Positions 1 to 64,000 of a DNA stretch of 64,000 nt are shown here, one piece after another. The DNA lies in sequence record OR896822.1; one strand, 5' to 3'. The stretch is from Salmonella phage vB_SenS-3. The notes below the pieces were generated by a model that saw only the letters and a list, made by a program, of their open reading frames with translations, was not told where the DNA came from and did not search any database. Position 1 is the stretch's first letter; every line of letters begins with the position of its first letter. The translations under genes were made by a program, and so were the position numbers.

Positions 1-90
1 TTGAGAGAATGTGCCAGGCAACTCCCTGTTATCTAGCACATATTTATTATATCTTGTTGTAATTACGGAATAATCACCTTCCTGCTCAAT

Positions 91-121
91 TGATACAAAC
101 GCCCGTAAAGCATATACGGGC
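91..121 (-). terminator. putative rho-independent terminator downstream of DNA polymerase gene
   Basis: 7-bp inverted repeat GCCCGTA/TACGGGC followed by T-rich run on minus strand, just after pol stop at 131. Confidence 0.4.
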
Positions 122-130
122 AATTTGAAA

Positions 131-2698
131 TCAAGCACCTAAAATCCTTTTCACATTATCCAGATCTTTACATACAGCAATAAACTTATCATCCTTGTAC
201 TTGCTGTGGTCTGGATGCTCTTTATCCATTGCAGCTAACTTCTTATACTCGAAATCTGCATCGAGTAATACACCCTTAACATAACGAGTATATTCATCAT
301 CATCAATACAAGCGATTGATGGGTGCTGTTTCTTCATCTTACCACAAGAGTAGTCGCGAGAACCACCTTTCTCAGAATCAGAATCAATACCGATTGGGCA
401 ACCAGGGATACTAATACCACGATCCTTCTGGATGTTACGAATCAGAATCTCGTTATACTGATCGATCAGATCTTCACGTACAATGGCAACCACGGAGTCG
501 TGAACCAACATGACGATCTTCATCTCTTTTCCTAGACCCAGTGACAGGATTTCTTCATCAGCATCAATAGCACCTAACAACAGGCTATCAGAAGATGCAG
601 ACTGAATGATTGCGTTAAATCCAGAACGGATTTCTTCACCTTGAACACCACGATCTTCGGAATGGATGTTGTGCAGACGACGCTTACGACCAAAGTGACT
701 ATAGATGAATCCAAAGTTCTTGATCTGATCGTGGCACTTATCAATCCAACGCTTAAGCTGAGGGAACTGACCGAAGTAAGTTTCGATATAGTCCTTAGCA
801 TCTGCAACGGTACATTCAACAAACGGTTCGCCTGTCTTAGCAGCCTGTTCCAGAAGAGCTTCGTTAACAGAATGAGCTACTTTCGCTGGGCCAGAACCAT
901 ACAGAATACCGAAGGTAATTGCCTTAGCAGCCTGACGCAGAGCTGGGAACAGCTTTTTAACATCACGTGGTTCACAGGTCAGTTTAAATACCATGTGTGC
1001 GATGTTTGAGTGGAAGTCAGGGTATTTATCCGGCTCATTCTTCATGTTGATAAATACTTGTTGCATGTTTCTGTCACCAGACAGTACAGCAGCGTAATAA
1101 ACTTCCGCAGTTGTTAAGTCCCATGCGATTACACGATATCCAGGGGGAGCTACTACACAACCCTTGATAATAGATTCATCACGTGGTAACTGTTGCAGGT
1201 TTAGCTTACCAGAAGAACTCAGACGACCAGAAGTAGTCATGTGTTCGTGGAAACCGGTACGAATGCAACCATCTGCATCGATGCTCAGAAGAATCTTCTC
1301 AACATAAGTAGAGATCAGCTTAGTCAGCTTACGAATCTCTAGCAGAGTTTTAGCAATCGGGTGCTGAGTAGCCAGTTCATTCAGAGCTTCTGCATTTGTA
1401 GAATCTGCACCTGTATCCGTCAGTTTACCAGTTGGAGTCAAACCAACATAATCAAACAGAAGAACACGGAGTTGCTTAACAGAGTTCGGGTTAAACGCCT
1501 CGTTCTGATTCTTCTCCAGCTGAACGACTTCTGGATAAGTATACAGCTTCTCACGAGCCATATTTAATCGATGTGTCAACTGATACTGAGCTTCTTTCAA
1601 GCGATCAACGGAAATCGGTACACCACGATCTTCAACACGTTGCAGGAATACACAACCAGGCATCAGAACTTCGTAGTATAGACTGCAAAGCTTTTCGTTC
1701 TTCTCAATTTTTGGTAAGAAGAAGTTATGCAGACGCAGAGTAGCATCGGTATCTTTTGCAGCATATGGCCACATAATATCAAAAGGAATCAGATCATAGC
1801 TGAAATCCTCTTTTTTGATCTTATGTGCCTTGCAATAATCATCCTTGAACTTATCCAGTTCAAAGTCATAATCGCCCATGTCAGTATACTTCATAGCCAG
1901 AGATTTCAAGCCGTGAGTACCACGACGTTCATCAAGAACATAGTGTTGCAACATGGTATCATGAAGTCTACGCTCTTTATGTGCTTTCTCGAAGGAAAGT
2001 CTTAGATGATAGGAGTAAAAGTGCATATCGAACTTCAAGTTATGAAAAACGATCTGATGATTCTTGCTATCCAGAATTTTCTGGAGATAATGTACAGCTA
2101 CTTCGGTAATGCTGTCAGAGTCAATATAGACACCCTGATACTCTTGGTGAGACATAGAAACACCAAGAAGATAACCATCACGAGCATACAGAGCTGAGGT
2201 TTCGGAGTCGAATGCGATAGGTCCGATAACCATGTTATACACCATCTTGATGTATTCTTCAGCTTCGTCTGGATCAGTAATAGGACGATAATCACCAGCT
2301 TTTGCAATCTTCTCACGACCATTAATAATGTCGTGAATACTTTCAACAGTAGCATCGAAAACTGGTTTCATTTCAGGTTTAAAGTGTAGCTGAGCTGGAC
2401 TAATACTTGCAATCCAGTTGGCATAGCCACCATGCTCTACACGTTTACCAGTATAATCACCGATACCTTTCTTACCTGCGAAGTACAGGAAAGGTTCAGC
2501 ACCGACTAGCACAACAAAATCGTAATCGTTCGGATCGAACGGGTTATCTGGAGTTCCGATTGTAATATGCTTTTTCAGCAAACGACCAGATAACTTCTCG
2601 TTACACATATGGAATACATCAACTTCCTCACCATAAAGCTGGAAGTGTTTATCATAACGAGTGTTATTTAGAGCTTTATCAACTACTGCAATTTTCAA
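131..2698 (-). CDS. DNA polymerase, family A (Pol I-like) with 3'-5' exonuclease domain
   Basis: 855 aa ORF; exo motif FDSETSALY; motif B RQAAKAITFGILYGSG; motif C VMLVHDSV. Confidence 0.9.
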   Translation of the reverse strand: MKIAVVDKALNNTRYDKHFQLYGEEVDVFHMCNEKLSGRLLKKHITIGTPDNPFDPNDYDFVVLVGAEPFLYFAGKKGIGDYTGKRVEHGGYANWIASISPAQLHFKPEMKPVFDATVESIHDIINGREKIAKAGDYRPITDPDEAEEYIKMVYNMVIGPIAFDSETSALYARDGYLLGVSMSHQEYQGVYIDSDSITEVAVHYLQKILDSKNHQIVFHNLKFDMHFYSYHLRLSFEKAHKERRLHDTMLQHYVLDERRGTHGLKSLAMKYTDMGDYDFELDKFKDDYCKAHKIKKEDFSYDLIPFDIMWPYAAKDTDATLRLHNFFLPKIEKNEKLCSLYYEVLMPGCVFLQRVEDRGVPISVDRLKEAQYQLTHRLNMAREKLYTYPEVVQLEKNQNEAFNPNSVKQLRVLLFDYVGLTPTGKLTDTGADSTNAEALNELATQHPIAKTLLEIRKLTKLISTYVEKILLSIDADGCIRTGFHEHMTTSGRLSSSGKLNLQQLPRDESIIKGCVVAPPGYRVIAWDLTTAEVYYAAVLSGDRNMQQVFINMKNEPDKYPDFHSNIAHMVFKLTCEPRDVKKLFPALRQAAKAITFGILYGSGPAKVAHSVNEALLEQAAKTGEPFVECTVADAKDYIETYFGQFPQLKRWIDKCHDQIKNFGFIYSHFGRKRRLHNIHSEDRGVQGEEIRSGFNAIIQSASSDSLLLGAIDADEEILSLGLGKEMKIVMLVHDSVVAIVREDLIDQYNEILIRNIQKDRGISIPGCPIGIDSDSEKGGSRDYSCGKMKKQHPSIACIDDDEYTRYVKGVLLDADFEYKKLAAMDKEHPDHSKYKDDKFIAVCKDLDNVKRILGA

Positions 2699-2760
2699 AT
2701 TTAGTCTCCTTTTGGTAAGTAAGTATAACTTCAGTGTTTCTTCTCTAACTTACCAATATA

Positions 2761-3651
2761 TTATACCAAATCTTTGAGCGATTCGGCAACTAAAATTTCA
2801 ATACGTTGAGCCAACATATCGATCTCTTCTTTATTTAAATCACCTGGGTCTTTGCCTTCTGGAAGAAGGAAGTTACCAACTATAGGTGTTAAACGTGTTT
2901 TTGTACGAATTAGCTTCGCTAGTGCTTGGGCAGCTTTATTACCAGAGGCATCATTATCTAGCAAGATAACAACTACTCTTACTCCAGCAATAATGTAAGG
3001 ACTAAACTTATCCGCAATGTTATCAGATGTAAACTGATGTGTACCAAAGCAGCAAGAAGCATAATCTACACCATTGTCTTCTAGATTTAACATATCAAAG
3101 ATACCTTCAACTAGAACAAGAACTGGTGTATTATATCGTACAGGGAAAATCGGTGGTGAAACTTGTTTTGGTTTTACTAAGTATTTAGGAGGGGCAGAAC
3201 TGTTTATAGAACGTCCCAGGAATAGGATATTGCGTCCAACAGCATCTGTTATTGGGAATACAATTCTGCCTTCCCAGTCTGCTTGATGTTGGAAAGCAAA
3301 ATATTTCTTCAAGGTCTTAGAACTGATACCTCGGAAATCACCTTCGAAAAGGTAAGCAGATTCAGGAATTGCAAGATTCGTAGATCCATTCCTAATCTCT
3401 GAAATCTTTTTACGTACTTGTGACAATCTTGGGGACTGTCTGTACTGAGTCTCATTAAAATAATGGTAAATGCTCGGTATTCCTCTACCGAAGCCACAGC
3501 TCAAGCAATGCATAATACCTGATTCAGGATCAATACGCAAGCTTGGGTGTTTATCATCATGATCTGGATTGAGACAACAGATGAGGATGTCCCCACCTGT
3601 GTCTTTGTATTCAATGCCTTTCAGATCAAGTAGTTCTGTTATTCTACTCAT
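2761..3651 (-). CDS. DNA primase (DnaG-like, zinc finger + TOPRIM)
   Basis: 296 aa; CxxC zinc-binding region (HCLSCGFGRG); TOPRIM motifs LVEGIFD and VVVILLDNDASG. Confidence 0.8.
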   Translation of the reverse strand: MSRITELLDLKGIEYKDTGGDILICCLNPDHDDKHPSLRIDPESGIMHCLSCGFGRGIPSIYHYFNETQYRQSPRLSQVRKKISEIRNGSTNLAIPESAYLFEGDFRGISSKTLKKYFAFQHQADWEGRIVFPITDAVGRNILFLGRSINSSAPPKYLVKPKQVSPPIFPVRYNTPVLVLVEGIFDMLNLEDNGVDYASCCFGTHQFTSDNIADKFSPYIIAGVRVVVILLDNDASGNKAAQALAKLIRTKTRLTPIVGNFLLPEGKDPGDLNKEEIDMLAQRIEILVAESLKDLV

Positions 3652-5120
3652 ATATCGCTGGCCTGTTCACCTGTTGAATTTTCAGCTTTGTCTTTCTTAG
3701 CACGTTTAGGTTGAGCTGGTTTATCCTTTTCAATAGGAATAACGAACTCAGCTTCCATTTGCGCAATATCTTCCATTGCTAGGTTGGTAGTGTTATCCAT
3801 TCGCAGAGTTTCCCAGTTCATCTTAGGCATAAACTTCACACTATCAGAGGAACGAGTCTTAACGAAGTCAAACATAATAGCACCTTGACCATTATCAGCT
3901 TTTGCAGCATTAAGATTAGCAGCCATATCTGCGGAATCAAGAATCCCTTTAGACATACGCGTTCTACCATCTTGGTCAATCTGATAAGGAGCAACACCAG
4001 CCACGTTATGTTTCTGGCAGATAGATTTGAAAGACGAACTAACAACCATCTGTTCTTTCCAGTCATACATGTCAATGGTCTTTGAATCTGGAAGTCTTGT
4101 TTGGTTAATATAGTCTAGAAGAGCTACAGTAACCTTATCACCATACTTAGCAACTAGTTTATTTAATTCTACGTCAACCGTCGTAATAGACAGTTCAGGA
4201 TCGTAAACGATGATCATAGGAGTGTGAAGTTCATAGCTTTCAAGGAGTTTACTTTCCATATCATAGAAGTCACTCATTTTAGCCATAGTGTACTGCTTAA
4301 CGAAACTATCGAAAAGCTCTTCACCACCATTAAACATTCTAGCCCTAGTTCTGGCTAATCTCAACAGAGCAGCACCTTCAAGAGTGTTATTACGCATTGC
4401 TAATGCAGATACTCCAGCTAACATAGCCAGATTACGTCTAAACACTTCGTGCTCTTTCATCTCAATTGAGAAATATGGAGCAATGTCTCCATTCAAATAT
4501 TGCTGAACCTGTATGTTTGAACAGATAATGGATTTACCAGTACCACGCCAACCACCAAGCAGTAACGTTTCTGTGCGAGCTAAACCAATTTGAGCGTCGA
4601 ACTCATTACAAATACCAAGAGCGATCAAGTTCAGTTTGGTATCTTCTTCTCTCTGGAAAATACGCATTGTGTCCGCGTTGAATACCTTTCCAGTATTCGT
4701 TACTTTCTCTTCTAATTTTAAGTGAAGGGAGGCAACTCGATTGAGAATTTCTCCCTGATCCAGCATTGTTAAATCTTGAAGCACGTCTGTTTCTAGAAGT
4801 TTCAGGAATAGATCCTGTGTATATTCAGCTTCTAGGACTTCAAGTGCCTGTTCCATGCTCACTTCTGGAATTTGAGTGTTAGCTAAGACGACAAGAGCTT
4901 GAGAAAGGCGGGCGTTCCTATTGGCCTCAAGCATCAGTGCGTCAATGGACGGCATTGCGTTATATTTCTTATAATAATTCTGGACGGCTTGGTAAATTGA
5001 GGAGAAAGCGTCATTAAAATGATCTTTATGCAGTTTTGAGAATGTTTCCAATGCTATTTGCTTCTGTTCAGAAGCGAGAAGCATCTTCAACACTACAGCT
5101 TGCACGTTAAACAAGGTCAT
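3648..5120 (-). CDS. replicative DNA helicase (DnaB-like)
   Basis: Walker A GGWRGTGKS; overlaps primase start by 4 nt; ATG at 5120 preceded by AAGGAG chosen over upstream ATG at 5171, which sits inside a terminator hairpin. Confidence 0.8.
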   Translation of the reverse strand: MTLFNVQAVVLKMLLASEQKQIALETFSKLHKDHFNDAFSSIYQAVQNYYKKYNAMPSIDALMLEANRNARLSQALVVLANTQIPEVSMEQALEVLEAEYTQDLFLKLLETDVLQDLTMLDQGEILNRVASLHLKLEEKVTNTGKVFNADTMRIFQREEDTKLNLIALGICNEFDAQIGLARTETLLLGGWRGTGKSIICSNIQVQQYLNGDIAPYFSIEMKEHEVFRRNLAMLAGVSALAMRNNTLEGAALLRLARTRARMFNGGEELFDSFVKQYTMAKMSDFYDMESKLLESYELHTPMIIVYDPELSITTVDVELNKLVAKYGDKVTVALLDYINQTRLPDSKTIDMYDWKEQMVVSSSFKSICQKHNVAGVAPYQIDQDGRTRMSKGILDSADMAANLNAAKADNGQGAIMFDFVKTRSSDSVKFMPKMNWETLRMDNTTNLAMEDIAQMEAEFVIPIEKDKPAQPKRAKKDKAENSTGEQASDI

Positions 5121-5155
5121 TCTCCTTTGCACGCTTTCGTGCCTTCTAAATGCAA

Positions 5156-5186
5156 AAAGGGGAAGGAGCATAGCCCCCTCCCCTTA
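5156..5186 (-). terminator. putative terminator between 5203..5970 gene and helicase gene
   Basis: AAGGGGA/TCCCCTT inverted repeat followed on minus strand by TTTTTGC. Confidence 0.4.
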
Positions 5187-5202
5187 GGTTTAATTTACCA
5201 GA

Positions 5203-5970
5203 TTATTCAGCAGCCGCAGCTTTTGCATCCAGTTTAGCACGCTTAGCGGCACCATCATAGTCCTTAGCAACCAGACCACGACGAGACAGCATAGATTTAA
5301 CACCGCGCTCAGACTTACCAGTTTTCTCAGCGATCTCAGCAACAGTCATGTTAGCCAGATCCAGACCTTCTAACAGATCTTCACGAGTTTTAGCACTTGA
5401 AGTTTCCTGTACCGGCATAGCAGCGATACGACCTTCACGAAGCAGGCTCAGAGCTTTACCACGGATCTGCTTAATATTGCGACCGAAGTGAGCAGCGATA
5501 GCTTCAATAGTAGCACCAGCAACAACCTGATTAACGAAATCAGTTTCTTCGTCAGGAGTGAAGGAACGAACAGCAGCAGTTTTTTCAGTTGGCTTAACAG
5601 AAGCAGTCATTTCCAGACTCAGGATCTTACCCTGTACCTGCTTAGCACCGAACTGACCACCAGCTACAGCAGCAGCGATTTCAGCGTAAGTATACTGACC
5701 AGCATGAGCGTTCAGGAAATCAACCAGTTCAGCTTCCTGTTCAGGAGTCCACGGGGATTTCTGTACTTCGTTAGCTTTCTGTACTTCGAAACCTTCTTTA
5801 CGCAGCTTAGAGCCAACAGAGCGAGCGGTAACGTCTTTACCAGTCTCGGTAGCCAGTTCAGCAGCGATAGCAGCTACTTGTTCTTGAGAGATTACAGCAA
5901 CACCCAGAGCAGTGGCTTTTGCTTTCAGAGACTCGGTTACACCTTCTACGTTCCAGTTCAGTTTAGACAT
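5203..5970 (-). CDS. putative DNA-binding protein with four tandem HTH-like repeats
   Basis: 255 aa, Ala-rich; four repeats of the pattern xEIAxxxGxxxxxxxGKxLSL; RBS present. Confidence 0.6.
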   Translation of the reverse strand: MSKLNWNVEGVTESLKAKATALGVAVISQEQVAAIAAELATETGKDVTARSVGSKLRKEGFEVQKANEVQKSPWTPEQEAELVDFLNAHAGQYTYAEIAAAVAGGQFGAKQVQGKILSLEMTASVKPTEKTAAVRSFTPDEETDFVNQVVAGATIEAIAAHFGRNIKQIRGKALSLLREGRIAAMPVQETSSAKTREDLLEGLDLANMTVAEIAEKTGKSERGVKSMLSRRGLVAKDYDGAAKRAKLDAKAAAAE

Positions 5971-6745
5971 TATTATTTTTCTCCAATAGTTCTTTAATCG
6001 ACAGGATTTCTATCCCATTCGTTTCGGCTTTCTTATAAGATGAGGAAGAACGTTTTGATTCATCCTCACAGATTAGGTATTTGACGTCTTTGGTAACGGA
6101 CTTCTTGACCGTATATCCTAGACTTTCTAAATAGTTTGTTGCATCCGTTCGATTTGCAAAATCTTGCAAAGATCCGGTAATACAGATCGTGATTCCATTT
6201 GGCTGGGCAACTAAATCATCCGTAATGATGATATCAGCTTTAGTACCTCGAATACCAGTTGAGAATTTCCATGGTAATTCAATAACATCCTTGCCTTGTG
6301 GGGAATTTAGCCAGGTTTTGTAATTTTCTCCAGCCTTGCCGTCAGCCTTCACATCGTGGAAGCTAGTGCAATTTTGGGACAGTTTCTTTGCTGCAACCTC
6401 TCCAATAAGAGGAATTCCTAAAGAACCGAGAACCGAACCAAAGTCAATGTCTCCGCGAACCTTAGTATTTAACTCGCTAATCAACTTAGCGGCAACCTTG
6501 CTACCAACAGCTCCGACCAAATCTTCTTCGGTCAGGTAAAACAGTTCTGAGATCTTAGTCAGTTCCAGCTTCTCAATAGTTTTCGGGCCAAAGCCCTTTA
6601 ACTTCATTTTTGTGCAGAAGTTCTCGATTAACTTACTTGATTGCGCTGGACAGTTGGACTTATTCCTACAGAATAATTGCCCGTTGACAAGATCTAGCTT
6701 AGAACCACAAGAGGGACATTGTGTTGGAATTTCGATTTTCATCAA
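5963..6745 (-). CDS. ligB: NAD-dependent DNA ligase, C-terminal part (Zn finger, HhH, BRCT)
   Basis: 260 aa; C4 zinc finger CPSCGSKLDLVNGQLFCRNKSNCPAQ; HhH-like GFGPKTIEKL; C-terminal BRCT-like region. Confidence 0.8.
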   Translation of the reverse strand: MMKIEIPTQCPSCGSKLDLVNGQLFCRNKSNCPAQSSKLIENFCTKMKLKGFGPKTIEKLELTKISELFYLTEEDLVGAVGSKVAAKLISELNTKVRGDIDFGSVLGSLGIPLIGEVAAKKLSQNCTSFHDVKADGKAGENYKTWLNSPQGKDVIELPWKFSTGIRGTKADIIITDDLVAQPNGITICITGSLQDFANRTDATNYLESLGYTVKKSVTKDVKYLICEDESKRSSSSYKKAETNGIEILSIKELLEKNNNV

Positions 6746-6771
6746 ATTTCTTCCTTATCAATTTATATAAA

Positions 6772-6800
6772 TATTATAGCAAGTATTTAAGCATTTAGCA
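6772..6800 (-). promoter_or_regulatory. sigma70-type promoter in the ligA-ligB gap
   Basis: minus-strand -35 TTGCTA, 17 bp spacer, -10 TATAAT, then conserved leader ATTTATATAAATTGATAAGG. Confidence 0.6.
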
Positions 6801-6944
6801 ACTACAATTTTAACTAACTTTGCTTACCCTCGCCATAACTTTCTATCCCTCAACTGAATGATAATAGTATATACCTAAGCGGCGAAAATGTCAATAACCA
6901 CTTTATAATTCCGACATGGTAAACGGGTAGCAAAGGGTTACGAA

Positions 6945-7919
6945 TTAGTCGTATACTCGCTCTACTATACAAGGGATTACACCACCAGCACGAATCACTC
7001 GAATCTGGCAACCGATCTCTAAATCGAGAGCGTTAATATAATCAACGTTATTAAGAGTTGCTTTAACGATTGTGGCATCATCAATAATCACCGGCTCGAA
7101 ATAACCAACTGGAGTTACTTTACCAGAAGCCCCTACTTGCCATTCAACTTTAACAAGTGTGGTAATTTCGCCTTCTTCATCCTCTTTAATAGCAAATGCA
7201 CCGCGAGGAAATTTATTAGTCCAACCTTCACGGAAGAATTTGTTGTTATCATTAATACGAACAACTTTACCATCCGTCGGAATCCACTTAAAGAAGGAAC
7301 GAACATTAACAACTGTCAAGAAGTTCTCATTCTCTAGCCAAAGCATATCTTTTAAATAGGCTTCTGTAATACCGACTGTTTCCGCTGAACACTGGATACC
7401 ATATGCAACGAAGATTAAACCACCTTCACCAATACGTTGCATGAAATCATCACTATCTTTCAGGTTAATAGCACCAGAAGCATAGTTACGTTTGTTCTCT
7501 ACTTCTTTAGTAATGAGAACTTCACCAGTGATTTGAGTTGGTACTTTTTGGGAAATAGTTTTGGGGATGTTCAGCATTTTAACATTATGCGTTACATCAT
7601 TCCCTAGAATACCGTTACCACGAGTTAACGCTTGAACAAACTCACCATTAATATATAATAGAGAAATCGCACAACCATCTAACTTATCAGTTTCAACCTG
7701 ACCAAGTGGGTTGAATGGAGCTTTATCACCACGATCGTAATAGACTTTCTGCAAAGAATACATACGATACAAATGAGGGATATCACCTTTCGGTCCGATT
7801 TCTTCCTCTAGTGGGAATCTTTTAATCAGACGATCATATTCTTCATCGGAAATAAGACTCATTCCCTGGTAGTACGCTTCTTGACAACGTTTAATAAAGT
7901 CTTTTACATTATTCATCAT
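6945..7919 (-). CDS. ligA: NAD-dependent DNA ligase, N-terminal part (adenylation + OB domain)
   Basis: 324 aa; adenylation motif KLDG (TDKLDGCAISLLY); separate ORF from the Zn-finger/BRCT part. Confidence 0.85.
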   Translation of the reverse strand: MMNNVKDFIKRCQEAYYQGMSLISDEEYDRLIKRFPLEEEIGPKGDIPHLYRMYSLQKVYYDRGDKAPFNPLGQVETDKLDGCAISLLYINGEFVQALTRGNGILGNDVTHNVKMLNIPKTISQKVPTQITGEVLITKEVENKRNYASGAINLKDSDDFMQRIGEGGLIFVAYGIQCSAETVGITEAYLKDMLWLENENFLTVVNVRSFFKWIPTDGKVVRINDNNKFFREGWTNKFPRGAFAIKEDEEGEITTLVKVEWQVGASGKVTPVGYFEPVIIDDATIVKATLNNVDYINALDLEIGCQIRVIRAGGVIPCIVERVYD

Positions 7920-8109
7920 CTGCGATTTCCATTTTGAGTTCTTTATTATACTGAGCAGCCATACCAGCTAAATCAGCAGCTTCTTTTAACCACGCATCTT
8001 TGTACGCTTTCTGGTTTGGAGTGCCAGTATTGTCCTGATAATTGATCTTTGCTATGGAAAGCAAATTAAGTTTTGCTTGAATCTTTGGAAGTGTTATTGT
8101 CATTGCCAT
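7909..8109 (-). CDS. hypothetical protein
   Basis: start set at internal ATG after RBS GAGAGGA in the conserved leader; overlaps ligA start by 11 nt. Confidence 0.5.
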   Translation of the reverse strand: MAMTITLPKIQAKLNLLSIAKINYQDNTGTPNQKAYKDAWLKEAADLAGMAAQYNKELKMEIADDE

Positions 8110-8138
8110 AATTGATCCTCTCATCAATTTATATAAAT

Positions 8139-8167
8139 ATTATATATGAAAACTGAGTCGAAAGCAA
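8139..8167 (-). promoter_or_regulatory. sigma70-type promoter
   Basis: minus-strand -35 TTGCTT, 17 bp, -10 TATAAT plus conserved ATATTTATATAAATTGATGAG leader. Confidence 0.6.
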
Positions 8168-8194
8168 GTACATTTATAAAGAAAAAGCCAAGAA

Positions 8195-8503
8195 CTAGGC
8201 ATTCTTGGCTTTGAGTTCTTCAGCTCGTTTCTGTACTTCATGCAAGACCTCGGATTCACTGAGGATTTGCGTAAAAGCGTAGAATAGCTGTGACGTAGTT
8301 TCTAGGGTATAAGGAAAAGAGAAGCCGGATTTCGTTGGAAACCACTCTCCAGTAATATCTTGGAGCCAGTAACGAATTCCCATGTATAGATTCCCACGAA
8401 ATTCAGATACGGTTAGTCTTACTTGTTCTCCCTCCTTCTCCCAAAGCATGATGGACTGGTCGTCAACGTGTCCTTCATAGTTTTGATTTACCTGATCGCT
8501 CAT
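8195..8503 (-). CDS. hypothetical protein
   Basis: 102 aa ORF, coding-like composition, co-oriented with neighbours. Confidence 0.55.
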   Translation of the reverse strand: MSDQVNQNYEGHVDDQSIMLWEKEGEQVRLTVSEFRGNLYMGIRYWLQDITGEWFPTKSGFSFPYTLETTSQLFYAFTQILSESEVLHEVQKRAEELKAKNA

Positions 8504-8519
8504 TTACATATCCCAAATA

Positions 8520-8543
8520 CACAAAAAGCCCCATATAGGGGCT
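8520..8543 (-). terminator. putative rho-independent terminator
   Basis: AGCCCC/GGGGCT hairpin with T-run on minus strand, immediately downstream of gene 8554..8850. Confidence 0.5.
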
Positions 8544-8553
8544 AATTGGTTTC

Positions 8554-8850
8554 TTATCGGCCTACTGGAGAAGCACGATCTAACTCTGACTGGAGGCTCG
8601 TCACACGGCGAACTTTCGCAACAGGAATGAAACGGAAGCTATCATTAGTACGAGAGAAAACGAGGATTTCATCTTCTTTCGGCTTACGGATGCGCTCACG
8701 TTTAATACGCTCAGCCAGGTATTTATCCTGAGCTGGATCAAATTCCATCGTACCCTGAAGGTACGTGGTTCCTTTCTGACGAAGTTTTTCGTAATGAAGA
8801 TAAAACTCACCAAATTTTTCGCATTGAGCAATAATTTCAGCTTTATTCAT
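8554..8850 (-). CDS. hypothetical protein
   Basis: 98 aa ORF; followed by terminator hairpin. Confidence 0.55.
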   Translation of the reverse strand: MNKAEIIAQCEKFGEFYLHYEKLRQKGTTYLQGTMEFDPAQDKYLAERIKRERIRKPKEDEILVFSRTNDSFRFIPVAKVRRVTSLQSELDRASPVGR

Positions 8851-8886
8851 AACTGTATTCCTTGTGTTGGTGGATTTATCTAAGAA

Positions 8887-9297
8887 TTACTTAGTGATAG
8901 CTCGGATAGCTTCTGCCAGATGAGCAGCTGCTTTACCGGTCAGCTTGTCGATGATTGCGTAGTCCAGGAAGTCCGGGGCTAAGCCAGCATCAGAGAATGC
9001 AGAGCGAAGATCGGAGTGAGCCTGAGCTTTGGAAGTACGAGAACCACCAGAAGCTTTTTCTCCAGTAGATGCGCTTGATTTAGAAGTAGAGCCAGCAGCT
9101 TTCTTGATATACAGACCTGCTTTGGTCAGCTTCATACGAAAACCGTTCGGAGTTACACCATTTTCCTGAGCAATTTCGCTAACAATTTCCATGCTAACGC
9201 CCGGACGCTCATCCTCTGGGAATTGCTCCATACGAGCAACGTAGTCGGAAGACATTTTTTCGAACAGTTCATCAGTCCACTGAGTTGGAGTAGTCAT
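8887..9297 (-). CDS. hypothetical protein
   Basis: 136 aa ORF downstream of minus-strand promoter at 9356..9384. Confidence 0.55.
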   Translation of the reverse strand: MTTPTQWTDELFEKMSSDYVARMEQFPEDERPGVSMEIVSEIAQENGVTPNGFRMKLTKAGLYIKKAAGSTSKSSASTGEKASGGSRTSKAQAHSDLRSAFSDAGLAPDFLDYAIIDKLTGKAAAHLAEAIRAITK

Positions 9298-9355
9298 ATT
9301 TTTCGATTTCCTTAATTAAGAATTAAACAGAATAGTTCTTTCAAACTATGAGAAT

Positions 9356-9384
9356 ATTATATCAATAATTACAGGATTAAGCAA
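9356..9384 (-). promoter_or_regulatory. sigma70-type promoter
   Basis: minus-strand -35 TTGCTT, 17 bp, -10 TATAAT. Confidence 0.55.
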
Positions 9385-9404
9385 CTGAAATTTTTCAGTA
9401 ACTG

Positions 9405-9650
9405 CTACACATCTAGTTCAACGATCTCCCAATCGTCAGCCAGGGCTTCGTCTAGGGAGAGTTCTACCTCTTGCTTATACGCTCGCTTTACATCCTCAGC
9501 CGTATCGTTAGGTAATGGCACAAACCTTTTAACAGTATCGGCATCAACGTTAAACTCGAAAAGCATAGTAAATGTTTTACTATTTTCCCAGCAATCTCGC
9601 TGGAGATATTTTACGTCTCCAGCTTTTAACAGATCAGTTAGTTTACTCAC
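9405..9650 (-). CDS. hypothetical protein
   Basis: 81 aa acidic ORF; overlaps upstream gene end by 8 nt. Confidence 0.55.
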   Translation of the reverse strand: MSKLTDLLKAGDVKYLQRDCWENSKTFTMLFEFNVDADTVKRFVPLPNDTAEDVKRAYKQEVELSLDEALADDWEIVELDV

Positions 9651-10347
9651 GGCGTTTTCCTTTCTCTTTATCGAGTTTTAGGGCAGCTTTAACAGCTTCA
9701 TTAACCAACGTGATAACTTCTTCACGACTCCATTTAAAGCCCAGAGCCTTAACATCAACTCCCAGCTTTTCCAGATGTTTAACAGAGGCTAATTCGTAGT
9801 GCATATAGTGAACGTTCTGTTGTTTACCTTCTGATAACAACCAAACACGATAGCAACCAACTGGATTAGTCATTGCTTTCTTGATTTCACCAATACACTG
9901 ATAGCCAGGAACCCAAACAAGTTCACCAACTTCAAATTCTTCTGCCATCGCATCATCAGGAATCAGCGGTGGATTCAATGGATCAACAATATCGTTTAAA
10001 CGAAGCAAAGCACCATAACGTTCCAGAACAGATTTAATCATCGCTACAGAACGATAATTACGATCTGCGATTTCTTCAAAAGAATCACCAGAAAGATACT
10101 GTTCAATTACGTTTGCAAGCTCAACACCTTCAATCAGTGTTCCACGCTTCTTCTTTTTCATTTCCGCAACCTGAACCTGACGATCTCTCCATTCTTCAAT
10201 CATTCGTTCCATAGTTGGGTTAGAAGAAACACCGAGCATTTCACATGCTGCTTTCTTAGTACCACCATTCTCTAGATGTTCAATAACCTTTTTAAAGGTT
10301 TCATCAGGGATTTCATGGATAAGTTTCTTTCTACGAGAACCAGCCAT
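9643..10347 (-). CDS. hypothetical protein with N-terminal HTH-like segment
   Basis: 234 aa; N-terminal TKKAACEMLGVSSNPTMERMIEEW resembles a helix-turn-helix. Confidence 0.6.
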   Translation of the reverse strand: MAGSRRKKLIHEIPDETFKKVIEHLENGGTKKAACEMLGVSSNPTMERMIEEWRDRQVQVAEMKKKKRGTLIEGVELANVIEQYLSGDSFEEIADRNYRSVAMIKSVLERYGALLRLNDIVDPLNPPLIPDDAMAEEFEVGELVWVPGYQCIGEIKKAMTNPVGCYRVWLLSEGKQQNVHYMHYELASVKHLEKLGVDVKALGFKWSREEVITLVNEAVKAALKLDKEKGKRRE

Positions 10348-10378
10348 ATTTAAACTCCTCTCTCAAATTTATGAATCT

Positions 10379-10407
10379 ATTATACAGAAAAATTTTCCTG
10401 AAAGCAA
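10379..10407 (-). promoter_or_regulatory. sigma70-type promoter
   Basis: minus-strand -35 TTGCTT, 17 bp, -10 TATAAT, conserved ATTCATAAATTTGAGAGG leader. Confidence 0.6.
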
Positions 10408-10415
10408 ATAAATTT

Positions 10416-10874
10416 TTAAGCTGGATATAGCTCGGCTTTGAAAGCAGCTCTAACTTCTATGGCCTCTTCTAACGAATTGCATTGTTGGTACTTACGAGTA
10501 TTTCCTTTTTGCATAAGTACACAGTATTTTTCACCGCGCATATAGATATTAGATTCTCCTAACTTATTGTCCTTTCTCACATCTATATTATGCATTTGAT
10601 CAGATCTATTGGAATCTTCTAGATTCTCTATGAAATTACAATCCTTAATTCTGTTATTATGGTCTATCTCTTCAGGAATATATCCTTTATGATACAGAAA
10701 GACTAACTGATGTTCTCCCCATTTCTTGCCTTTGAAACCAATCCTGATATACCCTTTGTGCTTCCCACCCGCAAACTGCCCTATTAACCTCTTTTGGTTA
10801 GTTTTCCTCCATTTGAGGTGGCCAGTTTCTGAATCATATTCAAAGGCTTCTCTAACCTCTTCTTGAGTTATCAT
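10416..10874 (-). CDS. HNH homing endonuclease with AP2-like DNA-binding domain
   Basis: 152 aa; HNH motif EIDHNNRIKDCNFIENLEDSNRSDQMHN; C-terminal AP2-like region. Confidence 0.75.
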   Translation of the reverse strand: MITQEEVREAFEYDSETGHLKWRKTNQKRLIGQFAGGKHKGYIRIGFKGKKWGEHQLVFLYHKGYIPEEIDHNNRIKDCNFIENLEDSNRSDQMHNIDVRKDNKLGESNIYMRGEKYCVLMQKGNTRKYQQCNSLEEAIEVRAAFKAELYPA

Positions 10875-11103
10875 CTTCTTTAATTAATTCTCCTAATTCC
10901 TTATAAACACGTTCTAACTCAAAAGGGATACGTAAGGATATTCGTACCTTACGTTGTTTTAACAGCCATATAGATACGTTCGGAATACCAGCCAATCTGG
11001 GAGGGACCACTCGGCATAGTTTCTCCGCAGTATCGTAAACAGAAGTTTTCCGTTCTTTTACTGAAAACTTCCTTGTTTCCCACTTTTTATTCTTCGCTGT
11101 CAT
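10852..11103 (-). CDS. hypothetical protein
   Basis: ORF overlapping 3' end of helicase gene; start trimmed to internal ATG; basic protein. Confidence 0.4.
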   Translation of the reverse strand: MTAKNKKWETRKFSVKERKTSVYDTAEKLCRVVPPRLAGIPNVSIWLLKQRKVRISLRIPFELERVYKELGELIKEDDNSRRG

Positions 11104-13876
11104 TTCTAGCCCCCAATTCAGCAAGAGCTTCCTCATGCATCTGACGTTCTTCATCTGTCATAAACTTAACTGGAATCGGCATACATTCGATCTTACAGTA
11201 AGTTCTGTACCAGTCCACAATCTTTTCCGTATCCAGATCTTTACCGATACCCATCATGCCAAGATACATACGAGCATATTTTGGGTTAGCGCTCTGACCT
11301 GTCTTAAGGAAGAAATCCTTCTTCTTATTCTTAAGAGCTTCGATAAACGGTTTGATTGTTACGTTTGAACACTTTTTAATATCTTCCCAGAACATGTCGT
11401 GCATCTTATGGAAGAATGCAGCTCTATCGTTTGGTTTATCCTTGATATACTGTTCAACGTGTTCCACTGTTACATCTTTAATAGAATCCAGATGATAATA
11501 GCGAACCAGAAGTAACTTGGCTTCATAGGCATCTGCATGACGTGGTGCACAATATTCAGGAGTTGAGTGCAAAATAGCTTTGATTCGCTCTTCTGTATAC
11601 TCTTTGCCTGCACCTTCGATAGTCCCCCAGCTTTCACTGAAGATATCAATAGTTGCACCTTGATCGAGAAGATAATAACGCAAAGTACTGGTATAGTTTC
11701 TAGATTCCAGCTCACGACGGCGTGCGTACAGTTGCTGAGCTAACTCAATCCAACCCTCGTCAATATTATATTGCTCGGAACCAGCAGAGAATCCACTCGT
11801 AGATTTATCAATAAAATAATAAATGTTCTGAGCACCACGGTCGCGCCTGATTGCTTGAAAACGCATGTTTGGCGCTTGGTTTGAGGTTCTAGTGATTACG
11901 AATACGTTATCAAAATAGTTAAAGTCAACACCACTCGTTACAGATGGACTACATAACAAACAATCAATCTGTTGATCAATTAGCTCATTAGTTGTATAAT
12001 CCAGAATACGTCGGATATCTACATCAGACGTAGAGTTTGAGTGAATTTCTTTAACTAACGCACCAGTATTACGACGTAATGCCATTCCCTTCTCATTCAG
12101 TTCATCCGGGCCACAGTCAGATACTAGGATTGATTTCTCCCCCATCTCTAAAGATGTTTGAAGTGCAACCCAAATACTGGATTCATCAGGGAACTCATAT
12201 GCATGAGCTTTTGCCAGCATTTTACGGTGATGATTATAGAACGCGACCGGTTTATCAAAATCAATCAAAGAACCATAGGCTTCAATCGTTTCTGCACTGA
12301 TATCACCATCAGATAAGATAACCGTTTTTGCAGTAATAAGAATATCGCGAAGAACCTGAATACATTCACGACGGTTTTTAACAACCGGGGCGAATAACAG
12401 ATCATTCATTACTGCGTCACATTCATCAATAAAGATCGTATCAATCTGACCCACAAAGCTCTTGAACTTATGGATAGAGTGAATAGTTGAAGACATACGA
12501 TCAATAGCACCACGTTTGAAGTTCAGCATATCAACTGACTTATCATACTGACCAGCACCGAATTTCTTCGCGTTTGAAGATACAAGTGCCCTAGTATTTG
12601 TGATTGCAATAAAGTTTCCTGGAAGAACACCTGCATCTAGCCACTTAGTTACTGCTGTGGTTTTACCTGTACCAAGACTTGCCTTAACAAATGTTAAATG
12701 TCCTTTTGGGGGTACAATGTTAATCTTCAAGTATGGAACTTCTGGCGGTGAATCTGTGTCCAGACGCTTTAGTGGTACACCTTTTAAGTTGGGTGGAATC
12801 TCACGTTTGGAGTTATTCACAAAGGCTTTTAGAGCCTGCTTACGACCGTTATTAAAGTAATCTTGAATATTACGACTATTATCTTTAGTTGCAATATATT
12901 CAGATAAAGCTGGTTTAATCTCACGTTCTAACCACGTAAAGTCAACACCATCTTCTAACGCTCTGTGATAAAGTTTTGGGATAATACGCAGGTACACCCC
13001 ATCCTCAGCTTCTTCTAGTTCGCTGATGGTTTCTTCCACTTTATCAGATGCAGCTTTCTTGCCTTTAATTTGGTCAAGTAAGGAGTAGAATTCTTCTTTA
13101 AACTCACCTCTAGTTGTTTCAAAGTCAACTAGGTTATTGGGTAGATTCACTTTCGAACCCTTAACATACACAAGACGTGGTTTATTCTCCGCTTTAAACG
13201 GATCGACTATACCATCATCAAACAAGGGATCTGCGAAATAGTGAAGCTGAACAGAAGAATAATAAGCTAAGTCAGCAATATCAAAGCCATACTTTTGCTT
13301 ACTACTGTCATTGATAGATGTAAATAAGAACTTTAACTGTCCCTGCGTTACCTTGACATTAGATTCTAGCATTAAGTGCATTCGGATACCTGGTTTTAAT
13401 CCAGCCGAAGACGATGCATGGGCAATAAACCCTGCATCAAGAGGAAACATATCCTCACTAATACTATTCAACATCTTAATAATATGACGTGCCATGCCAA
13501 CAAGATTAAACTTGTCATAGCCACCAGTATCTACAATACCATCCACGTCCATAGCGATAATATGACTAGGATTGGATACGTTAAAGTTTCCTCTGGTACG
13601 ACGCACATTATCTTTTGGAGCTAGACATTTACCACGAATAGCTACAATATGCGGGTCTTTGGTAAGACGACGCATGATAGATAACATTTCAGCAAGGTTT
13701 TGCGGGTCAAGTTCTTCAAGTACATCAAATTTGAAGGGCATGGAAGCTGGTTTACCTTCTGGATGCTCTTTAGAGAATCGCTTTGCAAAGGTATAATCTT
13801 CCACTTTGATCTCTTTCCAGATGCCAGTGGCTTTATCTCTGGAAAATCCTGCGTGACCTTGTAGGATTGAGAACAC
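11087..13876 (-). CDS. large P-loop NTPase / superfamily helicase (putative replication origin-binding or primase-helicase type)
   Basis: Walker A SLGTGKTTAV mid-protein; six-frame ORF extends to 13999, but a GTG at 13876 follows RBS AGGAG and the upstream N-terminus looks non-coding. Confidence 0.75.
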   Translation of the reverse strand: MFSILQGHAGFSRDKATGIWKEIKVEDYTFAKRFSKEHPEGKPASMPFKFDVLEELDPQNLAEMLSIMRRLTKDPHIVAIRGKCLAPKDNVRRTRGNFNVSNPSHIIAMDVDGIVDTGGYDKFNLVGMARHIIKMLNSISEDMFPLDAGFIAHASSSAGLKPGIRMHLMLESNVKVTQGQLKFLFTSINDSSKQKYGFDIADLAYYSSVQLHYFADPLFDDGIVDPFKAENKPRLVYVKGSKVNLPNNLVDFETTRGEFKEEFYSLLDQIKGKKAASDKVEETISELEEAEDGVYLRIIPKLYHRALEDGVDFTWLEREIKPALSEYIATKDNSRNIQDYFNNGRKQALKAFVNNSKREIPPNLKGVPLKRLDTDSPPEVPYLKINIVPPKGHLTFVKASLGTGKTTAVTKWLDAGVLPGNFIAITNTRALVSSNAKKFGAGQYDKSVDMLNFKRGAIDRMSSTIHSIHKFKSFVGQIDTIFIDECDAVMNDLLFAPVVKNRRECIQVLRDILITAKTVILSDGDISAETIEAYGSLIDFDKPVAFYNHHRKMLAKAHAYEFPDESSIWVALQTSLEMGEKSILVSDCGPDELNEKGMALRRNTGALVKEIHSNSTSDVDIRRILDYTTNELIDQQIDCLLCSPSVTSGVDFNYFDNVFVITRTSNQAPNMRFQAIRRDRGAQNIYYFIDKSTSGFSAGSEQYNIDEGWIELAQQLYARRRELESRNYTSTLRYYLLDQGATIDIFSESWGTIEGAGKEYTEERIKAILHSTPEYCAPRHADAYEAKLLLVRYYHLDSIKDVTVEHVEQYIKDKPNDRAAFFHKMHDMFWEDIKKCSNVTIKPFIEALKNKKKDFFLKTGQSANPKYARMYLGMMGIGKDLDTEKIVDWYRTYCKIECMPIPVKFMTDEERQMHEEALAELGARNDSEE

Positions 13877-14372
13877 AACAATACTCCTATGTTGGTTATT
13901 CGAATATCTTTCTTTAGGACTATTCAAAAGAATAGAACAACTATTACTACCATTTACACAAACATTAATCATCATCAAGCAGTATGAATAAGTTATCATA
14001 CCTCAGTGCTGCGCTCTCTTAACTCTTATCCAGATCAGAACCTAGGTCATTGGCCGCTAAGCCGATTCTGATTGCCCTCACTATCCTATTGGTAGGTGGC
14101 TACTGGACGTGTCACCATTCGCTGCTCTTTTCGTTCGCACCCCCATATAAAGCTCTGCCTATATAACGAGCTAAATATGCACGGTTTGGATTTACCTTTC
14201 CGAATTCAGGGTACGCAGATCACTTAATTGATAATTAACTAATGCAGTATAAACACTAGTAATAGTTAAAACAACCCTTAATGGGGCAGCCTAACTGTTC
14301 CGTATTGCGGACTGTAAACAAGAAAAATTAGCAAAATCAATTTTTACTAATGTCTCTCAATTCAATATAAAT

Positions 14373-14401
14373 ATTATATCAAGATTTTGAGCATCCTGCA
14401 A
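14373..14401 (-). promoter_or_regulatory. sigma70-type promoter reading into the ORF-free region 13877..14372
   Basis: minus-strand -35 TTGCAG, 17 bp, -10 TATAAT, conserved ATTTATATTGAATTGAGAG leader. Confidence 0.55.
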
Positions 14402-14440
14402 GTAAAATTTTTCCGAAGGTGCTATCAGTGTCCTTGAGCA

Positions 14441-14468
14441 CAGAGAAAACCGAGTCAAAATGACTCGG
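14441..14468 (-). terminator. putative terminator downstream of gene 14493..14816
   Basis: 9-bp perfect hairpin ACCGAGTCA/TGACTCGGT followed by TTTCTCT on minus strand. Confidence 0.5.
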
Positions 14469-14492
14469 TAATCAGGATTGAGCTAATGAAAA

Positions 14493-14816
14493 TCAATCAT
14501 CATTTAGGCCTGGGACATAGATTCCAATGCGATTTAATTGACCTTTAGCTTCTTCGAGAATATCTTCGGTGTACTCCCAAATATCATCTTCTACTTGCAA
14601 AAGATAAGGGGATTCACCAGTTTCGGGCTCACGTGTAATGGCTAAGCCACGTGGATGGAATATAGAGAAGTTGAGGGCAACAATCAAGCCCATGCTGGAC
14701 AATTCATTCCAGTCAGCTTCCCAGCCATCATCTTCATCTTCGTCCACAAATACACCTACACTAGGGTCTGTTACAGAAGTAAACGGAAATGTTACACTAA
14801 CCTTGTCAACCCCCAA
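14493..14816 (-). CDS. hypothetical protein, paralog of 14898..15326
   Basis: 107 aa; shares DW-EL-MGL-ALN ... TGE-P ... PGL pattern with the adjacent ORF. Confidence 0.6.
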   Translation of the reverse strand: MGVDKVSVTFPFTSVTDPSVGVFVDEDEDDGWEADWNELSSMGLIVALNFSIFHPRGLAITREPETGESPYLLQVEDDIWEYTEDILEEAKGQLNRIGIYVPGLNDD

Positions 14817-14897
14817 CCAACGTGCAAGGAGCCCCTCAGCACGCTATACCAAACTAGGATCTATCTGACGCCAAAATACTTGTTCCATTCTGCCTCC

Positions 14898-15326
14898 TTA
14901 AGCAGTTAAACCTGGGATCATATACCCGAAACGACGAAGTTTCTGAATCCCCTCATTTACTTCCTCGGGCGAATATGACCAGCCCTCACGTTCATTTACC
15001 TGGAAAGCAGGAGCTTCACCAGTGCGATAGTTTACAATAAGACGGTGATTTGCAGGCATAAACAGCTTATGGTTCAAGGCAAAAACCAGACCCATTTCAT
15101 CGAGTTCTTTCCAGTCTACAATTTCTTCTACTCCCCCACCTAAATCCACGCTAACTCCAATACACGGAGCTTCCTCTAGTGGGCCTTTAAAAGACAGGAA
15201 GATATCGTTATTCTCACACCAAATCTTAAGCAGATTGATGGTTTCATTGTACATACCATTAGGGAGAGAACGCCAGAAGTTGAGGAGCATAGGATTTACC
15301 TCTTTCATGAAAATATTATTGAACAT
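14898..15326 (-). CDS. hypothetical protein, paralog of 14493..14816
   Basis: 142 aa; C-terminal region alignable to neighbouring 107 aa ORF. Confidence 0.6.
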   Translation of the reverse strand: MFNNIFMKEVNPMLLNFWRSLPNGMYNETINLLKIWCENNDIFLSFKGPLEEAPCIGVSVDLGGGVEEIVDWKELDEMGLVFALNHKLFMPANHRLIVNYRTGEAPAFQVNEREGWSYSPEEVNEGIQKLRRFGYMIPGLTA

Positions 15327-15328
15327 GC

Positions 15329-15868
15329 TTATACCTTAAGTTTCTGAAGAGCCTTACACATTTCAAGATCTGGACTAAATTCCAGCATATAGCTTATAGC
15401 ATTTAAATCTTGAAGGTTTATTCCAGTCCTGCCATTTACAATAACAGTAGGAAATTGGTACATCATAGCACCAGCATCATCTAGGACGCACCAATGCTTG
15501 AGCTTATGTTTTTCTACGAAACGTAAGACAGAATTACCTCGAGATAAACCACCTCCAGTAAAATCTGTTGTACCAAGAAAACGATCGATCAAACCGAGTC
15601 CGGTCATAATCTGAACGTTCTCCATTTCATTTCGTACAGAAAACCATGAAGATACCCCAACAATCATTATTGGGGATGGCTTAAGAAAGTTCTGAAAAGC
15701 CTGGAGTAATGGCTTGTAAACCCAATCACCACCAAAGAATAGCTTTTCACTATCTGGAGCATGATGGTGAGAGATGCTCGAATTGAGCACCCCATCAATA
15801 TCCGGGAAAATCACAGGAGTATTACTTATTTCCACCAGTAGCATCCCACGTCCAGACTTTAACTTCAT
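15329..15868 (-). CDS. HAD-superfamily hydrolase-like protein (putative phosphatase/nucleotidase)
   Basis: 179 aa; N-terminal IFPDIDGVL resembles HAD motif I (DxDG); VLDDAG near C-terminus. Confidence 0.5.
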   Translation of the reverse strand: MKLKSGRGMLLVEISNTPVIFPDIDGVLNSSISHHHAPDSEKLFFGGDWVYKPLLQAFQNFLKPSPIMIVGVSSWFSVRNEMENVQIMTGLGLIDRFLGTTDFTGGGLSRGNSVLRFVEKHKLKHWCVLDDAGAMMYQFPTVIVNGRTGINLQDLNAISYMLEFSPDLEMCKALQKLKV

Positions 15869-16007
15869 CAGTAAAAGGAACTGGAACCTTCAATTCACCT
15901 TTACCCCACATAACAGATAGGAACAGAGAATAAATGGTAATCATACCGATTAGGTTGACAAACCATACTAGACCTTTCCAGATACCCTTAAAAATCTTCT
16001 TCACCAT
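15822..16007 (-). CDS. small membrane protein
   Basis: start set at ATG after RBS AGGAGGG; one hydrophobic helix (LVWFVNLIGMITIYSLFLSVMW). Confidence 0.4.
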   Translation of the reverse strand: MVKKIFKGIWKGLVWFVNLIGMITIYSLFLSVMWGKGELKVPVPFTDEVKVWTWDATGGNK

Positions 16008-16170
16008 ATTCTCCCTCCTTAATAAGGAACTCTTTCCATTCTGCTGTATCCTCATAGATAACGCAGAAATCATCACTCTTCCATGAGAAGTCATCAGTAG
16101 CAAATTCGAAACGGTAGCACCAACTACCGTCTGGCCATACTAAAAGATCACACATGCTTTTCTGGGACAT
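15988..16170 (-). CDS. hypothetical protein
   Basis: start trimmed to ATG after RBS GGAGGG; acidic C-terminus. Confidence 0.4.
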   Translation of the reverse strand: MSQKSMCDLLVWPDGSWCYRFEFATDDFSWKSDDFCVIYEDTAEWKEFLIKEGEYGEEDF

Positions 16171-16999
16171 AAATATTTCCCTCCATAAAAGCTTCAACTT
16201 GATCAATAAAGTGTTTATTACCAAAAACTTCGGCAGCTCCAGCACGCCATACAGTAACACCACGTTTCTCATATTCAAGCTGTTCATCATAGCGAACTTG
16301 AGGGTTAACAACCATCATCTTAGTTCCACGACATACAGCAGGGAATAGTTCCCAGTTGAAGTCAATCACTTGGTTGCTACAACCTACTACAATAACCATA
16401 TCATTGCTAGTAAGTGTATCAAACAGGTTAATCTGACCCATATACCACGGAGCCGTCTCACCAAAGAATGTTACGTTTGGTTTTACCCATTCGTAATCTT
16501 CAGGAACAATTGCAGTGTATCCAACATCTTCGATGATTTGATTGCGACCCCGACGATAGATCACCTCTTTCAAGTACCCGTGAGCGTGAATGATTTCATC
16601 ACGAGGGATACCAGCACGTTCCAGAAGGTCATCAACGTTAGTAGTGAAGTTCTTCACGCTATCCGCACCATAACGCTGGAACCATTCTGCAATTCGCAGA
16701 TGGGCAATGTTAGGCTCAACAGTCTGTAATTCCTGACGACGCATGTTGTAGAACTCATGAGTCTTGAGATACAGATCGTTACCCTCTTCATCAATGCCAG
16801 GGAAACGAGCACTGAAGTAGTTAGGATCATCTTCACCACAGAAGCGACGGAAGCCAGCTTCAAAGTTAGGCAAGCTACATACTTCCTCTAGATCGTACTC
16901 ATCCCACAAAGATTTTCCACTAGCAGTATCAGTACGGAAAGCACGAACACCACTATCAACACTTAAACCAGCACCACTAACAATGATTAGTCTACGCAT
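16148..16999 (-). CDS. Sir2-family (sirtuin-like) NAD-dependent protein
   Basis: 283 aa; sirtuin-like motifs SGAGLSVDSGVRAFR, TTNVDDL, IHAHG, VTFFGE. Confidence 0.75.
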   Translation of the reverse strand: MRRLIIVSGAGLSVDSGVRAFRTDTASGKSLWDEYDLEEVCSLPNFEAGFRRFCGEDDPNYFSARFPGIDEEGNDLYLKTHEFYNMRRQELQTVEPNIAHLRIAEWFQRYGADSVKNFTTNVDDLLERAGIPRDEIIHAHGYLKEVIYRRGRNQIIEDVGYTAIVPEDYEWVKPNVTFFGETAPWYMGQINLFDTLTSNDMVIVVGCSNQVIDFNWELFPAVCRGTKMMVVNPQVRYDEQLEYEKRGVTVWRAGAAEVFGNKHFIDQVEAFMEGNIYVPEKHV

Positions 17000-17193
17000 T
17001 ATACGATTCCTTGCTTGAATCCTTCGATGATATTTTGGAGCAGAATTGCTTCTTCTGGGCGAACCTTCTCTTGCTTAATAAGCATATCCAAACCAGCAAT
17101 ACAGGTAGCTACTCCAGCATTATACCCAGCATTCCACTGCTCCATAAGCATATTTTCTAAATTACTTTTTAGATTCTGATTCAAGAAGTCCAT
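16999..17193 (-). CDS. hypothetical protein
   Basis: start set at internal ATG (MDFLNQ...) with RBS GGAGG; upstream part of the six-frame ORF looks non-coding. Confidence 0.45.
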   Translation of the reverse strand: MDFLNQNLKSNLENMLMEQWNAGYNAGVATCIAGLDMLIKQEKVRPEEAILLQNIIEGFKQGIV

Positions 17194-17365
17194 AAAGTTT
17201 TTCCTCCAATTCCATAATACGATTTTCGTAAGAAGCACGCAGCTTCTCGATGGACAAAGCACGAACTGTAACTTCATCTGAATTGATCGCTAGCTGAGCT
17301 AGATCTTCTGTTTCCATACGTCCGTTGTAAATTAAGCGATATTTAAGATGTTTTACGTTTTTCAT
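17162..17365 (-). CDS. hypothetical protein
   Basis: 67 aa ORF with coiled-coil-like composition. Confidence 0.5.
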   Translation of the reverse strand: MKNVKHLKYRLIYNGRMETEDLAQLAINSDEVTVRALSIEKLRASYENRIMELEEKLYGLLESESKK

Positions 17366-17374
17366 TCTTGTTCC

Positions 17375-17656
17375 TTAGTTCTGTACTGTAAATTCATTCT
17401 TATCACAGTGAGCATAATAATACCCATACATACGATAAATTTTCACAGCCTTAGTAGACCCCTTCGATTCTTCATAATCAATCCAGAGCCACTTGTCTTT
17501 ACCTACATAATGTACCCGAAACTTCTTAACTTTCTTATCATTCCATGTTGCAACAACACGACGATAATCAAATCCGCCCAACCAATCTAGAGCCTTACGT
17601 TCTTCACTAGGCTCTCCAAGATGGGAAACATCTACTTTCGGAAGCAATTCGCTCAT
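17375..17656 (-). CDS. hypothetical protein
   Basis: 93 aa ORF directly downstream of minus-strand promoter 17684..17712. Confidence 0.55.
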   Translation of the reverse strand: MSELLPKVDVSHLGEPSEERKALDWLGGFDYRRVVATWNDKKVKKFRVHYVGKDKWLWIDYEESKGSTKAVKIYRMYGYYYAHCDKNEFTVQN

Positions 17657-17683
17657 AGCTTTCTCCTCTCAAATTTATAAATC

Positions 17684-17712
17684 AATTATACATAAGTTTT
17701 AGCTCGAAAGCA
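17684..17712 (-). promoter_or_regulatory. sigma70-type promoter
   Basis: minus-strand -35 TTGCTT, 17 bp, -10 TATAAT, conserved leader TGATTTATAAATTTGAGAGG. Confidence 0.6.
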
Positions 17713-17746
17713 AATAAAATAAAAGCCAGGTCGACTAGCAACCTGG
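17711..17746 (-). terminator. putative terminator downstream of nrdD
   Basis: GCCAGG/CCTGGC stem with T-rich tract on minus strand, just after nrdD stop. Confidence 0.45.
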
Positions 17747-17754
17747 CTGATTCA

Positions 17755-19629
17755 TTATTTAGCGCGAATGTCTTGATGTTTCACTCGACCCATAACCTCA
17801 TGTTGTTTACCTGGGTTAAACGGACGAGCACCTGGATTTCCAAGATATCCACAAACTCGACGAGTTACCTCAAGAGTCTCAGGATCATGATTGCCACAAA
17901 TTGGGCATTTGAAACCATCCTCAGAAGCTATAGTTTCACCCAAGAACCCACATTCCCCACAAGAGTCTACTGGAGTATTAATACCGAAGTAATGAACTTT
18001 ACTTGCAGCATAGTTAATAACCCATTCCAGTGCATCAGGGAATCGTTTCATATCAGGCAATTCCACATAGGAAATGCACCCACCAGAAGCAATTGGGGTA
18101 AAGTTAGACTCATAATCGAACTTCACGTTCGGAGCAACCTTACGCTCCACATCAAGGTGATGAGAGTTAGTGTAATATCCTTTAACCAGAATATCTTCAT
18201 GCTCTGGGAAATACTCACGATCTAGACGACAGAAGCGATCACATAGAGATTCAGATGGTGTAGCATACAGACTATACCCTAATTGAGTCTCTTCCTTCTT
18301 CTGATCAGCACGATCACGCATGTATTGTAGCACACGTTGAACGAACTTGATACAGGATTCAGACATTGTATCTACATCTTTACCAAACATGAACTGTAAC
18401 ATTTCGTGGCAGCCAATATATCCTAGAGATACAGAAGCACGCTTGTAGAAATGATCAAATACATATTCATCTGGCCCCAGACGTAATCCAAAGGCTCCTG
18501 ACATATAGAGGATGGGCGCAGCTTTAGCTTGAATGTACTTTAAGCGATCAACCCTCCACTCCAATGCTTTTAACGCGGTATCCACACGCAGCTCAAGCAG
18601 ATCGAAGAATAGATCAATATTACCTTCCGCTTCGATAGCAATTCGAGGTAGGTTTACAGAAACAACGCCTAAGTTGTTACGACCAGAAGTTTCACCATCT
18701 TCCGCAGCAGCCAGGAATGAACGACAGCCCATAGAGACTTTGTAGTCTCCCGTAACTTCTACAACCTTATCATAACTGATGTAGTCAGGATACATACGTT
18801 CAGCAGTACATTTCATAGCTAACTTCTTGATATCATAGTTAACATCACCAGGTTTCATGTTTACGCCATCACGCAAAACAAATACCAGTTTAGGGAAGAT
18901 AGCTGTACGTTTATTGATACCCAAACCATCCATACGCACTTCTAGGATTGCTTTCTGTACAAGACGTGCTTCCCAAGAAGTTCCTAGACCAAACCCAAAG
19001 GTAATAAACGGACTTTGACCATTAGAGTTGAACATCGTATTGATTTCATACTCCAGGCCCTGACAGGCATCGTAAACTTCTTTCTCAGTCATTTCCGTAG
19101 CCATTACAGATGCTTTAGCTTCATCCTTAGTCCAACGCTTTGCAAACGCATGATTCTTATCATAAGACTTACGAACATAAGGAGCCAATACTTCATCTAA
19201 TCGGTCTACAGAAGTACCCCCATATTGATGTGAACTAACCTGAGTGATAATCTGAGCTGTGATAGCAGCCGCAGTAGTAATAGAGTTTGGTGTACTGATT
19301 TCAGCATTACCAACCTTCATACCATTCTTCAACATATCTTCCAAAGCAACCAGGCAACAGTTAGTCATACCTAACGCAGCGTAATCAGCATCATGGAAGT
19401 GAATATCACCAATCATGTGAGCATTTCGAATCTGGATTGGCATTTCTTCCAGAATCAGATGTTTACTCAATTCCCCTGCAAGCATGTCCCTTTGTGTAGG
19501 GAAACGTTCGCTTGGTTTGTTCGCATTATTAAAGAGTAGCTCTTCATCTGCTGATCCTTCGATAATTTCTTTGCAGTTTCGAATTAAGGACTGCACTCCT
19601 TTATACTTTAGTTCTTCATTGCGATTCAT
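17755..19629 (-). CDS. nrdD: anaerobic ribonucleoside-triphosphate reductase (class III RNR)
   Basis: 624 aa; C-terminal glycyl-radical motif RRVCGYLGNP and Cys-rich zinc ribbon CGECGF...CPICG. Confidence 0.9.
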   Translation of the reverse strand: MNRNEELKYKGVQSLIRNCKEIIEGSADEELLFNNANKPSERFPTQRDMLAGELSKHLILEEMPIQIRNAHMIGDIHFHDADYAALGMTNCCLVALEDMLKNGMKVGNAEISTPNSITTAAAITAQIITQVSSHQYGGTSVDRLDEVLAPYVRKSYDKNHAFAKRWTKDEAKASVMATEMTEKEVYDACQGLEYEINTMFNSNGQSPFITFGFGLGTSWEARLVQKAILEVRMDGLGINKRTAIFPKLVFVLRDGVNMKPGDVNYDIKKLAMKCTAERMYPDYISYDKVVEVTGDYKVSMGCRSFLAAAEDGETSGRNNLGVVSVNLPRIAIEAEGNIDLFFDLLELRVDTALKALEWRVDRLKYIQAKAAPILYMSGAFGLRLGPDEYVFDHFYKRASVSLGYIGCHEMLQFMFGKDVDTMSESCIKFVQRVLQYMRDRADQKKEETQLGYSLYATPSESLCDRFCRLDREYFPEHEDILVKGYYTNSHHLDVERKVAPNVKFDYESNFTPIASGGCISYVELPDMKRFPDALEWVINYAASKVHYFGINTPVDSCGECGFLGETIASEDGFKCPICGNHDPETLEVTRRVCGYLGNPGARPFNPGKQHEVMGRVKHQDIRAK

Positions 19630-19879
19630 TACACCCTCCTTCTCTAATTAAGACTACTATTATAACTCATTCGAAGGCGGATGTCAACAATATTTTACCA
19701 TAAAGTTCTGTAACATGATCTGAGTCAAAAAATTTTATTTGCCAACCTCTATTAAAAATAGTATAATCACACGCCCGTGTACGCGATATAAAATGATTAT
19801 CTAGTACCATACATCTCCCAATAAAAGCAAGTAAATTTTTTATTTAAAAGCAATATCATGGGTTTATTTAAAATTATAC

Positions 19880-19908
19880 TTGCTTTTTGCTGTAAACCTT
19901 GTTATAAT
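19880..19908 (+). promoter_or_regulatory. sigma70-type early promoter
   Basis: -35 TTGCTT, 17 bp, -10 TATAAT upstream of phoH. Confidence 0.6.
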
Positions 19909-19984
19909 ATATTTGTAAGTTGATAAACAAGATCTCTTTGTTGATCCTCTGTTAGAAGCGAAGTACACTATAGGAGTGTTATTT

Positions 19985-20737
19985 ATGGGAAAAGCACGTC
20001 AAAAAAGAGAGAACCGCAATGGTTCAAGAAAGCGTGGCAACAAGTATGATAGTAACGTAATTCAAGCAGATTTCTCTGGTGATTACGCCAATCCAGTTGC
20101 TAAATCCCTAGTTGGTAAAAACCGTGAGCAAAAATCATATATCAATATGATCAAGAACAACACAGTGACTGTTGGTATTGGTGAACCAGGTACTGGTAAA
20201 ACCTTTATTCCGTCCGTTCTTGCAGCTCAGGAACTCGTAGACATTCACTCAGATATTGAGCAAGTGATCCTCGTGCGTCCGAACGAACCTCTAGGTAAAT
20301 CTCTTGGTATGCTCCCAGGTGATCTGGCAGAAAAGCTAGAGCCTTGGTTGGAACCAATAGCCGATGGCATGAAATGGGCAATCGGTGATCACGCCTACAA
20401 AGGATATGTCGAACGTCAGAAAATTAAATTCCTGGCTATCGAACATGCCCGTGGCCGAACTTTCAACAACTCCTATGTAATTGTCGATGAAGCTCAGAAT
20501 ATCTCCGTTGAAGCAATGATCTGTCTCCTGACTCGTGTAGGACAAGATTGTCGTTTAATTATCTGTGGGGATATAGCGCAGAAAGACATCAAGGGTGATT
20601 CAGGTCTAGCACTTCTTATGGAAGTCTATGAGAAGTATGAAAACTCTCCTTTCTCTATGATCGAACTGATCGACAACGTTCGCTCACCAGAGTCTAAAGC
20701 ATTCTACGATATCTTTAAGGATATGGGGAAGGTGTAA
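19985..20737 (+). CDS. phoH: PhoH-like ATPase
   Basis: Walker A GEPGTGKT; ATG at 19985 preceded by RBS TAGGAG (listed ORF starts at GTG 19976). Confidence 0.85.
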   Translation: MGKARQKRENRNGSRKRGNKYDSNVIQADFSGDYANPVAKSLVGKNREQKSYINMIKNNTVTVGIGEPGTGKTFIPSVLAAQELVDIHSDIEQVILVRPNEPLGKSLGMLPGDLAEKLEPWLEPIADGMKWAIGDHAYKGYVERQKIKFLAIEHARGRTFNNSYVIVDEAQNISVEAMICLLTRVGQDCRLIICGDIAQKDIKGDSGLALLMEVYEKYENSPFSMIELIDNVRSPESKAFYDIFKDMGKV

Positions 20738-20738
20738 T

Positions 20739-20981
20739 ATGGGAAACGTCGTACATCTGCACCGCAAAACTAAGATTCACCGTACTTCACTGAGTGCTGC
20801 TAATATGATTACACGTAAGGAAGGGGAAGAAAGTCCTAAGACTACCCTAGCGTGGAAAATTGTAGCCTCTAATCCAAATCGGCCTTTTAATTATAACGAA
20901 TTGAGTACTTCTATAGACATTCTTATGGCTAAGGAAATACGACAGAAACTAACTGATATGACCGATAAACTTAAATGGTAA
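20739..20981 (+). CDS. hypothetical protein
   Basis: 80 aa ORF immediately after phoH. Confidence 0.5.
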   Translation: MGNVVHLHRKTKIHRTSLSAANMITRKEGEESPKTTLAWKIVASNPNRPFNYNELSTSIDILMAKEIRQKLTDMTDKLKW

Positions 20982-20989
20982 GACAGACG

Positions 20990-21022
20990 AGCCTGGGTAT
21001 GAAAATATCCGGGCTCTTTTTA
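20990..21022 (+). terminator. putative rho-independent terminator
   Basis: GAGCC...GGCTC hairpin followed by TTTTT. Confidence 0.5.
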
Positions 21023-21037
21023 TCTGTAAAATTGTAC

Positions 21038-21066
21038 TTGCAAAATGACCCAAAACAAAGTAGAAT
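21038..21066 (+). promoter_or_regulatory. sigma70-type promoter upstream of nrdA
   Basis: -35 TTGCAA, 17 bp, -10 TAGAAT. Confidence 0.5.
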
Positions 21067-21104
21067 ATTTCCTAAATCCTGATAACTACAAAAAGGAAAG
21101 CCAA

Positions 21105-23435
21105 ATGAGCCATCGCATCGAAAAAGTAATTAAACGTGACGGTACTGTTCAGGACTTTGCTCCTGAAAAACTCAATGATTGGGCTGCATGGGCATGTAAA
21201 GATACTGACGTAAGTTGGTCTGCCGTAGTTATGGCTGCCCTGAAAAATCTACCCAAAGGTGTTGTAGACTCCGATACACTCCAAGATGTGTTAATTAAAG
21301 CCGCTGAAGGTCTTATCAAAGACAACCCAGCATATGATACTGTAGCAAAGGAATTACGTCTTGCGCAGATGCGTAAACGCCTATATGATTCCTTTGAACC
21401 TCCTTCTCTGCGTTTCTTCCACGATCATATGATTCGTGTTGGCGCCTGGGAAGACATGAGTGCATGGATTAGCGATGATCAGTTTGATGCTCTGAATCAA
21501 GTTATTGATCATGATCGCGATCGTTTATTCACCAGTGGTGGACTGAAACAGTTCTTCGACAAGTATTCCCGTCGTAATATTGCAACTGGTGAAATTTATG
21601 AAACCCCGCAGTTTGCCTACATGGGTATGGCAATGGCGATGTTATCTCAACCTAACTGGACAATTCTCGATGCAATCGACCTCTACAACGCAATGTCACT
21701 CCATAAAATCAACGTGCCGACTCCACCTCTCGTGGGTCTTAGGAGCAGCGACCGCGGTTTTGCTTCTTGTTGTCTTGTTGATAGTACTGATACCCTCGAT
21801 TCAATCGACACAGCCGAGCACATCGTCTTCAAAATGGTCGCAGCCAGAGCGGGAATCGGGTATCATCTTGAAAGCCGATCAATTGCTGATCCGGTGCGAA
21901 ATGGGGCATTCCCGCATTCCGGAAAACTGCCATATTATCGACACATTGACCGATCAGTAAAAGCTAACACTCAGCAAACCCGTGGTGGTTCTGCTACTGT
22001 GTCTTACCCATACTTCGATCCTGAAATCATTCAGTTGATGCAGGTTAAGCAGCAACGTGCTACAGACGAGAATAAAATCGATAAGATGGATTACTCTCTG
22101 AGCTTTAACAACCTTCTGTTAAAACGTTACCTGAAAAATGAAGATATTACGCTAATGTCCTACTTCTACGCACCAGAAGTTCATGAAGCGTTTTATGGCG
22201 AAGATGAGGCTAAGTTTGAAGAAATCTACGTGGCAGCGGAGAAACGTGTGGCATCTCTTACAAAGATCGACCACGAAGGAAAAACAATTCCAGCAGCTCC
22301 TAGAATCTCTGCAAAAGAAATCCTAGATACTTGGTTACGTATCCGTATGGAAACAGGGCGTATGTATGCTCATCACATTGGTGAATCTAACCGTCATGGT
22401 AACTTCCTTGACCCGATTCGTATGACCAACCTTTGTGTTGAAATTACTCAGCCAACCCGTCCATTCCATCACATTACGGAGCTGTATAAGACCCAAGATC
22501 AGTTAGACGATATGCGTCCAGAAGATATTGGTGAAGTATCTCTGTGTAACTTAGGTGGTGTTGTACTAGGTCGTATGGAATCTCTGGCTGAATGGGAGAA
22601 AACTTGCTACATTCTTCTGAAATTCGTTGATACAATCATCGAGATTCAGGATTACCCATTCCCAACTATGGAGTACACGGCTAAGAAACGTCGTAACGTT
22701 GGTATTGGTCTGATGAACGCAGCAGGTGCAATGGCAGCAGAAGGTTTGGCTTACGAAGGTGTTGAAGCCCGTAACTGGATTCACCGTGAAGCTGAAAAGC
22801 TGTCCTACTTCCTACATAAAGCCTCTGTACGTCTGGCTAAAGAACAAGGTGCATGTGACTGGTTTAATCGTACTAAGCCTTCGCAAGGAACTCTGGTAAT
22901 CGACACGTACAAGAAAACTGTTGATGAACTGGTAACTGTAGGTCTAGAAATGGATTGGGAATCTCTGCGTGCAGATATTCTGAAATATGGTATGCGCAAC
23001 TCTGTTCTGACTGCTCAGATGCCAGGTGAAAGTTCCTCTGTACTGCTAGGTGTTACTAACTCTATCGAACCGCCCCGTAAGATCGTATCTATCAAGGGTA
23101 GTGCAGTGAATAAAGTAATTGCAATTGCTCCAGGTGCAACTGATTGGGATACATTAATGAGCTATAAACTGGCTTATGATGTAGATCGTATCGAGTGGAT
23201 CAAATGGGTAGCAACCATGCAGAAATTATTCAGCCAGTCTATCAGTACGAATATGTACTATGACTACACCAAGTTCGAGAATGAAATCATTCCCGGCCCA
23301 GTAGTAGTTCGTGACTTTATGACTGCTGTTAAGTACGGTTGGAAAACTTGGTACTACGCTAACTTCAACACTGAAAATGGTGGTGGAGCTGGTGAAGAAG
23401 CAGCAGGTTGTGCATCAGGTGGTTGTAACCTATAA
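21105..23435 (+). CDS. nrdA: ribonucleoside-diphosphate reductase large subunit (class Ia)
   Basis: N-terminal ATP-cone-like region; catalytic-site motif NLCVEI; start set at ATG 21105 after RBS AAGGAAAG. Confidence 0.9.
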   Translation: MSHRIEKVIKRDGTVQDFAPEKLNDWAAWACKDTDVSWSAVVMAALKNLPKGVVDSDTLQDVLIKAAEGLIKDNPAYDTVAKELRLAQMRKRLYDSFEPPSLRFFHDHMIRVGAWEDMSAWISDDQFDALNQVIDHDRDRLFTSGGLKQFFDKYSRRNIATGEIYETPQFAYMGMAMAMLSQPNWTILDAIDLYNAMSLHKINVPTPPLVGLRSSDRGFASCCLVDSTDTLDSIDTAEHIVFKMVAARAGIGYHLESRSIADPVRNGAFPHSGKLPYYRHIDRSVKANTQQTRGGSATVSYPYFDPEIIQLMQVKQQRATDENKIDKMDYSLSFNNLLLKRYLKNEDITLMSYFYAPEVHEAFYGEDEAKFEEIYVAAEKRVASLTKIDHEGKTIPAAPRISAKEILDTWLRIRMETGRMYAHHIGESNRHGNFLDPIRMTNLCVEITQPTRPFHHITELYKTQDQLDDMRPEDIGEVSLCNLGGVVLGRMESLAEWEKTCYILLKFVDTIIEIQDYPFPTMEYTAKKRRNVGIGLMNAAGAMAAEGLAYEGVEARNWIHREAEKLSYFLHKASVRLAKEQGACDWFNRTKPSQGTLVIDTYKKTVDELVTVGLEMDWESLRADILKYGMRNSVLTAQMPGESSSVLLGVTNSIEPPRKIVSIKGSAVNKVIAIAPGATDWDTLMSYKLAYDVDRIEWIKWVATMQKLFSQSISTNMYYDYTKFENEIIPGPVVVRDFMTAVKYGWKTWYYANFNTENGGGAGEEAAGCASGGCNL

Positions 23436-23444
23436 TAAAAACAA

Positions 23445-23470
23445 GGAGATCTTCGGGTCTCCTTTTTTCT
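23445..23470 (+). terminator. rho-independent terminator after nrdA
   Basis: GGAGATC-TTCG-GGTCTCC hairpin followed by TTTTTTCTTT. Confidence 0.6.
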
Positions 23471-23482
23471 TTGAAATTTTAC

Positions 23483-23511
23483 TTGCTAATCTCTACCAGA
23501 TTTGCTATAAT
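23483..23511 (+). promoter_or_regulatory. sigma70-type early promoter
   Basis: -35 TTGCTA, 17 bp, -10 TATAAT. Confidence 0.6.
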
Positions 23512-23542
23512 ATTCCTGAAATAGTGAGAAAGAGGAAAATCA

Positions 23543-24688
23543 ATGACTACTTTACTAAACCTGAATTGGGATCATACTAACGCTGACCTTTTCCTGGGCG
23601 ATTCTCTTGGTATCGCAGATTACGTTCGTGTAGCACATCCTGAACTTGAGCGTCTAGCACTTCTGCAACGTTCTCAATTTTGGACTGAAACTGAAATCAG
23701 TCTGGAAGCTGATAAGAAACAATGGCCAAACCTCCCGCGTGATATCCAGGAAATTACTCTCCTGAACTTAGCATGGCAAACTCAAACAGATTCTTTCATT
23801 AGTCGTGCTCCTGAGGCAGCTATTATGCCACTTGTAAGCCGTCCTGAATTGGAAGGTATGCTCAAGCAGTGGAGCTACTTCGAAGATCTACATAGCCGTG
23901 CGTATAGTAACATTATTCGTAACGTTCTGACTGACCCAGCAGAATTTATTGATTCTGTAACTAAAAACCAAGAAGCATTTGCACGTATCGCAGATTCTGT
24001 TGAACTGTTTGATGAATTGTATCTGTTAGGTCAGTATTTCCTTGCAGTACGTGATCATCGTGGTGATAATACTTATCCAGAAACTGAGTTCCCTGAAGTT
24101 AAACGTGAAACTCAGGCTAAACTGTTAGACGCTTACTTTGCAATCTACGGTCTGGAAGCAATGCAGTTCTACGCATCCTTTGCATGTACCTTTGCTCTAG
24201 CAGAGAACGATATTCTGCAAGGTATTGCTAAGAACCTGCAATTAATCGCTAAAGATGAAGCTCTACATACTCAAATGTCTAAAGCTATCATCCAGATTAT
24301 GTTCCAGCAGTTTGATAAAGATCTGGTAGATGAAGCATTAGCTAAAGCACCAGCACAACTCCTAAAAACTCTGAAAACTGAGATTGAATGGGGCCACTTT
24401 ATCTTTAAAGGCCGCAGTCTGATTGGTTTGAACGCAGAATTGCTTGAAGAATACCTTTACTTTGTAGGACGTAACGCATTTATGCACATTGGTGTAGAAT
24501 GGCCAAGCCACTTACCTGTAATTACTAAGAACCCTATTCCGTGGATTATGAACTGGTTGGATACTACATCTTTACAACCTGCTCCACAAGAGATTCAGAT
24601 TGGTGCAGCGTACCGTGTAGGTCAAGTAACTGAAACCTCTGCTGATACTCTGAAAGATCTTGGCAACGAATTTGAGGATATGTTCTAA
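23543..24688 (+). CDS. nrdB: ribonucleoside-diphosphate reductase small subunit
   Basis: 381 aa; di-iron ligand motifs (ExxH) and tyrosyl-radical region. Confidence 0.9.
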   Translation: MTTLLNLNWDHTNADLFLGDSLGIADYVRVAHPELERLALLQRSQFWTETEISLEADKKQWPNLPRDIQEITLLNLAWQTQTDSFISRAPEAAIMPLVSRPELEGMLKQWSYFEDLHSRAYSNIIRNVLTDPAEFIDSVTKNQEAFARIADSVELFDELYLLGQYFLAVRDHRGDNTYPETEFPEVKRETQAKLLDAYFAIYGLEAMQFYASFACTFALAENDILQGIAKNLQLIAKDEALHTQMSKAIIQIMFQQFDKDLVDEALAKAPAQLLKTLKTEIEWGHFIFKGRSLIGLNAELLEEYLYFVGRNAFMHIGVEWPSHLPVITKNPIPWIMNWLDTTSLQPAPQEIQIGAAYRVGQVTETSADTLKDLGNEFEDMF

Positions 24689-25218
24689 TGATAGCAGCAA
24701 TCTATGCAACTGGGCCGAATGGGGAGTTCGGCCTCAATGGTAAGCTCCCCTGGGGTTCTTTCAAAGAAGAACTAGATATCTTCTATGCTACATTGGATTC
24801 TCTGGCACCTGACAATATTATTGTAGGAGCAGGAACTTGGTTAGCATTCCCTGAGACTCTGCAAAAAAGAATACTAGGAGATTCTGACCTATTTATTTAT
24901 GCAAATAGACCACTACCGAACTCTATAAGATCAGCTACACGCATAAGCAACATTGGATACCGTCTGCCTGATTTTCTCAAGGAAGAGGTAACTGTAGTAT
25001 TAGGGGGAGCAACTCTGCTTCTTGAAATGTATGTCAAAAATCATCTAGATATGGCGTATATCTCTACTGTTACTTCAGCCACACCATTATCTGCTGATGT
25101 ACATCTGCATCATCATATTACTTTAACTAATTCAATGGCAACTAGAATGGACTATGTGGCAGGACAGAATGCAGATAAAACGCTTTCATTCTTACAAGAA
25201 TTGGTGATATTTAAATGA
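24688..25218 (+). CDS. folA: dihydrofolate reductase
   Basis: 176 aa; N-terminal [18 protein letters not shown] matches the DHFR signature; start overlaps nrdB stop. Confidence 0.85.
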
Positions 25219-26069
25219 AGCAATATATTGAAACTGGAAAACGTATTCTTGAAGAGGGTGTATGGGTAACGAATCCTAGAACAGGGGTTCGTTGCCTAAC
25301 CATTATTGATGCAGACTTTACCTTTAACGTAGGAGCAGGAGAACTGCCGCTAGTAACTACTCGTAAAGCATTTGCTAAACAAGCAATAATGGAAATGATC
25401 GGATATCTACGTGGGTACGACTCAGCAGCACAATTCCGCGCTATTGGTGTTAATACATGGAATGCTAATGCAAATGAAAATATTGCCTGGCTAGGTAATC
25501 CATTCCGTAAAGGCGAGGATGATATGGGACGAGTCTATGGTGTTCAAGGACGTCATTGGACTAATTCTGATGGTATGGTATTTGATCAGTTAGCCAAAGT
25601 CTACCATAATTTGAAAAGAGGGATTGACGATCGTGGAGAAATTTTAACTTTTTGGAACCCTGGGGAATTTCGTAAAGGATGCCTACGTCCGTGTATGCAT
25701 ACCCATCAATTCTCTATTTTAGGTGATACACTATACCTAAACTCTTTCCAGAGGTCTAATGATTTCTTGCTGGGCCAAGTATTTAATATGGTGCAATGCT
25801 ATGCACTTCTAGCTATTATGGCACAGATTACAGGTCTTAAGCCAGGTATTGCTCGTCAAAAGATTATTAATCTTCATATCTATGAAGATCAGTATAATGT
25901 TCTGATGGAGCACAAGCAATTCGATCGTGAACCTTTTGCACCTCCTACTTTAGAAATCAATCCAAATATTAGAACTTTGGATGATGTATTAACGTGGGTA
26001 AGTAAGGATGATTTTACTGTTCGTGGCTATGAACACCATCCTGCTATTGCATATCCATTTACGGTGTAA
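25215..26069 (+). CDS. thyA: thymidylate synthase
   Basis: 284 aa; ThyA-family active-site region LRPCMH and conserved FQ/RSND segments; overlaps DHFR stop by 4 nt. Confidence 0.85.
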
Positions 26070-26072
26070 CAT

Positions 26073-26426
26073 ATGTTAATTATACTATTATTTGTCATAT
26101 TCTTTCTAAAACATTTTATGGCCGATTATCCACTCCAAACACCATATATGCTAAGAAAGACGCATAAAATAGGGTGGAAACTTCCATTATTAACCCATTC
26201 GCTAGTACATGCTGGATTAACATTTGCAATTCTAATCCTATTCACATCACCAGGAATGTCTATAGCTTTAGCTATTATGGAATTAATTCTACACTTTATT
26301 ATAGATTATTGGAAAGCACAACGCTGTAAATACGCTATAAGCGATGCTAAGTTTTGGATAGCTTTAGGATTTGATCAGTTACTGCATTATCTGACATACG
26401 CCCTAATAATCTTGATTATAATCTAA
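26073..26426 (+). CDS. small membrane protein
   Basis: 117 aa with about three hydrophobic helices. Confidence 0.55.
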   Translation: MLIILLFVIFFLKHFMADYPLQTPYMLRKTHKIGWKLPLLTHSLVHAGLTFAILILFTSPGMSIALAIMELILHFIIDYWKAQRCKYAISDAKFWIALGFDQLLHYLTYALIILIII

Positions 26427-26430
26427 TTCA

Positions 26431-26456
26431 AATAGCCCTTCGGGGCTATTATATTT
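26431..26456 (+). terminator. rho-independent terminator
   Basis: AATAGCCC-TTCG-GGGCTATT hairpin followed by AT-rich run. Confidence 0.55.
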
Positions 26457-26465
26457 AAATTTCAT

Positions 26466-26494
26466 TTGCTTACTGAGTGAAATTCAAATATAAT
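26466..26494 (+). promoter_or_regulatory. sigma70-type early promoter
   Basis: -35 TTGCTT, 17 bp, -10 TATAAT. Confidence 0.55.
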
Positions 26495-26524
26495 ATACTT
26501 CTAATTTGACAGAAGGATTTAATA

Positions 26525-27103
26525 ATGACAGCCATAGTAGCATTTAAATATAAAGATAAAGTATACTTAGCTGGTGATCGTATGGGTTCTAATGGCTATA
26601 CGAAACTGCTGGTTAAAAATCCGAAAGTATTCAAAATCTCTGATGATTTGTACTTCGGATACACTAGTTCCTTCTACATGGGACAATTACTAGAGCATAG
26701 CTTTACTGTACCACCACGTTTAGCAGATATTTCCGATGATAAATATTTATATACGGAAATAGTACCTAAATTACGTGATATGTTTAACCAGAAAGATTTT
26801 GGCGAAAAGAAAAATGAAAAATATGCTGAACCTAATCTGGGACAATTTATTATGCTCTACAAAGGAAGAATCTTTATTTTCCAATCTAATGCTTCTATTC
26901 TAGAAGTTGAATATGCCGGTGTAGGCTGTGGAGGAGAAGATGTACTTTCCAGTATTCGTACAGGTTTAGCTATTGCGGATTGTCGAGCCACAGATTTAGA
27001 TGTAGATGATATATTTGAAATCATTGATCTGGCTTTTACGCATTGTGCAGATTATATGTGTGGTGTATCTTCCCAACATGATGTTTTAGTAATTGGAGAA
27101 TAA
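26525..27103 (+). CDS. hypothetical protein
   Basis: 192 aa ORF with RBS. Confidence 0.55.
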   Translation: MTAIVAFKYKDKVYLAGDRMGSNGYTKLLVKNPKVFKISDDLYFGYTSSFYMGQLLEHSFTVPPRLADISDDKYLYTEIVPKLRDMFNQKDFGEKKNEKYAEPNLGQFIMLYKGRIFIFQSNASILEVEYAGVGCGGEDVLSSIRTGLAIADCRATDLDVDDIFEIIDLAFTHCADYMCGVSSQHDVLVIGE

Positions 27104-27105
27104 AT

Positions 27106-27375
27106 ATGTCTATTCTTTTATCTGCTTTAGAAGCAAAACAAAATACTATTGCTAGCATTAAAAAGGAAGTAATTGACCTAGAATCACTTATTGCCGTAGA
27201 GATTGACAAAGCTATTAAAGATAAAGAATTTAACTGTCACATCCAGGGATTAACTGAATACTCAGAAAACGCTAGAAATAGCGTCATGCAAAAACTTAGC
27301 AAACTAGGTTATGTTGTAGAAGCTAAGTATGAACAGCGTGAAGGTTTTTGGCTTGAAATTGATTGGAGCAAATAA
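27106..27375 (+). CDS. hypothetical protein
   Basis: 89 aa ORF. Confidence 0.5.
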   Translation: MSILLSALEAKQNTIASIKKEVIDLESLIAVEIDKAIKDKEFNCHIQGLTEYSENARNSVMQKLSKLGYVVEAKYEQREGFWLEIDWSK

Positions 27376-27851
27376 TGTCGGTTTTCCACATATATACAGA
27401 TGGTGCATGTAAGGGCAATCCTGGTTTAGGTGCGTGGGGATTCGTTGTCTATAATGATAATGATGATCGTATTGGCTCTAAATCTGGCTTCAGCCATAAA
27501 ACTACTAATAACGAAATGGAACTTACTGCAATTGTTGAAGTTCTTCGTTGGTCTACTAAGAAAGATAATCGTCCAGTAATTATCTACACTGATTCTGCTT
27601 ACTGCAAAAATGGTATGGAAAGCTGGATGTGGTCTTGGCAGAAGAAAGGATGGAAGAAAGGAGATGGTGAAACTCCTCTTAATCTAGAACTCTGGCAAGA
27701 AGCGTTTAAACTAACTCAACAGTATATTAATTTCCATGATACTAACCCAACCTTTGTTAAGGTTAAAGGTCACTCAGGTATTCGTGGTAATGAAGAAGTT
27801 GATGCTCTATGCAATACTGTAATTACTGAGCAAGAACTTGCTGAGATGTAA
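27363..27851 (+). CDS. rnhA: ribonuclease H (RNase HI-like)
   Basis: 162 aa; N-terminal HIYTDGACKGNPGLGAWG and HSG...NEEVD motifs typical of RNase HI. Confidence 0.85.
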   Translation: MEQIMSVFHIYTDGACKGNPGLGAWGFVVYNDNDDRIGSKSGFSHKTTNNEMELTAIVEVLRWSTKKDNRPVIIYTDSAYCKNGMESWMWSWQKKGWKKGDGETPLNLELWQEAFKLTQQYINFHDTNPTFVKVKGHSGIRGNEEVDALCNTVITEQELAEM

Positions 27852-27871
27852 TAAATAAATTAAAAATTCAC

Positions 27872-27900
27872 TTGCTTAAAGCCCTCGAATTTATTATAAT
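27872..27900 (+). promoter_or_regulatory. sigma70-type early promoter
   Basis: -35 TTGCTT, 17 bp, -10 TATAAT. Confidence 0.6.
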
Positions 27901-27927
27901 ATTCGTATTGAAAGTGAGGAGGGCTTT

Positions 27928-28206
27928 ATGCGAATTTACAACTCAAATTCATTAGGATTTAAACCTTTGAGAAAACGCGCACAATCTCCGCGTCAGATCA
28001 GAAAGGCAAATATTGGTGAGCCAGAAACTAGGCTTCCACCACCTCCGGAGCAACGTCTAGTTTACTTAGACGAAGAATTAGCCGAAAGGGAACGTAAAGC
28101 TCAAGAAGAAATTGAGCGTAAGAAACTGTGTACTGCTCCTGCATATAATAAGGGTGGTTATCAGTACGTTTCCAGTGAGGAACAAGCTAAGATGATCGGC
28201 AGATAA
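27928..28206 (+). CDS. hypothetical protein
   Basis: 92 aa ORF with RBS GAGGAGG. Confidence 0.5.
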   Translation: MRIYNSNSLGFKPLRKRAQSPRQIRKANIGEPETRLPPPPEQRLVYLDEELAERERKAQEEIERKKLCTAPAYNKGGYQYVSSEEQAKMIGR

Positions 28207-28222
28207 TTTTTAAAAAATTCAT

Positions 28223-28251
28223 TTGCTAAACGCTTCAAAATTTCGTATAAT
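28223..28251 (+). promoter_or_regulatory. sigma70-type early promoter
   Basis: -35 TTGCTA, 17 bp, -10 TATAAT, conserved leader. Confidence 0.6.
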
Positions 28252-28289
28252 ATATCTCATAAATTGATCAACAAAAAGGAAAACAAATA

Positions 28290-28805
28290 ATGGCTAAGCA
28301 GAAAAACGCAAAAACTCAGGCAGCTCCGGCAGTTAAAACTTTCGCTCAGACCGAAGCCAATCGTAAGGCTCGTCTGGAACGTCATCTGCGTAAGCATCCT
28401 ACTGATGCTCAGGCTCAGACTGCCCTGAAGTCTGCGGCTCCGGTTCGCCAGAAGCCGAAGGCCAAGAACTCTACTCGCGCAACTGCTAAGCAGGTTGTGT
28501 TCATCAAGGGTGAAGGTCATAAGTCTGTACCGGTAACTCTGAGCTTTAACGGTGGTGCTGAGATGTTCGCCCGCAACGGTATGGCTCTGAAAGACTACGA
28601 AAAAGCAGTCAATCAGAAGCGTAAGCCAATGGCTGACGTAATGCGTGAATCGCGTGGACAGTTTGGCTCCGTTAAACCGAATATCTTCGGTGTAGAGTAC
28701 AGCCGTGACAACGTTCGCGCTCTGTGCTACGGTATCGGTATTAAGTTTACTGGTGCTTCTGATCGTAAATCCGCTAAACCTACTCGTAAGCGTAAAGCGA
28801 AGTAA
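28290..28805 (+). CDS. highly basic hypothetical protein
   Basis: 171 aa, Lys/Arg/Ala-rich; opposite-strand ORF 28257..28829 judged spurious. Confidence 0.55.
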   Translation: MAKQKNAKTQAAPAVKTFAQTEANRKARLERHLRKHPTDAQAQTALKSAAPVRQKPKAKNSTRATAKQVVFIKGEGHKSVPVTLSFNGGAEMFARNGMALKDYEKAVNQKRKPMADVMRESRGQFGSVKPNIFGVEYSRDNVRALCYGIGIKFTGASDRKSAKPTRKRKAK

Positions 28806-28866
28806 TGATTGATGGGGCGAAAGCCCCATATACTAACTCTTTCTCTGACTAATCAAGGATATTTTT

Positions 28867-29082
28867 ATGTTCTCTAAGAAACCACGTTCCGTTACTGAAA
28901 TCGTTGCTTCCTTTACCACTATTACTGATGAACTTCAAGCTCGTATTGAAGCTGACCAGAAAACTGCTGCTGATATTCAGAAACAGCAGGAAGAACTCGC
29001 TCTGAAACTGGCTGAAACCAATAAGAGTGAAAAATCTGCTCAAACTATTAAGGAAAATATCCTTAAACTGCTGGGCAAGTAA
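28867..29082 (+). CDS. hypothetical protein
   Basis: 71 aa ORF. Confidence 0.5.
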   Translation: MFSKKPRSVTEIVASFTTITDELQARIEADQKTAADIQKQQEELALKLAETNKSEKSAQTIKENILKLLGK

Positions 29083-29091
29083 TTTAAATCA

Positions 29092-29114
29092 GGGGGCGAA
29101 AGCCCCTCTTATTT
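29092..29114 (+). terminator. rho-independent terminator
   Basis: GGGGC-GAAA-GCCCC hairpin followed by TCTTATTT. Confidence 0.5.
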
Positions 29115-29123
29115 GGAGAAACT

Positions 29124-29336
29124 ATGCGTAACTTCGTTGCAAAGAATGATTTTAACCGTGCTAGCACTCACAAGTCTGCTAGAGACTACACTCGTCTTTC
29201 TAAACATGAGCTTCTAGAAGAAATCATGGAAGAAAACTGGGATGTTAGTGAAAATGGAACAGACCTGTTTGAAGAAGAGGAACTTCCTCTGAAAGACCCC
29301 AAACAGTGGGAGTCTATTAAAGAGACAGCTCTTTAA
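29124..29336 (+). CDS. hypothetical protein
   Basis: 70 aa acidic ORF. Confidence 0.5.
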   Translation: MRNFVAKNDFNRASTHKSARDYTRLSKHELLEEIMEENWDVSENGTDLFEEEELPLKDPKQWESIKETAL

Positions 29337-29366
29337 TAGTTTTCTACAACAATAAAGGACATAATT

Positions 29367-30068
29367 ATGAAATTCAAGCCCTTTGGTATGCTGGACATTG
29401 AATCTCTAGGTACTCCAGGAAATTGCGGTACTACTCATATTGCAATGCCTTCTTTCGCTTTTGTAGCGATGCACGGAATTGATAAAGATCCTGATCTGGT
29501 ATTCGTTACTCTAGACGTTCAAGATCAGCTTAATGCGGGTGCTAAGGTAACTGCCTCTACTATTGCATTCTGGATGGATCAAGCTAAAAACAGTCCATCT
29601 GCGCTCCATATTATGGAGGCTCTAAATGGTCGTAATCCTAAACTGATTGCCTTCCGTGATGGTAAGCATCACTGCACTAATGACGTAGGCTCTAATTATG
29701 CTGCCTTCTCTATGGCTCAGAACATTATGGAATTGTCTCTAGGAGATAATGCTCTGTATTATGGCAATGGCCCAGAGTTTGATATGACAATCTACTCTGC
29801 AAATACGTTCCATGCCGGAACCCATGAAGAAATAGTTCCGTGGAAATTCTGGAACTTAGGTAACGTTCGATCTTTCCGTAATCAGTGGATGCAAGCTGGT
29901 TATAGCTATAAAGATCTAGAAGCCGAAGGTGCTAGCTGGGCAAAAGCTAAAATGGAAAAGATGGACACCATTCGTTATGGAATCTATCCTGTGAAGCATG
30001 ATCCAGCATTCGATGCTTTAGTTGAAAGTTATTGTGTAGCCGTCATGATCGAAAAAATCAAAATTTGA
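29367..30068 (+). CDS. hypothetical protein (possible DEDD-type exonuclease-like fold)
   Basis: 233 aa; N-terminal LDIESLG weakly resembles exonuclease motif I; assignment tentative. Confidence 0.5.
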   Translation: MKFKPFGMLDIESLGTPGNCGTTHIAMPSFAFVAMHGIDKDPDLVFVTLDVQDQLNAGAKVTASTIAFWMDQAKNSPSALHIMEALNGRNPKLIAFRDGKHHCTNDVGSNYAAFSMAQNIMELSLGDNALYYGNGPEFDMTIYSANTFHAGTHEEIVPWKFWNLGNVRSFRNQWMQAGYSYKDLEAEGASWAKAKMEKMDTIRYGIYPVKHDPAFDALVESYCVAVMIEKIKI

Positions 30069-30069
30069 T

Positions 30070-30098
30070 TTGCTTTCAGCTCCAAAATTCTGTATAAT
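30070..30098 (+). promoter_or_regulatory. sigma70-type early promoter
   Basis: -35 TTGCTT, 17 bp, -10 TATAAT, conserved leader. Confidence 0.6.
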
Positions 30099-30138
30099 AT
30101 ATTCATAAATTTGAGAGAACAACAAAAGGAAAATAATT

Positions 30139-30321
30139 ATGCCAGTATCTAAAAACGTCCGTAAAAATGGTAAAGTAGCAAAACGTAACCTGGGTCTGCG
30201 TCGTATGGCTGAGCGTCAGTCCGGCATCCAGAAAATCTTTAATGTGCTGAATCGCGCCAACCCGAATATTGATAACAGTTCTGATACTGTTCTGCGCACT
30301 CTGCTGGCAATCGGTCTGTAA
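30139..30321 (+). CDS. hypothetical basic protein
   Basis: 60 aa ORF downstream of promoter. Confidence 0.45.
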   Translation: MPVSKNVRKNGKVAKRNLGLRRMAERQSGIQKIFNVLNRANPNIDNSSDTVLRTLLAIGL

Positions 30322-30374
30322 TAGACCATTTTTAAAACAAATTCAAATCTCAAACTTCATATAAGGAAGAAATA

Positions 30375-31013
30375 ATGACTACTCGTATCTCTAAAACTCG
30401 TGCTCTGGCAACTATCAAGTCTCTAGAAGCTAAAATCCGTAAAGCTACTGAACAACAGCTTTTGATTGCTGTTGGTGAAGGTAAGGATAAGAACCAAGTT
30501 GTAGTTGGCGCTGCAATCGAAGTAGATGCTCTGTCTACTCGTATTAAGACTGATTTCCAGTCTCTGTTGGATATGATGTCCCAGCGTGATCATCTGAAAG
30601 CAGCGCTGATCAAGAGCAATGCTGAAACTGTTGTAGAGATCGGTTCCCGATCTATGACTGTTGCGGAAGCAATCGAAGCTAAGCGTTCTATGGAACTCAA
30701 AGCTCAGTTGCTGGCTAACATGCGTAAGCAGTTCCATGCTGCTACTGTTAAGTTTAACACTCAGAAGGCTCAGTTTGATAACAAGTATGAGCGTTTGCAG
30801 GATACCATGGCTACCCGCGACAAGAAGACTTCTGAGGATGAAGTTAAGATGCAGCTTAACCTGCTGGAACTCAAGAACACTCCGTTCCTGATCGATCCGC
30901 TGGAGCTGGAAAAGCTGATCAAGCAACACGACGAAGAATACCAGGATTTTGCAACCAACGTTGACTTTGTTATGTCTGAGTCCAACGCCTCTACTTTTAT
31001 CGAAGTAGAGTAA
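30375..31013 (+). CDS. hypothetical protein
   Basis: 212 aa, coiled-coil-like composition. Confidence 0.55.
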   Translation: MTTRISKTRALATIKSLEAKIRKATEQQLLIAVGEGKDKNQVVVGAAIEVDALSTRIKTDFQSLLDMMSQRDHLKAALIKSNAETVVEIGSRSMTVAEAIEAKRSMELKAQLLANMRKQFHAATVKFNTQKAQFDNKYERLQDTMATRDKKTSEDEVKMQLNLLELKNTPFLIDPLELEKLIKQHDEEYQDFATNVDFVMSESNASTFIEVE

Positions 31014-31403
31014 TGATTTAAAAGACTAGTAAATCGGTAGACGAAAGCCCAAGCATCTTACCTCGCAGCAGCGGTTGAAATACGAGGTTAAATAAGACCG
31101 CTGACCATACTATAAAGTATAATCTATTGGAGATTATCTTAATTTATTTTTCGGCAGATGTTGCATCTGTCAAAATAAAACAAGACGTCGTTGGTAGTAC
31201 CAACACAACTTCAAAGATCAACGCTCAAGTATGAAAGCTGAAAAGTTAAAAGCACTCAAACTTCTAACCTTCTAAAGCTAAAAGATGCAAAGTATTCGTT
31301 GATGATTCAAACCCTAGATCAAAGGTACATGGCTCATAAGATATGGCCTGTGGCGCCTCTAGGCTATTTATCGGTTTACTAGTTTCACAATTTAAAAATG
31401 TAT

Positions 31404-31432
31404 TTGCTAATTAGTTTAGTTTTCTGTATAAT
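31404..31432 (+). promoter_or_regulatory. sigma70-type early promoter
   Basis: -35 TTGCTA, 17 bp, -10 TATAAT. Confidence 0.6.
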
Positions 31433-31462
31433 ATATTTTTAAATTGATGAGACGAGGCTATT

Positions 31463-31780
31463 ATGATTTTTCATATTCTTATTGATGATGTGCGTAACCT
31501 TCATGGAATGGACATTATAATTCGAACCCCCGAAGCCGCTGTTGAGTTTCTGAATAAAACCGATACCACAGGTCATTTCGTTTATATGGATAACGATCTG
31601 GCTGTAGATGATATGGAAGGTTATCAAATTCTTCGTTTACTCCTAGAATTTGGTCAGAGACCCAAGAAAGTGGTACTAGTAACCTCGAACCCAGTAGCTA
31701 AAGAGACCATGCGTAATGATCTCTTAGACGAAGGGTATCAAGAAAGCCCTAATCGTATTGAGTACGATTGGCCGGAGTAA
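31463..31780 (+). CDS. CheY-like receiver (REC) domain protein
   Basis: 105 aa; ILIDD acidic pair, YMDNDL putative phosphoacceptor region, VVLVTSNP and downstream Lys follow CheY spacing. Confidence 0.5.
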   Translation: MIFHILIDDVRNLHGMDIIIRTPEAAVEFLNKTDTTGHFVYMDNDLAVDDMEGYQILRLLLEFGQRPKKVVLVTSNPVAKETMRNDLLDEGYQESPNRIEYDWPE

Positions 31781-31785
31781 ATAAA

Positions 31786-32235
31786 ATGAAGGCAGCTTTG
31801 CTTTTAATAGCTGCCCTAACCTATAGCTTCAATAGTCATGCTACCTACGACGCTAAACAGATTGATTGCATTGCAAAAAATGTCTATTTTGAGAGCCGAG
31901 GTGAGGGCACGAAGGGAATGGTTGCAGTTGCACAGGTCACCAAAAACCGTGTTAACTCTGGTACATTCCCGGATTCTTACTGTAAAGTAGTATATCAGTC
32001 TAACCAGTTCTCTTGGGTATCTAAGAGACCAAAAGTTGATAAAACCGATGCGGCTTGGCAAACTGCTAAGAATGTAGCTAGAGTGATATACTACGTTGAT
32101 TTACCCCATGATCCAACATATGGAGCGTTATACTTCCATAGTGGTAAAGAAAAGCCGTACTGGACGAAAACGTTCAAGAAAACAACTAAAATTCAAGGCC
32201 ACACGTTCTATAAGCCTGTGACTAAGAAAATTTAA
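31786..32235 (+). CDS. secreted SleB-like cell wall hydrolase domain protein
   Basis: signal peptide MKAALLLIAALTYSFNSHA; Hydrolase_2-like NVYFESRGEG...VAQVTKNR; ATG 31786 with RBS GGAG. Confidence 0.65.
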   Translation: MKAALLLIAALTYSFNSHATYDAKQIDCIAKNVYFESRGEGTKGMVAVAQVTKNRVNSGTFPDSYCKVVYQSNQFSWVSKRPKVDKTDAAWQTAKNVARVIYYVDLPHDPTYGALYFHSGKEKPYWTKTFKKTTKIQGHTFYKPVTKKI

Positions 32236-32243
32236 AAATTCAA

Positions 32244-32272
32244 TTGCTTTAAGCCTTAAAATTCTGTATAAT
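32244..32272 (+). promoter_or_regulatory. sigma70-type early promoter
   Basis: -35 TTGCTT, 17 bp, -10 TATAAT. Confidence 0.6.
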
Positions 32273-32304
32273 AACTGTATAAATTGATGAGAGGAAAGCG
32301 AACA

Positions 32305-32475
32305 ATGAAAACCTTAGTAATTATTGGTGTTAATACTCATGGTATTCGTACTACGAAAACAGTTAAAACTACTAACATTGCTGAAATTACTACAAATCCT
32401 AAGAAGTTTGATTTCGCCAAAGTCTCAGCAGTTATGACAGAACAATCTTTTAACCAAGCACTGGGAATTAAATAA
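32305..32475 (+). CDS. hypothetical protein
   Basis: start set at ATG after RBS GAGAGGAAAG within the conserved leader. Confidence 0.45.
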   Translation: MKTLVIIGVNTHGIRTTKTVKTTNIAEITTNPKKFDFAKVSAVMTEQSFNQALGIK

Positions 32476-32918
32476 TGGAAGAGAATATTCTAGATGTTTT
32501 GCGTAGGGCTTTGCAGGAATCCAAGTTTGATGGTTCTGATAAAGAAGTAGCTAAAAGCTACCAGACCATAATCGGAGATCTTCAGCGTGTTGATAAAGAC
32601 TTCATTACTTCTGAACAGTTTATATCTTATCTAAAAGCTCAACTGAAAAGCATTAATCAGACGAAAGCTAAACTTCACAGTCAAGATCTTGATAATTATA
32701 GCTTGCAGTCTGCTCAGTATGAATATATACTGAACAAATGGTTACAGCAGTATTTGCCTCCTCAGCTATCTGATTCTGAGATTCGCAAATACTTCGCAGA
32801 ATTAGTTAAGCTGAATCCTGGGATTACAAAGGGTATGCTGATGAAAGCGATTAAGGAAGAGTTTCCTGGTCGTTACGACGGTGGCATTGCTGCTCAGGTT
32901 GCTGGCGAATTTAATTAA
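32475..32918 (+). CDS. GatB/YqeY-like domain protein
   Basis: 147 aa; N- and C-terminal segments resemble the YqeY family. Confidence 0.55.
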   Translation: MEENILDVLRRALQESKFDGSDKEVAKSYQTIIGDLQRVDKDFITSEQFISYLKAQLKSINQTKAKLHSQDLDNYSLQSAQYEYILNKWLQQYLPPQLSDSEIRKYFAELVKLNPGITKGMLMKAIKEEFPGRYDGGIAAQVAGEFN

Positions 32919-32927
32919 AAATTAATT

Positions 32928-32956
32928 TGCTAAACGCTTCAAAATTCTGTATAATA
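32928..32956 (+). promoter_or_regulatory. sigma70-type early promoter directly abutting the HNH endonuclease ORF
   Basis: -35 TTGCTA, 17 bp, -10 TATAAT; ATG of 32962 lies 6 nt after the -10 with no RBS. Confidence 0.6.
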
Positions 32957-32961
32957 TATTC

Positions 32962-33444
32962 ATGAAAAGGAAAGAATACCCTACTAAAGAAATACTTGAA
33001 AAATATTTTGTAGCTGATCCTGATAATGGGATACTATATAGGAAAACAAAGAAAGGTTTGAAAGAGTGTTGTGCCAATAATAAGAAATCACATCCAGATG
33101 TGGGATTTCAGGGCGACACCTATCAACTGCATGTCTTATTATTTATTATGTACTATGGATATATGCCTGAAGAAGTAGATCATAAGGATACTAATCCTAG
33201 AAATAATAGGAAAAATAATCTAAGGGACGCCTCTAGATCGCAAAATAATGCGAATAGAAACCAACAATGCAATAATACTTCTTGGTACAAAGGAGTAAGT
33301 TGGGAAGGCTCTTCCTTGAGATACCAAGTAAGACATGAAGGAAAAAATTACAGTAAAAGAGGGTTTAAAACTGCGGAAGAGGCTTTCGAGGCCTCTAAGA
33401 TATTAAGAGAATCCTTACATAAAGAATTTACTAACTTTGGTTAG
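32962..33444 (+). CDS. HNH homing endonuclease with AP2 domain
   Basis: 160 aa; HNH core EEVDHKDTNPRNNRKNNL...N; AP2-like WYKGVSWEGSSLRYQVRHEGKNYSKRGFKTAEEA. Confidence 0.75.
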   Translation: MKRKEYPTKEILEKYFVADPDNGILYRKTKKGLKECCANNKKSHPDVGFQGDTYQLHVLLFIMYYGYMPEEVDHKDTNPRNNRKNNLRDASRSQNNANRNQQCNNTSWYKGVSWEGSSLRYQVRHEGKNYSKRGFKTAEEAFEASKILRESLHKEFTNFG

Positions 33445-34074
33445 TAATAGTGGGGTGCCGAAACCACTTATGTAACAACACTGCCGTCCTAGTATAATAG
33501 GTATTATTAGGGCTTCACCGCCTGAAGATGTGGGTTCGAGTCCCACGGTCGGAAAGAGTTGGATAACTGGTGCTTCTAATGGCGAAGCAATCGCAGGCAG
33601 TTGCGCACTGCCAAAACCACGCGGTAGTTGGTTCCAGGCTAACCAACCACTCTTGAAAAGTATATACTACGGTTTTGCTTGTTCAGGAAGCTTCGCATCG
33701 AAAATCGGAGGTGCGATTTTATCAGACCGCGTGGAGGACGTCTCTCCGTTAAGTGACGAAAAGTGGGACGATTCAGGTAGAGCTGGATATGGAACACCTA
33801 TACATATGCGGAGTGCGCACAAAGCATATTGCGGTGGTACTAAACGAAATTAGGAGTCATGACCTGCACAAGTTTAGTATGTCATAACCGATGTACATTC
33901 AGTACAAAAACCACTGAAGCTAAGATAGATAGTCACCTTGACTTAAACTGGAAGATATTGTCTGACGGAAGGGCTGCAGAGCTTAATCTGAGGGGGCTGA
34001 CCCTACCTACCGTCGGGTATCTTTAAGAGTTCTTACGAGAACTCTTAAAGATACCTAAACATTAAGGAATACTG

Positions 34075-34584
34075 ATGAATCTAGGAACTACTTGTATATT
34101 TGATCACAGAGAAATGTGTTGCCCACATATTCTGTATGTAGTTCACTTTGCAGAACGTCTTACTCTGGATGAAGCTCGTGAGAAAATGGGTGGAATTACT
34201 GGATATGATTTCCGTGAAGGTGAATACTTTAGCATTGCTCTTGATTACATTGACAATACCCGTCTCTATCATCTAGTGCAGCTAGGGGAAGAAACTGATG
34301 AAGTGAAAATGGCGAAAGATACTCTACGTCGTTATCGTCCTCAGATTCTAGAACGTACACTTCGTGGAGAACGTAGTGACCCATTGTTCTTGAAGTGCTA
34401 TGACGCAGATGTTAATGAGTATCTAGGACAGCAACGGTTTTACACTGAAATCAAAGAGTTTGTTCGTGAAAAATACGACGCTCTACTAATTGATTCCAGA
34501 GCACGACGTGCAGCTAAAAATGCTGAGAAATCTGCTAAAGCAGCACTAGAAAGCCAAACCAAACTGAACGAAATCGTTAAGTGA
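34075..34584 (+). CDS. hypothetical protein
   Basis: 169 aa ORF ending 8 nt before tRNA-Arg. Confidence 0.55.
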   Translation: MNLGTTCIFDHREMCCPHILYVVHFAERLTLDEAREKMGGITGYDFREGEYFSIALDYIDNTRLYHLVQLGEETDEVKMAKDTLRRYRPQILERTLRGERSDPLFLKCYDADVNEYLGQQRFYTEIKEFVREKYDALLIDSRARRAAKNAEKSAKAALESQTKLNEIVK

Positions 34585-34592
34585 TCTAATTT

Positions 34593-34667
34593 CGGGGTGT
34601 AGTCTAAGGGATAGGCAGGAGTCTTCTAAATTCCTTTATGCAGGTTCGAATCCTGTCACCTCGGCCA
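34593..34667 (+). tRNA. tRNA-Arg (anticodon TCT)
   Basis: hand-folded cloverleaf: acceptor CGGGGTG/CACCTCG, anticodon loop CTTCTAA, T-loop TTCGAAT, CCA encoded. Confidence 0.75.
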
Positions 34668-34693
34668 ATCTTATTACCTGTTAGGAAAATAAA

Positions 34694-34894
34694 ATGAAAA
34701 CACGATATATAGTAAAAGTAGTAGGTGAACATTCGCAAGTAAATACCACGGATGTTACAGCACTAGCATTTGAGGTAGTCTCCGGTATAGTCATATTTCA
34801 TAATGGGGATATCAAAGCTCCTGAATTTGCTGTGGATGCTGGCCTGTTTATTTCTGCAACTAAAGTAACTGTAGTAGCTAACTCTTCTAAATAA
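34694..34894 (+). CDS. hypothetical protein
   Basis: 66 aa ORF with RBS AGGAAA. Confidence 0.45.
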   Translation: MKTRYIVKVVGEHSQVNTTDVTALAFEVVSGIVIFHNGDIKAPEFAVDAGLFISATKVTVVANSSK

Positions 34895-34905
34895 TAAGGA
34901 AATAT

Positions 34906-35850
34906 ATGTTTACTAAAAACACTAAAGAACTGACTTCTGAGCAAAAAGTAATTCGTACTATTAAACGTTGGGGTGTTGGTGCTGCTATTAGTCTTGGTGC
35001 TCTTATTCTGGCTCTCAATTCCTATACAGTTGTTCAGGATGGTACTGTTAAGACCCAAACCTTCCTGGGTAAAGTTAGCCCTAATCCTGTATTGCCAGGC
35101 TTCCATATTGTTAACCCATTTGCTTCTTTTGATACTTTTAGTACGAAAGATATTTCCATGAAACTGGATAAACTTCAGGTTCCTAGCCAGGATAAGTTTA
35201 AGTCCACTGTTGACATTACCGTTATGTTGCAGTTTGATGGTGCTAAAGCTCCTATGAACCGTGTTAACGCAGGTACTCAGGATCAAGCTCTGAACAAGTA
35301 CGTTGAAGAGAAGATGCTGTCTACGATTCGTGAGTTTGGTAAGTCTGTACCAAAAGCACAAGATCTGTTCGACGCTAAGATTCAGGCTCAACTGCAAACC
35401 GCTATTCAGCAAGAAGTAGAAGAGTATGCGCGTCCTTATGGTTACACCGTTAAGCAAGTATTCCTTCAGGATATTACTCTGCCACCGGTAATCATGGAAC
35501 AGGTACAGAACACCAAAGTTCGTGAAGAACAAGTTAACGCTGCAAAAGCTGAACTGGCTCGTGTTGAACAAGAAGCACAGCAGAAAGTTAAGCAAGCTGA
35601 GGCGGATCGTTCCGCTCGTGAAAACATGGCAGTAGCTAACGAACGTGACGCAGATGCTAAACTGTACGCAGCTAAGAAAGAAGCTGAAGCTAACGCCGCT
35701 CTGCAACGTACCATTACTCCTGAAATGATTCGTTGGAAGCAGCTGGAAGTTGAAATGCTTCGTGCTGAAAAATACCAAGGTGGTGTACCACAGACTGTTG
35801 TCGGTACTGGCTACGATGGTCAAATGATCATGGATATGCGTAACAAGTAA
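34906..35850 (+). CDS. SPFH/band-7 (prohibitin/HflC-like) membrane protein
   Basis: 314 aa; N-terminal TM helix, SPFH-like core, C-terminal Ala/Glu-rich coiled coil. Confidence 0.7.
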   Translation: MFTKNTKELTSEQKVIRTIKRWGVGAAISLGALILALNSYTVVQDGTVKTQTFLGKVSPNPVLPGFHIVNPFASFDTFSTKDISMKLDKLQVPSQDKFKSTVDITVMLQFDGAKAPMNRVNAGTQDQALNKYVEEKMLSTIREFGKSVPKAQDLFDAKIQAQLQTAIQQEVEEYARPYGYTVKQVFLQDITLPPVIMEQVQNTKVREEQVNAAKAELARVEQEAQQKVKQAEADRSARENMAVANERDADAKLYAAKKEAEANAALQRTITPEMIRWKQLEVEMLRAEKYQGGVPQTVVGTGYDGQMIMDMRNK

Positions 35851-35873
35851 TAGTTACACGTAATCTTCGAACC

Positions 35874-35908
35874 AAGCCCGCGTTTCCTTCGAGAGCGCGG
35901 GCTTTTCT
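35874..35908 (+). terminator. rho-independent terminator after SPFH gene
   Basis: AAGCCCGCG...CGCGGGCTT hairpin followed by TTCTGT. Confidence 0.55.
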
Positions 35909-36054
35909 GTATTTAAGGCAAAAGAAAAAGCCCATAAGTTATTCAACTAAGGTCTTTAGTATTTAATTCTTTAGAATCATATACTATTATTGCAGCAACA
36001 ACGTGCTAACCTTAAGTGCCCTGCGATTTTCCTCTAAAAAGTTAAAAAATTCGA

Positions 36055-36083
36055 TTGCTTGAATGCTAAATTCTCTGTATAAT
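36055..36083 (+). promoter_or_regulatory. sigma70-type early promoter
   Basis: -35 TTGCTT, 17 bp, -10 TATAAT, conserved leader TATAAATTTGAGAGAGGAATCAAAT. Confidence 0.6.
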
Positions 36084-36113
36084 ATATTTATAAATTTGAG
36101 AGAGGAATCAAAT

Positions 36114-37169
36114 ATGATTAAGACTGGTCTAGTAATTGGTAAGTTCGCACCATTAACGCGTGGTCATATTAACCTAATAAACACAGCAGCAACTATGTGT
36201 GAACGAGTTATTGTTGTAGTTAGTCATGATAATCGTTGGCTGGATAAGCAGAACACACGTGATAAGGAAGTATTACAGTTAAAGAATCGACTTCGTTGGT
36301 TAGAACAAACTTACGCGGATATTGAGCACATTTCGGTAGAGTACATTATTGAAGATGATATTCCTGAATATCCGAATGGTTGGCCGGAATATGCTAGAAT
36401 CCTTAATGAAAATTACGGACATTTGCCTGAGATCACCGTTTTCTCTAGCGAACTAGACTATGATGCAGAATATAAGAAATATCTGCCGAAGTTTGGTCAT
36501 TATATTGTAGATTCTGATCGGACTCGTGTTCCAATCTCAGCTACAATGATTCGTAATGATCTTATGAAGTATTGGGAGTTTCTTCCTAGCGTAGTTCGTA
36601 AAGATTACGTGCGTAAGGTTGTAATCATTGGGACTGAAAGCTCGGGAAAGACTACTTTAACAAAATACCTTGCGAAGCTATACAACACTTCGTGGGTAGA
36701 AGAATATGGTCGAACGTATTGTGAAGTTGATCTAGTTGGTAACGAAAATCTGCTTACCAGCGAAGATTATAGTAAAATTGCGTTCAGACACAAAGAGCTA
36801 GAGTTTGAAGCAGAACGTACTGCAAATAAGATCATGTTTGTGGATACAAATGCTTTTATTACTGAGTTCTACCACAGACTTTATGAACATAGTAAGAATC
36901 CTGTGGTTACAGCAATTGCAAAAGAAGAACATTATGATTTAGTAATTGTTCTAGCGCCTACTGTCAAGTGGGTAGATGATGGTTTACGTATTAACTCCGA
37001 TCGTTCAATTACTTCTGAACTATTCGAGCAGATGAAGAAAGAATTTCCAAATCAGTTCCCTGAAGGGCGTACTGTTTACATCGACTCTCCGGACTACAAA
37101 GTTCGTATGGACGAAGCAGTAAACGCAGTAGACTGGCTGATTCATCACTTTAACGTTGGAGAGTTTTAA
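36114..37169 (+). CDS. nadR: NadR-like bifunctional NMN adenylyltransferase / ribosylnicotinamide kinase
   Basis: N-terminal GKFAPLTRGHINLI (nucleotidyltransferase HxGH-type); C-terminal Walker A GTESSGKTT; ATG 36114 after conserved leader RBS. Confidence 0.8.
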   Translation: MIKTGLVIGKFAPLTRGHINLINTAATMCERVIVVVSHDNRWLDKQNTRDKEVLQLKNRLRWLEQTYADIEHISVEYIIEDDIPEYPNGWPEYARILNENYGHLPEITVFSSELDYDAEYKKYLPKFGHYIVDSDRTRVPISATMIRNDLMKYWEFLPSVVRKDYVRKVVIIGTESSGKTTLTKYLAKLYNTSWVEEYGRTYCEVDLVGNENLLTSEDYSKIAFRHKELEFEAERTANKIMFVDTNAFITEFYHRLYEHSKNPVVTAIAKEEHYDLVIVLAPTVKWVDDGLRINSDRSITSELFEQMKKEFPNQFPEGRTVYIDSPDYKVRMDEAVNAVDWLIHHFNVGEF

Positions 37170-37170
37170 T

Positions 37171-37827
37171 ATGACTAACTATCTCGTAAATGACTTTAAA
37201 AACTGGAAACCTCTGGAATATCTGTGGCTGTTCATAGCGGTTGTCTTCATTAGTTTAGCAAACTATAATGGTACAGCTCTAGATTGGGCTACTGCAATAA
37301 CCAATGTGGTTTGTGTTATTCTGGTTGCAAAAGGACGTATTTCCAACTATATTTGGGGCTTAGTGGGTGTTCTTACATATGGTATTACAGCTTTAAACGC
37401 AGATCTTTATGGTAACGCTGCACTAAACCTGCTATACTACGTTCCTATGCAGTTTTATGGAATGTACTTATGGCATAAAAATAAGCCAAGTAATCTGCCA
37501 GATGTTCCAACTAAGGTTCTGACTAAAGCCCAAGCTCTGCTGACTCTAGGGATTCTAGCAGTAGCCACGTTAGGGTATGGTAGTTTCTTAGCTACTACGG
37601 CTGATCCATTTCCAATGTTGGATGCATTTACTGCTGTAGGTAGTGTGATCGCTATGTGGCTTATGGTTAAGCAATATGCCGAGCAGTGGCTGATCTGGAT
37701 TGCTATTAACATTGGTACTGTGTACATTTGGCTTGTAACTGCTCAATCTACAGGTGCATCTTATGCAATCCTAGCAATGTGGCTAGTATTCTTAGGTAAC
37801 TCTATTATAGGAGCCTATAAAGGATAA
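37171..37827 (+). CDS. pnuC: PnuC-like nicotinamide riboside transporter
   Basis: polytopic membrane protein with W/G-rich helices; adjacent and co-oriented with nadR; ATG 37171 after RBS GGAGAG. Confidence 0.7.
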   Translation: MTNYLVNDFKNWKPLEYLWLFIAVVFISLANYNGTALDWATAITNVVCVILVAKGRISNYIWGLVGVLTYGITALNADLYGNAALNLLYYVPMQFYGMYLWHKNKPSNLPDVPTKVLTKAQALLTLGILAVATLGYGSFLATTADPFPMLDAFTAVGSVIAMWLMVKQYAEQWLIWIAINIGTVYIWLVTAQSTGASYAILAMWLVFLGNSIIGAYKG

Positions 37828-37854
37828 TTTGTACGCGTTAACAAATAAAGTAGT

Positions 37855-37878
37855 TATAGCCCTCGCTTAGAGGGCTAT
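37855..37878 (+). terminator. putative terminator hairpin after pnuC
   Basis: ATAGCCCTC-GCTTA-GAGGGCTAT perfect 9-bp hairpin; weak T-run. Confidence 0.45.
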
Positions 37879-37895
37879 TATACAGAAATTTTCAC

Positions 37896-37924
37896 TTGCT
37901 TAATATAGAAAATTTCTGTATAAT
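37896..37924 (+). promoter_or_regulatory. sigma70-type early promoter
   Basis: -35 TTGCTT, 17 bp, -10 TATAAT; leader identical to the nadR promoter leader. Confidence 0.6.
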
Positions 37925-37954
37925 ATATTTATAAATTTGAGAGAGGAATCAAAT

Positions 37955-38251
37955 ATGAAACGCATTGTACTTGCATTGACTCTAGTATCTACTTCTGTAT
38001 TTGCTGCTCCACAACAGGAACTTTGTCAAGTTCAAGTTTGTAATAAGCTAGAACGATTTACTCTAGACATTTGGTCCCACATTAAAGATAATATGGGTGA
38101 ACAGTGTTTTGATATTGTTCTGCCAAAAGAACAAGCTGTTCCTGGGGCTGTTCTCAGCTCAGAATCACGTTGGTGGCAAGGTTCTTCTATCAACCCAACT
38201 AAGAAGTCAGTGACACGTATCAAACAAGTATATCAGTGCAACGTTCAGTAA
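37955..38251 (+). CDS. secreted hypothetical protein
   Basis: signal peptide MKRIVLALTLVSTSVFAAP; paired cysteines. Confidence 0.5.
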   Translation: MKRIVLALTLVSTSVFAAPQQELCQVQVCNKLERFTLDIWSHIKDNMGEQCFDIVLPKEQAVPGAVLSSESRWWQGSSINPTKKSVTRIKQVYQCNVQ

Positions 38252-38259
38252 AATTTCAC

Positions 38260-38288
38260 TTGCTTAATGCCTAAATTTTCTGTATAAT
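38260..38288 (+). promoter_or_regulatory. sigma70-type early promoter
   Basis: -35 TTGCTT, 17 bp, -10 TATAAT. Confidence 0.6.
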
Positions 38289-38321
38289 ATATTCATAAAT
38301 TTGGAAGATTAGGAACTATTT

Positions 38322-38831
38322 ATGTTAGACTATGAGTCTATACTTTATAGATTCCGTTTAGAAGATGGTGTACTGGTGTGGAATCCGCTCTCCGGAAACT
38401 CCAGAGAGGAGAAGATATTTAATACTAAGTTTGCCAATAAACCTGCGGGATCTTTGCACAAAAGCTCTGGGTATATCAGAGTTAACGTTGATCACCAAGA
38501 TTACTTAGCTCATATCATAGTATTTATACTATATTATGGGTATAGGCCGGAAATGGTTGATCATAAAGACTGCAATAAGTTAAATATACATCCTTTAAAT
38601 TTAAGAGCAGCGGATAGTACCACTAATACTCATAATGCTAGTAAATCTTCTAGGAATACTAGCGGATTTAAGGGAGTATCCTACCACAAAGCATCTGGTC
38701 AGTGGCAGGGTAGAATAATGTTTAAAGGTAAGTCATACTCCGCAGGGCTGCACAGTACTCCTGAAGCAGCAAATGAAGCTCTAATTCAACTGAGAGAGAA
38801 ACTTCATGGGGAATATGCCCGAAATAATTAA
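38322..38831 (+). CDS. HNH homing endonuclease with AP2 domain
   Basis: 169 aa; HNH core PEMVDHKDCNKLNIHPLNL; AP2-like GFKGVSYHKASGQWQGRIMFKGKSY; stop abuts tRNA-Ser. Confidence 0.75.
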   Translation: MLDYESILYRFRLEDGVLVWNPLSGNSREEKIFNTKFANKPAGSLHKSSGYIRVNVDHQDYLAHIIVFILYYGYRPEMVDHKDCNKLNIHPLNLRAADSTTNTHNASKSSRNTSGFKGVSYHKASGQWQGRIMFKGKSYSAGLHSTPEAANEALIQLREKLHGEYARNN

Positions 38832-38920
38832 GGAAGAATAGCATAACGGTATTGCAGCAGATTGCTAATCTGTCGGTTTGAAACATAGCCTTGTGGGTTC
38901 GATTCCCACTTCTTCCGCCA
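38832..38920 (+). tRNA. tRNA-Ser (anticodon GCT), long variable arm
   Basis: acceptor GGAAGAA/TTCTTCC perfect; anticodon loop TTGCTAA; T-arm GTGGG-TTCGATT-CCCAC; CCA encoded. Confidence 0.8.
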
Positions 38921-38925
38921 AATTT

Positions 38926-39003
38926 GGTTCTCAAGCTCATTTGGTATGAGCCGTCGCCTCATAAGCGAAAGGTAGGTAGGTTCGAATCCTCCGGGAGCCA
39001 CCA
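38926..39003 (+). tRNA. tRNA with CAT anticodon (Met or Ile2)
   Basis: acceptor GGTTCTC/GGGAGCC with G-U pairs; D-stem GCTC/GAGC; anticodon loop CTCATAA; CCA encoded. Confidence 0.7.
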
Positions 39004-39152
39004 GATAACTAGGAGACTTTATGTCACGCTTTCACGAAATTAAGCAAGAACTAGAAGAATGTATGTGTACTGAATGTTGGGGTTCTGGCACTTAATGTTC
39101 CAGTGACTGGATTCCCTGATTGGCTGCAAGGTTACGAACTCTAACAAAATTT

Positions 39153-39238
39153 GGATCTGTGGTGGAATTGGCAATACACACCATGCTTAAAACGTGGCGC
39201 TTAAATGATTGAGGGTTCGAGCCCCTCCAGATCCACCA
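39153..39238 (+). tRNA. tRNA-Leu (anticodon TAA), long variable arm
   Basis: acceptor GGATCTG/CAGATCC perfect; anticodon stem CCATG/CGTGG, loop CTTAAAA; T-arm GAGGG-TTCGAGC-CCCTC; CCA encoded. Confidence 0.8.
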
Positions 39239-39399
39239 AATTAAGGAAGTAAAAATGAAATCTATTAAGAAAGCTATTCGTGAACTTATCCGTTGTCGCT
39301 TCCATAGCATCAAGGCTTCAACTAATGGTACTACTTACGATCGCTACGATCGCTATGATCCTAAGTTTGGCTTACATTCTAAATAACTGGAGAAAACAA

Positions 39400-39606
39400 A
39401 TGGCTAATCCTGAAATTACGGCACAACGTTTTATGCTGAAAGGAATTATTGCTGAAGCAGGCGTGACACAAGAAGTGGAAGATTTCCATAAGCAGTTCCT
39501 AAATATTCTCACTCAAGCCAAAGAGCTAGGAGAGAAAGAACATGGCGCGGCTATTATGGCAATCACATTGGTTGGGCTTGATCTGGCAGAAGAATCAGGA
39601 GTTTAA
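39400..39606 (+). CDS. hypothetical protein
   Basis: start set at internal ATG (MANPEITAQ...) with RBS; upstream part of the listed ORF overlaps tRNA-Leu. Confidence 0.4.
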   Translation: MANPEITAQRFMLKGIIAEAGVTQEVEDFHKQFLNILTQAKELGEKEHGAAIMAITLVGLDLAEESGV

Positions 39607-39636
39607 CTTCTCCAAGCAGAAATTTTAAAAATGTAC

Positions 39637-39666
39637 TTGCTTTTTACTTAAGATTTCTGCTATAAT
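39637..39666 (+). promoter_or_regulatory. sigma70-type early promoter
   Basis: -35 TTGCTT, 18 bp, -10 TATAAT. Confidence 0.55.
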
Positions 39667-39695
39667 AGTTATATAAGTTGATGAGAGGAATCAGA

Positions 39696-39971
39696 ATGTT
39701 AAAACGTTTTGCAGCAACTGGTATTGAAAGCTCAGTATGTAAATCCTGGGGTGGTTGGGAAGGTGAGATCGAGTGGCTTTATTTCTACAATGTAGAACTT
39801 CTTCCAGAGATCAAAGCTCAATGTATTAAGGCTGGTATGGCTCCTGATGCTACGGCTGATGTTGAAATCAGCATGAATAAGCTAGAGGGTCGAGTAGTCA
39901 CTGTTACTGATGAAGGTGAAGAGGTATTCGAACTTCCATTCACTTTGAAAGTCACTCCTTCATTTGATTAA
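39696..39971 (+). CDS. hypothetical protein
   Basis: start at ATG after conserved leader RBS GAGAGGAATCAGA. Confidence 0.5.
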   Translation: MLKRFAATGIESSVCKSWGGWEGEIEWLYFYNVELLPEIKAQCIKAGMAPDATADVEISMNKLEGRVVTVTDEGEEVFELPFTLKVTPSFD

Positions 39972-40008
39972 CTGATACAGCACTTGAGCAAGTTCTTTAA
40001 AATTTGAC

Positions 40009-40038
40009 TTGCTCAAGTGCCTTAAAACTTGATATAAT
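40009..40038 (+). promoter_or_regulatory. sigma70-type promoter heading a tRNA transcription unit
   Basis: -35 TTGCTC, 18 bp, -10 TATAAT; about 120 nt leader then tRNA-Tyr. Confidence 0.55.
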
Positions 40039-40162
40039 AGTTACCTAATTTGGAAACATATCTGAATGAGAAGTAATTAAGCGAGTTGCTTTGAGGGATA
40101 AAGTCAGGATAGCCGGAAATATTCCACCTTGAGTTTAACCGACTTACTTTTCATTCAAATAT

Positions 40163-40243
40163 GGGGGATTGGCTCAGTGGCGACGGCGCCTGGCTGTAGA
40201 CCGGGTATATCACGCGGAGGTTCGAGTCCTCCATCCCCCACCA
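40163..40243 (+). tRNA. tRNA-Tyr (anticodon GTA), long variable arm
   Basis: acceptor GGGGGAT/ATCCCCC perfect; anticodon stem CCTGG/CCGGG, loop CTGTAGA; T-arm GGAGG-TTCGAGT-CCTCC; CCA encoded. Confidence 0.75.
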
Positions 40244-40251
40244 AAATTAAT

Positions 40252-40326
40252 GCACCTATCGTCTAATGGTTAGGACATCAGGATTTCAATCTGAGAATTG
40301 AACTCCGATTCTCCGTGGGTGTGCCA
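40252..40326 (+). tRNA. tRNA-Glu (anticodon TTC)
   Basis: acceptor GCACCTA/TGGGTGT; D-stem GTCT/GGAC; anticodon stem TCAGG/TCTGA, loop ATTTCAA; atypical T-arm; CCA encoded. Confidence 0.6.
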
Positions 40327-40335
40327 ATTAATAAT

Positions 40336-40406
40336 TGGGGTACGCATAGGTTGCTAGTGGGCCTCCAAAACCCATGAAAAGGTTTCGAATACCTTTACCC
40401 CTGCCA
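40336..40406 (+). tRNA. tRNA-Trp (anticodon CCA), atypical
   Basis: T-arm AAGGT-TTCGAAT-ACCTT perfect; acceptor 6 bp with U1/U72 mismatch; anticodon loop CTCCAAA; CCA encoded. Confidence 0.55.
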
Positions 40407-40412
40407 ATATTT

Positions 40413-40487
40413 GCACCTTTAGCTGAGATGGATTAGCGCTTGCCTGAAGAGCTTGAGAGGTTCGTTCAATTCGAACAGGGTGCACCA
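40413..40487 (+). tRNA. tRNA, probable Phe (anticodon GAA); anticodon stem imperfect
   Basis: acceptor GCACCTT/AGGGTGC; T-arm GTTCG-TTCAATT-CGAAC perfect; loop CTGAAGA fits Phe but stem has two U-U mismatches; CCA encoded. Confidence 0.55.
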
Positions 40488-40504
40488 ATTTGAAGGAGAT
40501 GCTG

Positions 40505-40777
40505 ATGCATCCTGAAAACTTCTTTATATACTGTACTAGTCCTTTGCTTAAACGCCGGATTAATAAAGTATATCACTACAGAGCTAGTCAACAGCCTTAT
40601 GTTTATGATTCTAGTGGAGATCATATTCCACTTGAGCAACTAGGGACTGATTATATGGTTTTGAAGCACTTTAATGAGGCGAAGATCTCTAGCGTTCATA
40701 ACCGACAAAACTCTAAAACGTGGTGGCATAAGAAGCGTAAGAAAGGCATCAAATTTCTTAAAAATGTAGTTGCTTAA
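40505..40777 (+). CDS. hypothetical basic protein
   Basis: ATG 40505 six nt after RBS AAGGAG, immediately downstream of the tRNA cluster. Confidence 0.45.
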   Translation: MHPENFFIYCTSPLLKRRINKVYHYRASQQPYVYDSSGDHIPLEQLGTDYMVLKHFNEAKISSVHNRQNSKTWWHKKRKKGIKFLKNVVA

Positions 40778-40798
40778 ATCCTTAAAGTTCTGTATAAT
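40770..40798 (+). promoter_or_regulatory. sigma70-type early promoter
   Basis: -35 TTGCTT, 17 bp, -10 TATAAT; -35 overlaps stop region of 40505..40777. Confidence 0.6.
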
Positions 40799-40826
40799 TA
40801 TTACATAAATTGAACTGGAGAACTAG

Positions 40827-41015
40827 ATGAAAGCACCTAAACCGAAATTAGTTAAGTTCGACTGCTGTGATACTGAAATCTTATTTACTAAGTTTGGTGA
40901 ATTTAAGATGTGTGAATGTGGAACATGTGGTTACGATCATGGTGATGGATATTATTGCAGAACCCTAGGGCCTTCTGAACTAATCCACTTCTCATGGCCG
41001 GAAAGTAAAGAATAA
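40827..41015 (+). CDS. small Cys-rich (zinc-ribbon-like) protein
   Basis: 62 aa; CC...CEC..CGYDH..YC cysteine pattern. Confidence 0.45.
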   Translation: MKAPKPKLVKFDCCDTEILFTKFGEFKMCECGTCGYDHGDGYYCRTLGPSELIHFSWPESKE

Positions 41016-41083
41016 TACGACCGTTGGCTGAATGGCTTAGGCGGAGGCCTGCAAAACCTCCTTATGTGAGTTCGAATCTCATG
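41008..41083 (+). tRNA. tRNA-Cys (anticodon GCA)
   Basis: acceptor CGACCGT/GCGGTCG; anticodon loop CTGCAAA; T-arm GTGAG-TTCGAAT-CTCAT; CCA encoded; 5' end overlaps stop of 40827..41015. Confidence 0.7.
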
Positions 41084-41235
41084 CGGTCGTCCAATTTGCT
41101 GAAAGAATTGTTAAATCAATTCAGGCACGCGTAGGAACACTGCCTCAGTAATTGAAAGATGAGGCACGGTTTGGAGAGGTATGCCGCTACACGCTACGGT
41201 GCTAACTCCGTCTAGGTGAAAATCCTAGTCAGCAA

Positions 41236-41318
41236 TATAAATTTAGGGTCGTTAGCCAAGCGGTTTGGCGGTGGACTGTTAATCCATGTCGAAAGACAAC
41301 GTAGGTTCGAATCCTACA
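41236..41318 (+). tRNA. tRNA with GTT anticodon (Asn-like) and 13-nt variable arm
   Basis: acceptor GGGTCGT/ACGGCCC; anticodon stem GTGGA/TCCAT, loop CTGTTAA; T-arm GTAGG-TTCGAAT-CCTAC perfect; CCA encoded. Confidence 0.6.
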
Positions 41319-41431
41319 CGGCCCGCCATATTCTATGTAGGATTAAGTAAACCGGTAGCCAACCAGCTATCATTACTGATATCGAATTCAGTCACAGATA
41401 CCATTTTTCACTAACAACTGAGGAAATAGAT

Positions 41432-41617
41432 ATGACAACTCGTGCAATTGCTCGACTAGAAGCTGATCGTGATAATCTGATTAATAATATTAAGGTTCGT
41501 GGTAATATTATTAAGGCTCTGAAAGCTGAACTTCTTGAAGAACTTCAAGGTCAAGTAGAGCGTCGTGAAGCTCTAAAAGAGGTTGAGGAAGCTATCGAAA
41601 AACTCAAGGCTGAATAA
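41432..41617 (+). CDS. hypothetical coiled-coil protein
   Basis: 61 aa ORF with RBS GAGGAAA. Confidence 0.45.
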   Translation: MTTRAIARLEADRDNLINNIKVRGNIIKALKAELLEELQGQVERREALKEVEEAIEKLKAE

Positions 41618-41620
41618 ATT

Positions 41621-42202
41621 ATGCACGGAATATCCTTACCCATTCCAGGGTTTGAGGAGTACTTAGTAAGTTTGGATGGGTTAGTATTTAGTATCAAATC
41701 AAACAAAATACTAACCCCAATAACCAGTAATTACGGATACTTATCTATACGTCTCCATAAAAATGGTCAACAGAGAAATACCGGTGTACATAGGATTTTA
41801 GCATGTGCATTTAAGAAATTACCAAGTCTAGACTCTGAACTAGAAGTTGACCATATTAACACAGACATTACTTATTGGGGTCTTAATAACTTACAAGTGC
41901 TCACAAAAGAGCAGCATCTAGAAAAGACTTTAAAAGATAAAGGATTTAGTAAACTAAACCATGATAATTGTTGTAAGGATTGTGGTAAAGCTATTTCTTT
42001 AAAAGCTGAAAAATGTCAGGAGTGCTCTTCACATAAACCAAAAGATATCTCTATAACTAAAGAAATAATCGAGGTTACAGTAAGAGAGCTAGGCTGGTCA
42101 GGTGCAGGGAGAAAGTTAAATTATTCAGATAATGGGTTGCGTAAAAGATACACTTCTTTAGGAGGCAATCCTAAAGAACTTAAAAAGTTAAAGGTACTAT
42201 AG
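41621..42202 (+). CDS. HNH homing endonuclease (NUMOD-like N-terminus)
   Basis: 193 aa; motifs HRILACAF...VDHINTD...NNLQ; Cys-rich C-terminal region; stop codon overlaps 5' end of tRNA-Asp. Confidence 0.7.
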   Translation: MHGISLPIPGFEEYLVSLDGLVFSIKSNKILTPITSNYGYLSIRLHKNGQQRNTGVHRILACAFKKLPSLDSELEVDHINTDITYWGLNNLQVLTKEQHLEKTLKDKGFSKLNHDNCCKDCGKAISLKAEKCQECSSHKPKDISITKEIIEVTVRELGWSGAGRKLNYSDNGLRKRYTSLGGNPKELKKLKVL

Positions 42203-42267
42203 TCTAACGGTTAGGATACTCCCCTGTCACGGGAGAGGTAGGGTTTCGATTACCCTTAGTACCGCCA
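42193..42267 (+). tRNA. tRNA-Asp (anticodon GTC)
   Basis: acceptor GGTACTA/TAGTACC perfect; anticodon stem CTCCC/GGGAG, loop CTGTCAC; T-arm AGGGT-TTCGATT-ACCCT; CCA encoded. Confidence 0.85.
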
Positions 42268-42273
42268 AATTAT

Positions 42274-42350
42274 ACATCCATAGCTCAACTGGTCAGAGCT
42301 ACCGCCTCTTAAGCGGAGGGTTGAAGGTTCAAGTCCTTCTGGGAGTACCA
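42274..42350 (+). tRNA. tRNA-Lys (anticodon CTT)
   Basis: D-stem GCTC/GAGC; anticodon loop CTCTTAA; T-arm GAAGG-TTCAAGT-CCTTC; acceptor with one A-A mismatch; CCA encoded. Confidence 0.65.
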
Positions 42351-42553
42351 AACAAATAGAGTAAAGGCTACAGTAGGTGCACCCTTACGGACTGCTACAC
42401 CGGACTCTATTCATTAACAAACATTCTAGCGTGGTGGAGAGGGGACACCAGCTGTGCGAGGGTAGAAGCTTGTTCGATTCAAGTGAAAGAATGGTTCTCG
42501 TAAATCCGCAGCAGTGATAGTAGGTTCAAGTCCTACCTAGATTGACTTATTAT

Positions 42554-42627
42554 GCGTTCGTAGTTAAAAGGTATAATTTTTGGTTGCCAACCAGAAGTTG
42601 AGGGTTCGATTCCCTCCGACCGCACCA
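42554..42627 (+). tRNA. tRNA-Gly (anticodon GCC)
   Basis: T-arm GAGGG-TTCGATT-CCCTC; acceptor GCGTTCG/CGACCGC (one mismatch); anticodon stem TTTGG/CCAGA, loop TTGCCAA; CCA encoded. Confidence 0.65.
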
Positions 42628-42878
42628 AATTTAGGTTTCTGCTTCCTAGAGAACGGACTCCTAGATAAACAAGGCGATGAGTTTCCGGCCGGTTCTAGTC
42701 GCTGAAAATCCTCCCGACCAGGTAGGTGTAGGTAAACGAAAGTTTACTTATTGAGTAGGTTCCGATAGATCGGCGGATCTATTCTGGCATTTAAGAGAAG
42801 TCTCGCAAACTTCTTTGTCAGCAGAGCGTTTGAAGCGTGAGGTGGCCTACACAATAAGTAAATTTATTAAAAACTCAT

Positions 42879-42907
42879 TTGCTATTTCACTTAATTCTCT
42901 TTATAAT
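42879..42907 (+). promoter_or_regulatory. sigma70-type promoter heading a tRNA transcription unit
   Basis: -35 TTGCTA, 17 bp, -10 TATAAT; tRNA-Pro begins about 33 nt downstream. Confidence 0.6.
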
Positions 42908-42939
42908 ATATCTTATAAAGTGAGTTAACAAAGAATATT

Positions 42940-43017
42940 CTCCGTGTAGCTCAGTTTGGCCAGAGCGTTCCGTTTGGGGCGGTAGGGTCGGGGGTTCAAA
43001 TCCTCCCACGGAGACCA
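42940..43017 (+). tRNA. tRNA-Pro (anticodon TGG)
   Basis: acceptor CTCCGTG/CACGGAG perfect; D-stem GCTC/GAGC; anticodon loop TTTGGGG; T-arm GGGGG-TTCAAAT-CCTCC; CCA encoded. Confidence 0.8.
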
Positions 43018-43023
43018 AACAAT

Positions 43024-43101
43024 TGCGGGTTAGATCTCTGGTAGAGATCGCTAGTCTCATAAGCTAGAAAGAGGTAGGTTAGATTCCTACACCCGCTTCC
43101 A
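43024..43101 (+). tRNA. tRNA with CAT anticodon (Met or Ile2), U1/U72 mismatch
   Basis: D-stem GATC/GATC; anticodon stem CTAGT/GCTAG, loop CTCATAA; T-arm GTAGG-TTAGATT-CCTAC; CCA encoded. Confidence 0.7.
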
Positions 43102-43120
43102 ATTTAATAGAGGATACGAA

Positions 43121-43285
43121 ATGAAATTATTTCGATTGGTAGTAAGTGATAGACGGTCTAGCAAAGATCGTTCGAAGTATACCTTAGCCCATTATGGGAA
43201 AGATGAAAATGAAGTAATGGCTGAATTTGGTATTAATCATCGCTACTTAGAAGTTTACTCTATTAAGGAAGTTTATCCGTATTAA
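43121..43285 (+). CDS. small hypothetical protein (54 aa) between tRNAs
   Basis: ATG-initiated ORF found by eye (not in the six-frame list, under 60 aa); ends at the nucleotide before tRNA-Lys. Confidence 0.3.
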   Translation: MKLFRLVVSDRRSSKDRSKYTLAHYGKDENEVMAEFGINHRYLEVYSIKEVYPY

Positions 43286-43363
43286 GGGTCGTTAGCTCAA
43301 TTGGTTAGTAGCACTTGCCTTTTAAGCAATAGGTTGAAGGTTCGAGTCCTTCACGACCCACCA
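43286..43363 (+). tRNA. tRNA-Lys (anticodon TTT)
   Basis: acceptor GGGTCGT/ACGACCC perfect; anticodon loop CTTTTAA; T-arm GAAGG-TTCGAGT-CCTTC; CCA encoded. Confidence 0.8.
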
Positions 43364-43372
43364 AATTACTTT

Positions 43373-43446
43373 GCTCGGTTAGTTTAATGGGAGAACCCCG
43401 TCTTTACACGGCGGTTGCGATAGTTCGATTCTATCACCGAGTACCA
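43373..43446 (+). tRNA. tRNA-Val (anticodon TAC)
   Basis: acceptor GCTCGGT/ACCGAGT; anticodon stem CCGTC/GGCGG, loop TTTACAC; T-arm GATAG-TTCGATT-CTATC; CCA encoded. Confidence 0.75.
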
Positions 43447-43471
43447 ATTAACTCAAAATAAGGAATTGCAA

Positions 43472-43825
43472 ATGCAATTATCAAGCAAGATTCAAGGCTA
43501 TTTTGGTCATGTAACAATGGAGTTCGCTATCTCTAAAGGTTGGGATTTCGAGCAAGATCTAGCTGAGTTCTACAAAGATATTGATCTGAACGTACCATAC
43601 ATGGGACTCTCCACTGGTCAAGAGATCACAGAAGGCGATGTGTTCAAGGCAAGTCAAGGTGAGGTAACACCTAGTTTTGCCAAGTTCTGGTTAGGACTTA
43701 CTTTGAAGGAAGATGCACCAGAGGATGGTGTGGTTATGCAGAGTATGCACTCTGGAAGCTCTGATTACCTTTTCGTTAGCGACGTTAAGGAACTACAAGA
43801 AATCGCTAAAAATGTACTTGCTTGA
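43472..43825 (+). CDS. hypothetical protein
   Basis: ATG 43472 after RBS AAGGAA (listed ORF starts at TTG 43466); acidic protein. Confidence 0.5.
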   Translation: MQLSSKIQGYFGHVTMEFAISKGWDFEQDLAEFYKDIDLNVPYMGLSTGQEITEGDVFKASQGEVTPSFAKFWLGLTLKEDAPEDGVVMQSMHSGSSDYLFVSDVKELQEIAKNVLA

Positions 43826-43846
43826 TGCTTAATTTCTTGTTATAAT
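43818..43846 (+). promoter_or_regulatory. sigma70-type promoter overlapping the 3' end of CDS 43472..43825
   Basis: -35 TTGCTT, 17 bp, -10 TATAAT; leader then forms an 8-bp hairpin GATGAGGA/TCCTCATC. Confidence 0.55.
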
Positions 43847-44108
43847 ATTTATATAAATTGATGAGGAGAAATCCTCATCAAAGTTCACTAAGGTATTAGC
43901 TCGACCTAGGGCTGGCTGCCAAAAAGCACAATTGCAATTAGACCCCTAATGGCGGGGGATACTTTGCAATAAGTTCTAGATTAGTCCACTAGATTCAGTG
44001 GCAACTGAATAGTGTATCGGGTTTGTGAAGAGCGGTTATCCTCTACTGGCTAATGTCTGAGGGTAATACGCACACCGAGCTAATAGCCTTAGTAAACTTA
44101 AAGATTTT

Positions 44109-44187
44109 GGGGAATGGGTCTGCTTGGAGTGGACACCTCGCTTGCACCGAGGATATCAGAAGAGTTCGAATCTCTTATTCTCCACCA
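44109..44187 (+). tRNA. tRNA-Ala (anticodon TGC), copy 1
   Basis: acceptor with G3-U70 wobble pair (Ala identity element); anticodon stem CCTCG/CGAGG, loop CTTGCAC; CCA encoded. Confidence 0.65.
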
Positions 44188-44192
44188 AATTC

Positions 44193-44268
44193 GGGGTCAT
44201 AGGTTATTTGGTTAAACTTACTGCCTTGCAAGCAGTGGAACTCAGTTCAATTCTGAGTGACTCCACCA
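44193..44268 (+). tRNA. tRNA-Ala (anticodon TGC), copy 2
   Basis: acceptor GGGGTCA/TGACTCC with G3-U70; anticodon stem ACTGC/GCAGT, loop CTTGCAA; T-arm CTCAG-TTCAATT-CTGAG; CCA encoded. Confidence 0.75.
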
Positions 44269-44287
44269 AACAAATTAAGGAAATAAT

Positions 44288-44506
44288 ATGGTATTCTTAG
44301 CAGCCTCTGTAGTTCTTGCAGCTTTAGCACTAGCTATCTATTTTAGAACTATTAAAGATTTAGCTAAAGAAAAGAAAACTTTCTTTACTGATTATTCTTG
44401 GGGCGCTCCATATAACGTCCGCTTTATCAGCTTAGAAGCTATGCTGATAATGGTATTCAGTGGCATAGGTTCCATTGTTGCAGGGTTACTATTTATTTCT
44501 AACTAA
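44288..44506 (+). CDS. small membrane protein
   Basis: 72 aa with two hydrophobic helices. Confidence 0.45.
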   Translation: MVFLAASVVLAALALAIYFRTIKDLAKEKKTFFTDYSWGAPYNVRFISLEAMLIMVFSGIGSIVAGLLFISN

Positions 44507-44513
44507 ATAAAAT

Positions 44514-44594
44514 GGGGATGTGGCGAAATTGGCAGACGCGCTAGATTTAGGTTCTAGTCTTCGGGTGTGGGTTCGAGTCCCTCCATCCCTACCA
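44514..44594 (+). tRNA. tRNA-Leu (anticodon TAG), long variable arm
   Basis: acceptor GGGGATG/CATCCCT; anticodon stem CTAGA/TCTAG perfect, loop TTTAGGT; T-loop TTCGAGT; CCA encoded. Confidence 0.7.
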
Positions 44595-44768
44595 AACATT
44601 GGATTAACTCATGATGAAAACTCCTATAACTGATATCTGGTTAGCTGTTAATACATCAACTAAAGAGTATGTGTTTATAGAGTATGGTCAGAGGTATGAC
44701 CAAAAGATGTATAATCTCATACTTCCAGTATCTGCTAATGAAGTTTATGATTTAATCCTGAGATCTAC

Positions 44769-44861
44769 GGAAGAGCAAATCGATTAGGTGACGAAAACCG
44801 CTTGGAAAGTGGCTGACTTGTTAAAGCAGGCTTGAGAATTCGAATCTCTCTTCTTCCGCCA
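44769..44861 (+). tRNA. tRNA-Ser (anticodon GGA), long variable arm
   Basis: acceptor GGAAGAG/TTCTTCC; anticodon loop TTGGAAA; T-loop TTCGAAT; CCA encoded; 93 nt. Confidence 0.6.
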
Positions 44862-44882
44862 AACAACTAATAGGGAATATAA

Positions 44883-45125
44883 ATGAAAGTCAAGATTATG
44901 ATGTTGGATTTAGCTAATGATAAGTTTTTCTTGCGTCATACATTCCCTAGTAAGCAAGCTTTAGAGTTTCATATCAAGTACGCAATAGGCATGAAACTTC
45001 CTGAGCGAGAAATATTTGATAAAGCATGTGATACTGGAGTTATTTATGTATGGCAAACAACCTATCATGATAATCCAGAAGATCTTCGAAAAGAAGTAGA
45101 ACAAATACTAGAAGATAGGACGTAG
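44883..45125 (+). CDS. hypothetical protein
   Basis: 80 aa ORF; 3' end overlaps the start of tRNA-Ser(TGA). Confidence 0.5.
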   Translation: MKVKIMMLDLANDKFFLRHTFPSKQALEFHIKYAIGMKLPEREIFDKACDTGVIYVWQTTYHDNPEDLRKEVEQILEDRT

Positions 45126-45199
45126 TGGTATGTAACCGGTCTTGAAAACCGGCCCGCTGTAGTGATACGGTGATGGTTCGACTCCATTATCTTCTGCCA
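45109..45199 (+). tRNA. tRNA-Ser (anticodon TGA), long variable arm
   Basis: acceptor AGAAGAT/ATCTTCT perfect; anticodon stem CCGGT/ACCGG perfect, loop CTTGAAA; T-arm GATGG-TTCGACT-CCATT; CCA encoded. Confidence 0.75.
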
Positions 45200-45524
45200 A
45201 ATCTTGAAGTATGCCGGAATCGGTAGACGGGGCTTCCTAAAGGGCGTAAGGGGAACATCCACTCCTCATAAGATACCCGAAAACGAGGCTGAGATAACTG
45301 GTCTATCTCGTGAAGGTTCGAGTCCTTCTGCTTCTTGATATTCATCAATGGCTCAAAGTGTAACGGTGCTATTTGATGCTCTTAGTAAGACTTTCCCGAC
45401 ATGCGTTCGGGAGTAAGCTGCTAAGGCTAGAGTAGAAGAGTTTCGGAGAGCCGCCACAATTGAAGTCTTTAGAATGGGTATCGCCCTTTAGCCCCTCCGA
45501 AAGGGATAACTAGAGATTTCAATT

Positions 45525-45601
45525 GTGGTTATATCATAATTGGTTAATGATCCTGATTGTGAATCAGGCCTATGTGGATTCGAATTCCACTAACCACCCC
45601 A
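45525..45601 (+). tRNA. tRNA-His (anticodon GTG)
   Basis: acceptor GTGGTTA/TAACCAC perfect; D-stem TCAT/ATGA; anticodon stem CCTGA/TCAGG, loop TTGTGAA; T-arm GTGGA-TTCGAAT-TCCAC; CCA encoded. Confidence 0.85.
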
Positions 45602-45607
45602 AATATT

Positions 45608-45682
45608 GCGTCCTTATTTCAATGGAAAGAATGTAAAGCTACGAACTTTACGATCGGGGTTCGATTCCCTGAGGATGCACCA
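45608..45682 (+). tRNA. tRNA-Arg (anticodon ACG)
   Basis: acceptor GCGTCCT/AGGATGC; anticodon stem TAAAG/CTTTA perfect, loop CTACGAA; T-loop TTCGATT; CCA encoded. Confidence 0.75.
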
Positions 45683-45706
45683 ATTAACTTATACAGGAAC
45701 TAAAAT

Positions 45707-45907
45707 ATGGCTGATTTCTGCAAAGAATGCTCTATCGATATGTGGGGCAAAGATACTGGTGATCTTTCTGGTCTGATTACAGAAGCCGAAGTTAAAGAAG
45801 GCTATGGTGCTGTTGTAATCTGTGAAGGTTGTGGTATTATTCGTGTTGACCATAATGGTAAACGTCTAGAAGAACCAGATCCAATTGCCACGGTTCCTGT
45901 AGAATAA
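45707..45907 (+). CDS. small Cys-rich protein
   Basis: 66 aa; CKEC...CEGC cysteine pairs (zinc-ribbon-like). Confidence 0.45.
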   Translation: MADFCKECSIDMWGKDTGDLSGLITEAEVKEGYGAVVICEGCGIIRVDHNGKRLEEPDPIATVPVE

Positions 45908-45914
45908 AAATTAT

Positions 45915-45990
45915 TGGGATGTAGATCAATTGGCAGATCGTCGGCCTCTGACTCCGAAGGTTCCACGTTCGATCCGTGGCATCCCAGCCA
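45915..45990 (+). tRNA. tRNA-Gln (anticodon CTG)
   Basis: acceptor TGGGATG/CATCCCA perfect; D-stem GATC/GATC; anticodon loop CTCTGAC; T-arm CCACG-TTCGATC-CGTGG; CCA encoded. Confidence 0.7.
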
Positions 45991-45996
45991 AACAAT

Positions 45997-46072
45997 TGGA
46001 GAGTAGTGTAACGGTTAGCACAACGGCCTTTGACTCCGTTAATGGTAGGTTCGATTCCTCCTTCTCCAGCCA
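45997..46072 (+). tRNA. tRNA-Gln (anticodon TTG)
   Basis: acceptor TGGAGAG/TTCTCCA; anticodon stem ACGGC/TCCGT, loop CTTTGAC; T-loop TTCGATT; CCA encoded. Confidence 0.65.
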
Positions 46073-46078
46073 ATTTAT

Positions 46079-46153
46079 GCGTGATTAGTTCAGTGGCTAG
46101 AATAACTGGCTTCCAACCAGTAGACACGAGTTCGACTCTCGTATCCCGCACCA
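46079..46153 (+). tRNA. tRNA-Gly (anticodon TCC)
   Basis: anticodon stem ACTGG/CCAGT perfect, loop CTTCCAA; T-arm ACGAG-TTCGACT-CTCGT perfect; CCA encoded. Confidence 0.75.
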
Positions 46154-46169
46154 AATATAAGGAAACGTT

Positions 46170-46391
46170 ATGGACGTTTTTGAGTTTCGTAATAAAAACC
46201 CCAATAGACGAGTTTTAATTATTGGTGAAACATATAGAGCTTATGAGCAAGAAGATGGTTCGGTTTTATTAAATGATGAAAAACAAGGCTATAGCTTTCA
46301 TCCAGAAGAAACATATGAAGAATTTCGTACTAAGTTTCTTTTACCAGACTGGCTAGCAATAGCTGAGCAAAGAGAATCCAAAGATGGCTGA
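46170..46391 (+). CDS. hypothetical protein
   Basis: 73 aa ORF with RBS AAGGAAA. Confidence 0.45.
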   Translation: MDVFEFRNKNPNRRVLIIGETYRAYEQEDGSVLLNDEKQGYSFHPEETYEEFRTKFLLPDWLAIAEQRESKDG

Positions 46392-46535
46392 TAATCTAAA
46401 GCTAAAAGTAGATAAACGAATGAAGTGCGTTGAGGTTGAGTTGGGTGAAGAACGTTTAAAACTCTCCTTCGAATTCTTACAGCAGTTGGCTATGACAGTA
46501 ATGTCTGATAAGTCTCCTGTATTTGAAAAAGAAAT

Positions 46536-46558
46536 CCCGTTGAAATAACGGGTTTATT
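46536..46558 (+). terminator. putative terminator hairpin just upstream of tRNA-Thr
   Basis: CCCGTT-GAAATA-AACGGG hairpin followed by TTTATT. Confidence 0.45.
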
Positions 46559-46632
46559 GCTCCTAAAGCATTGCTGGCGATGCAGTTGCCTTGTAAGCAT
46601 CTGAACCGGGTTCGATTCCTGGTGGGAGCACC
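46559..46632 (+). tRNA. tRNA-Thr (anticodon TGT)
   Basis: acceptor GCTCCTA/TGGGAGC; D-stem GCAT/ATGC; anticodon loop CTTGTAA; T-arm CCGGG-TTCGATT-CCTGG; CCA encoded. Confidence 0.75.
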
Positions 46633-46647
46633 AAATTTAAAAATTCA

Positions 46648-46677
46648 TTTGCCTTCTCTCTTATTTCTTGTTATAAT
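46648..46677 (+). promoter_or_regulatory. sigma70-type early promoter
   Basis: -35 TTGCCT, 18 bp, -10 TATAAT, conserved leader. Confidence 0.55.
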
Positions 46678-46707
46678 ATTTATATAAATTAATGAGAGGG
46701 AAACCAA

Positions 46708-47001
46708 ATGAAACGTTATCTTTCTGTCGTATTCCAAACGGGTGGTCAACGCTACACTTATGAATTTCCTGAGTCCTGGAAAATTAAAGAAGGTGATCAA
46801 GTTGTTGTATTAACACCTCGTGAAGGCTTCAAAGTAGTAACGGTTAAACAAGTATTTCCAAAAGATCACGAACCATCTAAGTCTATTCAGTACAAGATGA
46901 TTCATGGTCTAGTTCGTAAAGTACCACGAACTGAGGTAGAAGTAGATAAGACTGGTGAAGCTAAATACCAGTATACTTCTTACTTAGACGAGTTGTTATA
47001 A
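46708..47001 (+). CDS. hypothetical protein
   Basis: 97 aa ORF with conserved leader RBS. Confidence 0.5.
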   Translation: MKRYLSVVFQTGGQRYTYEFPESWKIKEGDQVVVLTPREGFKVVTVKQVFPKDHEPSKSIQYKMIHGLVRKVPRTEVEVDKTGEAKYQYTSYLDELL

Positions 47002-47207
47002 TGAGAATTACTTTCACAGAAAAGATTATGGGCAATGGTGTTATGATCATTACCGCATGGGATGGTAATCAGTGGTGTAGTGTTTCAGGTATTAAGCCTG
47101 AAGAACAAACACTAGAAAATATCTCAAAGATTAAGCGAAGAATGGCAGAACGTGCACGACTTCCAGGTGCTCCTAGAAATGGTAAACGTTCTGCAATTAA
47201 ATGTTAA
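47001..47207 (+). CDS. hypothetical protein
   Basis: 68 aa ORF; start overlaps previous stop (ATGA). Confidence 0.45.
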   Translation: MRITFTEKIMGNGVMIITAWDGNQWCSVSGIKPEEQTLENISKIKRRMAERARLPGAPRNGKRSAIKC

Positions 47208-47208
47208 T

Positions 47209-47285
47209 GCTTCGGTAGCTTAGCGATCTAAAGCACTCGGCTGATAACCGAGAGATCGGGGGTTTAAATCCCTCCCGGAGTACCA
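47209..47285 (+). tRNA. tRNA-Ile (anticodon GAT)
   Basis: acceptor GCTTCGG/CCGGAGT with G-U pairs; D-stem GCTT/AAGC; anticodon stem CTCGG/CCGAG perfect, loop CTGATAA; CCA encoded. Confidence 0.75.
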
Positions 47286-47381
47286 AATTTAGGAAGTAAG
47301 ACTATGCGTCCAGGAAAGTTTAAAAAAGCTAATTGGTCTAAAGAGTATAAAGAATACTTACTTAGTCTAGTAAAACATAAT

Positions 47382-47454
47382 AGTTAGTTGGCAGAGAGGT
47401 TATGCACCTCCTTCATACGGAGCGCCTACAGTGGTTCAAATCCACTACTAACTA
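47382..47454 (+). tRNA. tRNA with CAT anticodon (Met or Ile2)
   Basis: acceptor AGTTAGT/ACTAACT perfect; anticodon loop TTCATAC; T-arm AGTGG-TTCAAAT-CCACT perfect; CCA not encoded. Confidence 0.65.
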
Positions 47455-47821
47455 CTAAACAGAGGATCAGATCATTGTACCAGATCCTGCTGAGAAGAGA
47501 GTCCACATTCTATAAATGGCCGGGCGTGACAGCAGGAAGTAGACTGCAACTCCATGCTATACAGGAGTATAAATGTAGAAGCTAGGGCTTTAGATAGCCA
47601 TTGTCTTAGCGTGAGCAATCACGTAGTTGCAACAGACCAGGGGATAGCAACGTTAAAATCAAAGCTCCTGTGCTTATTAAACTGAATGGGACTATCAATC
47701 CACAAGCCGGACTACGAGCGATTATCGGGTATTCACTTAATAAGCAAGCCTGCCTTCCAGTTTTTATCTTGCTTCTGGGTTAACAAAAAGCTGAGCCAAA
47801 TTCTAGCATCAGGGAGATCTA

Positions 47822-48190
47822 ATGAAAGCATATCAAAGTCTTAAGTCTGGCGTAATTAACCTTGTTCATAACAATCAGATCATTCAACTATATTCTAAAG
47901 ATGGTGAACTTAAACAGAAAGTTCTAGTCGAAGATCTAGAAGGTATCACACCTCACTTTGACCCTGAGGCCTTTCGCATTGTAGATGTGGAAGTGATTCC
48001 TCAAGTCGAGGGTGGTCAGCACCTAAATGTCAACGTGTTAAGCCGTGATCAGCTTTTGGATGCACAGAAACATCCTGAAAAATATCCTCAGTTGACCATC
48101 CGTGTCTCTGGATATGCTGTTCGATTTAACGCATTGACGCGTGAACAACAGAACGACGTTATTAGTCGTACATTTACTCAGGCGATATAA
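47822..48190 (+). CDS. grcA: GrcA/YfiD-like autonomous glycyl radical cofactor protein
   Basis: C-terminal [12 protein letters not shown]...[37 protein letters not shown] closely matches E. coli GrcA and the PFL C-terminal glycyl-radical domain. Confidence 0.8.
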
Positions 48191-48271
48191 TGGGGTTTGG
48201 ATATGATTTCTCCCAGCTACGCAAGGTAGTCGAGCAAACTCCATTTATCTCCCAAGTTTTAGGAGAAATGT

Positions 48272-48571
48272 GTGGATCGAGCATTAAGACGCCATCACCG
48301 GCAACGTGTGAAAAACAATCGCAAAAAGTATTGGACAGTCTTCCCACATGAAGAAAGTCCTAAGCGGTTAGGCATTATCACTACCACTCCTTGCATCTGT
48401 TCTTGTTGGATGTGTGGGAATCCTCGCAAATACTATAAGAATAGTAAAGCAGGTATGAAAATCTCGGAGATTAAAAAGATGGATGCAATGATTATGGGCA
48501 TCACCTTTACAGGCGGTATCTCTGATGAATTCGACGGTTTTGTAACTCAGGATATTGTCGAAATTATCTAA
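48272..48571 (+). CDS. hypothetical protein
   Basis: 99 aa ORF, basic N-terminus. Confidence 0.45.
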   Translation: MDRALRRHHRQRVKNNRKKYWTVFPHEESPKRLGIITTTPCICSCWMCGNPRKYYKNSKAGMKISEIKKMDAMIMGITFTGGISDEFDGFVTQDIVEII

Positions 48572-48582
48572 TTAATAATAAA

Positions 48583-48616
48583 CCCCAGCTATTGAATAGG
48601 TAGTCTGGGGTTTTCT
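48583..48616 (+). terminator. rho-independent terminator
   Basis: CCCCAG...CTGGGG hairpin followed by TTTTCTTG. Confidence 0.55.
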
Positions 48617-48638
48617 TGTAGTATGTAGGATTTTCGAA

Positions 48639-48824
48639 ATGAAAATTTTTAAAGTGAACTATAGCGGCCTGTGGTTAGGTGGTACAGCTATTGTCGTTGC
48701 AGAAACTGCAGAAGAAGCAATCGAACTGGCTAGAAACCATAGAAGTTCTATAGAATTCGAGGATGTGACAGTAGAAGAACTCCCGAGCAGTGGGGTAGTA
48801 TACAACGACAACGGAGATTACTGA
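48639..48824 (+). CDS. hypothetical protein
   Basis: 61 aa ORF. Confidence 0.4.
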   Translation: MKIFKVNYSGLWLGGTAIVVAETAEEAIELARNHRSSIEFEDVTVEELPSSGVVYNDNGDY

Positions 48825-48882
48825 TGTTATATTTTGAAGTTCGCCCACATTAAGTTAATTTAAAAGACTTAATGGAGGTAAT

Positions 48883-49278
48883 ATGAGCCGTACATATCGT
48901 AAACAATCTGGTGATCGTCACTGGCGTGATGCACATCGTTCTACTTATAATTTTCATAGCACTAATATCCGTATTCCGTATATCTACACGGATAGGGATG
49001 GTAGGCAGTGGAAGTATTATCAAGTTCGATCCAATGAAGCATGGGCTAAAACTTGGGATGAAATTGAGAAGGAGATTCAGGAAAATATCATCCGTAACGA
49101 GAAGAAAGATGGGCACTGGTGGGATTCTGTTAGTAGGAATGTTAAGTGGCATTCTAACAAAATGGTTCGTCAGGGAAACCGTCGCGAACTTCATCGTGTG
49201 ATGAAAGATCCAGAAAATTACGACTATAATCGCGATCATGATCTGCGTAAGCGTGGGTTATGGTGGTGCTACGACTAA
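48883..49278 (+). CDS. hypothetical protein
   Basis: 131 aa, Arg/Trp-rich; RBS GGAGG. Confidence 0.5.
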   Translation: MSRTYRKQSGDRHWRDAHRSTYNFHSTNIRIPYIYTDRDGRQWKYYQVRSNEAWAKTWDEIEKEIQENIIRNEKKDGHWWDSVSRNVKWHSNKMVRQGNRRELHRVMKDPENYDYNRDHDLRKRGLWWCYD

Positions 49279-49295
49279 TTTCATAAATAATTCAT

Positions 49296-49324
49296 TTGCT
49301 AAAACCCTCTCCTTTTGATATAAT
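49296..49324 (+). promoter_or_regulatory. sigma70-type early promoter
   Basis: -35 TTGCTA, 17 bp, -10 TATAAT, conserved leader. Confidence 0.6.
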
Positions 49325-49354
49325 ATTTATATAAATTGATGAGAGGGCTTTGAA

Positions 49355-49627
49355 ATGAAAGAAGCAGAAATTAATGAAATGGCTAGAATATTCATCGTTT
49401 CCTATATGCAAGGCAGTTGCAATAGTTTATTCGAGTCTGCTATAGTATTTCAGGAAATGTTAGCCGAGAAAGGCGTACATATGGAAGATACTGAAATTGA
49501 AGATCTTCTAATGGAAACTTGTAGTAGTGCTGAAGTCTTCCAGTGTGGTAACTGTAATTGGTGGTGTCCAGAGCATGATCGTTCTGAAGAAGGTTCCTAC
49601 TGTTCCGATTGTGAAGGAGAAGAATAA
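49355..49627 (+). CDS. hypothetical Cys-rich protein
   Basis: 90 aa; CGNCNWWC and CSDC motifs. Confidence 0.5.
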   Translation: MKEAEINEMARIFIVSYMQGSCNSLFESAIVFQEMLAEKGVHMEDTEIEDLLMETCSSAEVFQCGNCNWWCPEHDRSEEGSYCSDCEGEE

Positions 49628-49926
49628 TGAATAAGTTTATTATTGCTCTAGTAATTTCAGCAGTTAGTTTCGGTTCTCTGGCATCTACCAAAGTTTCTAT
49701 GAAAAATGGTAATGTTAAAGTTCAGCAGAATGGCATTACCACCGAATATGGTAAAGTACGTGATGTAAAAGAACGTAATGGCAAAGTAGAAATATATACT
49801 AATAAAAACTTCTCTACTCCGGCTGTTACTGTTAGTAAACGTGGTGAAATCACTACTCAACGTACTAATAGTTCTGATTCTTTTACTTGCCGTTATGACT
49901 GCGGCTTTGAAGGTGAAGATGAGTAA
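49627..49926 (+). CDS. secreted hypothetical protein
   Basis: 99 aa with N-terminal signal peptide. Confidence 0.5.
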   Translation: MNKFIIALVISAVSFGSLASTKVSMKNGNVKVQQNGITTEYGKVRDVKERNGKVEIYTNKNFSTPAVTVSKRGEITTQRTNSSDSFTCRYDCGFEGEDE

Positions 49927-50338
49927 TTTAGACCCTAGAATTAAACATGCAGTTGAAGAAATCCAAGATCAAATCGATGAGGATTTCACTGTTTGGTCAA
50001 GATTTGGTAATGGTGAAGGTTGTCAGCTTTATAGCATGAAAATGGGTATCTCGATTGAACTTAGTATCAATCCCGAGGGTAACGTAGAAGCCCAACCCAT
50101 GTTCAGTGTTCCAGGCTTCTCTGGATTTGTTATGGGCATGAAACTATGTCTACCAAATAAACATCTTTACCGCGTTATCTGTCAGCTAGAAACAATTAAA
50201 CATTTCTTACCAGAAGATAACATTAATGACTACTATCATGAAGTTGTAGCAGCTTACATGATGAAAGAACGCAAACGTCGGAGAGCAGAACGTGAAAGAG
50301 CTAAATCTCAACAGTCTAGTACAGATTCCAGCAACTGA
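49919..50338 (+). CDS. hypothetical protein
   Basis: start set at ATG overlapping previous stop (GATGAGTAA); upstream extension of the listed ORF unlikely. Confidence 0.5.
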   Translation: MSNLDPRIKHAVEEIQDQIDEDFTVWSRFGNGEGCQLYSMKMGISIELSINPEGNVEAQPMFSVPGFSGFVMGMKLCLPNKHLYRVICQLETIKHFLPEDNINDYYHEVVAAYMMKERKRRRAERERAKSQQSSTDSSN

Positions 50339-50588
50339 TGCTGTACTAGACTTCCCCAAGCAGGAACATATTAAGTTCTGGACTAACTATGCAGAACAGT
50401 ACGAAGAAACTTCTAGTGCAATAACATTCGCGGATAAACGAATAGCTGAGTATACAGATCCTAGAGTTAAAAATGGTATGATTACCTTACCACTTTGGGA
50501 TGTAATGGAAAAGTTTGGTAAAGATTTGTGCCCAGGTTGTATACCATTGTTTGTTACTATTCTAATTGACGAAAAGGATCTTAAATGA
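50292..50588 (+). CDS. hypothetical protein
   Basis: 98 aa ORF; 5' overlap with the previous gene makes the start uncertain. Confidence 0.4.
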   Translation: MKELNLNSLVQIPATDAVLDFPKQEHIKFWTNYAEQYEETSSAITFADKRIAEYTDPRVKNGMITLPLWDVMEKFGKDLCPGCIPLFVTILIDEKDLK

Positions 50589-50869
50589 TTATCTCTCCAT
50601 TTGCTTTGTGGTTTGTTATTGGTGCAGTTGTCGCGATTTACAGTCTGATTGATGATCTGTATATCTCTAAAAATAAAGATGTTATTCTTTATGTTATAAA
50701 CAAATATCGTCCGCCAGAATTAACAGAATTTGACGATGAAAAGATGTTCAAATTCATTATGTCAGGTATGCTTATTATGGATACCTTGTTCGGGCCAGTA
50801 GCTACTTATTTCTTCTTCCGTAAAACTCGTAAGATGAAAAAGTTCCGTGCTGAAATGCAGAGCAAGTAA
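50585..50869 (+). CDS. small membrane protein
   Basis: 94 aa with two hydrophobic helices. Confidence 0.45.
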   Translation: MIISPFALWFVIGAVVAIYSLIDDLYISKNKDVILYVINKYRPPELTEFDDEKMFKFIMSGMLIMDTLFGPVATYFFFRKTRKMKKFRAEMQSK

Positions 50870-50985
50870 AGAACTCGCGTAGGACCGAGTTGCGTCACCT
50901 GCAACTGTTACGGATAAGGGAGTCGTGCCCCTTAGTGCGGTAAGTGGTGAGTTGGTCGCTGACCTCAACTTTAACTGGAGATATC

Positions 50986-51333
50986 ATGAGCTTTATTTTA
51001 TTCATTGTAGCAGCATGGTTTATTATTGGTTTAGGCTATGCTATTGCAGTTATTCGTCATCTGGATGAATATTCTGCTGAATGGTTTATTAAGTACCTAC
51101 GTTTAGACGATCAAGAACACGAGTTCGACAGTGCTGAGGAAAGACAGGCTGTCCAGTCAATGACTCCCAAAGAATGCTTGCTTTACATGCGTGTAATTGG
51201 TTTCTTTGGACTGTTGGTAGCGGGGCCGCTAGGTCTTACTATTGCTCCCTACAAAGAAGTTGTTGACGACATTAAACTATGGAGAACCGCTGGATCGCTA
51301 CGTCGTGCTAGAGAATTAAGTAAACAAGAGTGA
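50986..51333 (+). CDS. small membrane protein
   Basis: ATG 50986 after RBS GGAG (listed ORF starts at GTG 50944); two hydrophobic helices. Confidence 0.45.
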   Translation: MSFILFIVAAWFIIGLGYAIAVIRHLDEYSAEWFIKYLRLDDQEHEFDSAEERQAVQSMTPKECLLYMRVIGFFGLLVAGPLGLTIAPYKEVVDDIKLWRTAGSLRRARELSKQE

Positions 51334-51368
51334 TGATAATCACCTCCTAGCAAGAATAATAATGACAA

Positions 51369-51402
51369 AGCCCAGCCTGCAATTTTGCGACTGGGCTATT
51401 TT
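51369..51402 (+). terminator. rho-independent terminator
   Basis: AGCCCAG...CTGGGCT hairpin followed by ATTTTTG. Confidence 0.55.
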
Positions 51403-51418
51403 TGTAATAAAATTTCAG

Positions 51419-51447
51419 TTGCTCAGATGCCACAAGTATTGTATAAT
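51419..51447 (+). promoter_or_regulatory. sigma70-type early promoter
   Basis: -35 TTGCTC, 17 bp, -10 TATAAT. Confidence 0.6.
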
Positions 51448-51478
51448 ATGTTTATAGATTGAGGCAAAAGGATAATTT

Positions 51479-52177
51479 ATGAGAATCATTTCAAAGTTCA
51501 ATGATGTATACGATTTGCAGAATAGTTTATTTGATCCAGATCGTGTCTGGGAGCGTAAAACTGAAGAGCTGCTAGTAAAAGTAACTGACGATGTAGAAAA
51601 GAATATCGTTCATAATCGTCAGGTGTTTCGTGAGGGTTCCTTATCCTTCCGTGGTGACTTCGAATACTCAGTAAATCCACTGTTTATTGCAGGTGAAGTT
51701 TACTGGTTACATGAACTGTCCTGCTGGCATCCAGCATTCAGTTTCAAAACGTTCAACATCGATGCTGTGTTCGATAAAATGGAAGAAATGGGATTACATG
51801 CCCGTTCTTACTTACTAGATAAGAATCGTGGTGATGTTCGTGAAACCATGCGAGATATGTTGGTTGAAGCAAAACCTAAAGCAGAACGTATCTTATCTGA
51901 ACTGCGCGTACCAATTGCATATGTGAAAGGTATTAAGAAGAACGATAACGATGATGTTCGTAACTTCGTAATTCAGACAAACATTCGTTTCCATCAGTCA
52001 GGTATTCCGTGGCAGGAAATTGAAAGTAACTTATACCGTTTACACCAAGTTCTCGAACAGTATATTTTCGGTGTACTAGGAACTGGTGAGCCTGATATGA
52101 TTACCGTATCAGATAAAGACAGGTTAGCAGCACATGGATTTGATACAAAAACTTCTTTCAGGAATATGGCAAGGTAA
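51479..52177 (+). CDS. hypothetical protein
   Basis: 232 aa ORF downstream of promoter. Confidence 0.55.
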   Translation: MRIISKFNDVYDLQNSLFDPDRVWERKTEELLVKVTDDVEKNIVHNRQVFREGSLSFRGDFEYSVNPLFIAGEVYWLHELSCWHPAFSFKTFNIDAVFDKMEEMGLHARSYLLDKNRGDVRETMRDMLVEAKPKAERILSELRVPIAYVKGIKKNDNDDVRNFVIQTNIRFHQSGIPWQEIESNLYRLHQVLEQYIFGVLGTGEPDMITVSDKDRLAAHGFDTKTSFRNMAR

Positions 52178-52583
52178 GTGGTATATCCTGGGAGCTGGTC
52201 TTGCGATAGGTATCGGATTCGGTGCTTATCACTTAGTAAATAAGGTTGAAACTCTAGCTGGGGATCTTGCAGTTGCGGCTAAAAAGATCTCCACTCTAGA
52301 GACTTCCCTTAATAAGGTGAAAACTGAAAGTGAACTTCGGGAGACTCGAATGAACCAGTATTTCACAATGAATAATATTTCGCAAGCAGATCTAGACAAA
52401 AAGATTAAGCAGTTAGATAAAGCTCTTAATCGTCAAGATGTTATCGCTGCAAAGCCTGGATTGGTAACATTAATTGCTAAAAAGCAGAATAAAGAGTTCG
52501 AGGAAAGATTAGCGTGTTTAACTGGAAACTTGGAGTACTGCTCGCAGCCGCAATCACAATCACAGGCTGTGCAGAAGAAATAA
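52134..52583 (+). CDS. putative i-spanin (Rz-like)
   Basis: N-terminal TM helix YILGAGLAIGIGFGAY followed by coiled-coil region; overlaps lipoprotein ORF. Confidence 0.5.
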   Translation: MDLIQKLLSGIWQGKWYILGAGLAIGIGFGAYHLVNKVETLAGDLAVAAKKISTLETSLNKVKTESELRETRMNQYFTMNNISQADLDKKIKQLDKALNRQDVIAAKPGLVTLIAKKQNKEFEERLACLTGNLEYCSQPQSQSQAVQKK

Positions 52584-52867
52584 AACCAGAGCCATCCCAT
52601 GAGTTAAAGCAAGCTCATATCGATTGGCCTAAAGGACTTCAGCCTTGTAGTTTTGATTTCAAATTCGAAAAGAAATTAGCTACAAATGGTGAAGATGGCG
52701 TAGTAGTTGTTGTACCTTACAAAGATTGGAATGCAAAAGCAAAATGCGAGGAAGCAGTTTACTCTTACATTTCACGACTGACCGGTATGGTTTGCTTCTA
52801 TCGTCAGGATTTACAAGAAAAACGTTGCTTAGTTTATTATCCACCCATTACAAATAGGAAAGATTAA
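52514..52867 (+). CDS. putative o-spanin (Rz1-like outer membrane lipoprotein)
   Basis: GTG start with RBS AGGAAAG; lipobox-like LAAAITITGC; overlaps the i-spanin candidate out of frame. Confidence 0.5.
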   Translation: MFNWKLGVLLAAAITITGCAEEIKPEPSHELKQAHIDWPKGLQPCSFDFKFEKKLATNGEDGVVVVVPYKDWNAKAKCEEAVYSYISRLTGMVCFYRQDLQEKRCLVYYPPITNRKD

Positions 52868-53619
52868 TGTCAGTATTAGTCGGTTTACATGGTGAGGCTG
52901 GTGCGGGAAAAGATACTGTTGCAAAATTAATGATTGACTGGTGTAATGACACGTTCCCAACGTGTTTATCCCGTCGTTATAGTTTTGCTAAACCCGTTTA
53001 CGAACTTGCATCCGTAATCCTCGGGGTAACTCCAGAGTTTCTGGGAGAGCGCAGGAGAAAAGAGATTGACCAATGGTTTACGATCACACAATCTCAATTG
53101 GAGCGAGCTAGAGACGTATGGTTTAAGTATGGTATCGATAAGTTTGAGGACTTCTCGTACGTTTGGCCGATTTTTGAAGGAAAATACCTTGATCCTCAGC
53201 AGTTAATTGGGCAAGCTGATGATGCGCTGTATAGCGTGTTTATCTCCCCAAGAAAAATGCTACAGCTTGTAGGTACTGAGTTAGGAAGGCAGCTGGTGCA
53301 TGAACGCATTTGGCTCATAATTCTGGAGCAATCCATCGATAAAGACGACCCAGACGTCGCAATCGTTACCGATGTGCGTTTCCCCAATGAGGGAGAGCTA
53401 ATCATGGAAACCAATACTCTAGATATGGATTCCATGCTTATTAAGGTTGAATCTGGTATTACTAATAAGTATCGCATCGAGACAGATCATCCGTCTGAAA
53501 GCGGTATTCCTGAAAAATACATTTCTCATAAATTTGAGAATACCTTCAACGGACTTGATGCACTTCGTACCGATGTGTACCACTTCTGTGACTTAGAGCT
53601 AGAACCACTAGTTGGATAA
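52867..53619 (+). CDS. P-loop nucleotide kinase, likely deoxynucleoside monophosphate kinase
   Basis: N-terminal Walker A GLHGEAGAGKDT. Confidence 0.65.
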   Translation: MSVLVGLHGEAGAGKDTVAKLMIDWCNDTFPTCLSRRYSFAKPVYELASVILGVTPEFLGERRRKEIDQWFTITQSQLERARDVWFKYGIDKFEDFSYVWPIFEGKYLDPQQLIGQADDALYSVFISPRKMLQLVGTELGRQLVHERIWLIILEQSIDKDDPDVAIVTDVRFPNEGELIMETNTLDMDSMLIKVESGITNKYRIETDHPSESGIPEKYISHKFENTFNGLDALRTDVYHFCDLELEPLVG

Positions 53620-53631
53620 TTAAGGATCACT

Positions 53632-54231
53632 ATGACTAATAAGAAAGAAGAAAAGACTAACTTGTTTCACACTGTTCGCCAATCTAACGAATATACCTTT
53701 TTCTTTGATGAAGAATTAGGCTCACCGGATGAGTATCGTGACCTATCCATGATACTTATGCAGGCTGGTGAAGAAGATGAAATTAATCTGATGATTAATG
53801 GGCCTGGTGGTTACGTTGATACTGCTGCACAACTATCTAACCTAATCGCTAACTGTCGTGGAACGGTTATTGGACACCTGCTCGGTCCTAGTGCTTCTGC
53901 TTACTGTACAATCTTCCTGTCTTGCCACGGTTGGGTTGTACATCCACATGCTACGCTTATGGGACATACGTTCTCTGGCGGATTCTGCGAGAAAGGTCAA
54001 GAAATCAAGAAAGCCTATGAATCCTACAACCAGTTTGTAGAAGATATGATGCTAGATATTTACTTTCCGTTCTTCTCTGTCGACGAAATCGAGGATATGG
54101 TAAAAGAGAATAAGAATATCTATCTCAACAGCAAAGAAATCAATAAGCGTATTGAAATTTTGGCGAATTATCGTAAAGAGCAGTGTAGTAAAGCTCAAGC
54201 CCCGCATCCAGAAGAACATGGAGAAGTGTAA
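53632..54231 (+). CDS. ClpP-like serine protease family protein
   Basis: 199 aa; INLMINGPGGYVDTAAQL, GPSASAYCTIFL and HPHATLMGH segments align with the ClpP Ser/His region. Confidence 0.6.
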   Translation: MTNKKEEKTNLFHTVRQSNEYTFFFDEELGSPDEYRDLSMILMQAGEEDEINLMINGPGGYVDTAAQLSNLIANCRGTVIGHLLGPSASAYCTIFLSCHGWVVHPHATLMGHTFSGGFCEKGQEIKKAYESYNQFVEDMMLDIYFPFFSVDEIEDMVKENKNIYLNSKEINKRIEILANYRKEQCSKAQAPHPEEHGEV

Positions 54232-54239
54232 GTAGTTTT

Positions 54240-54270
54240 AAGCCAGAGTTTAACGACTCTGGCTTTTCTT
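54240..54270 (+). terminator. rho-independent terminator
   Basis: AGCCAGAGT-TTAACG-ACTCTGGCT hairpin followed by TTTTCTTTTG. Confidence 0.6.
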
Positions 54271-54333
54271 TTGCCTAAAATTCTTCTTGACAACGACAAA
54301 AAATTGTGCTCCAGAAGTGATCTTAAAAAACAC

Positions 54334-54362
54334 ATTGTAATTTTACTCTAGAATTAGTATAA
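54334..54362 (+). promoter_or_regulatory. sigma70-type promoter upstream of holin (distinct -35)
   Basis: -35 TTGTAA, 17 bp, -10 TATAAT; lacks the conserved early leader. Confidence 0.45.
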
Positions 54363-54387
54363 TGGTAGTGGTTAGAGGAGGTTACAA

Positions 54388-55044
54388 GTGGAAAAGTTTA
54401 TACAACTATTAACGATACTGCTACAAGAAGCGAAAGATCCAGCTTCGCTACTAAAACGTCTGCTAACTATCTTAGTTGCTGTCATTATTTTCTTGTTTAT
54501 AAGTAACACTAGCGAGGTGATGTCATTTTTAAAGACTTTCTCCACGTCTTCGGTTTTACAGGATGTTCAAACCCAAAGGATAGATAACTTTCCTAATGTA
54601 GCACGAGAAAAGAGTATGGTTCTTTTCTCCCAGACTGGTGCGGATGCCGTTTTTGTAGTAAAGTATAAACCAGATGCTATAAATGATTATTCAAACATTA
54701 TTGCATGGGAAAGCAATGCGCAATTGGATAGGGCTGACTTGGCAGATAAAGCAGTAAACAAGACGTCTGAACTTTATAGACGTCACCTGGAAGGCTTTAA
54801 CTATGCTGCGGATTTAAGTGTAAAAGTAAATAAATATACGGGGTCAAATATACCAGCGTTTAAGAACATTACTTTTAATTACGTCTACACTTGTCCATAT
54901 TTCAACCTAAATAATATCTATGCTGGATACATAGGTATTGCATGGAAGGATAAACCCGTAGATACAGCTGATTCGGAACAATTTAATGAGTACTTAGCAA
55001 AGCTCTGTTCCCCACAACGGAGATCATTAGGTAGATCTATATGA
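54388..55044 (+). CDS. putative holin
   Basis: 218 aa; GTG start with RBS AGAGGAGG; N-terminal TM helix LTILVAVIIFLFI; immediately upstream of and overlapping the endolysin gene. Confidence 0.6.
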   Translation: MEKFIQLLTILLQEAKDPASLLKRLLTILVAVIIFLFISNTSEVMSFLKTFSTSSVLQDVQTQRIDNFPNVAREKSMVLFSQTGADAVFVVKYKPDAINDYSNIIAWESNAQLDRADLADKAVNKTSELYRRHLEGFNYAADLSVKVNKYTGSNIPAFKNITFNYVYTCPYFNLNNIYAGYIGIAWKDKPVDTADSEQFNEYLAKLCSPQRRSLGRSI

Positions 55045-55454
55045 GTTTTAAATTTGGTAAAAATAGCGAAAAACAATTAGCAACTGTTAAGCCCGAGCTA
55101 CAGAAGGTAGCTCGTAGGGCTTTAGAATTATCTCCATATGATTTCACAATCGTACAGGGTATTCGTACAGTAGCACAAAGTGCCCAAAACATTGCTAATG
55201 GTACTTCATTTTTGAAAGACCCTAGCAAAAGTAAGCATGTAACTGGAGACGCTATCGATTTTGCACCATATATTAATGGTAAGATTGATTGGAAAGATCT
55301 GGAAGCATTTTGGGCTGTTAAGAAGGCTTTTGAACAAGCTGGTAAGGAACTTGGTGTCAAACTTCGTTTTGGTGCCGACTGGAATAGTTCTGGTGATTAT
55401 CATGATGAGATCGATCGTGGTACTTACGACGGTGGTCACGTAGAATTAGTCTGA
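55041..55454 (+). CDS. endolysin, L-alanyl-D-glutamate peptidase (peptidase M15 family)
   Basis: 137 aa; zinc-ligand motifs HVTGDAIDF and DGGHVEL; start overlaps holin stop. Confidence 0.85.
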   Translation: MSFKFGKNSEKQLATVKPELQKVARRALELSPYDFTIVQGIRTVAQSAQNIANGTSFLKDPSKSKHVTGDAIDFAPYINGKIDWKDLEAFWAVKKAFEQAGKELGVKLRFGADWNSSGDYHDEIDRGTYDGGHVELV

Positions 55455-55463
55455 TAATAAATC

Positions 55464-55488
55464 AAGGCGGGGTAATTCCCGCCTTTTA
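55464..55488 (+). terminator. rho-independent terminator after endolysin
   Basis: AAGGCGGG-GTAATT-CCCGCCTT hairpin followed by TTAAA. Confidence 0.55.
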
Positions 55489-55529
55489 AAGCAAAGGGGG
55501 CTTTAAAAACTTAATGATAGGAGAAAGCC

Positions 55530-55946
55530 ATGTTTGCAGAACTATTCACCATGATATTACTAGGAATATGGAAAATAAGCCTAGTAGTTTTCATCTTAAT
55601 GATAATTCTCACTGTTGTCGCACTAGTTACCCAAAATGATACATTAAAGAAAGTCGTTCATGGGCTAGAGTATATAATTATGGGCACATTCGGCGTTTGC
55701 AAATGCAACTGCCAGAGGAATACGAAATATTGTTGGCTTTGGATGGAGTTAGAGAACTGCATCACAGTAGCCTTGGCTGTCTCATTCGGTATGATTCTTA
55801 TGGCCCTTACTCTAGCATTGATACCACTAATGTTAGCTGGGGGAGTCACGGCTTATTTCACCCTTTTCTCCCCTATACTTATGTATTCAATATACCCAAT
55901 AACTATGTACTTAGTTAGGAAGAGATTCCCACATCAAGCACACTAA
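55530..55946 (+). CDS. membrane protein
   Basis: 138 aa, multiple hydrophobic helices, Cys cluster CKCNCQ. Confidence 0.5.
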   Translation: MFAELFTMILLGIWKISLVVFILMIILTVVALVTQNDTLKKVVHGLEYIIMGTFGVCKCNCQRNTKYCWLWMELENCITVALAVSFGMILMALTLALIPLMLAGGVTAYFTLFSPILMYSIYPITMYLVRKRFPHQAH

Positions 55947-55959
55947 TATAAAAAAGTAG

Positions 55960-55988
55960 TTGACTTTCCGCTGAAATTTTTATATAAT
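55960..55988 (+). promoter_or_regulatory. sigma70-type early promoter
   Basis: -35 TTGACT, 17 bp, -10 TATAAT. Confidence 0.6.
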
Positions 55989-56021
55989 ATTTGTATAAAT
56001 TGAATCAGAGGAGTTTCACAA

Positions 56022-56432
56022 ATGTCAGATCGTTACTATACTCAGATGGCTAACCATTACAATATGGCTCCGTATGAATTGAACATCGCATTACGTGACC
56101 TAGATTCACCAGAGCGTGCAAAACTTGAGAAAAAGGCGGGAATTCGTATGTCTAGCAAGGGCAAGAAACTTACTCGTATTGACTTAAATACCATGCTAAT
56201 GGAAGAGCTTGGCGTGAATATTGAAGGTCAGAAGTTGCCTCTCAATGTTCTTGAAACGATGCTGGATAAAGTCAAGAAGAAAACCTATAAGAAAGTACAA
56301 GTACCGGAAGGCAGGCTAAAAGCCCCTTATCAAGCTGCTGTATCCGAGTGCTTAGGTGCTACCTTAGATCTTAGCACTGCAACTGTCAAGGTAATGAAAG
56401 GCTTTTTGGAGGCCATTAATAAACATGAGTAA
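56022..56432 (+). CDS. hypothetical protein
   Basis: 136 aa ORF with RBS. Confidence 0.5.
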   Translation: MSDRYYTQMANHYNMAPYELNIALRDLDSPERAKLEKKAGIRMSSKGKKLTRIDLNTMLMEELGVNIEGQKLPLNVLETMLDKVKKKTYKKVQVPEGRLKAPYQAAVSECLGATLDLSTATVKVMKGFLEAINKHE

Positions 56433-56715
56433 ATTAATATATCTATTAAAAGGTTCCACTTGCAACCCATGTAAACTTTTCGAGCCTGTATTCGATAAAG
56501 TAGTACAGGGCTACAGTCTAGAAGTTCATAAAGAGACTGATAATACAGAACTTATGCAGAAGTTCGGTGTTAGACAAGTTCCTGTAGTAGTTCTAGCAGA
56601 TCGTCTACCGAATGGTCGTGTGGAAGCCAACCACATTCTGATTGATCGTCAGCTTCGTAAGGAAACTATGCACGATGCAATCAAAAACTTCCTGGAAGAT
56701 AATCCAGAAGATTAA
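56425..56715 (+). CDS. thioredoxin/glutaredoxin-like (CxxC) protein
   Basis: 96 aa; CNPC redox motif near N-terminus. Confidence 0.55.
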   Translation: MSKLIYLLKGSTCNPCKLFEPVFDKVVQGYSLEVHKETDNTELMQKFGVRQVPVVVLADRLPNGRVEANHILIDRQLRKETMHDAIKNFLEDNPED

Positions 56716-56724
56716 TAAATCCAA

Positions 56725-56752
56725 CCCAGATCTTAGCTGATCTGGGTTTTTC
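56725..56752 (+). terminator. rho-independent terminator
   Basis: CCCAGATC-TTAGCT-GATCTGGG hairpin followed by TTTTTCTTT. Confidence 0.6.
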
Positions 56753-56756
56753 TTTA

Positions 56757-56785
56757 TTTGCTAAACGCTTAAAATTTTGATATAA
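56757..56785 (+). promoter_or_regulatory. sigma70-type early promoter
   Basis: -35 TTGCTA, 17 bp, -10 TATAAT. Confidence 0.6.
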
Positions 56786-56817
56786 TATACCTATAAACTT
56801 GAGAAAGGAACCAGATA

Positions 56818-57681
56818 ATGAAAAAAGAATTTAACCTGCATGAAATGTTAGTAGTACCAGACGATGTTAACCTGTTCTTCGTAGGAGATATTCACGGCTG
56901 TAATGATATGCTGGAAGATGCTCTTAAACTAGCAGGATATAAAGAGAAGCGTGACTATGTTGTCTGTGTTGGCGACTTAATTGACCGTGGCCCGCAGAAC
57001 TTACAGGTTCTAGCCAAATTCTTATATAACCCACGCTTCCGCAGCGTTCGTGGCAACCATGATCAGTTTATGATTGCTGGTGACTACGCCAACTGGATGT
57101 ATAATGGTGGAATGTGGGCAATGAATGATCTAGATACCGATACAATTAAAGGTATCGCAGAAGATATGGCAGTTAAAATGCCAGTATTCATGACTGTACT
57201 CCATCGTGGCAAGAAATATGGTGTTGTTCATGGTGGAATACCATTCCAATATAAAGATGCGGGATTCGATGTACATACACCTAATTGGGATGATATTATT
57301 GATCATATCGCTGCAAGTGAAAATGATCCTAATGATCATCCTAGTTATTACATTGAGCCATATCTATGGGATCGTGATGTAATTCAGGAAATTGGTTTTC
57401 ATCTGTCTAAGCAAGGTGCAGAGCACCCCTATTTCCAGCGTTATGCAGGATTTAAAGATGAATTGACGGTGGAAGTACCAGAAGTTGAAAGTGTGGATTT
57501 CGTATTCCACGGCCACACTGGTGTTCCTTACCCGATTCTATATAAGAACCGTGTTTATCTTGATACTGGCGGTGTTTTCAACGGGCAGTTGACGGTTGCG
57601 CAAGTTAATGATGAAGCCGGTAAAATCATGACATTTACCACAGATAAAAATGATAGCTGTGGTGTACAGAGGATTCTATAA
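56818..57681 (+). CDS. Ser/Thr protein phosphatase (calcineurin-like, lambda PPase type)
   Basis: 287 aa; motifs GDIHG, GDLIDRG, RGNHD. Confidence 0.85.
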   Translation: MKKEFNLHEMLVVPDDVNLFFVGDIHGCNDMLEDALKLAGYKEKRDYVVCVGDLIDRGPQNLQVLAKFLYNPRFRSVRGNHDQFMIAGDYANWMYNGGMWAMNDLDTDTIKGIAEDMAVKMPVFMTVLHRGKKYGVVHGGIPFQYKDAGFDVHTPNWDDIIDHIAASENDPNDHPSYYIEPYLWDRDVIQEIGFHLSKQGAEHPYFQRYAGFKDELTVEVPEVESVDFVFHGHTGVPYPILYKNRVYLDTGGVFNGQLTVAQVNDEAGKIMTFTTDKNDSCGVQRIL

Positions 57682-58049
57682 TGGAACGTGAAGAACGTTA
57701 TGTAGTAATAAAGTTGTCTGATATTGAGAAAGCCCTAGAATTAGGGCATATCACTCAAAGCAACTTTACCACTTTGGAACATATCTTATCCAAACTGTGG
57801 TATAGTCGAGCACAACGTGGAAAAGAGGATCTCAAAACCGTTGTGGTAGAGCATGACTGGCCAGAGTATGAAGAAGTCTGGAAAATGCTAGAGAATCGTG
57901 TTGATTTTGAGCAAGCACGACAAGAAGAACTTGACAAAGGATATCAAGAAGCAAAAGAACATCATGAGATTCATGATGAAATATTCAAACTTCGTGGTAT
58001 TAGTAGTTATTGTCAGGGTTGGAATAAATATGCGGAGGAAGTTCTGTAA
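57681..58049 (+). CDS. hypothetical protein
   Basis: 122 aa acidic ORF. Confidence 0.5.
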   Translation: MEREERYVVIKLSDIEKALELGHITQSNFTTLEHILSKLWYSRAQRGKEDLKTVVVEHDWPEYEEVWKMLENRVDFEQARQEELDKGYQEAKEHHEIHDEIFKLRGISSYCQGWNKYAEEVL

Positions 58050-58567
58050 TGAAAGTTTATTTTTGGAGCGACCTACACTTAGGGCATGTTAATATCCCTA
58101 AGTTTCGAACTATGTTCTCTAGTATGGAAGAGCACGACGAATTTATCATGGATACTATTACGTCTATGAAGGATAAACGTACTGTATTTTTCATTTTAGG
58201 GGACGCATTTGTATCTAGAAAGGGTCTGGAGAAGTTTGAAAAACTATTTAGCAATGTTAGGACTACTTTAGTTCTGGGAAACCACGATTTGGAACGAGAA
58301 GGCTTATCTTTTACAGACTTAGTAGGTGTAGTAGATAATGTGCAGTCTTTAGTTAAATATAAGAACTTCTGGCTTTCTCATGCCCCCGTGCACCCAGGAG
58401 AGTTAAGGGGTAAAAAGAATTTACATGGGCATACTCACTTTGAATTAATGGGAGATCCACGTTACATTAACGTTTGTGTTGAGTATGCAAAGTCGCCTGT
58501 ACGATTAGAAGATATTATGAGTGGTAAGTATACTTCTCATGATAAAACTAGCTGGATGTTGGAATGA
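58049..58567 (+). CDS. metallophosphoesterase
   Basis: 172 aa; motifs SDLHLGH, GNHD, GHTH. Confidence 0.7.
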   Translation: MKVYFWSDLHLGHVNIPKFRTMFSSMEEHDEFIMDTITSMKDKRTVFFILGDAFVSRKGLEKFEKLFSNVRTTLVLGNHDLEREGLSFTDLVGVVDNVQSLVKYKNFWLSHAPVHPGELRGKKNLHGHTHFELMGDPRYINVCVEYAKSPVRLEDIMSGKYTSHDKTSWMLE

Positions 58568-59031
58568 TATGGATACAAATTACAGAATATCCTAACTATG
58601 CTGTATCAGAAGATGGTGAAGTTAAGAATATATCACGAGGTAGACTTTTAACTCCCCATATAGATAGAGATGGATATGTTATTTATACACTATATAACAA
58701 GGGTAAACCTAAAAAGTTAAAAGCCCATAGATTAGTCGCGCAATACCATCTAGATTTACCAGATAACTGGGAAAACCTACCTGTTAATCACAAGGATGGG
58801 GATAAGCAGAATAACCATAAATCTAATGTAGAATGGTCTACTATACTGGAAAATAATAGACATACTAGAATTAATGGGTTAACTACAGATGCGCTTACAG
58901 TAGAACAAGTATGGGAAATTAGAAGTCTGCTTATACAAGGCAGATCTAATACCGAAATTGCCAAAATCTATAAAGTAGATCAGTCTACTATCAGTAATAT
59001 AAAGACAGGAAGAACGTGGAATTATGTTTGA
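58564..59031 (+). CDS. HNH homing endonuclease (NUMOD-like N-terminus, C-terminal HTH)
   Basis: 155 aa; HNH_3-like AHRLVAQYH...VNHKDGDKQNNH..N; C-terminal NTEIAKIYKVDQSTISNI HTH. Confidence 0.7.
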   Translation: MIWIQITEYPNYAVSEDGEVKNISRGRLLTPHIDRDGYVIYTLYNKGKPKKLKAHRLVAQYHLDLPDNWENLPVNHKDGDKQNNHKSNVEWSTILENNRHTRINGLTTDALTVEQVWEIRSLLIQGRSNTEIAKIYKVDQSTISNIKTGRTWNYV

Positions 59032-59133
59032 TTTTGATGGCATGGCTCGTGAGATATTTATAGCAATAGGGATAGTAGTTCTTATCTCTTTCTTTACGGG
59101 CCTAGGCTTAGGCCTTTTATTTTAAAACTTCAT

Positions 59134-59162
59134 TTGCTAAAATGCTTAGTTTTCTGTATAAT
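59134..59162 (+). promoter_or_regulatory. sigma70-type early promoter
   Basis: -35 TTGCTA, 17 bp, -10 TATAAT. Confidence 0.6.
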
Positions 59163-59193
59163 TACTTTATAAATTGATGAGAAGGAATCAAAA

Positions 59194-59625
59194 ATGCAAA
59201 AGATTGATAAAGCACTTTTAATCGCAACAGCAGATAAGTTTGAGCAAGTTAAAACTACTTTTAAGGCAGTCTTTCAGTCCTATGTTCAAGACAAATCGAA
59301 CCCGATTTCTGAGCGTTTGATGATGTGGGAATGTTTTACTTGCAATGCTCTGCTAATTTCCGATTATAGGGGAGAAGTATCTGAGGAATTGCAGGAGATC
59401 TTTATTAATGAAGATACTACACGCTATCAGTTAGTGAACTTCCAGGATCTAGCCGAGCAAGTTATTCCAGATGATCTTTGGGACAAGTATTACGGTGATC
59501 CTGAAGAAGATGGTATGGAACCTGAGAAGTGCATCGAACTGATCTGTAAGGATTATCCTGAAATTGCTGAGAAATTTGAGTTAGTATTTGCTTCGGAGTT
59601 CTCAGGTTTCGTTAACGATTGGTAA
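59194..59625 (+). CDS. hypothetical protein
   Basis: 143 aa acidic ORF. Confidence 0.5.
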   Translation: MQKIDKALLIATADKFEQVKTTFKAVFQSYVQDKSNPISERLMMWECFTCNALLISDYRGEVSEELQEIFINEDTTRYQLVNFQDLAEQVIPDDLWDKYYGDPEEDGMEPEKCIELICKDYPEIAEKFELVFASEFSGFVNDW

Positions 59626-59638
59626 ATAAATAATTTAC

Positions 59639-59667
59639 TTGCTAAATGTCCAGAAATCTTATATAAT
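59639..59667 (+). promoter_or_regulatory. sigma70-type early promoter
   Basis: -35 TTGCTA, 17 bp, -10 TATAAT. Confidence 0.6.
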
Positions 59668-59699
59668 ATATTTATAAATTAATGAGAGAGGAAGTTCAA

Positions 59700-59960
59700 A
59701 TGGAAAACATGACTAAAACTGAAATGGCAAACGTATTGGCTATCCTGCTGGACATGCAAGGGTTTGAAGGTCAGCTCATGAAGATGTCTATTCCGGCAAT
59801 GAAAAAGATGTATGATTCTCTGAACAAGAATGCTATGGCATTCAACCTAGCAAAACAGGAAGCACGTTTTGCGAAAGAGCATCAGGCAACTGCCGAACGT
59901 CGTGCAGCATCTTTTGAGCGTGAAGTTAAGCAACTGAAAGGTAAGAAAAATGGAAGCTAA
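59700..59960 (+). CDS. hypothetical protein
   Basis: start set at ATG after leader RBS GAGAGAGGAAG. Confidence 0.5.
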   Translation: MENMTKTEMANVLAILLDMQGFEGQLMKMSIPAMKKMYDSLNKNAMAFNLAKQEARFAKEHQATAERRAASFEREVKQLKGKKNGS

Positions 59961-60092
59961 ACTAGCTATATTAGTAGTATTAGCTTTCCAAGCAATGGTA
60001 TTAGGATTTATTCATGGTAAAGTGTCCCATTTAGAGAATTCAGTGAAGGAATTAAAAGTAGAAATGTGCAAAAATATCCCAGATAATGAAAA

Positions 60093-60389
60093 ATGCAGGA
60101 GCACTTAATGATTATAGAAATTTTAATTGGATTGCTGGTTCTTACTACTTTAGCAGCAATTGGAGGAATCATTGGCATTCTTAATGCTAGTAAAAATATG
60201 GAAGCAATGAAGGCTACCAACAATGCGCTTTGGGAAAAATATATAGCTGCGGAAAAAGATATCGAGGACACACAAAGACGTTCAGATCTTCTTAAAGAAA
60301 AGCTAAAGAATGTTGAAACTCTTGTTGGTAACACTAAACTTCCTATTAAAGTCCTGCGCGCTCAGGTAATCACGGAGATTAAGAAATGA
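60093..60389 (+). CDS. small membrane protein
   Basis: 98 aa; N-terminal TM helix; opposite-strand ORF 60008..60334 judged spurious. Confidence 0.45.
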   Translation: MQEHLMIIEILIGLLVLTTLAAIGGIIGILNASKNMEAMKATNNALWEKYIAAEKDIEDTQRRSDLLKEKLKNVETLVGNTKLPIKVLRAQVITEIKK

Positions 60390-60631
60390 TGTTAATTATC
60401 TTAGCTTTTTATCTGGTTATTGTTGGTGTTCTGGTTACTAAGTATCACACCTGGACTCCGAAGAACGTTGGTAAAGTAGCACTGTTTGTTCTGCCAGTTC
60501 CTATCATCATCGTTGCAATGCTGTTCACGATGTTGGCCGGTAAAGTGACAAAAACTGACGTTAAACGCATTGTAGACGAACTACAGCAATCTTCTGACAT
60601 GATCGAGGATATTCTGAAAGATGAAGCTTAA
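60386..60631 (+). CDS. small membrane protein
   Basis: 81 aa, two hydrophobic helices; overlaps previous stop. Confidence 0.45.
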   Translation: MMLIILAFYLVIVGVLVTKYHTWTPKNVGKVALFVLPVPIIIVAMLFTMLAGKVTKTDVKRIVDELQQSSDMIEDILKDEA

Positions 60632-60953
60632 TTTTAGTGAATTAACCCTGCTGGACGAGTTTCTAGGTTTTGTTACTGAACGTGGGTTTATTAACGTAGA
60701 CCACCAGACACTAGAAGTCCTTCAATCTATCCAGAATAAAACTAAAACAGATCTGGAAGACTTATGGCGACCGCTTTCTGAGTTAACTCCTCTTAATATG
60801 AAAGTGATTATTAAAAATATTGAAACTGGTGAAGAACGTGAGATGGTTCGTAAAGAACTGGCTAATAGTTATTCTCCAGAGTCCCTAGTGATGCATCATG
60901 ACGATGAACCAGAAACACTTTGGACAGCCCATTATATTTGGCGTCTGCCTTGA
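60621..60953 (+). CDS. hypothetical protein
   Basis: 110 aa ORF. Confidence 0.5.
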   Translation: MKLNFSELTLLDEFLGFVTERGFINVDHQTLEVLQSIQNKTKTDLEDLWRPLSELTPLNMKVIIKNIETGEEREMVRKELANSYSPESLVMHHDDEPETLWTAHYIWRLP

Positions 60954-61052
60954 TTGATTTAACAACTGTTACGGCAATCTTAATCTTCGGTTTAGTGGTT
61001 GCAGTTTTCATAATCGTTGAGCAGGCCAAAGTAATACGGAGACTTAAAAACA

Positions 61053-61253
61053 ATGCTAAGACTTCTTAGTTCCAAGCTCTCCCAATCCATTTGGGAGTAT
61101 TTTATAATTCTACCAGCTTTTATGTTAAGTTGTGCAATCATTAACATTATGTATCAAGAAGCTGGTTGGACAGTCCAAGATTTCCACATTTCACAAGTTC
61201 TTCCCTTCATGTATGAAGGCGTTATCGCAGCAATAAATGGAGTTCGTAAATGA
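61053..61253 (+). CDS. small membrane protein
   Basis: 66 aa with a hydrophobic helix. Confidence 0.4.
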   Translation: MLRLLSSKLSQSIWEYFIILPAFMLSCAIINIMYQEAGWTVQDFHISQVLPFMYEGVIAAINGVRK

Positions 61254-61717
61254 CAGCACTGCAAAGATTACAAAATTACTGGTTTGATGGCCAATTTAAT
61301 GATTTATTCATCCAGTTGTTTGTCGAAACGAATGGACGCTTTAACTACCGCTTCTTTAATACCTTCCATGAAACGAAGTTCTCACATACAGAGATTAATG
61401 CGGCGATTCAAGATCTCACCGGTTCTAAGGTAGTTCCTTATCGTGATGTAGATTTTGCACCTGACTGTTTTGGTTTTGAACTGTTCAAGAAAGCATATAA
61501 GTTCGGTAAGTTTGAAAATGCACGACATTGGGTTCATGACTTCTGGTATAATACCGATATCGTTCCTAGCCGTGTACTGATCCTCAACTGGATTGCTAAA
61601 CAACATCCGCCGAAAGCACAATCGGCATTCCTTCCAACTGATACAGGAAACCTTTACCATGACACAAAAGAAAAATCCAGTGCTAGAGCAGATGAAGCAG
61701 TTGGAGAAGCAGATTGA
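61250..61717 (+). CDS. hypothetical protein
   Basis: 155 aa; start overlaps previous stop. Confidence 0.5.
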   Translation: MTALQRLQNYWFDGQFNDLFIQLFVETNGRFNYRFFNTFHETKFSHTEINAAIQDLTGSKVVPYRDVDFAPDCFGFELFKKAYKFGKFENARHWVHDFWYNTDIVPSRVLILNWIAKQHPPKAQSAFLPTDTGNLYHDTKEKSSARADEAVGEAD

Positions 61718-62042
61718 GGAAGGAAGCGTTGATGGGCAGTCAATTGTCAATCATGCTTTCGATCTTACAGTAGGATGTGCTAATCCGCTGGTGGCAGGTG
61801 AAACAACAGATATTCTTGGGCTTTTAATGGCTGTTGGCCAGTTAATTGAGATTACCAAAGAAGAGTTAGACAAGGATGAAGAAGTAACTGTTCATGATGT
61901 TCTTGGTGCTCTAGATCTGATTGTTAATGCTTATGCCTATAAACGCCGCCACTCAATTGATGAATATCTAGTTTCTCGAGAGATTACCGAATCTCTTCTG
62001 GAAACCGCTGATATGGCCTTAAACGGCAAGCAACTTCACTAA
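61659..62042 (+). CDS. hypothetical protein
   Basis: start set at internal ATG (MTQKKNP...) after RBS AGGAAA. Confidence 0.45.
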   Translation: MTQKKNPVLEQMKQLEKQIEEGSVDGQSIVNHAFDLTVGCANPLVAGETTDILGLLMAVGQLIEITKEELDKDEEVTVHDVLGALDLIVNAYAYKRRHSIDEYLVSREITESLLETADMALNGKQLH

Positions 62043-62048
62043 TCCTAG

Positions 62049-62077
62049 AGGCCAGGACTTAATTGTTCTGGCCTTTC
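62049..62077 (+). terminator. putative terminator
   Basis: AGGCCAG...CTGGCCT hairpin followed by TTCG/T-rich. Confidence 0.45.
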
Positions 62078-62605
62078 GTGTATGCTATGAGAGATAAAAT
62101 AAACGAATTACTTTATGAGGAAGCATTACAATTCCCCATAAATAGCTTCACTAAATCAGATGGATCTATTAATAGAACTAAGCTCAAACAACTTCATCCA
62201 GACTTCCAGCAAGACGCACTTAATCTTATCTTTATCAGGAGAGCTGTAGAAGCACATGGTAAGTTCTTTGGATATGAAAGAGTTAAGTATAGAACTATGC
62301 AGCAGCAGGTTGAGATCTATTGCCCAGATCACGATGGTTACTTCTTGCAAACTGCACGGTCTCACTTAGAAGGACATGGTTGCCGATTATGCGCTCATAA
62401 AGTTGTGACACGCTTAACAGAGTATGGAGTGTACACCGTACCAGCACCTTTCCACAAATTTGTAGTTGACGGTGAGCATATAATTTGGTATAATAAAGAT
62501 CAAAAGTTAAAACAGGAGTTAAAGAAAGATGGAGTACGTAGTCTGGTCAAACCCATTAGCTCTACTCTCCCACAAACTGTTCAAGACGACGTGGGGAAGG
62601 CATGA
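62063..62605 (+). CDS. hypothetical protein
   Basis: 180 aa; Cys/His cluster CPDHDG...HGCRLCAH. Confidence 0.5.
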   Translation: MFWPFVYAMRDKINELLYEEALQFPINSFTKSDGSINRTKLKQLHPDFQQDALNLIFIRRAVEAHGKFFGYERVKYRTMQQQVEIYCPDHDGYFLQTARSHLEGHGCRLCAHKVVTRLTEYGVYTVPAPFHKFVVDGEHIIWYNKDQKLKQELKKDGVRSLVKPISSTLPQTVQDDVGKA

Positions 62606-62813
62606 AGTCTTTATAGATACAAATCCTTATCCAAATAGCCCTCCATTAGTTCCTACATTATTTAAGGTAAAAATTGATGGTAAAGAATATTTACTAGATT
62701 CTTTTGGGCATGAGTTTGTAATAGAAGCTGTAGAAAATAATAGTATCTCTATGCGTGAAGTAATTAATAGAGTAGCCACCTTTGATAAGAGTTGGATGTT
62801 AATCTGGGGTTAA
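62529..62813 (+). CDS. hypothetical protein
   Basis: 94 aa ORF overlapping previous gene by 77 nt; start uncertain. Confidence 0.35.
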   Translation: MEYVVWSNPLALLSHKLFKTTWGRHEVFIDTNPYPNSPPLVPTLFKVKIDGKEYLLDSFGHEFVIEAVENNSISMREVINRVATFDKSWMLIWG

Positions 62814-63039
62814 TATGGAAATTATAGTAAGTGTCTTAGTAGTTATGTTATTCATCGTAATACTCGTATCTTTCGCTATTATGCGTAGAACTAGCAGCAG
62901 ATCTAACAAAGTTACGTGGCGAAGTAGCTGGTTTTAAACTACAACGTGAAGCTCTCAAGTTATTCGTGGCTCAAGGTAGCCTAGAACATAAAGCGGAAGA
63001 CTTTATCGTATATCTTAAACATTACATGGGAATCAAATA

Positions 63040-63225
63040 ATGGAAACATTACTTCTTGTATTACTAGGCGGCTCACTCTTAACCATCCTAGGCTTGATAA
63101 TTGTGTGCAGTCGCCTCAATACTAAGAATCTAGAGTTAATCTGTGAGAATGAAATTCTCAATAATGAACTCTTTCAATATAACATCGCAGCTCATAAACT
63201 GTTAGACAAACTGGAGAATATATAA
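63040..63225 (+). CDS. small membrane protein
   Basis: 61 aa, N-terminal TM helix. Confidence 0.4.
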   Translation: METLLLVLLGGSLLTILGLIIVCSRLNTKNLELICENEILNNELFQYNIAAHKLLDKLENI

Positions 63226-63830
63226 TGTTTACACAACAACCTATTCAAGTAGTACCGGATCATGAACTGAACACATGGGATTATAGCTTTAAAGATTTAA
63301 CTGCTACTGTACAATTCAAATCTATGAAGCTAACATTTGCACACAATGACCTTAGAGCATGTAAAGATCTTGAGGGTAAGCTCGAAGATGCTCGCAAGAT
63401 TTTTGGTAAGGCCCGCATCCCGGCGGATAATCTGATTAATGCACTGATCGATGCAGGATACAAACTCGTGAAGACTGAGGTGAACCGCCCGAGTACTACA
63501 ACTATTCCTCGTAATGACCCTTGGCATATTACTGCACTGACTAATTCTGATAAAAGATTAATGTCTGATATGCACAATGTTCCTTGTGGTGGCGTGGTAA
63601 GCAATACGCAATCATATAAGTTTGGGGAGGATTGCAGTCCTTCTGTACAATTGAAACATACTCAAGAAGCTCTTGAATCTGATATGCGAAGCGTAGCACC
63701 AGCGGATACTGGAGTTTCTAGGAACTCATACACCATTCATCTGAGTACACCATCTAGTAGAAATGAGAGCTTTGCTGATGCAGTTATGGAAGCTCTTGTT
63801 GATCTGACTAATAGTAAGGGTTTTAATTAA
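63225..63830 (+). CDS. hypothetical protein
   Basis: 201 aa; start overlaps previous stop. Confidence 0.5.
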   Translation: MFTQQPIQVVPDHELNTWDYSFKDLTATVQFKSMKLTFAHNDLRACKDLEGKLEDARKIFGKARIPADNLINALIDAGYKLVKTEVNRPSTTTIPRNDPWHITALTNSDKRLMSDMHNVPCGGVVSNTQSYKFGEDCSPSVQLKHTQEALESDMRSVAPADTGVSRNSYTIHLSTPSSRNESFADAVMEALVDLTNSKGFN

Positions 63831-64000
63831 TGGAACTAGTTACTGAATTTACTATAGGCCACTGCAAGGTGGCTTTTCTCAATGAAAAGTCTTTTAATAA
63901 CGAAGAAACTATTGGGATCTTTGAAATTAAGGAGGATGAATATGAACGTGTGGAAAGGCTAGCGTATTTATTCTTTGCTGATGGTCATTTAATGAATGAT

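What the first reader, a model, noticed from the sequence alone, without database searches (positions are those of the whole stretch)
42351..42553. 200 nt tRNA-cluster segment with tRNA-like pieces that do not assemble into a cloverleaf
Between tRNA-Lys and tRNA-Gly there is a perfect 7-bp helix (ATAGAGT at 42356-42362 with ACTCTAT at 42404-42410) enclosing 41 nt, a canonical T-arm GTAGG-TTCAAGT-CCTAC at 42520-42536 with no matching acceptor strand, and a second TTCGATT T-loop-like motif. These may be small stable RNAs, tRNA remnants or minihelix-like processing substrates. The 10-mer AATCCGCAGC at 42502-42511 is noted only as a curiosity.
Basis: seen in the sequence. Interest (0 to 1): 0.45.

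Follow-up and report, generated by a model that had tools for sequence, protein, structure and literature searches.

The report
Two tRNA-like RNAs in phage tRNA array
The gap between two tRNA genes of this T5-like phage holds the already annotated but functionally unexplained tRNA-like "RNA2" of phages T5/BF23, plus a short conserved hairpin RNA that no searched database annotates although three phage families share it.

Summary
The sequence features are real, but "pieces that do not assemble" is wrong for most of the interval. The window is a T5-like Salmonella phage.

Module B (42422-42545) is the ortholog of T5/BF23 "RNA2", which the BF23 record annotates as "tRNA-like RNA with unknown functions". 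It folds into a tRNA frame:
- an acceptor helix, 42422-29 with 42537-44 (7 of 8 pairs here, 8 of 8 in most relatives);

Across 18 distinct homologs, 97.7% of cells pair and 13 pairs carry compensatory changes.

It closes a 41-nt core and sits in a "tRNA slot" just after a CCA end. It matches 360 phage records from Demerecviridae, Ackermannviridae and Schitoviridae, with six compensated pairs in the closing helix. Rfam does not hold it, and no sampled GenBank record annotates it as RNA.

Both are most likely cut from the polycistronic tRNA precursor as non-decoding small RNAs. Their function is unknown. Module B is already known; module A appears undescribed. Interest is moderate.

The parts
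42354..42412 (+). Module A: a 59-nt helix-closed conserved RNA element. It starts 4-5 nt after the CCA end of tRNA-Lys(CUU).
   Evidence: Covariance model R2 scores 65.9 bits here. One copy per genome occurs in 360 phage records. Rfam gives no match.
42355..42362 (+). Module A closing helix, 5' strand AATAGAGT.
   Evidence: 8-nt perfect inverted repeat I3. Six of the 10 model pairs show compensatory changes across 15 sequences.
42404..42411 (+). Module A closing helix, 3' strand ACTCTATT.
42367..42383 (+). Module A conserved core GCTACAGTAGGTGCACC, which includes the 8-nt palindrome GGTGCACC at 42376-83.
   Evidence: Near-invariant across three phage families. Other lineages have GTGCGCAC, and L087 has GTGCGCGCAC, so the segment stays palindromic.
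42388..42402 (+). Module A inner hairpin: CGG (42388-90) pairs with CCG (42400-02). The loop ends in a second GCTACA at 42394-99.
   Evidence: There is one compensatory event, L076 CCG/CGG. Kuttervirus extends the helix with a G-U pair and L087 extends it to 5 bp. The loop bases before GCTACA vary freely.
42422..42545 (+). Module B: the ortholog of T5/BF23 RNA2, a 124-nt tRNA-like RNA.
   Evidence: 85.7% identity to BF23 rna2 over its full length and 84% to T5 rna2. Annotated in AY692264 and NC_042564. Model R1 scores 140 bits.
42422..42429 (+). Module B acceptor-type helix, 5' strand CATTCTAG. It is invariant in all homologs.
42432..42450 (+). Module B D arm: TGGTG / CACCA stem with the G-rich loop GAGAGGGGA.
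   Evidence: Three of 5 pairs are compensated and 100% of cells pair.
42452..42463 (+). Module B extended anticodon-like stem, 5' strand, with GA bulged at 42458-59.
   Evidence: Four of 10 pairs are compensated and 96.7% of cells pair.
42468..42484 (+). Module B inner T-loop hairpin GCTTG-TTCGATT-CAAGT.
   Evidence: Four of 5 pairs are compensated and 100% of cells pair in the model-guided alignment.
42485..42503 (+). Module B conserved junction strand GAAAGAATGG TTCT CGTAA. Pairing of TTCT with AGAA (42464-67) is possible here but is not supported in divergent homologs.
   Evidence: Helix 4 shows no compensation, and its mismatches fall in the divergent homologs. The AA.GG and CTCGTAA columns are invariant.
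42504..42514 (+). Module B extended stem, 3' strand, with A bulged at 42510.
42520..42536 (+). Module B T arm GTAGG-TTCAAGT-CCTAC.
   Evidence: Two of 5 pairs are compensated. It matches the T-arm pattern scan.
42537..42544 (+). Module B acceptor-type helix, 3' strand CTAGATTG, with one T-T mismatch against 42424. It is followed by A42545 and no CCA.

Best explanation
The interval holds two separate non-coding RNA genes. Both lie on the tRNA strand, inside a polycistronic tRNA transcription unit of a T5-like phage.

Module B (42422-42545) is the ortholog of T5/BF23 RNA2. It keeps the parts of a tRNA that the processing and modification machinery reads:
- an acceptor helix stacked on a canonical UUCRA T arm;
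- a D arm with a G-rich loop;
- a 5-nt variable region.

Its anticodon arm is replaced by an irregular helix of about 10 bp. The tip of that helix carries a second T-loop hairpin and conserved G-rich strands, so the RNA cannot decode.

Module A (42354-42412) is a 59-nt element closed by an 8-bp helix. It occupies a 'tRNA slot' immediately after a CCA end.

Shown here: homology, synteny, conserved base-paired structure, absence of an ORF, and absence of an internal promoter or terminator.

Inferred: both are excised from the precursor like tRNAs, with RNase P cutting at the 5' edge of the terminal helix and endo/exonucleases trimming the 3' side. CCA addition to module B is possible. Both would then persist as small stable RNAs that act as tRNA or minihelix mimics, binding factors that recognise the acceptor/T-arm/elbow rather than taking part in translation. 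The actual biological role is unknown.
For: Origin and annotation:
- The window is 99.9% identical to T5-like Salmonella phages.
- T5 (AY692264) and BF23 (NC_042564) annotate the homologous 125 nt as misc_RNA rna2, described as 'tRNA-like RNA with unknown functions'. The synteny matches: rna2, tRNA-Gly(GCC), RNAIV, promoter P13a, tRNA-Pro.

Module B structure:
- 96.6% of cells pair, with 10 compensated pairs, on the MAFFT alignment.
- 97.7% pair, with 13 compensated pairs, on the model-guided alignment. Slid controls give 30-43%.
- The R1 model's only other hits, among those checked against tRNA coordinates, coincide with genuine tRNAs at 10-28 bits.
- Relaxed ARAGORN reads 42423-42544 as a tRNA with a 43-nt 'intron'.
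- Two T-arm hairpins occur where 0.75 per 64 kb are expected.
- The SIY1lw homolog ends in GCCA, like the neighbouring tRNAs.

Module A:
- One copy per genome in subsets of Demerecviridae, Ackermannviridae and Schitoviridae, on the tRNA strand wherever tRNAs were scanned. In most copies it starts 1-5 nt after a CCA end.
- The closing helix has 6 compensated pairs.

Coding and transcription signals:
- There is no credible ORF.
- There is no promoter or terminator inside the interval. The next + strand promoter is at 42879-42907.
Against: - There is no expression or processing data for this phage. In the T5/BF23 records RNA2 is labelled 'tRNA-like', not 'stable RNA', so even there its accumulation may be a prediction.
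- Neither module encodes CCA here, although most neighbouring tRNAs do.
- Module B has C8 instead of U8 and a T-T mismatch in its acceptor helix in this phage.
- Single-sequence folding energies are not better than shuffles (z = 0.49 for the interval, -0.62 for module B, -1.3 for module A).
- The interior fold of module A is unresolved.
- Helix 'e' of module B is unsupported.
- Compensated changes come from few independent lineages.
Confidence: 0.75

Rival explanations
1. Both modules are decaying tRNA pseudogenes or recombination debris of a mosaic tRNA cluster, with no function of their own.
For: - No encoded CCA, and an acceptor mismatch in this phage.
- Module A is absent from T5 and BF23, and SIY1lw carries a different 80-nt sequence in its place.
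- Cluster content is mosaic, with HNH endonuclease genes nearby.
- Parts of module A resemble a T arm (direct repeat D1).
Against: - 13 compensated pairs in module B and 6 in module A, against slid controls of 26-47%.
- Loops and junction strands are near-invariant across more than 400 T5-like genomes for module B.
- Module A is conserved across three phage families. Neutral debris would not keep helices while changing both strands.
Confidence: 0.12
2. Module B is a real tRNA gene interrupted by a short intron in its anticodon loop, and is spliced to a decoding tRNA.
For: ARAGORN, at 80% threshold with introns allowed, reports 'tRNA-Phe(aaa) i(36,43)' for 42423-42544.
Against: - Default ARAGORN with introns finds nothing.
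- Rfam reports no group I or II intron match even at E<=10.
- The insert of roughly 50-60 nt is far below group I intron size (established knowledge).
- The insert is itself conserved as a helix plus T-loop hairpin with covariation.
- No conserved U33 or anticodon is present, and position 8 is C.
Confidence: 0.03
3. The conserved sequences act at the DNA level, for example as homing-endonuclease target sites or palindromic protein-binding sites, and not as RNA.
For: - An HNH endonuclease ORF lies just upstream, at 41621-42202.
- Module A carries an 8-nt palindrome that stays palindromic when it changes.
- Module A has moved between unrelated phage families.
Against: - Conserved G-U pairs are strand-specific and meaningless in duplex DNA. 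Examples are the invariant G-U at alignment columns 41:90 and the G-U states in both T stems.
- In every locus where tRNAs were scanned, the elements lie on the tRNA strand in tRNA-like spacing.
- The compensatory changes preserve intramolecular helices.
Confidence: 0.05
4. The interval encodes a small protein, the 46-aa GTG ORF at 42377-42517.
For: Some GenBank records place a 'hypothetical protein' over the homologous stretch. The ORF exists.
Against: The ORF spans two modules that occur independently of each other. Module A is absent from T5, BF23 and SIY1lw. Substitutions follow base-pairing rather than codon patterns. Both T-arm hairpins lie within it.
Confidence: 0.01

Closest known systems
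Bacteriophage T5 / BF23 'RNA2' (misc_RNA rna2; AY692264 32962-33086; NC_042564 5701-5825)
   Same: Module B is its ortholog. Identity is 84-86% over the full 125 nt. The neighbours match (tRNA-Gly(GCC), RNAIV, promoter P13a, tRNA-Pro) and the helices are the same.
   Different: This phage has compensated substitutions in the D stem, the extended stem and both T stems, plus a T-T mismatch in the acceptor helix. It also has tRNA-Lys(CUU) and module A upstream, where T5 has an ORF.
Phage T4 species 1 and species 2 stable RNAs (rnaC, rnaD) at the end of the T4 tRNA cluster
   Same: Same kind of object: non-tRNA small RNAs embedded in a phage tRNA array and of unknown function. rnaC also ends in a T-arm-like hairpin.
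   Different: Not homologous. R1 gives only 11 bits on rnaC and R2 gives nothing.
Canonical tRNA (Rfam RF00005)
   Same: Acceptor helix, D arm with GG, 5-nt variable region, 5-bp T stem with a UUCRA loop, and a position in a tRNA array.
   Different: No 5-bp/7-nt anticodon arm, C8 instead of U8, no encoded CCA, 124 nt long. Not detected by Rfam or default ARAGORN.
tRNA-like domains that lack an anticodon arm (tmRNA tRNA-like domain, YrlA/Y-RNA tRNA-like module); comparison from general knowledge
   Same: An acceptor/T-arm unit is retained while the anticodon arm is replaced by another helix.
   Different: ARAGORN finds no tmRNA, and the only Rfam tmRNA matches (5.8-10.6 bits, gathering score 47) cover just the T-arm hairpins. 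There is no tag reading frame. Here the replacement helix ends in a second T-loop hairpin, which those RNAs do not have.
Acceptor/T-arm 'minihelix' substrates of RNase P and the CCA-adding enzyme (general knowledge)
   Same: In module A, the closing helix (8-10 bp) abuts the inner CGG/CCG helix (3-5 bp). That gives a stack of about 12-13 bp in a tRNA slot.
   Different: No T-loop sequence, no CCA, and a conserved 24-nt 5' strand with no counterpart in a minihelix. Cleavage is untested.

Membership tests
T5/BF23 RNA2 (tRNA-like RNA of the Tequintavirus tRNA region) | Full-length sequence homology to the annotated rna2. | tested here: met
   85.7% over 125/126 nt to BF23 rna2, 84.3% to T5, and R1 scores 140 bits.
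T5/BF23 RNA2 (tRNA-like RNA of the Tequintavirus tRNA region) | Conserved position in the tRNA region: downstream of tRNA-Asp, and upstream of tRNA-Gly(GCC), RNAIV, P13a and tRNA-Pro. | tested here: met
   The gene order in the window matches NC_042564.
T5/BF23 RNA2 (tRNA-like RNA of the Tequintavirus tRNA region) | Exists as a discrete RNA in infected cells. | not testable with these tools
   No expression data are available. The source records call it 'tRNA-like RNA with unknown functions'.
Canonical tRNA | 7-bp acceptor stem contiguous with a 5-bp T stem and a UUCRANN loop. | tested here: met
   42422-29 with 42537-44 (7 of 8 pairs) adjoins the T arm at 42520-36.
Canonical tRNA | Anticodon arm of 5 bp with a 7-nt loop and U33. 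| tested here: not met
   It is replaced by an irregular helix of about 10 bp plus a hairpin, spanning 42452-42514.
Canonical tRNA | Recognised by the standard detectors (Rfam RF00005 at gathering score, ARAGORN defaults). | tested here: not met
   Only ARAGORN at 80% threshold with an intron allowed reports it.
Canonical tRNA | Encoded 3' CCA, as in most neighbouring tRNAs of this cluster. | tested here: not met
   The sequence after 42544 is ACTTATTAT. The SIY1lw homolog does end in GCCA.
tmRNA | tRNA-like domain plus a tag-encoding reading frame, detectable by ARAGORN or Rfam. | tested here: not met
   ARAGORN -m finds 0 genes. The only Rfam tmRNA matches are 5.8 and 10.6 bits on T-arm hairpins.
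tRNA gene with a group I intron | Intron of 200 nt or more with a group I core in the anticodon loop. | tested here: not met
   The insert is roughly 50-60 nt, and Rfam reports no intron match at E<=10.
Self-cleaving ribozymes found next to phage tRNAs (HDV-like, hammerhead, twister, etc.), considered for module A | Match to a ribozyme covariance model or its conserved core. | tested here: not met
   Rfam 15 finds nothing at E<=10 on module A in the window or in Kuttervirus. Threading by hand onto the HDV-like strand order finds no P1 partner (inference).
RNase P minihelix-type substrate, considered for module A | A coaxial stack of about 12 bp with a cleavable 5' leader. | tested here: inconclusive
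   The closing helix (8-10 bp, covarying) abuts CGG/CCG (3-5 bp, one compensated event). There is no CCA, and cleavage cannot be tested here.

The most novel reading that the evidence does not exclude
Module A is a new family of structured phage RNA. It is absent from Rfam 15 and is not annotated as an RNA in any of the roughly 65 listed records, out of 360 matching phage genomes from three families. Its near-invariant core, which holds two GCUACA repeats and a palindrome that stays palindromic (GGUGCACC / GUGCGCAC / GUGCGCGCAC, a kissing-dimer type), would then have a specific function beyond being a processing spacer. Examples are a dimerising regulatory RNA or an anti-defence RNA. In parallel, RNA2's two T-loop 'elbows' might act as a decoy for elbow-recognising host factors.
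Probability: 0.2. Interest if true: 0.65.

Novelty: new member of a known kind. Interest (0 to 1): 0.38.

Why it matters
Phage tRNA clusters have become central to how phages escape tRNA-targeting bacterial defences. The non-tRNA RNAs embedded in these clusters are still unexplained, although the source records of T5, BF23 and T4 have long annotated them as stable or tRNA-like RNAs of unknown function.

This analysis gives RNA2 a covariation-supported architecture: a tRNA frame whose anticodon arm ends in a second T-loop hairpin. It also flags a 59-nt element shared by T5-like, Vi1-like and N4-like enterobacterial phages. Both are precise, easily deleted targets for small-RNA sequencing, RNase P assays and defence-system screens.

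If they prove to be only processing by-products, the result is still useful for annotation. Some GenBank records currently place 'hypothetical proteins' over them.

Tried and rejected
- Rfam 15 at gathering score and at E<=10 gave nothing but tRNAs and noise.
- ARAGORN in tRNA, intron, mitochondrial and tmRNA modes gave only the relaxed 'intron' call.
- Folding the whole 203 nt as one RNA gave a z-score of 0.49, so it is not one structure.
- Literature searches found no paper on T5 RNA2 or on module A in the searchable library.
- A metagenome scan for the module A 17-mer gave mostly chance hits. L038/L059 lie inside a zinc-knuckle ORF and L069 is uncertain. L058, L073 and L076 are true homologs.
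- A GTDB genome scan gave 20 hits, none with a closing helix, which fits chance.
- Searching E. coli genomes for a homolog or antisense target of module A found no match.
- Module A interior pairings:
  - CAGU:ACUG is rejected because its 3' partner varies freely.
  - GG:CC is broken in L076 and in LIMEstone1.
  - The T-arm-like GUAGG/CUUAC pairs in 83% of cells with no compensation.
  - GUAG:CUAC is invariant and so uninformative.
- Module B helix 'e' (AGAA/TTCT) and the alternative CATTCT/AGAATG pairing are not conserved in SIY1lw or My1.
- No close paralog of module B exists among the window's 29 tRNAs.
- T4 rnaC and rnaD are not homologs.

Full report
**Context.** The window is a T5-like phage of the Demerecviridae. 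A 1-kb stretch around the finding is 99.9% identical to Salmonella phages such as vB_SenS-3, gmork and RA40 (99.8% to S113), and it matches 429 phage records. ARAGORN finds 28 tRNA genes on the + strand between 33.4 and 47.5 kb. The finding is the 203-nt gap between tRNA-Lys(CUU), at 42274-42350, and tRNA-Gly(GCC), at 42554-42627. Rfam at gathering score finds only tRNAs in the window. At E<=10 it reports nothing meaningful in 42351-42553.

**Checking the observation.**
- The stated helix is present and is really 8 bp: AATAGAGT at 42355-62 pairs with ACTCTATT at 42404-11, with 41 nt between.
- The T arm GTAGG-TTCAAGT-CCTAC lies at 42520-36.
- TTCGATT (42473-79) is the loop of its own 5-bp hairpin, GCTTG/CAAGT, at 42468-84.
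Its three matches in the window (at up to one mismatch) are at chance level.
- A perfect 7-bp inverted repeat occurs in 37% of shuffles of the interval, so that helix alone means little.
- T-arm-type hairpins are expected 0.75 times per 64-kb strand. The window has 27, of which 23 lie in called tRNAs and two in this interval.
- The claim that the T arm has no acceptor partner is wrong. CATTCTAG (42422-29) pairs with CTAGATTG (42537-44) at 7 of 8 positions. Most relatives carry CTAGAATG, which gives 8 of 8.

**The interval is two modules.** BLAST of the 203 nt shows two pieces with different distributions. Bases 62/72 to 196/203 (module B) occur in essentially all T5-like phages. Bases 8 to 58/74 (module A) occur in only some T5-likes, but also in 157-kb Kuttervirus genomes.

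**Module B is T5/BF23 RNA2.**
- The T5 st0 record AY692264 annotates six misc_RNAs in its tRNA region. One of them, 'rna2' (125 nt), aligns to 42420-42546 at 84% identity.
- The BF23 tRNA-region record NC_042564 labels the same gene 'RNA2; tRNA-like RNA with unknown functions'. Its gene order matches the window: rna2, tRNA-Gly(GCC), RNAIV, promoter P13a, tRNA-Pro, tRNA-fMet.
- BF23 rna2 aligns to 42422-42547 at 85.7% identity.
- A sigma-70-type promoter, TTGCTA-17-TATAAT, at 42879-42907 sits where P13a does. No promoter or terminator lies inside the interval.

**Structure of module B.** I collected 22 homologs, 18 of them distinct. They include the divergent SIY1lw and Pectobacterium My1-type sequences. 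They support this fold:
- an acceptor-type helix of 8 bp;
- a 2-nt linker (C-G, not U8);
- a 5-bp D stem with a GG-rich loop;
- one unpaired base;
- a long irregular stem of 4 bp, a bulged A, 2 bp, a bulged GA and 4 bp (42452-63 with 42504-14);
- a junction;
- the inner T-loop hairpin (42468-84);
- a conserved strand GAAAGAAUGG..CUCGUAA;
- a 5-nt variable region, UGAUA;
- the T arm, followed by the acceptor 3' strand.

On the MAFFT alignment, 96.6% of cells pair and 10 pairs have changes on both sides. On the model-guided alignment, 97.7% pair and 13 pairs are compensated: 3 in the D stem, 4 in the long stem, 4 in the inner hairpin and 2 in the T stem. Sliding the partners by 1-3 columns drops pairing to 30-43%.

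The acceptor helix never covaries. Its 5' strand is invariant and its 3' strand tolerates mismatches. The short helix AGAA/UUCU next to the inner hairpin is not supported in the divergent sequences.

A covariance model of this structure (R1) finds exactly one copy in each T5-like locus searched. It finds none in the Ackermannviridae, N4-like or T4 loci. Its weaker hits that were checked against tRNA coordinates coincide with genuine tRNAs, matched end to end with the insert deleted. That shows the outer frame is tRNA-like. ARAGORN reports 42423-42544 only at an 80% threshold with introns allowed, as 'tRNA-Phe(aaa)' with a 43-nt intron. I do not accept that reading, for these reasons:
- the 'intron' is itself conserved structure;
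- there is no conserved U33 or anticodon;
- Rfam finds no intron;
- an insert of roughly 50-60 nt is far too small for a group I intron.

The element has no encoded CCA here. The SIY1lw homolog does end in GCCA, like the neighbouring tRNAs. No window tRNA is a close paralog; the best partial resemblance is the D arm of tRNA-Leu(UAA).

**Module A.** Exact-word and gapped-pattern scans, a covariance model (R2) and BLAST recover this element in 360 phage records. The carriers are:
- a subset of T5-likes, including a 122-kb contig the size of the Pectobacterium phage My1 genome;
- Ackermannviridae: Kuttervirus, relatives of Klebsiella phage 0507-KN2-1 and Shigella phage Ag3, and Dickeya Limestonevirus;
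- N4-like Schitoviridae: FSL SP-058 and UTK0001.

It is absent from the T5 and BF23 tRNA regions.

In every locus where tRNAs were scanned, the element lies in a tRNA cluster on the tRNA strand. In most copies it starts 1-5 nt after a CCA end and is followed within a few bases by the next tRNA or tRNA-like element. The one probable homolog without nearby tRNAs is the high-GC contig L087.

The closing helix changes sequence between lineages while staying paired: AAUAGAGU/ACUCUAUU, ACAGAGU/ACUCUGU, UUUAAAGAGU/ACUCUUUAAA, UCAGAGUG/CACUCUGA and UUUAGAGUGU/ACACUCUAAA. Six of its 10 pairs show compensated changes.

The 41-nt interior is nearly invariant. It reads GGCUACAGUAG, then a palindrome, CC, 3-4 variable bases, CGG, 3-4 variable bases, GCUACA and CCGG. 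Only one interior helix has covariation. CGG (42388-90) pairs with CCG (42400-02). It becomes CCG/CGG in L076, gains a G-U pair in Kuttervirus, and is 5 bp in L087.

This helix abuts the closing helix, giving a stack of about 12-13 bp. That is the length of a tRNA acceptor/T-arm stack. I rank the comparison as suggestive only.

Competing interior pairings were counted, and none is supported. The palindrome GGUGCACC becomes GUGCGCAC or GUGCGCGCAC in other lineages and stays self-complementary. That pattern could mean RNA dimerisation or a DNA-level site. I could not test either.

Module A is not in Rfam, whether searched in the window or in Kuttervirus. It has no E. coli counterpart or antisense target of about 20 nt or more. 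In the listed GenBank records it carries no annotation, a flank-overlapping tRNA-Lys, or a spurious 'hypothetical protein'.

**Coding potential.** The only ORF is a 46-codon GTG frame at 42377-42517. It spans both modules, which occur independently of each other, so it is not credible.

**Mechanism.**

Shown:
- two conserved, base-paired, non-coding elements;
- both on the tRNA strand;
- both inside a promoter-to-promoter tRNA transcription unit;
- both spaced like tRNAs.

Inferred from established tRNA biology:
- RNase P recognises the acceptor/T-arm stack and the T-loop/D-loop elbow;
- E. coli matures polycistronic tRNA precursors with RNase P, RNase E and 3' exonucleases;
- CCA-less phage tRNAs are repaired by the CCA-adding enzyme.

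On this basis both elements are most likely released as discrete small RNAs. Module B keeps every feature needed for that and none needed for decoding. Module A may be a minimal version of the same idea.

What they do afterwards is unknown. A tRNA-mimic role, engaging proteins that read the acceptor/T-arm/elbow, is my preferred guess. The second T-loop hairpin and the adjacent conserved GG strands of module B fit a second 'elbow'.

**Comparison and novelty.** The kind of object is already on record. The GenBank records of T4 (species 1 and 2 RNAs) and of T5/BF23 (RNAs I, III, IV, 1, 2, 2H, 3 and X) annotate such RNAs in their tRNA clusters. Module B is simply the ortholog of one of them, so it is already known, although I found no published structure or function. 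T4 rnaC and rnaD are analogues, not homologs. Module A appears undescribed in the sources I could search, and it is the more novel part. Overall this is a new member of a known kind, of moderate interest.

Noticed in passing
window 42628-42939: The next gap, between tRNA-Gly and tRNA-Pro, is also non-coding structured RNA. It holds a homolog of T5/BF23 RNAIV ('stable RNA with unknown functions') at 42755-42853, closed by a 20-nt inverted repeat (42740-59 with 42846-65). A conserved stretch of about 110 nt at 42628-42739 is unannotated and is also present in SIY1lw. The P13a-like promoter follows at 42879-42907.
   Followed up: partly
window 33446-34059, 41331-41403, 43894-44028, 45203-45456: Homologs of the other BF23 misc_RNAs are present: rnaX, rna3, rna2H, rna1 and rnaI. 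The ARAGORN 'tRNA-SeC(tca)' call at 33482-33555 lies inside the rnaX homolog, so it may not be a genuine selenocysteine tRNA. The T-arm-like hairpin at 45312-28 belongs to the rna1 homolog.
   Followed up: partly
window 40252-40323 and 40379-40395: Rfam calls a tRNA at 40252-40323 (35 bits) that ARAGORN does not. A further T-arm-like hairpin at 40379-95 lies in no called tRNA. These may be more tRNA-like pseudo-tRNAs.
   Followed up: no
L027 2886-3141; L116 about 290-545: In the Kuttervirus and Limestonevirus tRNA clusters, module A is flanked by two other non-tRNA elements closed by acceptor-like helices. Examples are GGGUGU...ACACCC-A-CCA and UACCGC...GCGGUA-G-ACCA. Most of these end in NCCA like tRNAs. 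Rfam finds nothing there.
   Followed up: partly
L026 1420-1630 (Salmonella phage SIY1lw): Here the RNA2 homolog ends in GCCA. A different 80-nt sequence occupies the place of module A. An endonuclease-like ORF is inserted just downstream of RNA2.
   Followed up: no
L010 5870-6000: In this T5-like genome the RNA2 homolog is followed directly by ACCAAACAATT and a Met-type tRNA start. Evidently a deletion has removed tRNA-Gly, RNAIV and tRNA-Pro, which illustrates how mosaic the cluster is.
   Followed up: no
window 41621-42202: A 193-aa HNH-type homing endonuclease ORF ends 10 nt inside tRNA-Asp (42193-42267). This ORF/tRNA overlap is also seen in the T5 annotation.
   Followed up: no
L087 5634-5715 (high-GC viral contig, no tRNAs in 13 kb): A probable distant module A homolog lies outside any tRNA cluster. 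It has a different closing helix (GAGGGA/TCCCTC), a 5-bp inner helix and a 10-nt palindrome, GUGCGCGCAC.
   Followed up: partly

What the first reader, a model, noticed from the sequence alone, without database searches (positions are those of the whole stretch)
43847..44108. Promoter followed by a hairpin in place of an RBS and about 250 nt of ORF-free sequence before tRNA-Ala
The promoter at 43818..43846 has the conserved leader, but where other copies carry the GAGAGGAA ribosome-binding site it forms an 8-bp palindrome GATGAGGA-GAAA-TCCTCATC. It is followed by structured sequence with no ORF until tRNA-Ala at 44109. This suggests a dedicated non-coding RNA or a long processed tRNA leader.
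Basis: seen in the sequence. Interest (0 to 1): 0.4.

Follow-up and report, generated by a model that had tools for sequence, protein, structure and literature searches.

The report
Phage T5 "RNA2H" stable RNA gene
The ORF-free stretch is this phage's copy of RNA2H, a roughly 200-base folded RNA of unknown function already annotated in phage T5, and comparison across related phages shows it is a conserved, pseudoknotted RNA gene cut out of a tRNA transcript.

Summary
A T5-type promoter (43818-43846) is followed by a perfect 10-bp hairpin (43858-81) that buries the leader's usual ribosome-binding site. Structured, ORF-free sequence then runs to tRNA-Ala (44109).

The window is 100% identical to Salmonella phage S113, a T5-like phage. 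The interval is the ortholog of T5 rna2H (T5s04). RefSeq annotates that gene as "stable RNA with unknown functions", downstream of "promoter P13b". The gene itself is therefore already known.

What I add:
- **Structure.** It consists of a 20-bp closing stem with a conserved 1x2 internal loop, a three-way junction, hairpins P3-P6 and two loop-linker pseudoknots. It rests on 35 of 54 pairs with compensatory changes and 97.6% pairing.
- **Distribution.** Homologs occur in six lineages of Demerecviridae.
- **Absences.** No Rfam family matches. No host homolog was found.
- **Modularity.** Upstream and downstream neighbours vary.
- **Dispensability.** Phage FFH1 carries a natural deletion of the core.

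The T5-annotated ends map inside the closing stem and leave a 2-nt 3' overhang. I infer RNase III excision, with RNase P releasing the downstream tRNA. Function remains unknown. My best guess is an accessory, protein-binding RNA.

The parts
43818..43846 (+). T5-type early promoter (-35 TTGCTT 43818-23, 17-nt spacer, -10 TATAAT 43841-46). It is the ortholog of T5 'promoter P13b'. The predicted transcription start is about 43853 (A).
   Evidence: Sequence. Alignment to T5 and DT57C. T5 annotations. One of about 35 promoters of this type in the window. The start site is inferred by analogy with T5 promoters and was not measured.
43858..43881 (+). 5' leader hairpin UUGAUGAGGA-GAAA-UCCUCAUCAA (10 bp). 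It sequesters the GAGGAG Shine-Dalgarno-like sequence of the standard promoter leader. It is not part of the conserved RNA core.
   Evidence: Compensatory variants and a flipped loop in relatives. Absent in Klebsiella phage IME260 and in Lindwurm-type phages.
43883..43903 (+). P1 5' strand: P1a 43883-93 (11 bp), internal-loop U 43894, P1b 43895-903 (9 bp).
   Evidence: 11 of 20 P1 pairs show changes on both sides.
43894..44088 (+). Predicted mature RNA2H (195 nt), obtained by transferring the ends of the annotated T5 rna2H (172 nt). The ends lie in P1 at the 1x2 internal loop and leave a 2-nt 3' overhang (CC 44087-88).
   Evidence: T5 annotation. Alignments. BLAST of T5 rna2H starts at 43894. 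The overhang geometry is read from the sequence. RNase III cleavage is inferred.
43904..43907 (+). P2 5' strand ACCU, which pairs with GGGU at 44019-22.
   Evidence: Variants in other lineages: AUAC:GUAU (Klebsiella), AACU:AGUU (Proteus), ACAC:GUGU (L062), GACC:GGUC (Providencia)..
43909..43913 (+). Pseudoknot PK1 5' strand GGGCU, which pairs with AGUCC (43982-86) in the P4 loop.
   Evidence: GGACU:AGUCC, AGYC:GRCU and GAACC:GGUUC/GGUUU in other lineages. 100% of cells paired and 3 of 5 pairs compensatory.
43917..43925 (+). Pseudoknot PK2 5' strand UGCC (43917-20), which pairs with GGCA (44000-03) in the P5 loop. It is followed by the conserved A-rich linker AAAAA (43921-25).
   Evidence: UGCC:GGCA, ACC:GGU, CGCC:GGCG and UACC:GGUA across lineages.
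43926..43929 (+). P2b 5' strand GCAC, which pairs with GUGU at 44012-15 and closes the P3-P4-P5 domain.
   Evidence: ACAC:GUGU (Klebsiella) and AUGC:GCAU (Proteus). Absent in Providencia phages.
43931..43970 (+). P3, a variable-length hairpin. It is long here. T5 has a short UCCC..GGGA version.
   Evidence: All 4 basal pairs are compensatory. The length difference of 22-25 nt is visible.
43975..43993 (+). P4 hairpin UCUAG-AUUAGUCCA-CUAGA. Its loop forms PK1.
   Evidence: 5 of 5 pairs compensatory.
43994..44009 (+). P5 hairpin UUCAG-UGGCAA-CUGAA. Its loop forms PK2.
   Evidence: 4 of 5 pairs compensatory.
44012..44022 (+). Conserved junction GUGUAUCGGGU, carrying the 3' strands of P2b (44012-15) and P2 (44019-22).
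44025..44075 (+). P6 arm. The closing pairs are GUG:CAC, directly abutting P1. The distal part is of the 'Klebsiella-like' type with loop UGGCUAAU. T5 carries a different P6 module.
   Evidence: Closing pairs are GUG:CAC, GCG:CGC or GAG:CUC. Window positions 165-245 of the query are about 80% identical to Klebsiella Sugarlandvirus phages.
44076..44097 (+). P1 3' strand: P1b 44076-84, internal-loop AG 44085-86, P1a 44087-97.
44099..44108 (+). 10-nt spacer UAAAGAUUUU between RNA2H and the tRNA. The 5' end of the tRNA would be made by RNase P.
   Evidence: Sequence. The RNase P step follows from established tRNA maturation and was not tested.
44109..44187 (+). tRNA-Ala(UGC), an atypical copy, co-transcribed downstream. 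A second tRNA-Ala lies at 44193-44268.

Best explanation
The interval encodes the S113/Epseptimavirus ortholog of phage T5 RNA2H, a discrete, highly structured non-coding RNA embedded in the early tRNA operon.

**Shown**
- The sequence is homologous to the annotated T5 gene and sits behind the ortholog of promoter P13b.
- The conserved unit runs from 43882 to 44098.
- The fold has a 20-bp closing stem (11 bp + a 1x2 internal loop + 9 bp), a three-way junction, four hairpins (P3 to P6) and two pseudoknots. In each pseudoknot the linker after P2 pairs with the loop of P4 or P5.
- This fold is maintained by compensatory substitutions in six lineages of Demerecviridae.
- Its neighbours vary, so it is a self-contained module.

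**Inferred biogenesis**
- Transcription starts about 43853.
- The 5' hairpin masks the Shine-Dalgarno sequence inherited from the promoter cassette, and may stabilise the 5' end.
- RNase III cuts the closing stem at the internal loop and releases a 195-nt RNA (43894-44088) with a 2-nt 3' overhang.
- RNase P then frees the downstream tRNA-Ala.

**Inferred function (weakest step)**
The released RNA acts in trans as a compact protein-binding RNA with an accessory role, such as host takeover or counter-defence, rather than by base pairing. The reasoning is that its tertiary fold and the sequence of its closing stem are conserved, no conserved single-stranded 'seed' exists, and the core can be lost without killing the phage.
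For: **Identity**
- The window is 100% identical to Salmonella phage S113.
- 506 phage records match the interval.
- T5 and DT57C annotate the homologous stretch as rna2H, 'stable RNA with unknown functions', after promoter P13b.
- BLAST of T5 rna2H lands at 43894.

**Structure**
- MFE z = -7.1.
- On 26 distinct sequences, 97.6% of cells are paired against 83.4% in shuffles. 35 of 54 pairs change on both sides (0 of 500 shuffles reach this). Slid controls give 29-42% paired and at most 5 such pairs.
- With 43 sequences from six lineages, 40 of 54 pairs are compensatory and 97.8% of cells are paired.
- G-U pairs in P1 (UG at column 21 and GU at column 2) fit the + strand RNA only.

**Distribution**
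- A covariance-model hit in Proteus phages (42 bits, E = 3e-12).
- P1-motif scans find Pectobacterium, Providencia and metagenomic lineages.

**Modularity**
- Upstream is either promoter plus hairpin, promoter alone, or tRNA-Lys plus a spacer.
- Downstream is tRNA-Ala, tRNA-Leu or a CDS.

**Processing**
- The annotated T5 ends fall at the conserved 1x2 loop and leave a 2-nt 3' overhang.
- P1a is 11 bp in all 43 aligned sequences and P1b is 8-10 bp (9 bp in most lineages). The conserved base pairs are GUU/AAC and UAARG/CYUUA.

**Accessory role**
- Phage FFH1 has deleted the core between two copies of the microhomology GCTCGA yet is a viable isolate.

**Not coding**
- There is no ORF, and the length differences of 22-25 nt lie in hairpins.
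Against: - No expression, end-mapping or binding data could be obtained here. The basis on which the T5 annotators set the ends is unknown to me: I found no open paper on RNA2H.
- RNase III cleavage is inferred from geometry only.
- The structural alignment was built by hand with the structure in mind. This inflates support for the short helices (P2, PK1, PK2).
- P2b is missing in Providencia phages, and P2 is weak in some Proteus phages.
- Nothing links the RNA to any particular protein or defence system.
- The FFH1 deletion shows dispensability but not what the RNA does.
Confidence: 0.8

Rival explanations
1. The element works only in cis as a processing and insulator module. The long P1 stem is an RNase III entry site that separates the promoter-proximal leader and upstream transcripts from the downstream tRNAs or mRNA. 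The excised core is a by-product with no function of its own.
For: - P1 has conserved length and sequence in all lineages.
- The element always sits inside the tRNA operon, usually just before tRNA-Ala or tRNA-Leu, or right before an RBS.
- FFH1 lost the core but kept a perfect P1 hairpin.
Against: - A simple hairpin would be enough for RNase III.
- About 170 nt of internal structure, including two pseudoknots and conserved junction sequences, are kept by compensatory changes in six lineages. That implies selection on the core itself.
- T5 annotates the core as a stable RNA.
Confidence: 0.15
2. It is a riboswitch-like or attenuator 5' leader that senses a ligand or protein and controls expression of the genes downstream.
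For: - The architecture resembles large riboswitch aptamers: a P1 closing a multi-helix junction with pseudoknots and variable peripheral hairpins.
- It lies about 8-10 nt before an RBS in several phages.
- In Proteus and Providencia phages an upstream segment could pair with the P1 5' strand as an alternative hairpin.
Against: - There is no consistent downstream gene: tRNA-Ala of three sequence types, tRNA-Leu, or unrelated small ORFs.
- No terminator or RBS-sequestering platform overlaps P1.
- P1 is a fixed 20 bp, far more stable than switching helices usually are.
- No Rfam riboswitch matches.
Confidence: 0.04
3. The signal is a DNA-level feature: a small mobile element with terminal inverted repeats, a recombination site, or a bidirectional terminator. 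In that case the 5' hairpin would serve as a terminator for antisense transcription.
For: - P1 looks like a 21-bp terminal inverted repeat.
- Modules P3 and P6 are exchanged between lineages.
- On the minus strand the 5' hairpin is followed by TTTATATAAA and scores as terminator-like.
Against: - The helices tolerate G-U pairs, which would be C-A mismatches on the other strand.
- Covariation extends to short internal helices and to loop-linker pseudoknots, which have no meaning in duplex DNA.
- There is one copy per genome at a syntenic place, and no second copy in the window.
- All neighbouring genes are on the + strand.
Confidence: 0.02
4. The interval encodes a small protein that the ORF listing missed.
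For: Some database records annotate a 'hypothetical protein' over the homologous stretch, for example Stubb gene 084 on the minus strand and PMBT27, GEC_vB_N5 and Es2.
Against: - No ORF of 20 aa or more lies in about 43833-44042 in any frame.
- Relatives differ by indels of 22-25 nt and by paired substitutions that preserve helices rather than codons.
Confidence: 0.01

Closest known systems
Phage T5 rna2H (locus tag T5s04; NC_005859 31808..31979; also AY692264 and DT57C NC_027356), 'stable RNA with unknown functions'
   Same: - Orthologous sequence, about 77% identical. The conserved core (P1, P2, P4, P5, junctions) is nearly identical.
- Same promoter (P13b) and 5' hairpin.
- Same position before tRNA-Ala and tRNA-Leu.
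   Different: - The window's copy has a P3 hairpin 22 nt longer.
- It carries a different P6 module that resembles the one in Klebsiella Sugarlandvirus phages.
- The predicted mature length is 195 nt against 172 nt in T5.
- It is not annotated in the S113 record.
Other stable RNAs of phage tRNA clusters: T5 RNAI, RNAIII, RNAIV, rna1, rna2 and rna3. From my own knowledge and not checked here: T4 species 1 and 2 RNAs (rnaC, rnaD).
   Same: They are small stable RNAs of unknown function, encoded between tRNA genes and released from tRNA precursor transcripts. Homologs of five of the T5 RNAs are also in this window.
   Different: There is no sequence similarity to RNA2H. T5 rna1 and rna2 are annotated as tRNA-like. 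RNA2H is not tRNA-like and is larger and pseudoknotted.
RNase III processing stems (rRNA operon stems, T7 early-mRNA sites); comparison from established knowledge
   Same: P1 is a duplex of about two helical turns (20 bp) with an internal loop. The annotated ends are staggered by 2 nt with a 3' overhang, as RNase III products are.
   Different: Cleavage was not demonstrated. Typical phage RNase III sites are simple hairpins of about 60 nt and do not enclose a 170-nt structured domain.
Large structured phage-associated ncRNAs next to tRNA genes (GOLLD, ROOL); comparison from my own knowledge, with membership tested against Rfam
   Same: They are ornate, phage-borne, tRNA-adjacent, and of unknown function. 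No protein partner is encoded next to them.
   Different: They are much larger (about 600-800 nt). No Rfam model, including these, matches RNA2H in any lineage.

Membership tests
T5 RNA2H (rna2H / T5s04) stable RNA | Full-length sequence homology to the annotated T5 gene | tested here: met
   The alignment covers the whole gene. BLAST of T5 rna2H starts at window 43894. The covariance model built from the family scores 240.8 bits on the window and 217.8 on T5.
T5 RNA2H (rna2H / T5s04) stable RNA | Same genomic place: downstream of promoter P13b, upstream of tRNA-Ala and tRNA-Leu in the early tRNA cluster | tested here: met
   The promoter and leader are nearly identical to T5.
T5 RNA2H (rna2H / T5s04) stable RNA | Shared secondary structure | tested here: met
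   97.6% of cells paired and 35 of 54 pairs with changes on both sides. 40 of 54 with six lineages. Caveat: the alignment was fitted by hand.
T5 RNA2H (rna2H / T5s04) stable RNA | Accumulates as a discrete stable RNA in infected cells | not testable with these tools
   Only the database annotation 'stable RNA' is available. No paper was found.
RNase III substrate | Duplex of about 20 bp or more, and product ends staggered with a 2-nt 3' overhang | tested here: met
   P1 is 11 + 9 bp. The annotated T5 ends transferred to the window (43894 and 44088) leave CC as a 3' overhang.
RNase III substrate | Cleavage by RNase III in vivo or in vitro | not testable with these tools
   This needs an rnc mutant or purified enzyme.
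Any Rfam 15 family (including riboswitches, ribozymes, 6S, tmRNA, Y RNA, RNase P, GOLLD, ROOL) | Covariance-model match | tested here: not met
   Nothing reaches a gathering score. With E up to 10, only chance-level hits (snoRNA, SpF61 sRNA and group II-D5 models) touch the promoter and 5'-hairpin region, and none falls within the RNA2H core 43901-44098. There is no consistent hit in the Proteus, Klebsiella, EPS7, Lindwurm or bombadil copies.
tRNA or tRNA-like RNA | Cloverleaf recognised by ARAGORN or the Rfam tRNA model | tested here: not met
   No tRNA call lies in 43847-44108. The fold is a three-way junction with pseudoknots.
Riboswitch or cis-regulatory leader | A conserved regulated gene downstream and an expression platform overlapping P1 | tested here: not met
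   Downstream neighbours differ: three kinds of tRNA-Ala, tRNA-Leu, or unrelated ORFs. No terminator follows P1.
Protein-coding small gene | An ORF conserved among relatives | tested here: not met
   There is no ORF of 20 aa or more in the core. The indels are 22-25 nt.
Retron msr-msd ncRNA (considered because of the long terminal inverted repeat) | Adjacent reverse transcriptase gene and a long msd hairpin | not tested
   No reverse transcriptase is annotated in the S113 stretch around the element, but I ran no dedicated search. The internal architecture (three short hairpins plus pseudoknots) does not resemble msr-msd.

The most novel reading that the evidence does not exclude
RNA2H may be the founding member of an undescribed class of compact, double-pseudoknotted phage RNAs with an active role in the phage-host conflict. 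One example would be a decoy or inhibitor that binds a host RNA-targeting nuclease or immune sensor, encoded in the same tRNA 'anti-defence island' as the T5 tRNAs that counter PARIS and retron Eco7. Another would be a catalytic RNA. The evidence excludes neither. The fold is under strong selection in six lineages, matches no known family, has no host homolog, and is dispensable in at least one isolate, as accessory counter-defence genes often are.
Probability: 0.2. Interest if true: 0.8.

Novelty: already known. Interest (0 to 1): 0.4.

Why it matters
T5 is a classical model phage, and its tRNA region is now recognised as an anti-defence island. The 'stable RNAs' in that region still carry the annotation 'unknown functions' in the current T5 RefSeq record.

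This work does not discover the gene. It does turn RNA2H from an annotation line into a testable object:
- a defined, covariation-supported structure with two pseudoknots;
- a predicted RNase III/RNase P maturation path;
- a distribution across Demerecviridae that infect Escherichia, Salmonella, Klebsiella, Proteus, Providencia and Pectobacterium;
- a natural core-deletion mutant (FFH1) that can be compared with its relatives.

It also shows that many genome records leave the locus unannotated or place spurious CDSs over it, and that Rfam lacks a model for it.

Tried and rejected
- **Rfam.** Searches at gathering and permissive thresholds on the window and on six relatives gave no family.
- **Paralog in the window, and T5 rna2 as a relative ('2H' meaning homolog of rna2?).** There is no similarity. 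Only the promoter leader repeats.
- **RNAalifold on a MAFFT alignment.** It predicted a CCUAGGRCU:AGUUCUAG helix that the Klebsiella sequences break. I replaced it with P4 and PK1, which covary.
- **Literature.** I found nothing on RNA2H or its function. 'Rad' of T5-like phages is a protein and is unrelated.
- **Host mimicry or origin.** There is no match in 5,426 E. coli genomes, and no P1-motif match in 185,579 prokaryotic genomes.
- **The P1 motif as a general processing signal elsewhere in the window.** The motif ATWGCYTTA is not enriched, and no second partner pair exists.
- **False positives.** Three AT-rich viral-contig hits of the motif scan (L050, L052, L053) were rejected because their 'P1' strands are not complementary.
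- **Other Demerecviridae.** The first covariance model found nothing in 3-kb pieces around tRNA-Ala of the Pectobacterium, Aeromonas and Providencia phages. The Pectobacterium phage DU_PP_V and Providencia copies lie elsewhere in their tRNA regions and were found later.
- **Still untested.** My1, LAh_6 and the Vibrio and Aeromonas members were not searched genome-wide.

Full report
**What is in the window**

The window is a T5-like phage. Positions 43700-44300 are 100% identical to Salmonella phage S113 (Epseptimavirus, Demerecviridae), and 507 phage records match. The finding lies inside a cluster of 28 tRNA genes, all on the + strand (S113 annotation).

**Checking the observation**

- **Promoter.** TTGCTT-N17-TATAAT at 43818-43846 is one of about 35 promoters of the same T5 early type in the window. 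Most are followed by the leader ATAAATTGATGAGAGG and an ATG 6-10 nt later.
- **Hairpin.** In the 43818 copy the leader continues as ...TTGATGAGGA-GAAA-TCCTCATCAA. This is a perfect 10-bp hairpin (43858-43881) that contains the Shine-Dalgarno-like GAGGAG, and no ATG follows.
  - I expect 0.09 such hairpins by chance in 64 kb and found 3.
  - Relatives keep it through compensatory changes (GGGGA/UCCCC; GGUAA...UUACC).
  - Two metagenomic copies have the loop flipped to UUUC, so the stem matters rather than the loop or the SD sequence.
- **No ORF.** No ORF of 20 aa or more lies within about 43833-44042 on either strand.
- **Fold.** The transcript 43853-44108 folds at -94.7 kcal/mol against -62.5 +/- 4.5 for shuffles (z = -7.1).
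- **tRNA-Ala.** It starts at 44109.

**Identity**

BLAST of the interval finds 506 phage records. In phage DT57C the match is annotated 'rna2H, RNA2H, stable RNA with unknown functions'. The two T5 records carry the same feature: AY692264 at 31811..31982 and RefSeq NC_005859 at 31808..31979, locus tag T5s04. In both it is preceded by 'promoter P13b' and followed by tRNA-Ala and tRNA-Leu.

The promoter, the hairpin and the two ends of the RNA align almost base for base between the window, T5 and DT57C. The middle differs by a 22-nt longer hairpin and by a different 3' arm. The gene is therefore known at the level of annotation. S113 and most other records leave it unannotated, and a few place a 'hypothetical protein' over it.

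I found no open paper that mentions RNA2H or a function for it. No Rfam 15 family matches it in any lineage.

**Structure**

Comparison with more distant relatives gave the fold. Homologs came from five kinds of source:
- other Markadamsvirinae;
- Klebsiella Sugarlandvirus phages;
- Proteus Novosibvirus phages, found with a covariance model at 42 bits, E = 3e-12;
- Pectobacterium phage DU_PP_V and the Providencia phage PSTCR5 and a second Providencia-type contig (L049), found by scanning for the conserved closing-stem motif;
- a further metagenomic lineage, L062.

The conserved unit is 43882-44098. It has these elements:

| Element | Window coordinates | Note |
|---|---|---|
| P1 | 43883-903 with 44076-97 | 11 bp, then a 1x2 internal loop (U / AG), then 9 bp |
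| P2 | 43904-07 with 44019-22 | |
| P2b | 43926-29 with 44012-15 | Closes the P3-P4-P5 domain |
| P3 | 43931-70 | Variable length |
| P4 | 43975-93 | |
| P5 | 43994-44009 | |
| P6 | 44025-75 | |
| PK1 | GGGCU 43909-13 with AGUCC in the P4 loop | Pseudoknot |
| PK2 | UGCC 43917-20 with GGCA in the P5 loop | Pseudoknot, followed by a conserved A-rich strand |

The statistics are as follows.
- On a 26-sequence structural alignment, 97.6% of cells form standard pairs, against 83.4% in shuffles.
- 35 of 54 pairs show changes on both sides. None of 500 shuffles reaches this.
- Sliding the partners by 1-3 columns gives 29-42% pairing and at most 5 such pairs.
- Adding the later lineages (43 sequences) gives 40 of 54 compensatory pairs and 97.8% pairing.

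There are three caveats.
- I built the alignment by hand with the structure in mind, so the short helices (P2, PK1, PK2) are less secure than P1, P3, P4, P5 and the P6 closing pairs.
- P2b is absent in Providencia phages, where its 5' strand extends P3 instead.
- P2 is weak in some Proteus phages.

G-U pairs in the helices fit only the + strand RNA.

**A module, not just a leader**

- **Upstream.** The core is preceded by promoter plus hairpin (most Markadamsvirinae, L062), by the promoter alone (Klebsiella phages), by a tRNA-Lys and a spacer with no promoter (Lindwurm type), or by other hairpins (Pectobacterium, Proteus, Providencia).
- **Downstream.** It is followed by three sequence types of tRNA-Ala, by tRNA-Leu(UAG) directly, or by an RBS and an unrelated small ORF.
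- **Synteny.** The recurrent order tRNA-Val ... RNA2H, optionally tRNA-Ala or an ORF, then tRNA-Leu and tRNA-Ser suggests an old position in the tRNA operon.
- **Internal exchange.** The window's P6 arm is about 80% identical to that of Klebsiella phages, while T5 carries a different P6.

**Biogenesis (inferred)**

- The T5-annotated ends transfer to 43894 and 44088. The 5' end is the single U of the internal loop. The 3' end lies two paired bases (CC) beyond it. The product therefore has a 9-bp terminal stem and a 2-nt 3' overhang, which is the signature of RNase III (RNase III product geometry is established knowledge).
- P1a is 11 bp in all 43 aligned sequences and P1b is 8-10 bp (9 bp in most lineages). 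P1a keeps GUU/AAC at its base and UAARG/CYUUA next to the loop, while the three pairs in between covary. This looks like a recognition helix.
- The 10-nt spacer and the tRNA 5' end would then be handled by RNase P.
- The 5' hairpin is removed by this cut. I read it as a device that masks the ribosome-binding site inherited with the promoter cassette, and possibly protects the primary transcript's 5' end.

None of these steps could be tested here.

**Function**

Function is not known. Four observations constrain it.
- No single-stranded segment is conserved across lineages. The loops of P3 and P6 differ, and the loops of P4 and P5 are used in the pseudoknots. A base-pairing sRNA is therefore unlikely.
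- The tertiary fold and the P1 sequence are conserved, which fits recognition by proteins.
- There is no homolog in 5,426 E. coli genomes, and no P1-motif match in 185,579 prokaryotic genomes. It is a phage invention rather than a copy of a host RNA, at least at the sequence level.
- Phage FFH1 has lost everything between P1b and the middle of P6, by deletion between two GCTCGA repeats. It keeps a perfect P1 hairpin and is a viable isolate. The core is therefore accessory.

The locus lies in the tRNA region that others have shown to act as an anti-defence island in T5-like phages (10.1101/2023.03.15.532788).

My best guess, at low confidence, is a trans-acting, protein-binding accessory RNA used in host takeover or counter-defence. 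The main rival is a purely cis-acting processing module, for which the FFH1 deletion that spares P1 is suggestive. Riboswitch, DNA-element and small-protein readings are poorly supported (see rivals).

**Verdict**

The gene is already annotated in T5 as RNA2H. What is new is the structural model, the family distribution and the processing hypothesis. Interest is moderate: an orphan, strongly structured RNA in a model phage that is now easy to test.

Noticed in passing
window 41331-41403, 42422-42546, 42755-42853, 45203-45349, 45350-45456: The window holds homologs of five other T5 'stable RNAs of unknown function' (rna3, rna2, RNAIV, rna1, RNAI; 80-92% identity). None is annotated in the S113 record. 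The ORF-free gaps of the tRNA cluster are largely filled by such RNAs.
   Followed up: partly
window 44109-44187: The first tRNA-Ala(UGC) is atypical. It scores 38 bits on the Rfam tRNA model against 60 for its neighbour, and it was not among the matches listed by the whole-window gathering-threshold search. It is about 98-99% identical in unrelated large phages (Erwinia phage Cronus, Salmonella SalP219, Klebsiella phages), which suggests horizontal spread of this particular tRNA.
   Followed up: partly
L068 (Escherichia phage FFH1, NC_024139) 536-603: FFH1 carries a natural deletion of the RNA2H core between two copies of GCTCGA. It leaves only promoter, 5' hairpin and a P1 hairpin (MFE -30.4, z = -5.1) in front of tRNA-Ala. 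It is a ready-made knockout for comparison.
   Followed up: yes
L040 2300-2345; L042-L045 about 340-412; L049 and L051 upstream of the RNA: In Proteus and Providencia phages the RNA is preceded by a hairpin and then by CUUUAAUUAACUU or CUUUAGUCAACUG. This is a near copy of the P1 3' strand and could form an 11-bp alternative hairpin with the P1 5' strand. I have no explanation; it could be a folding or switching element, or a remnant of a duplication.
   Followed up: no
window 33482-33555: ARAGORN calls a tRNA with anticodon UCA ('tRNA-SeC'). The Rfam tRNA model gives it only 33 bits. It could be an opal-suppressor-like or degenerate phage tRNA.
   Followed up: no
window 40252-40323: The Rfam tRNA model matches here at 35 bits, directly after tRNA-Tyr. 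ARAGORN does not report it.
   Followed up: no
window, about 35 sites (e.g. 6801-, 8167-, 10407-, 30070+, 36055+, 37896+, 46649+, 49296+, 59134+): There is a large family of near-identical T5 early promoters, TTGCT-N17-(TG)TATAAT, with a conserved transcribed leader ATAAATTGATGAGAGG that supplies the RBS. The copy at 10407 (- strand) has the sequence I recall for the classical T5 P-N25 promoter.
   Followed up: partly
L042 399-542 (Proteus phage Stubb gene 084, minus strand); also PMBT27, GEC_vB_N5 and Es2: Several deposited genomes annotate hypothetical proteins over the RNA2H homolog. These are probably spurious calls on a structured RNA gene.
   Followed up: no
L054 and L059 (metagenome contigs), leader hairpin: The loop of the 5' leader hairpin is inverted (GAAA to UUUC) while the palindromic stem is unchanged, as if the centre of the palindrome had flipped.
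   Followed up: no
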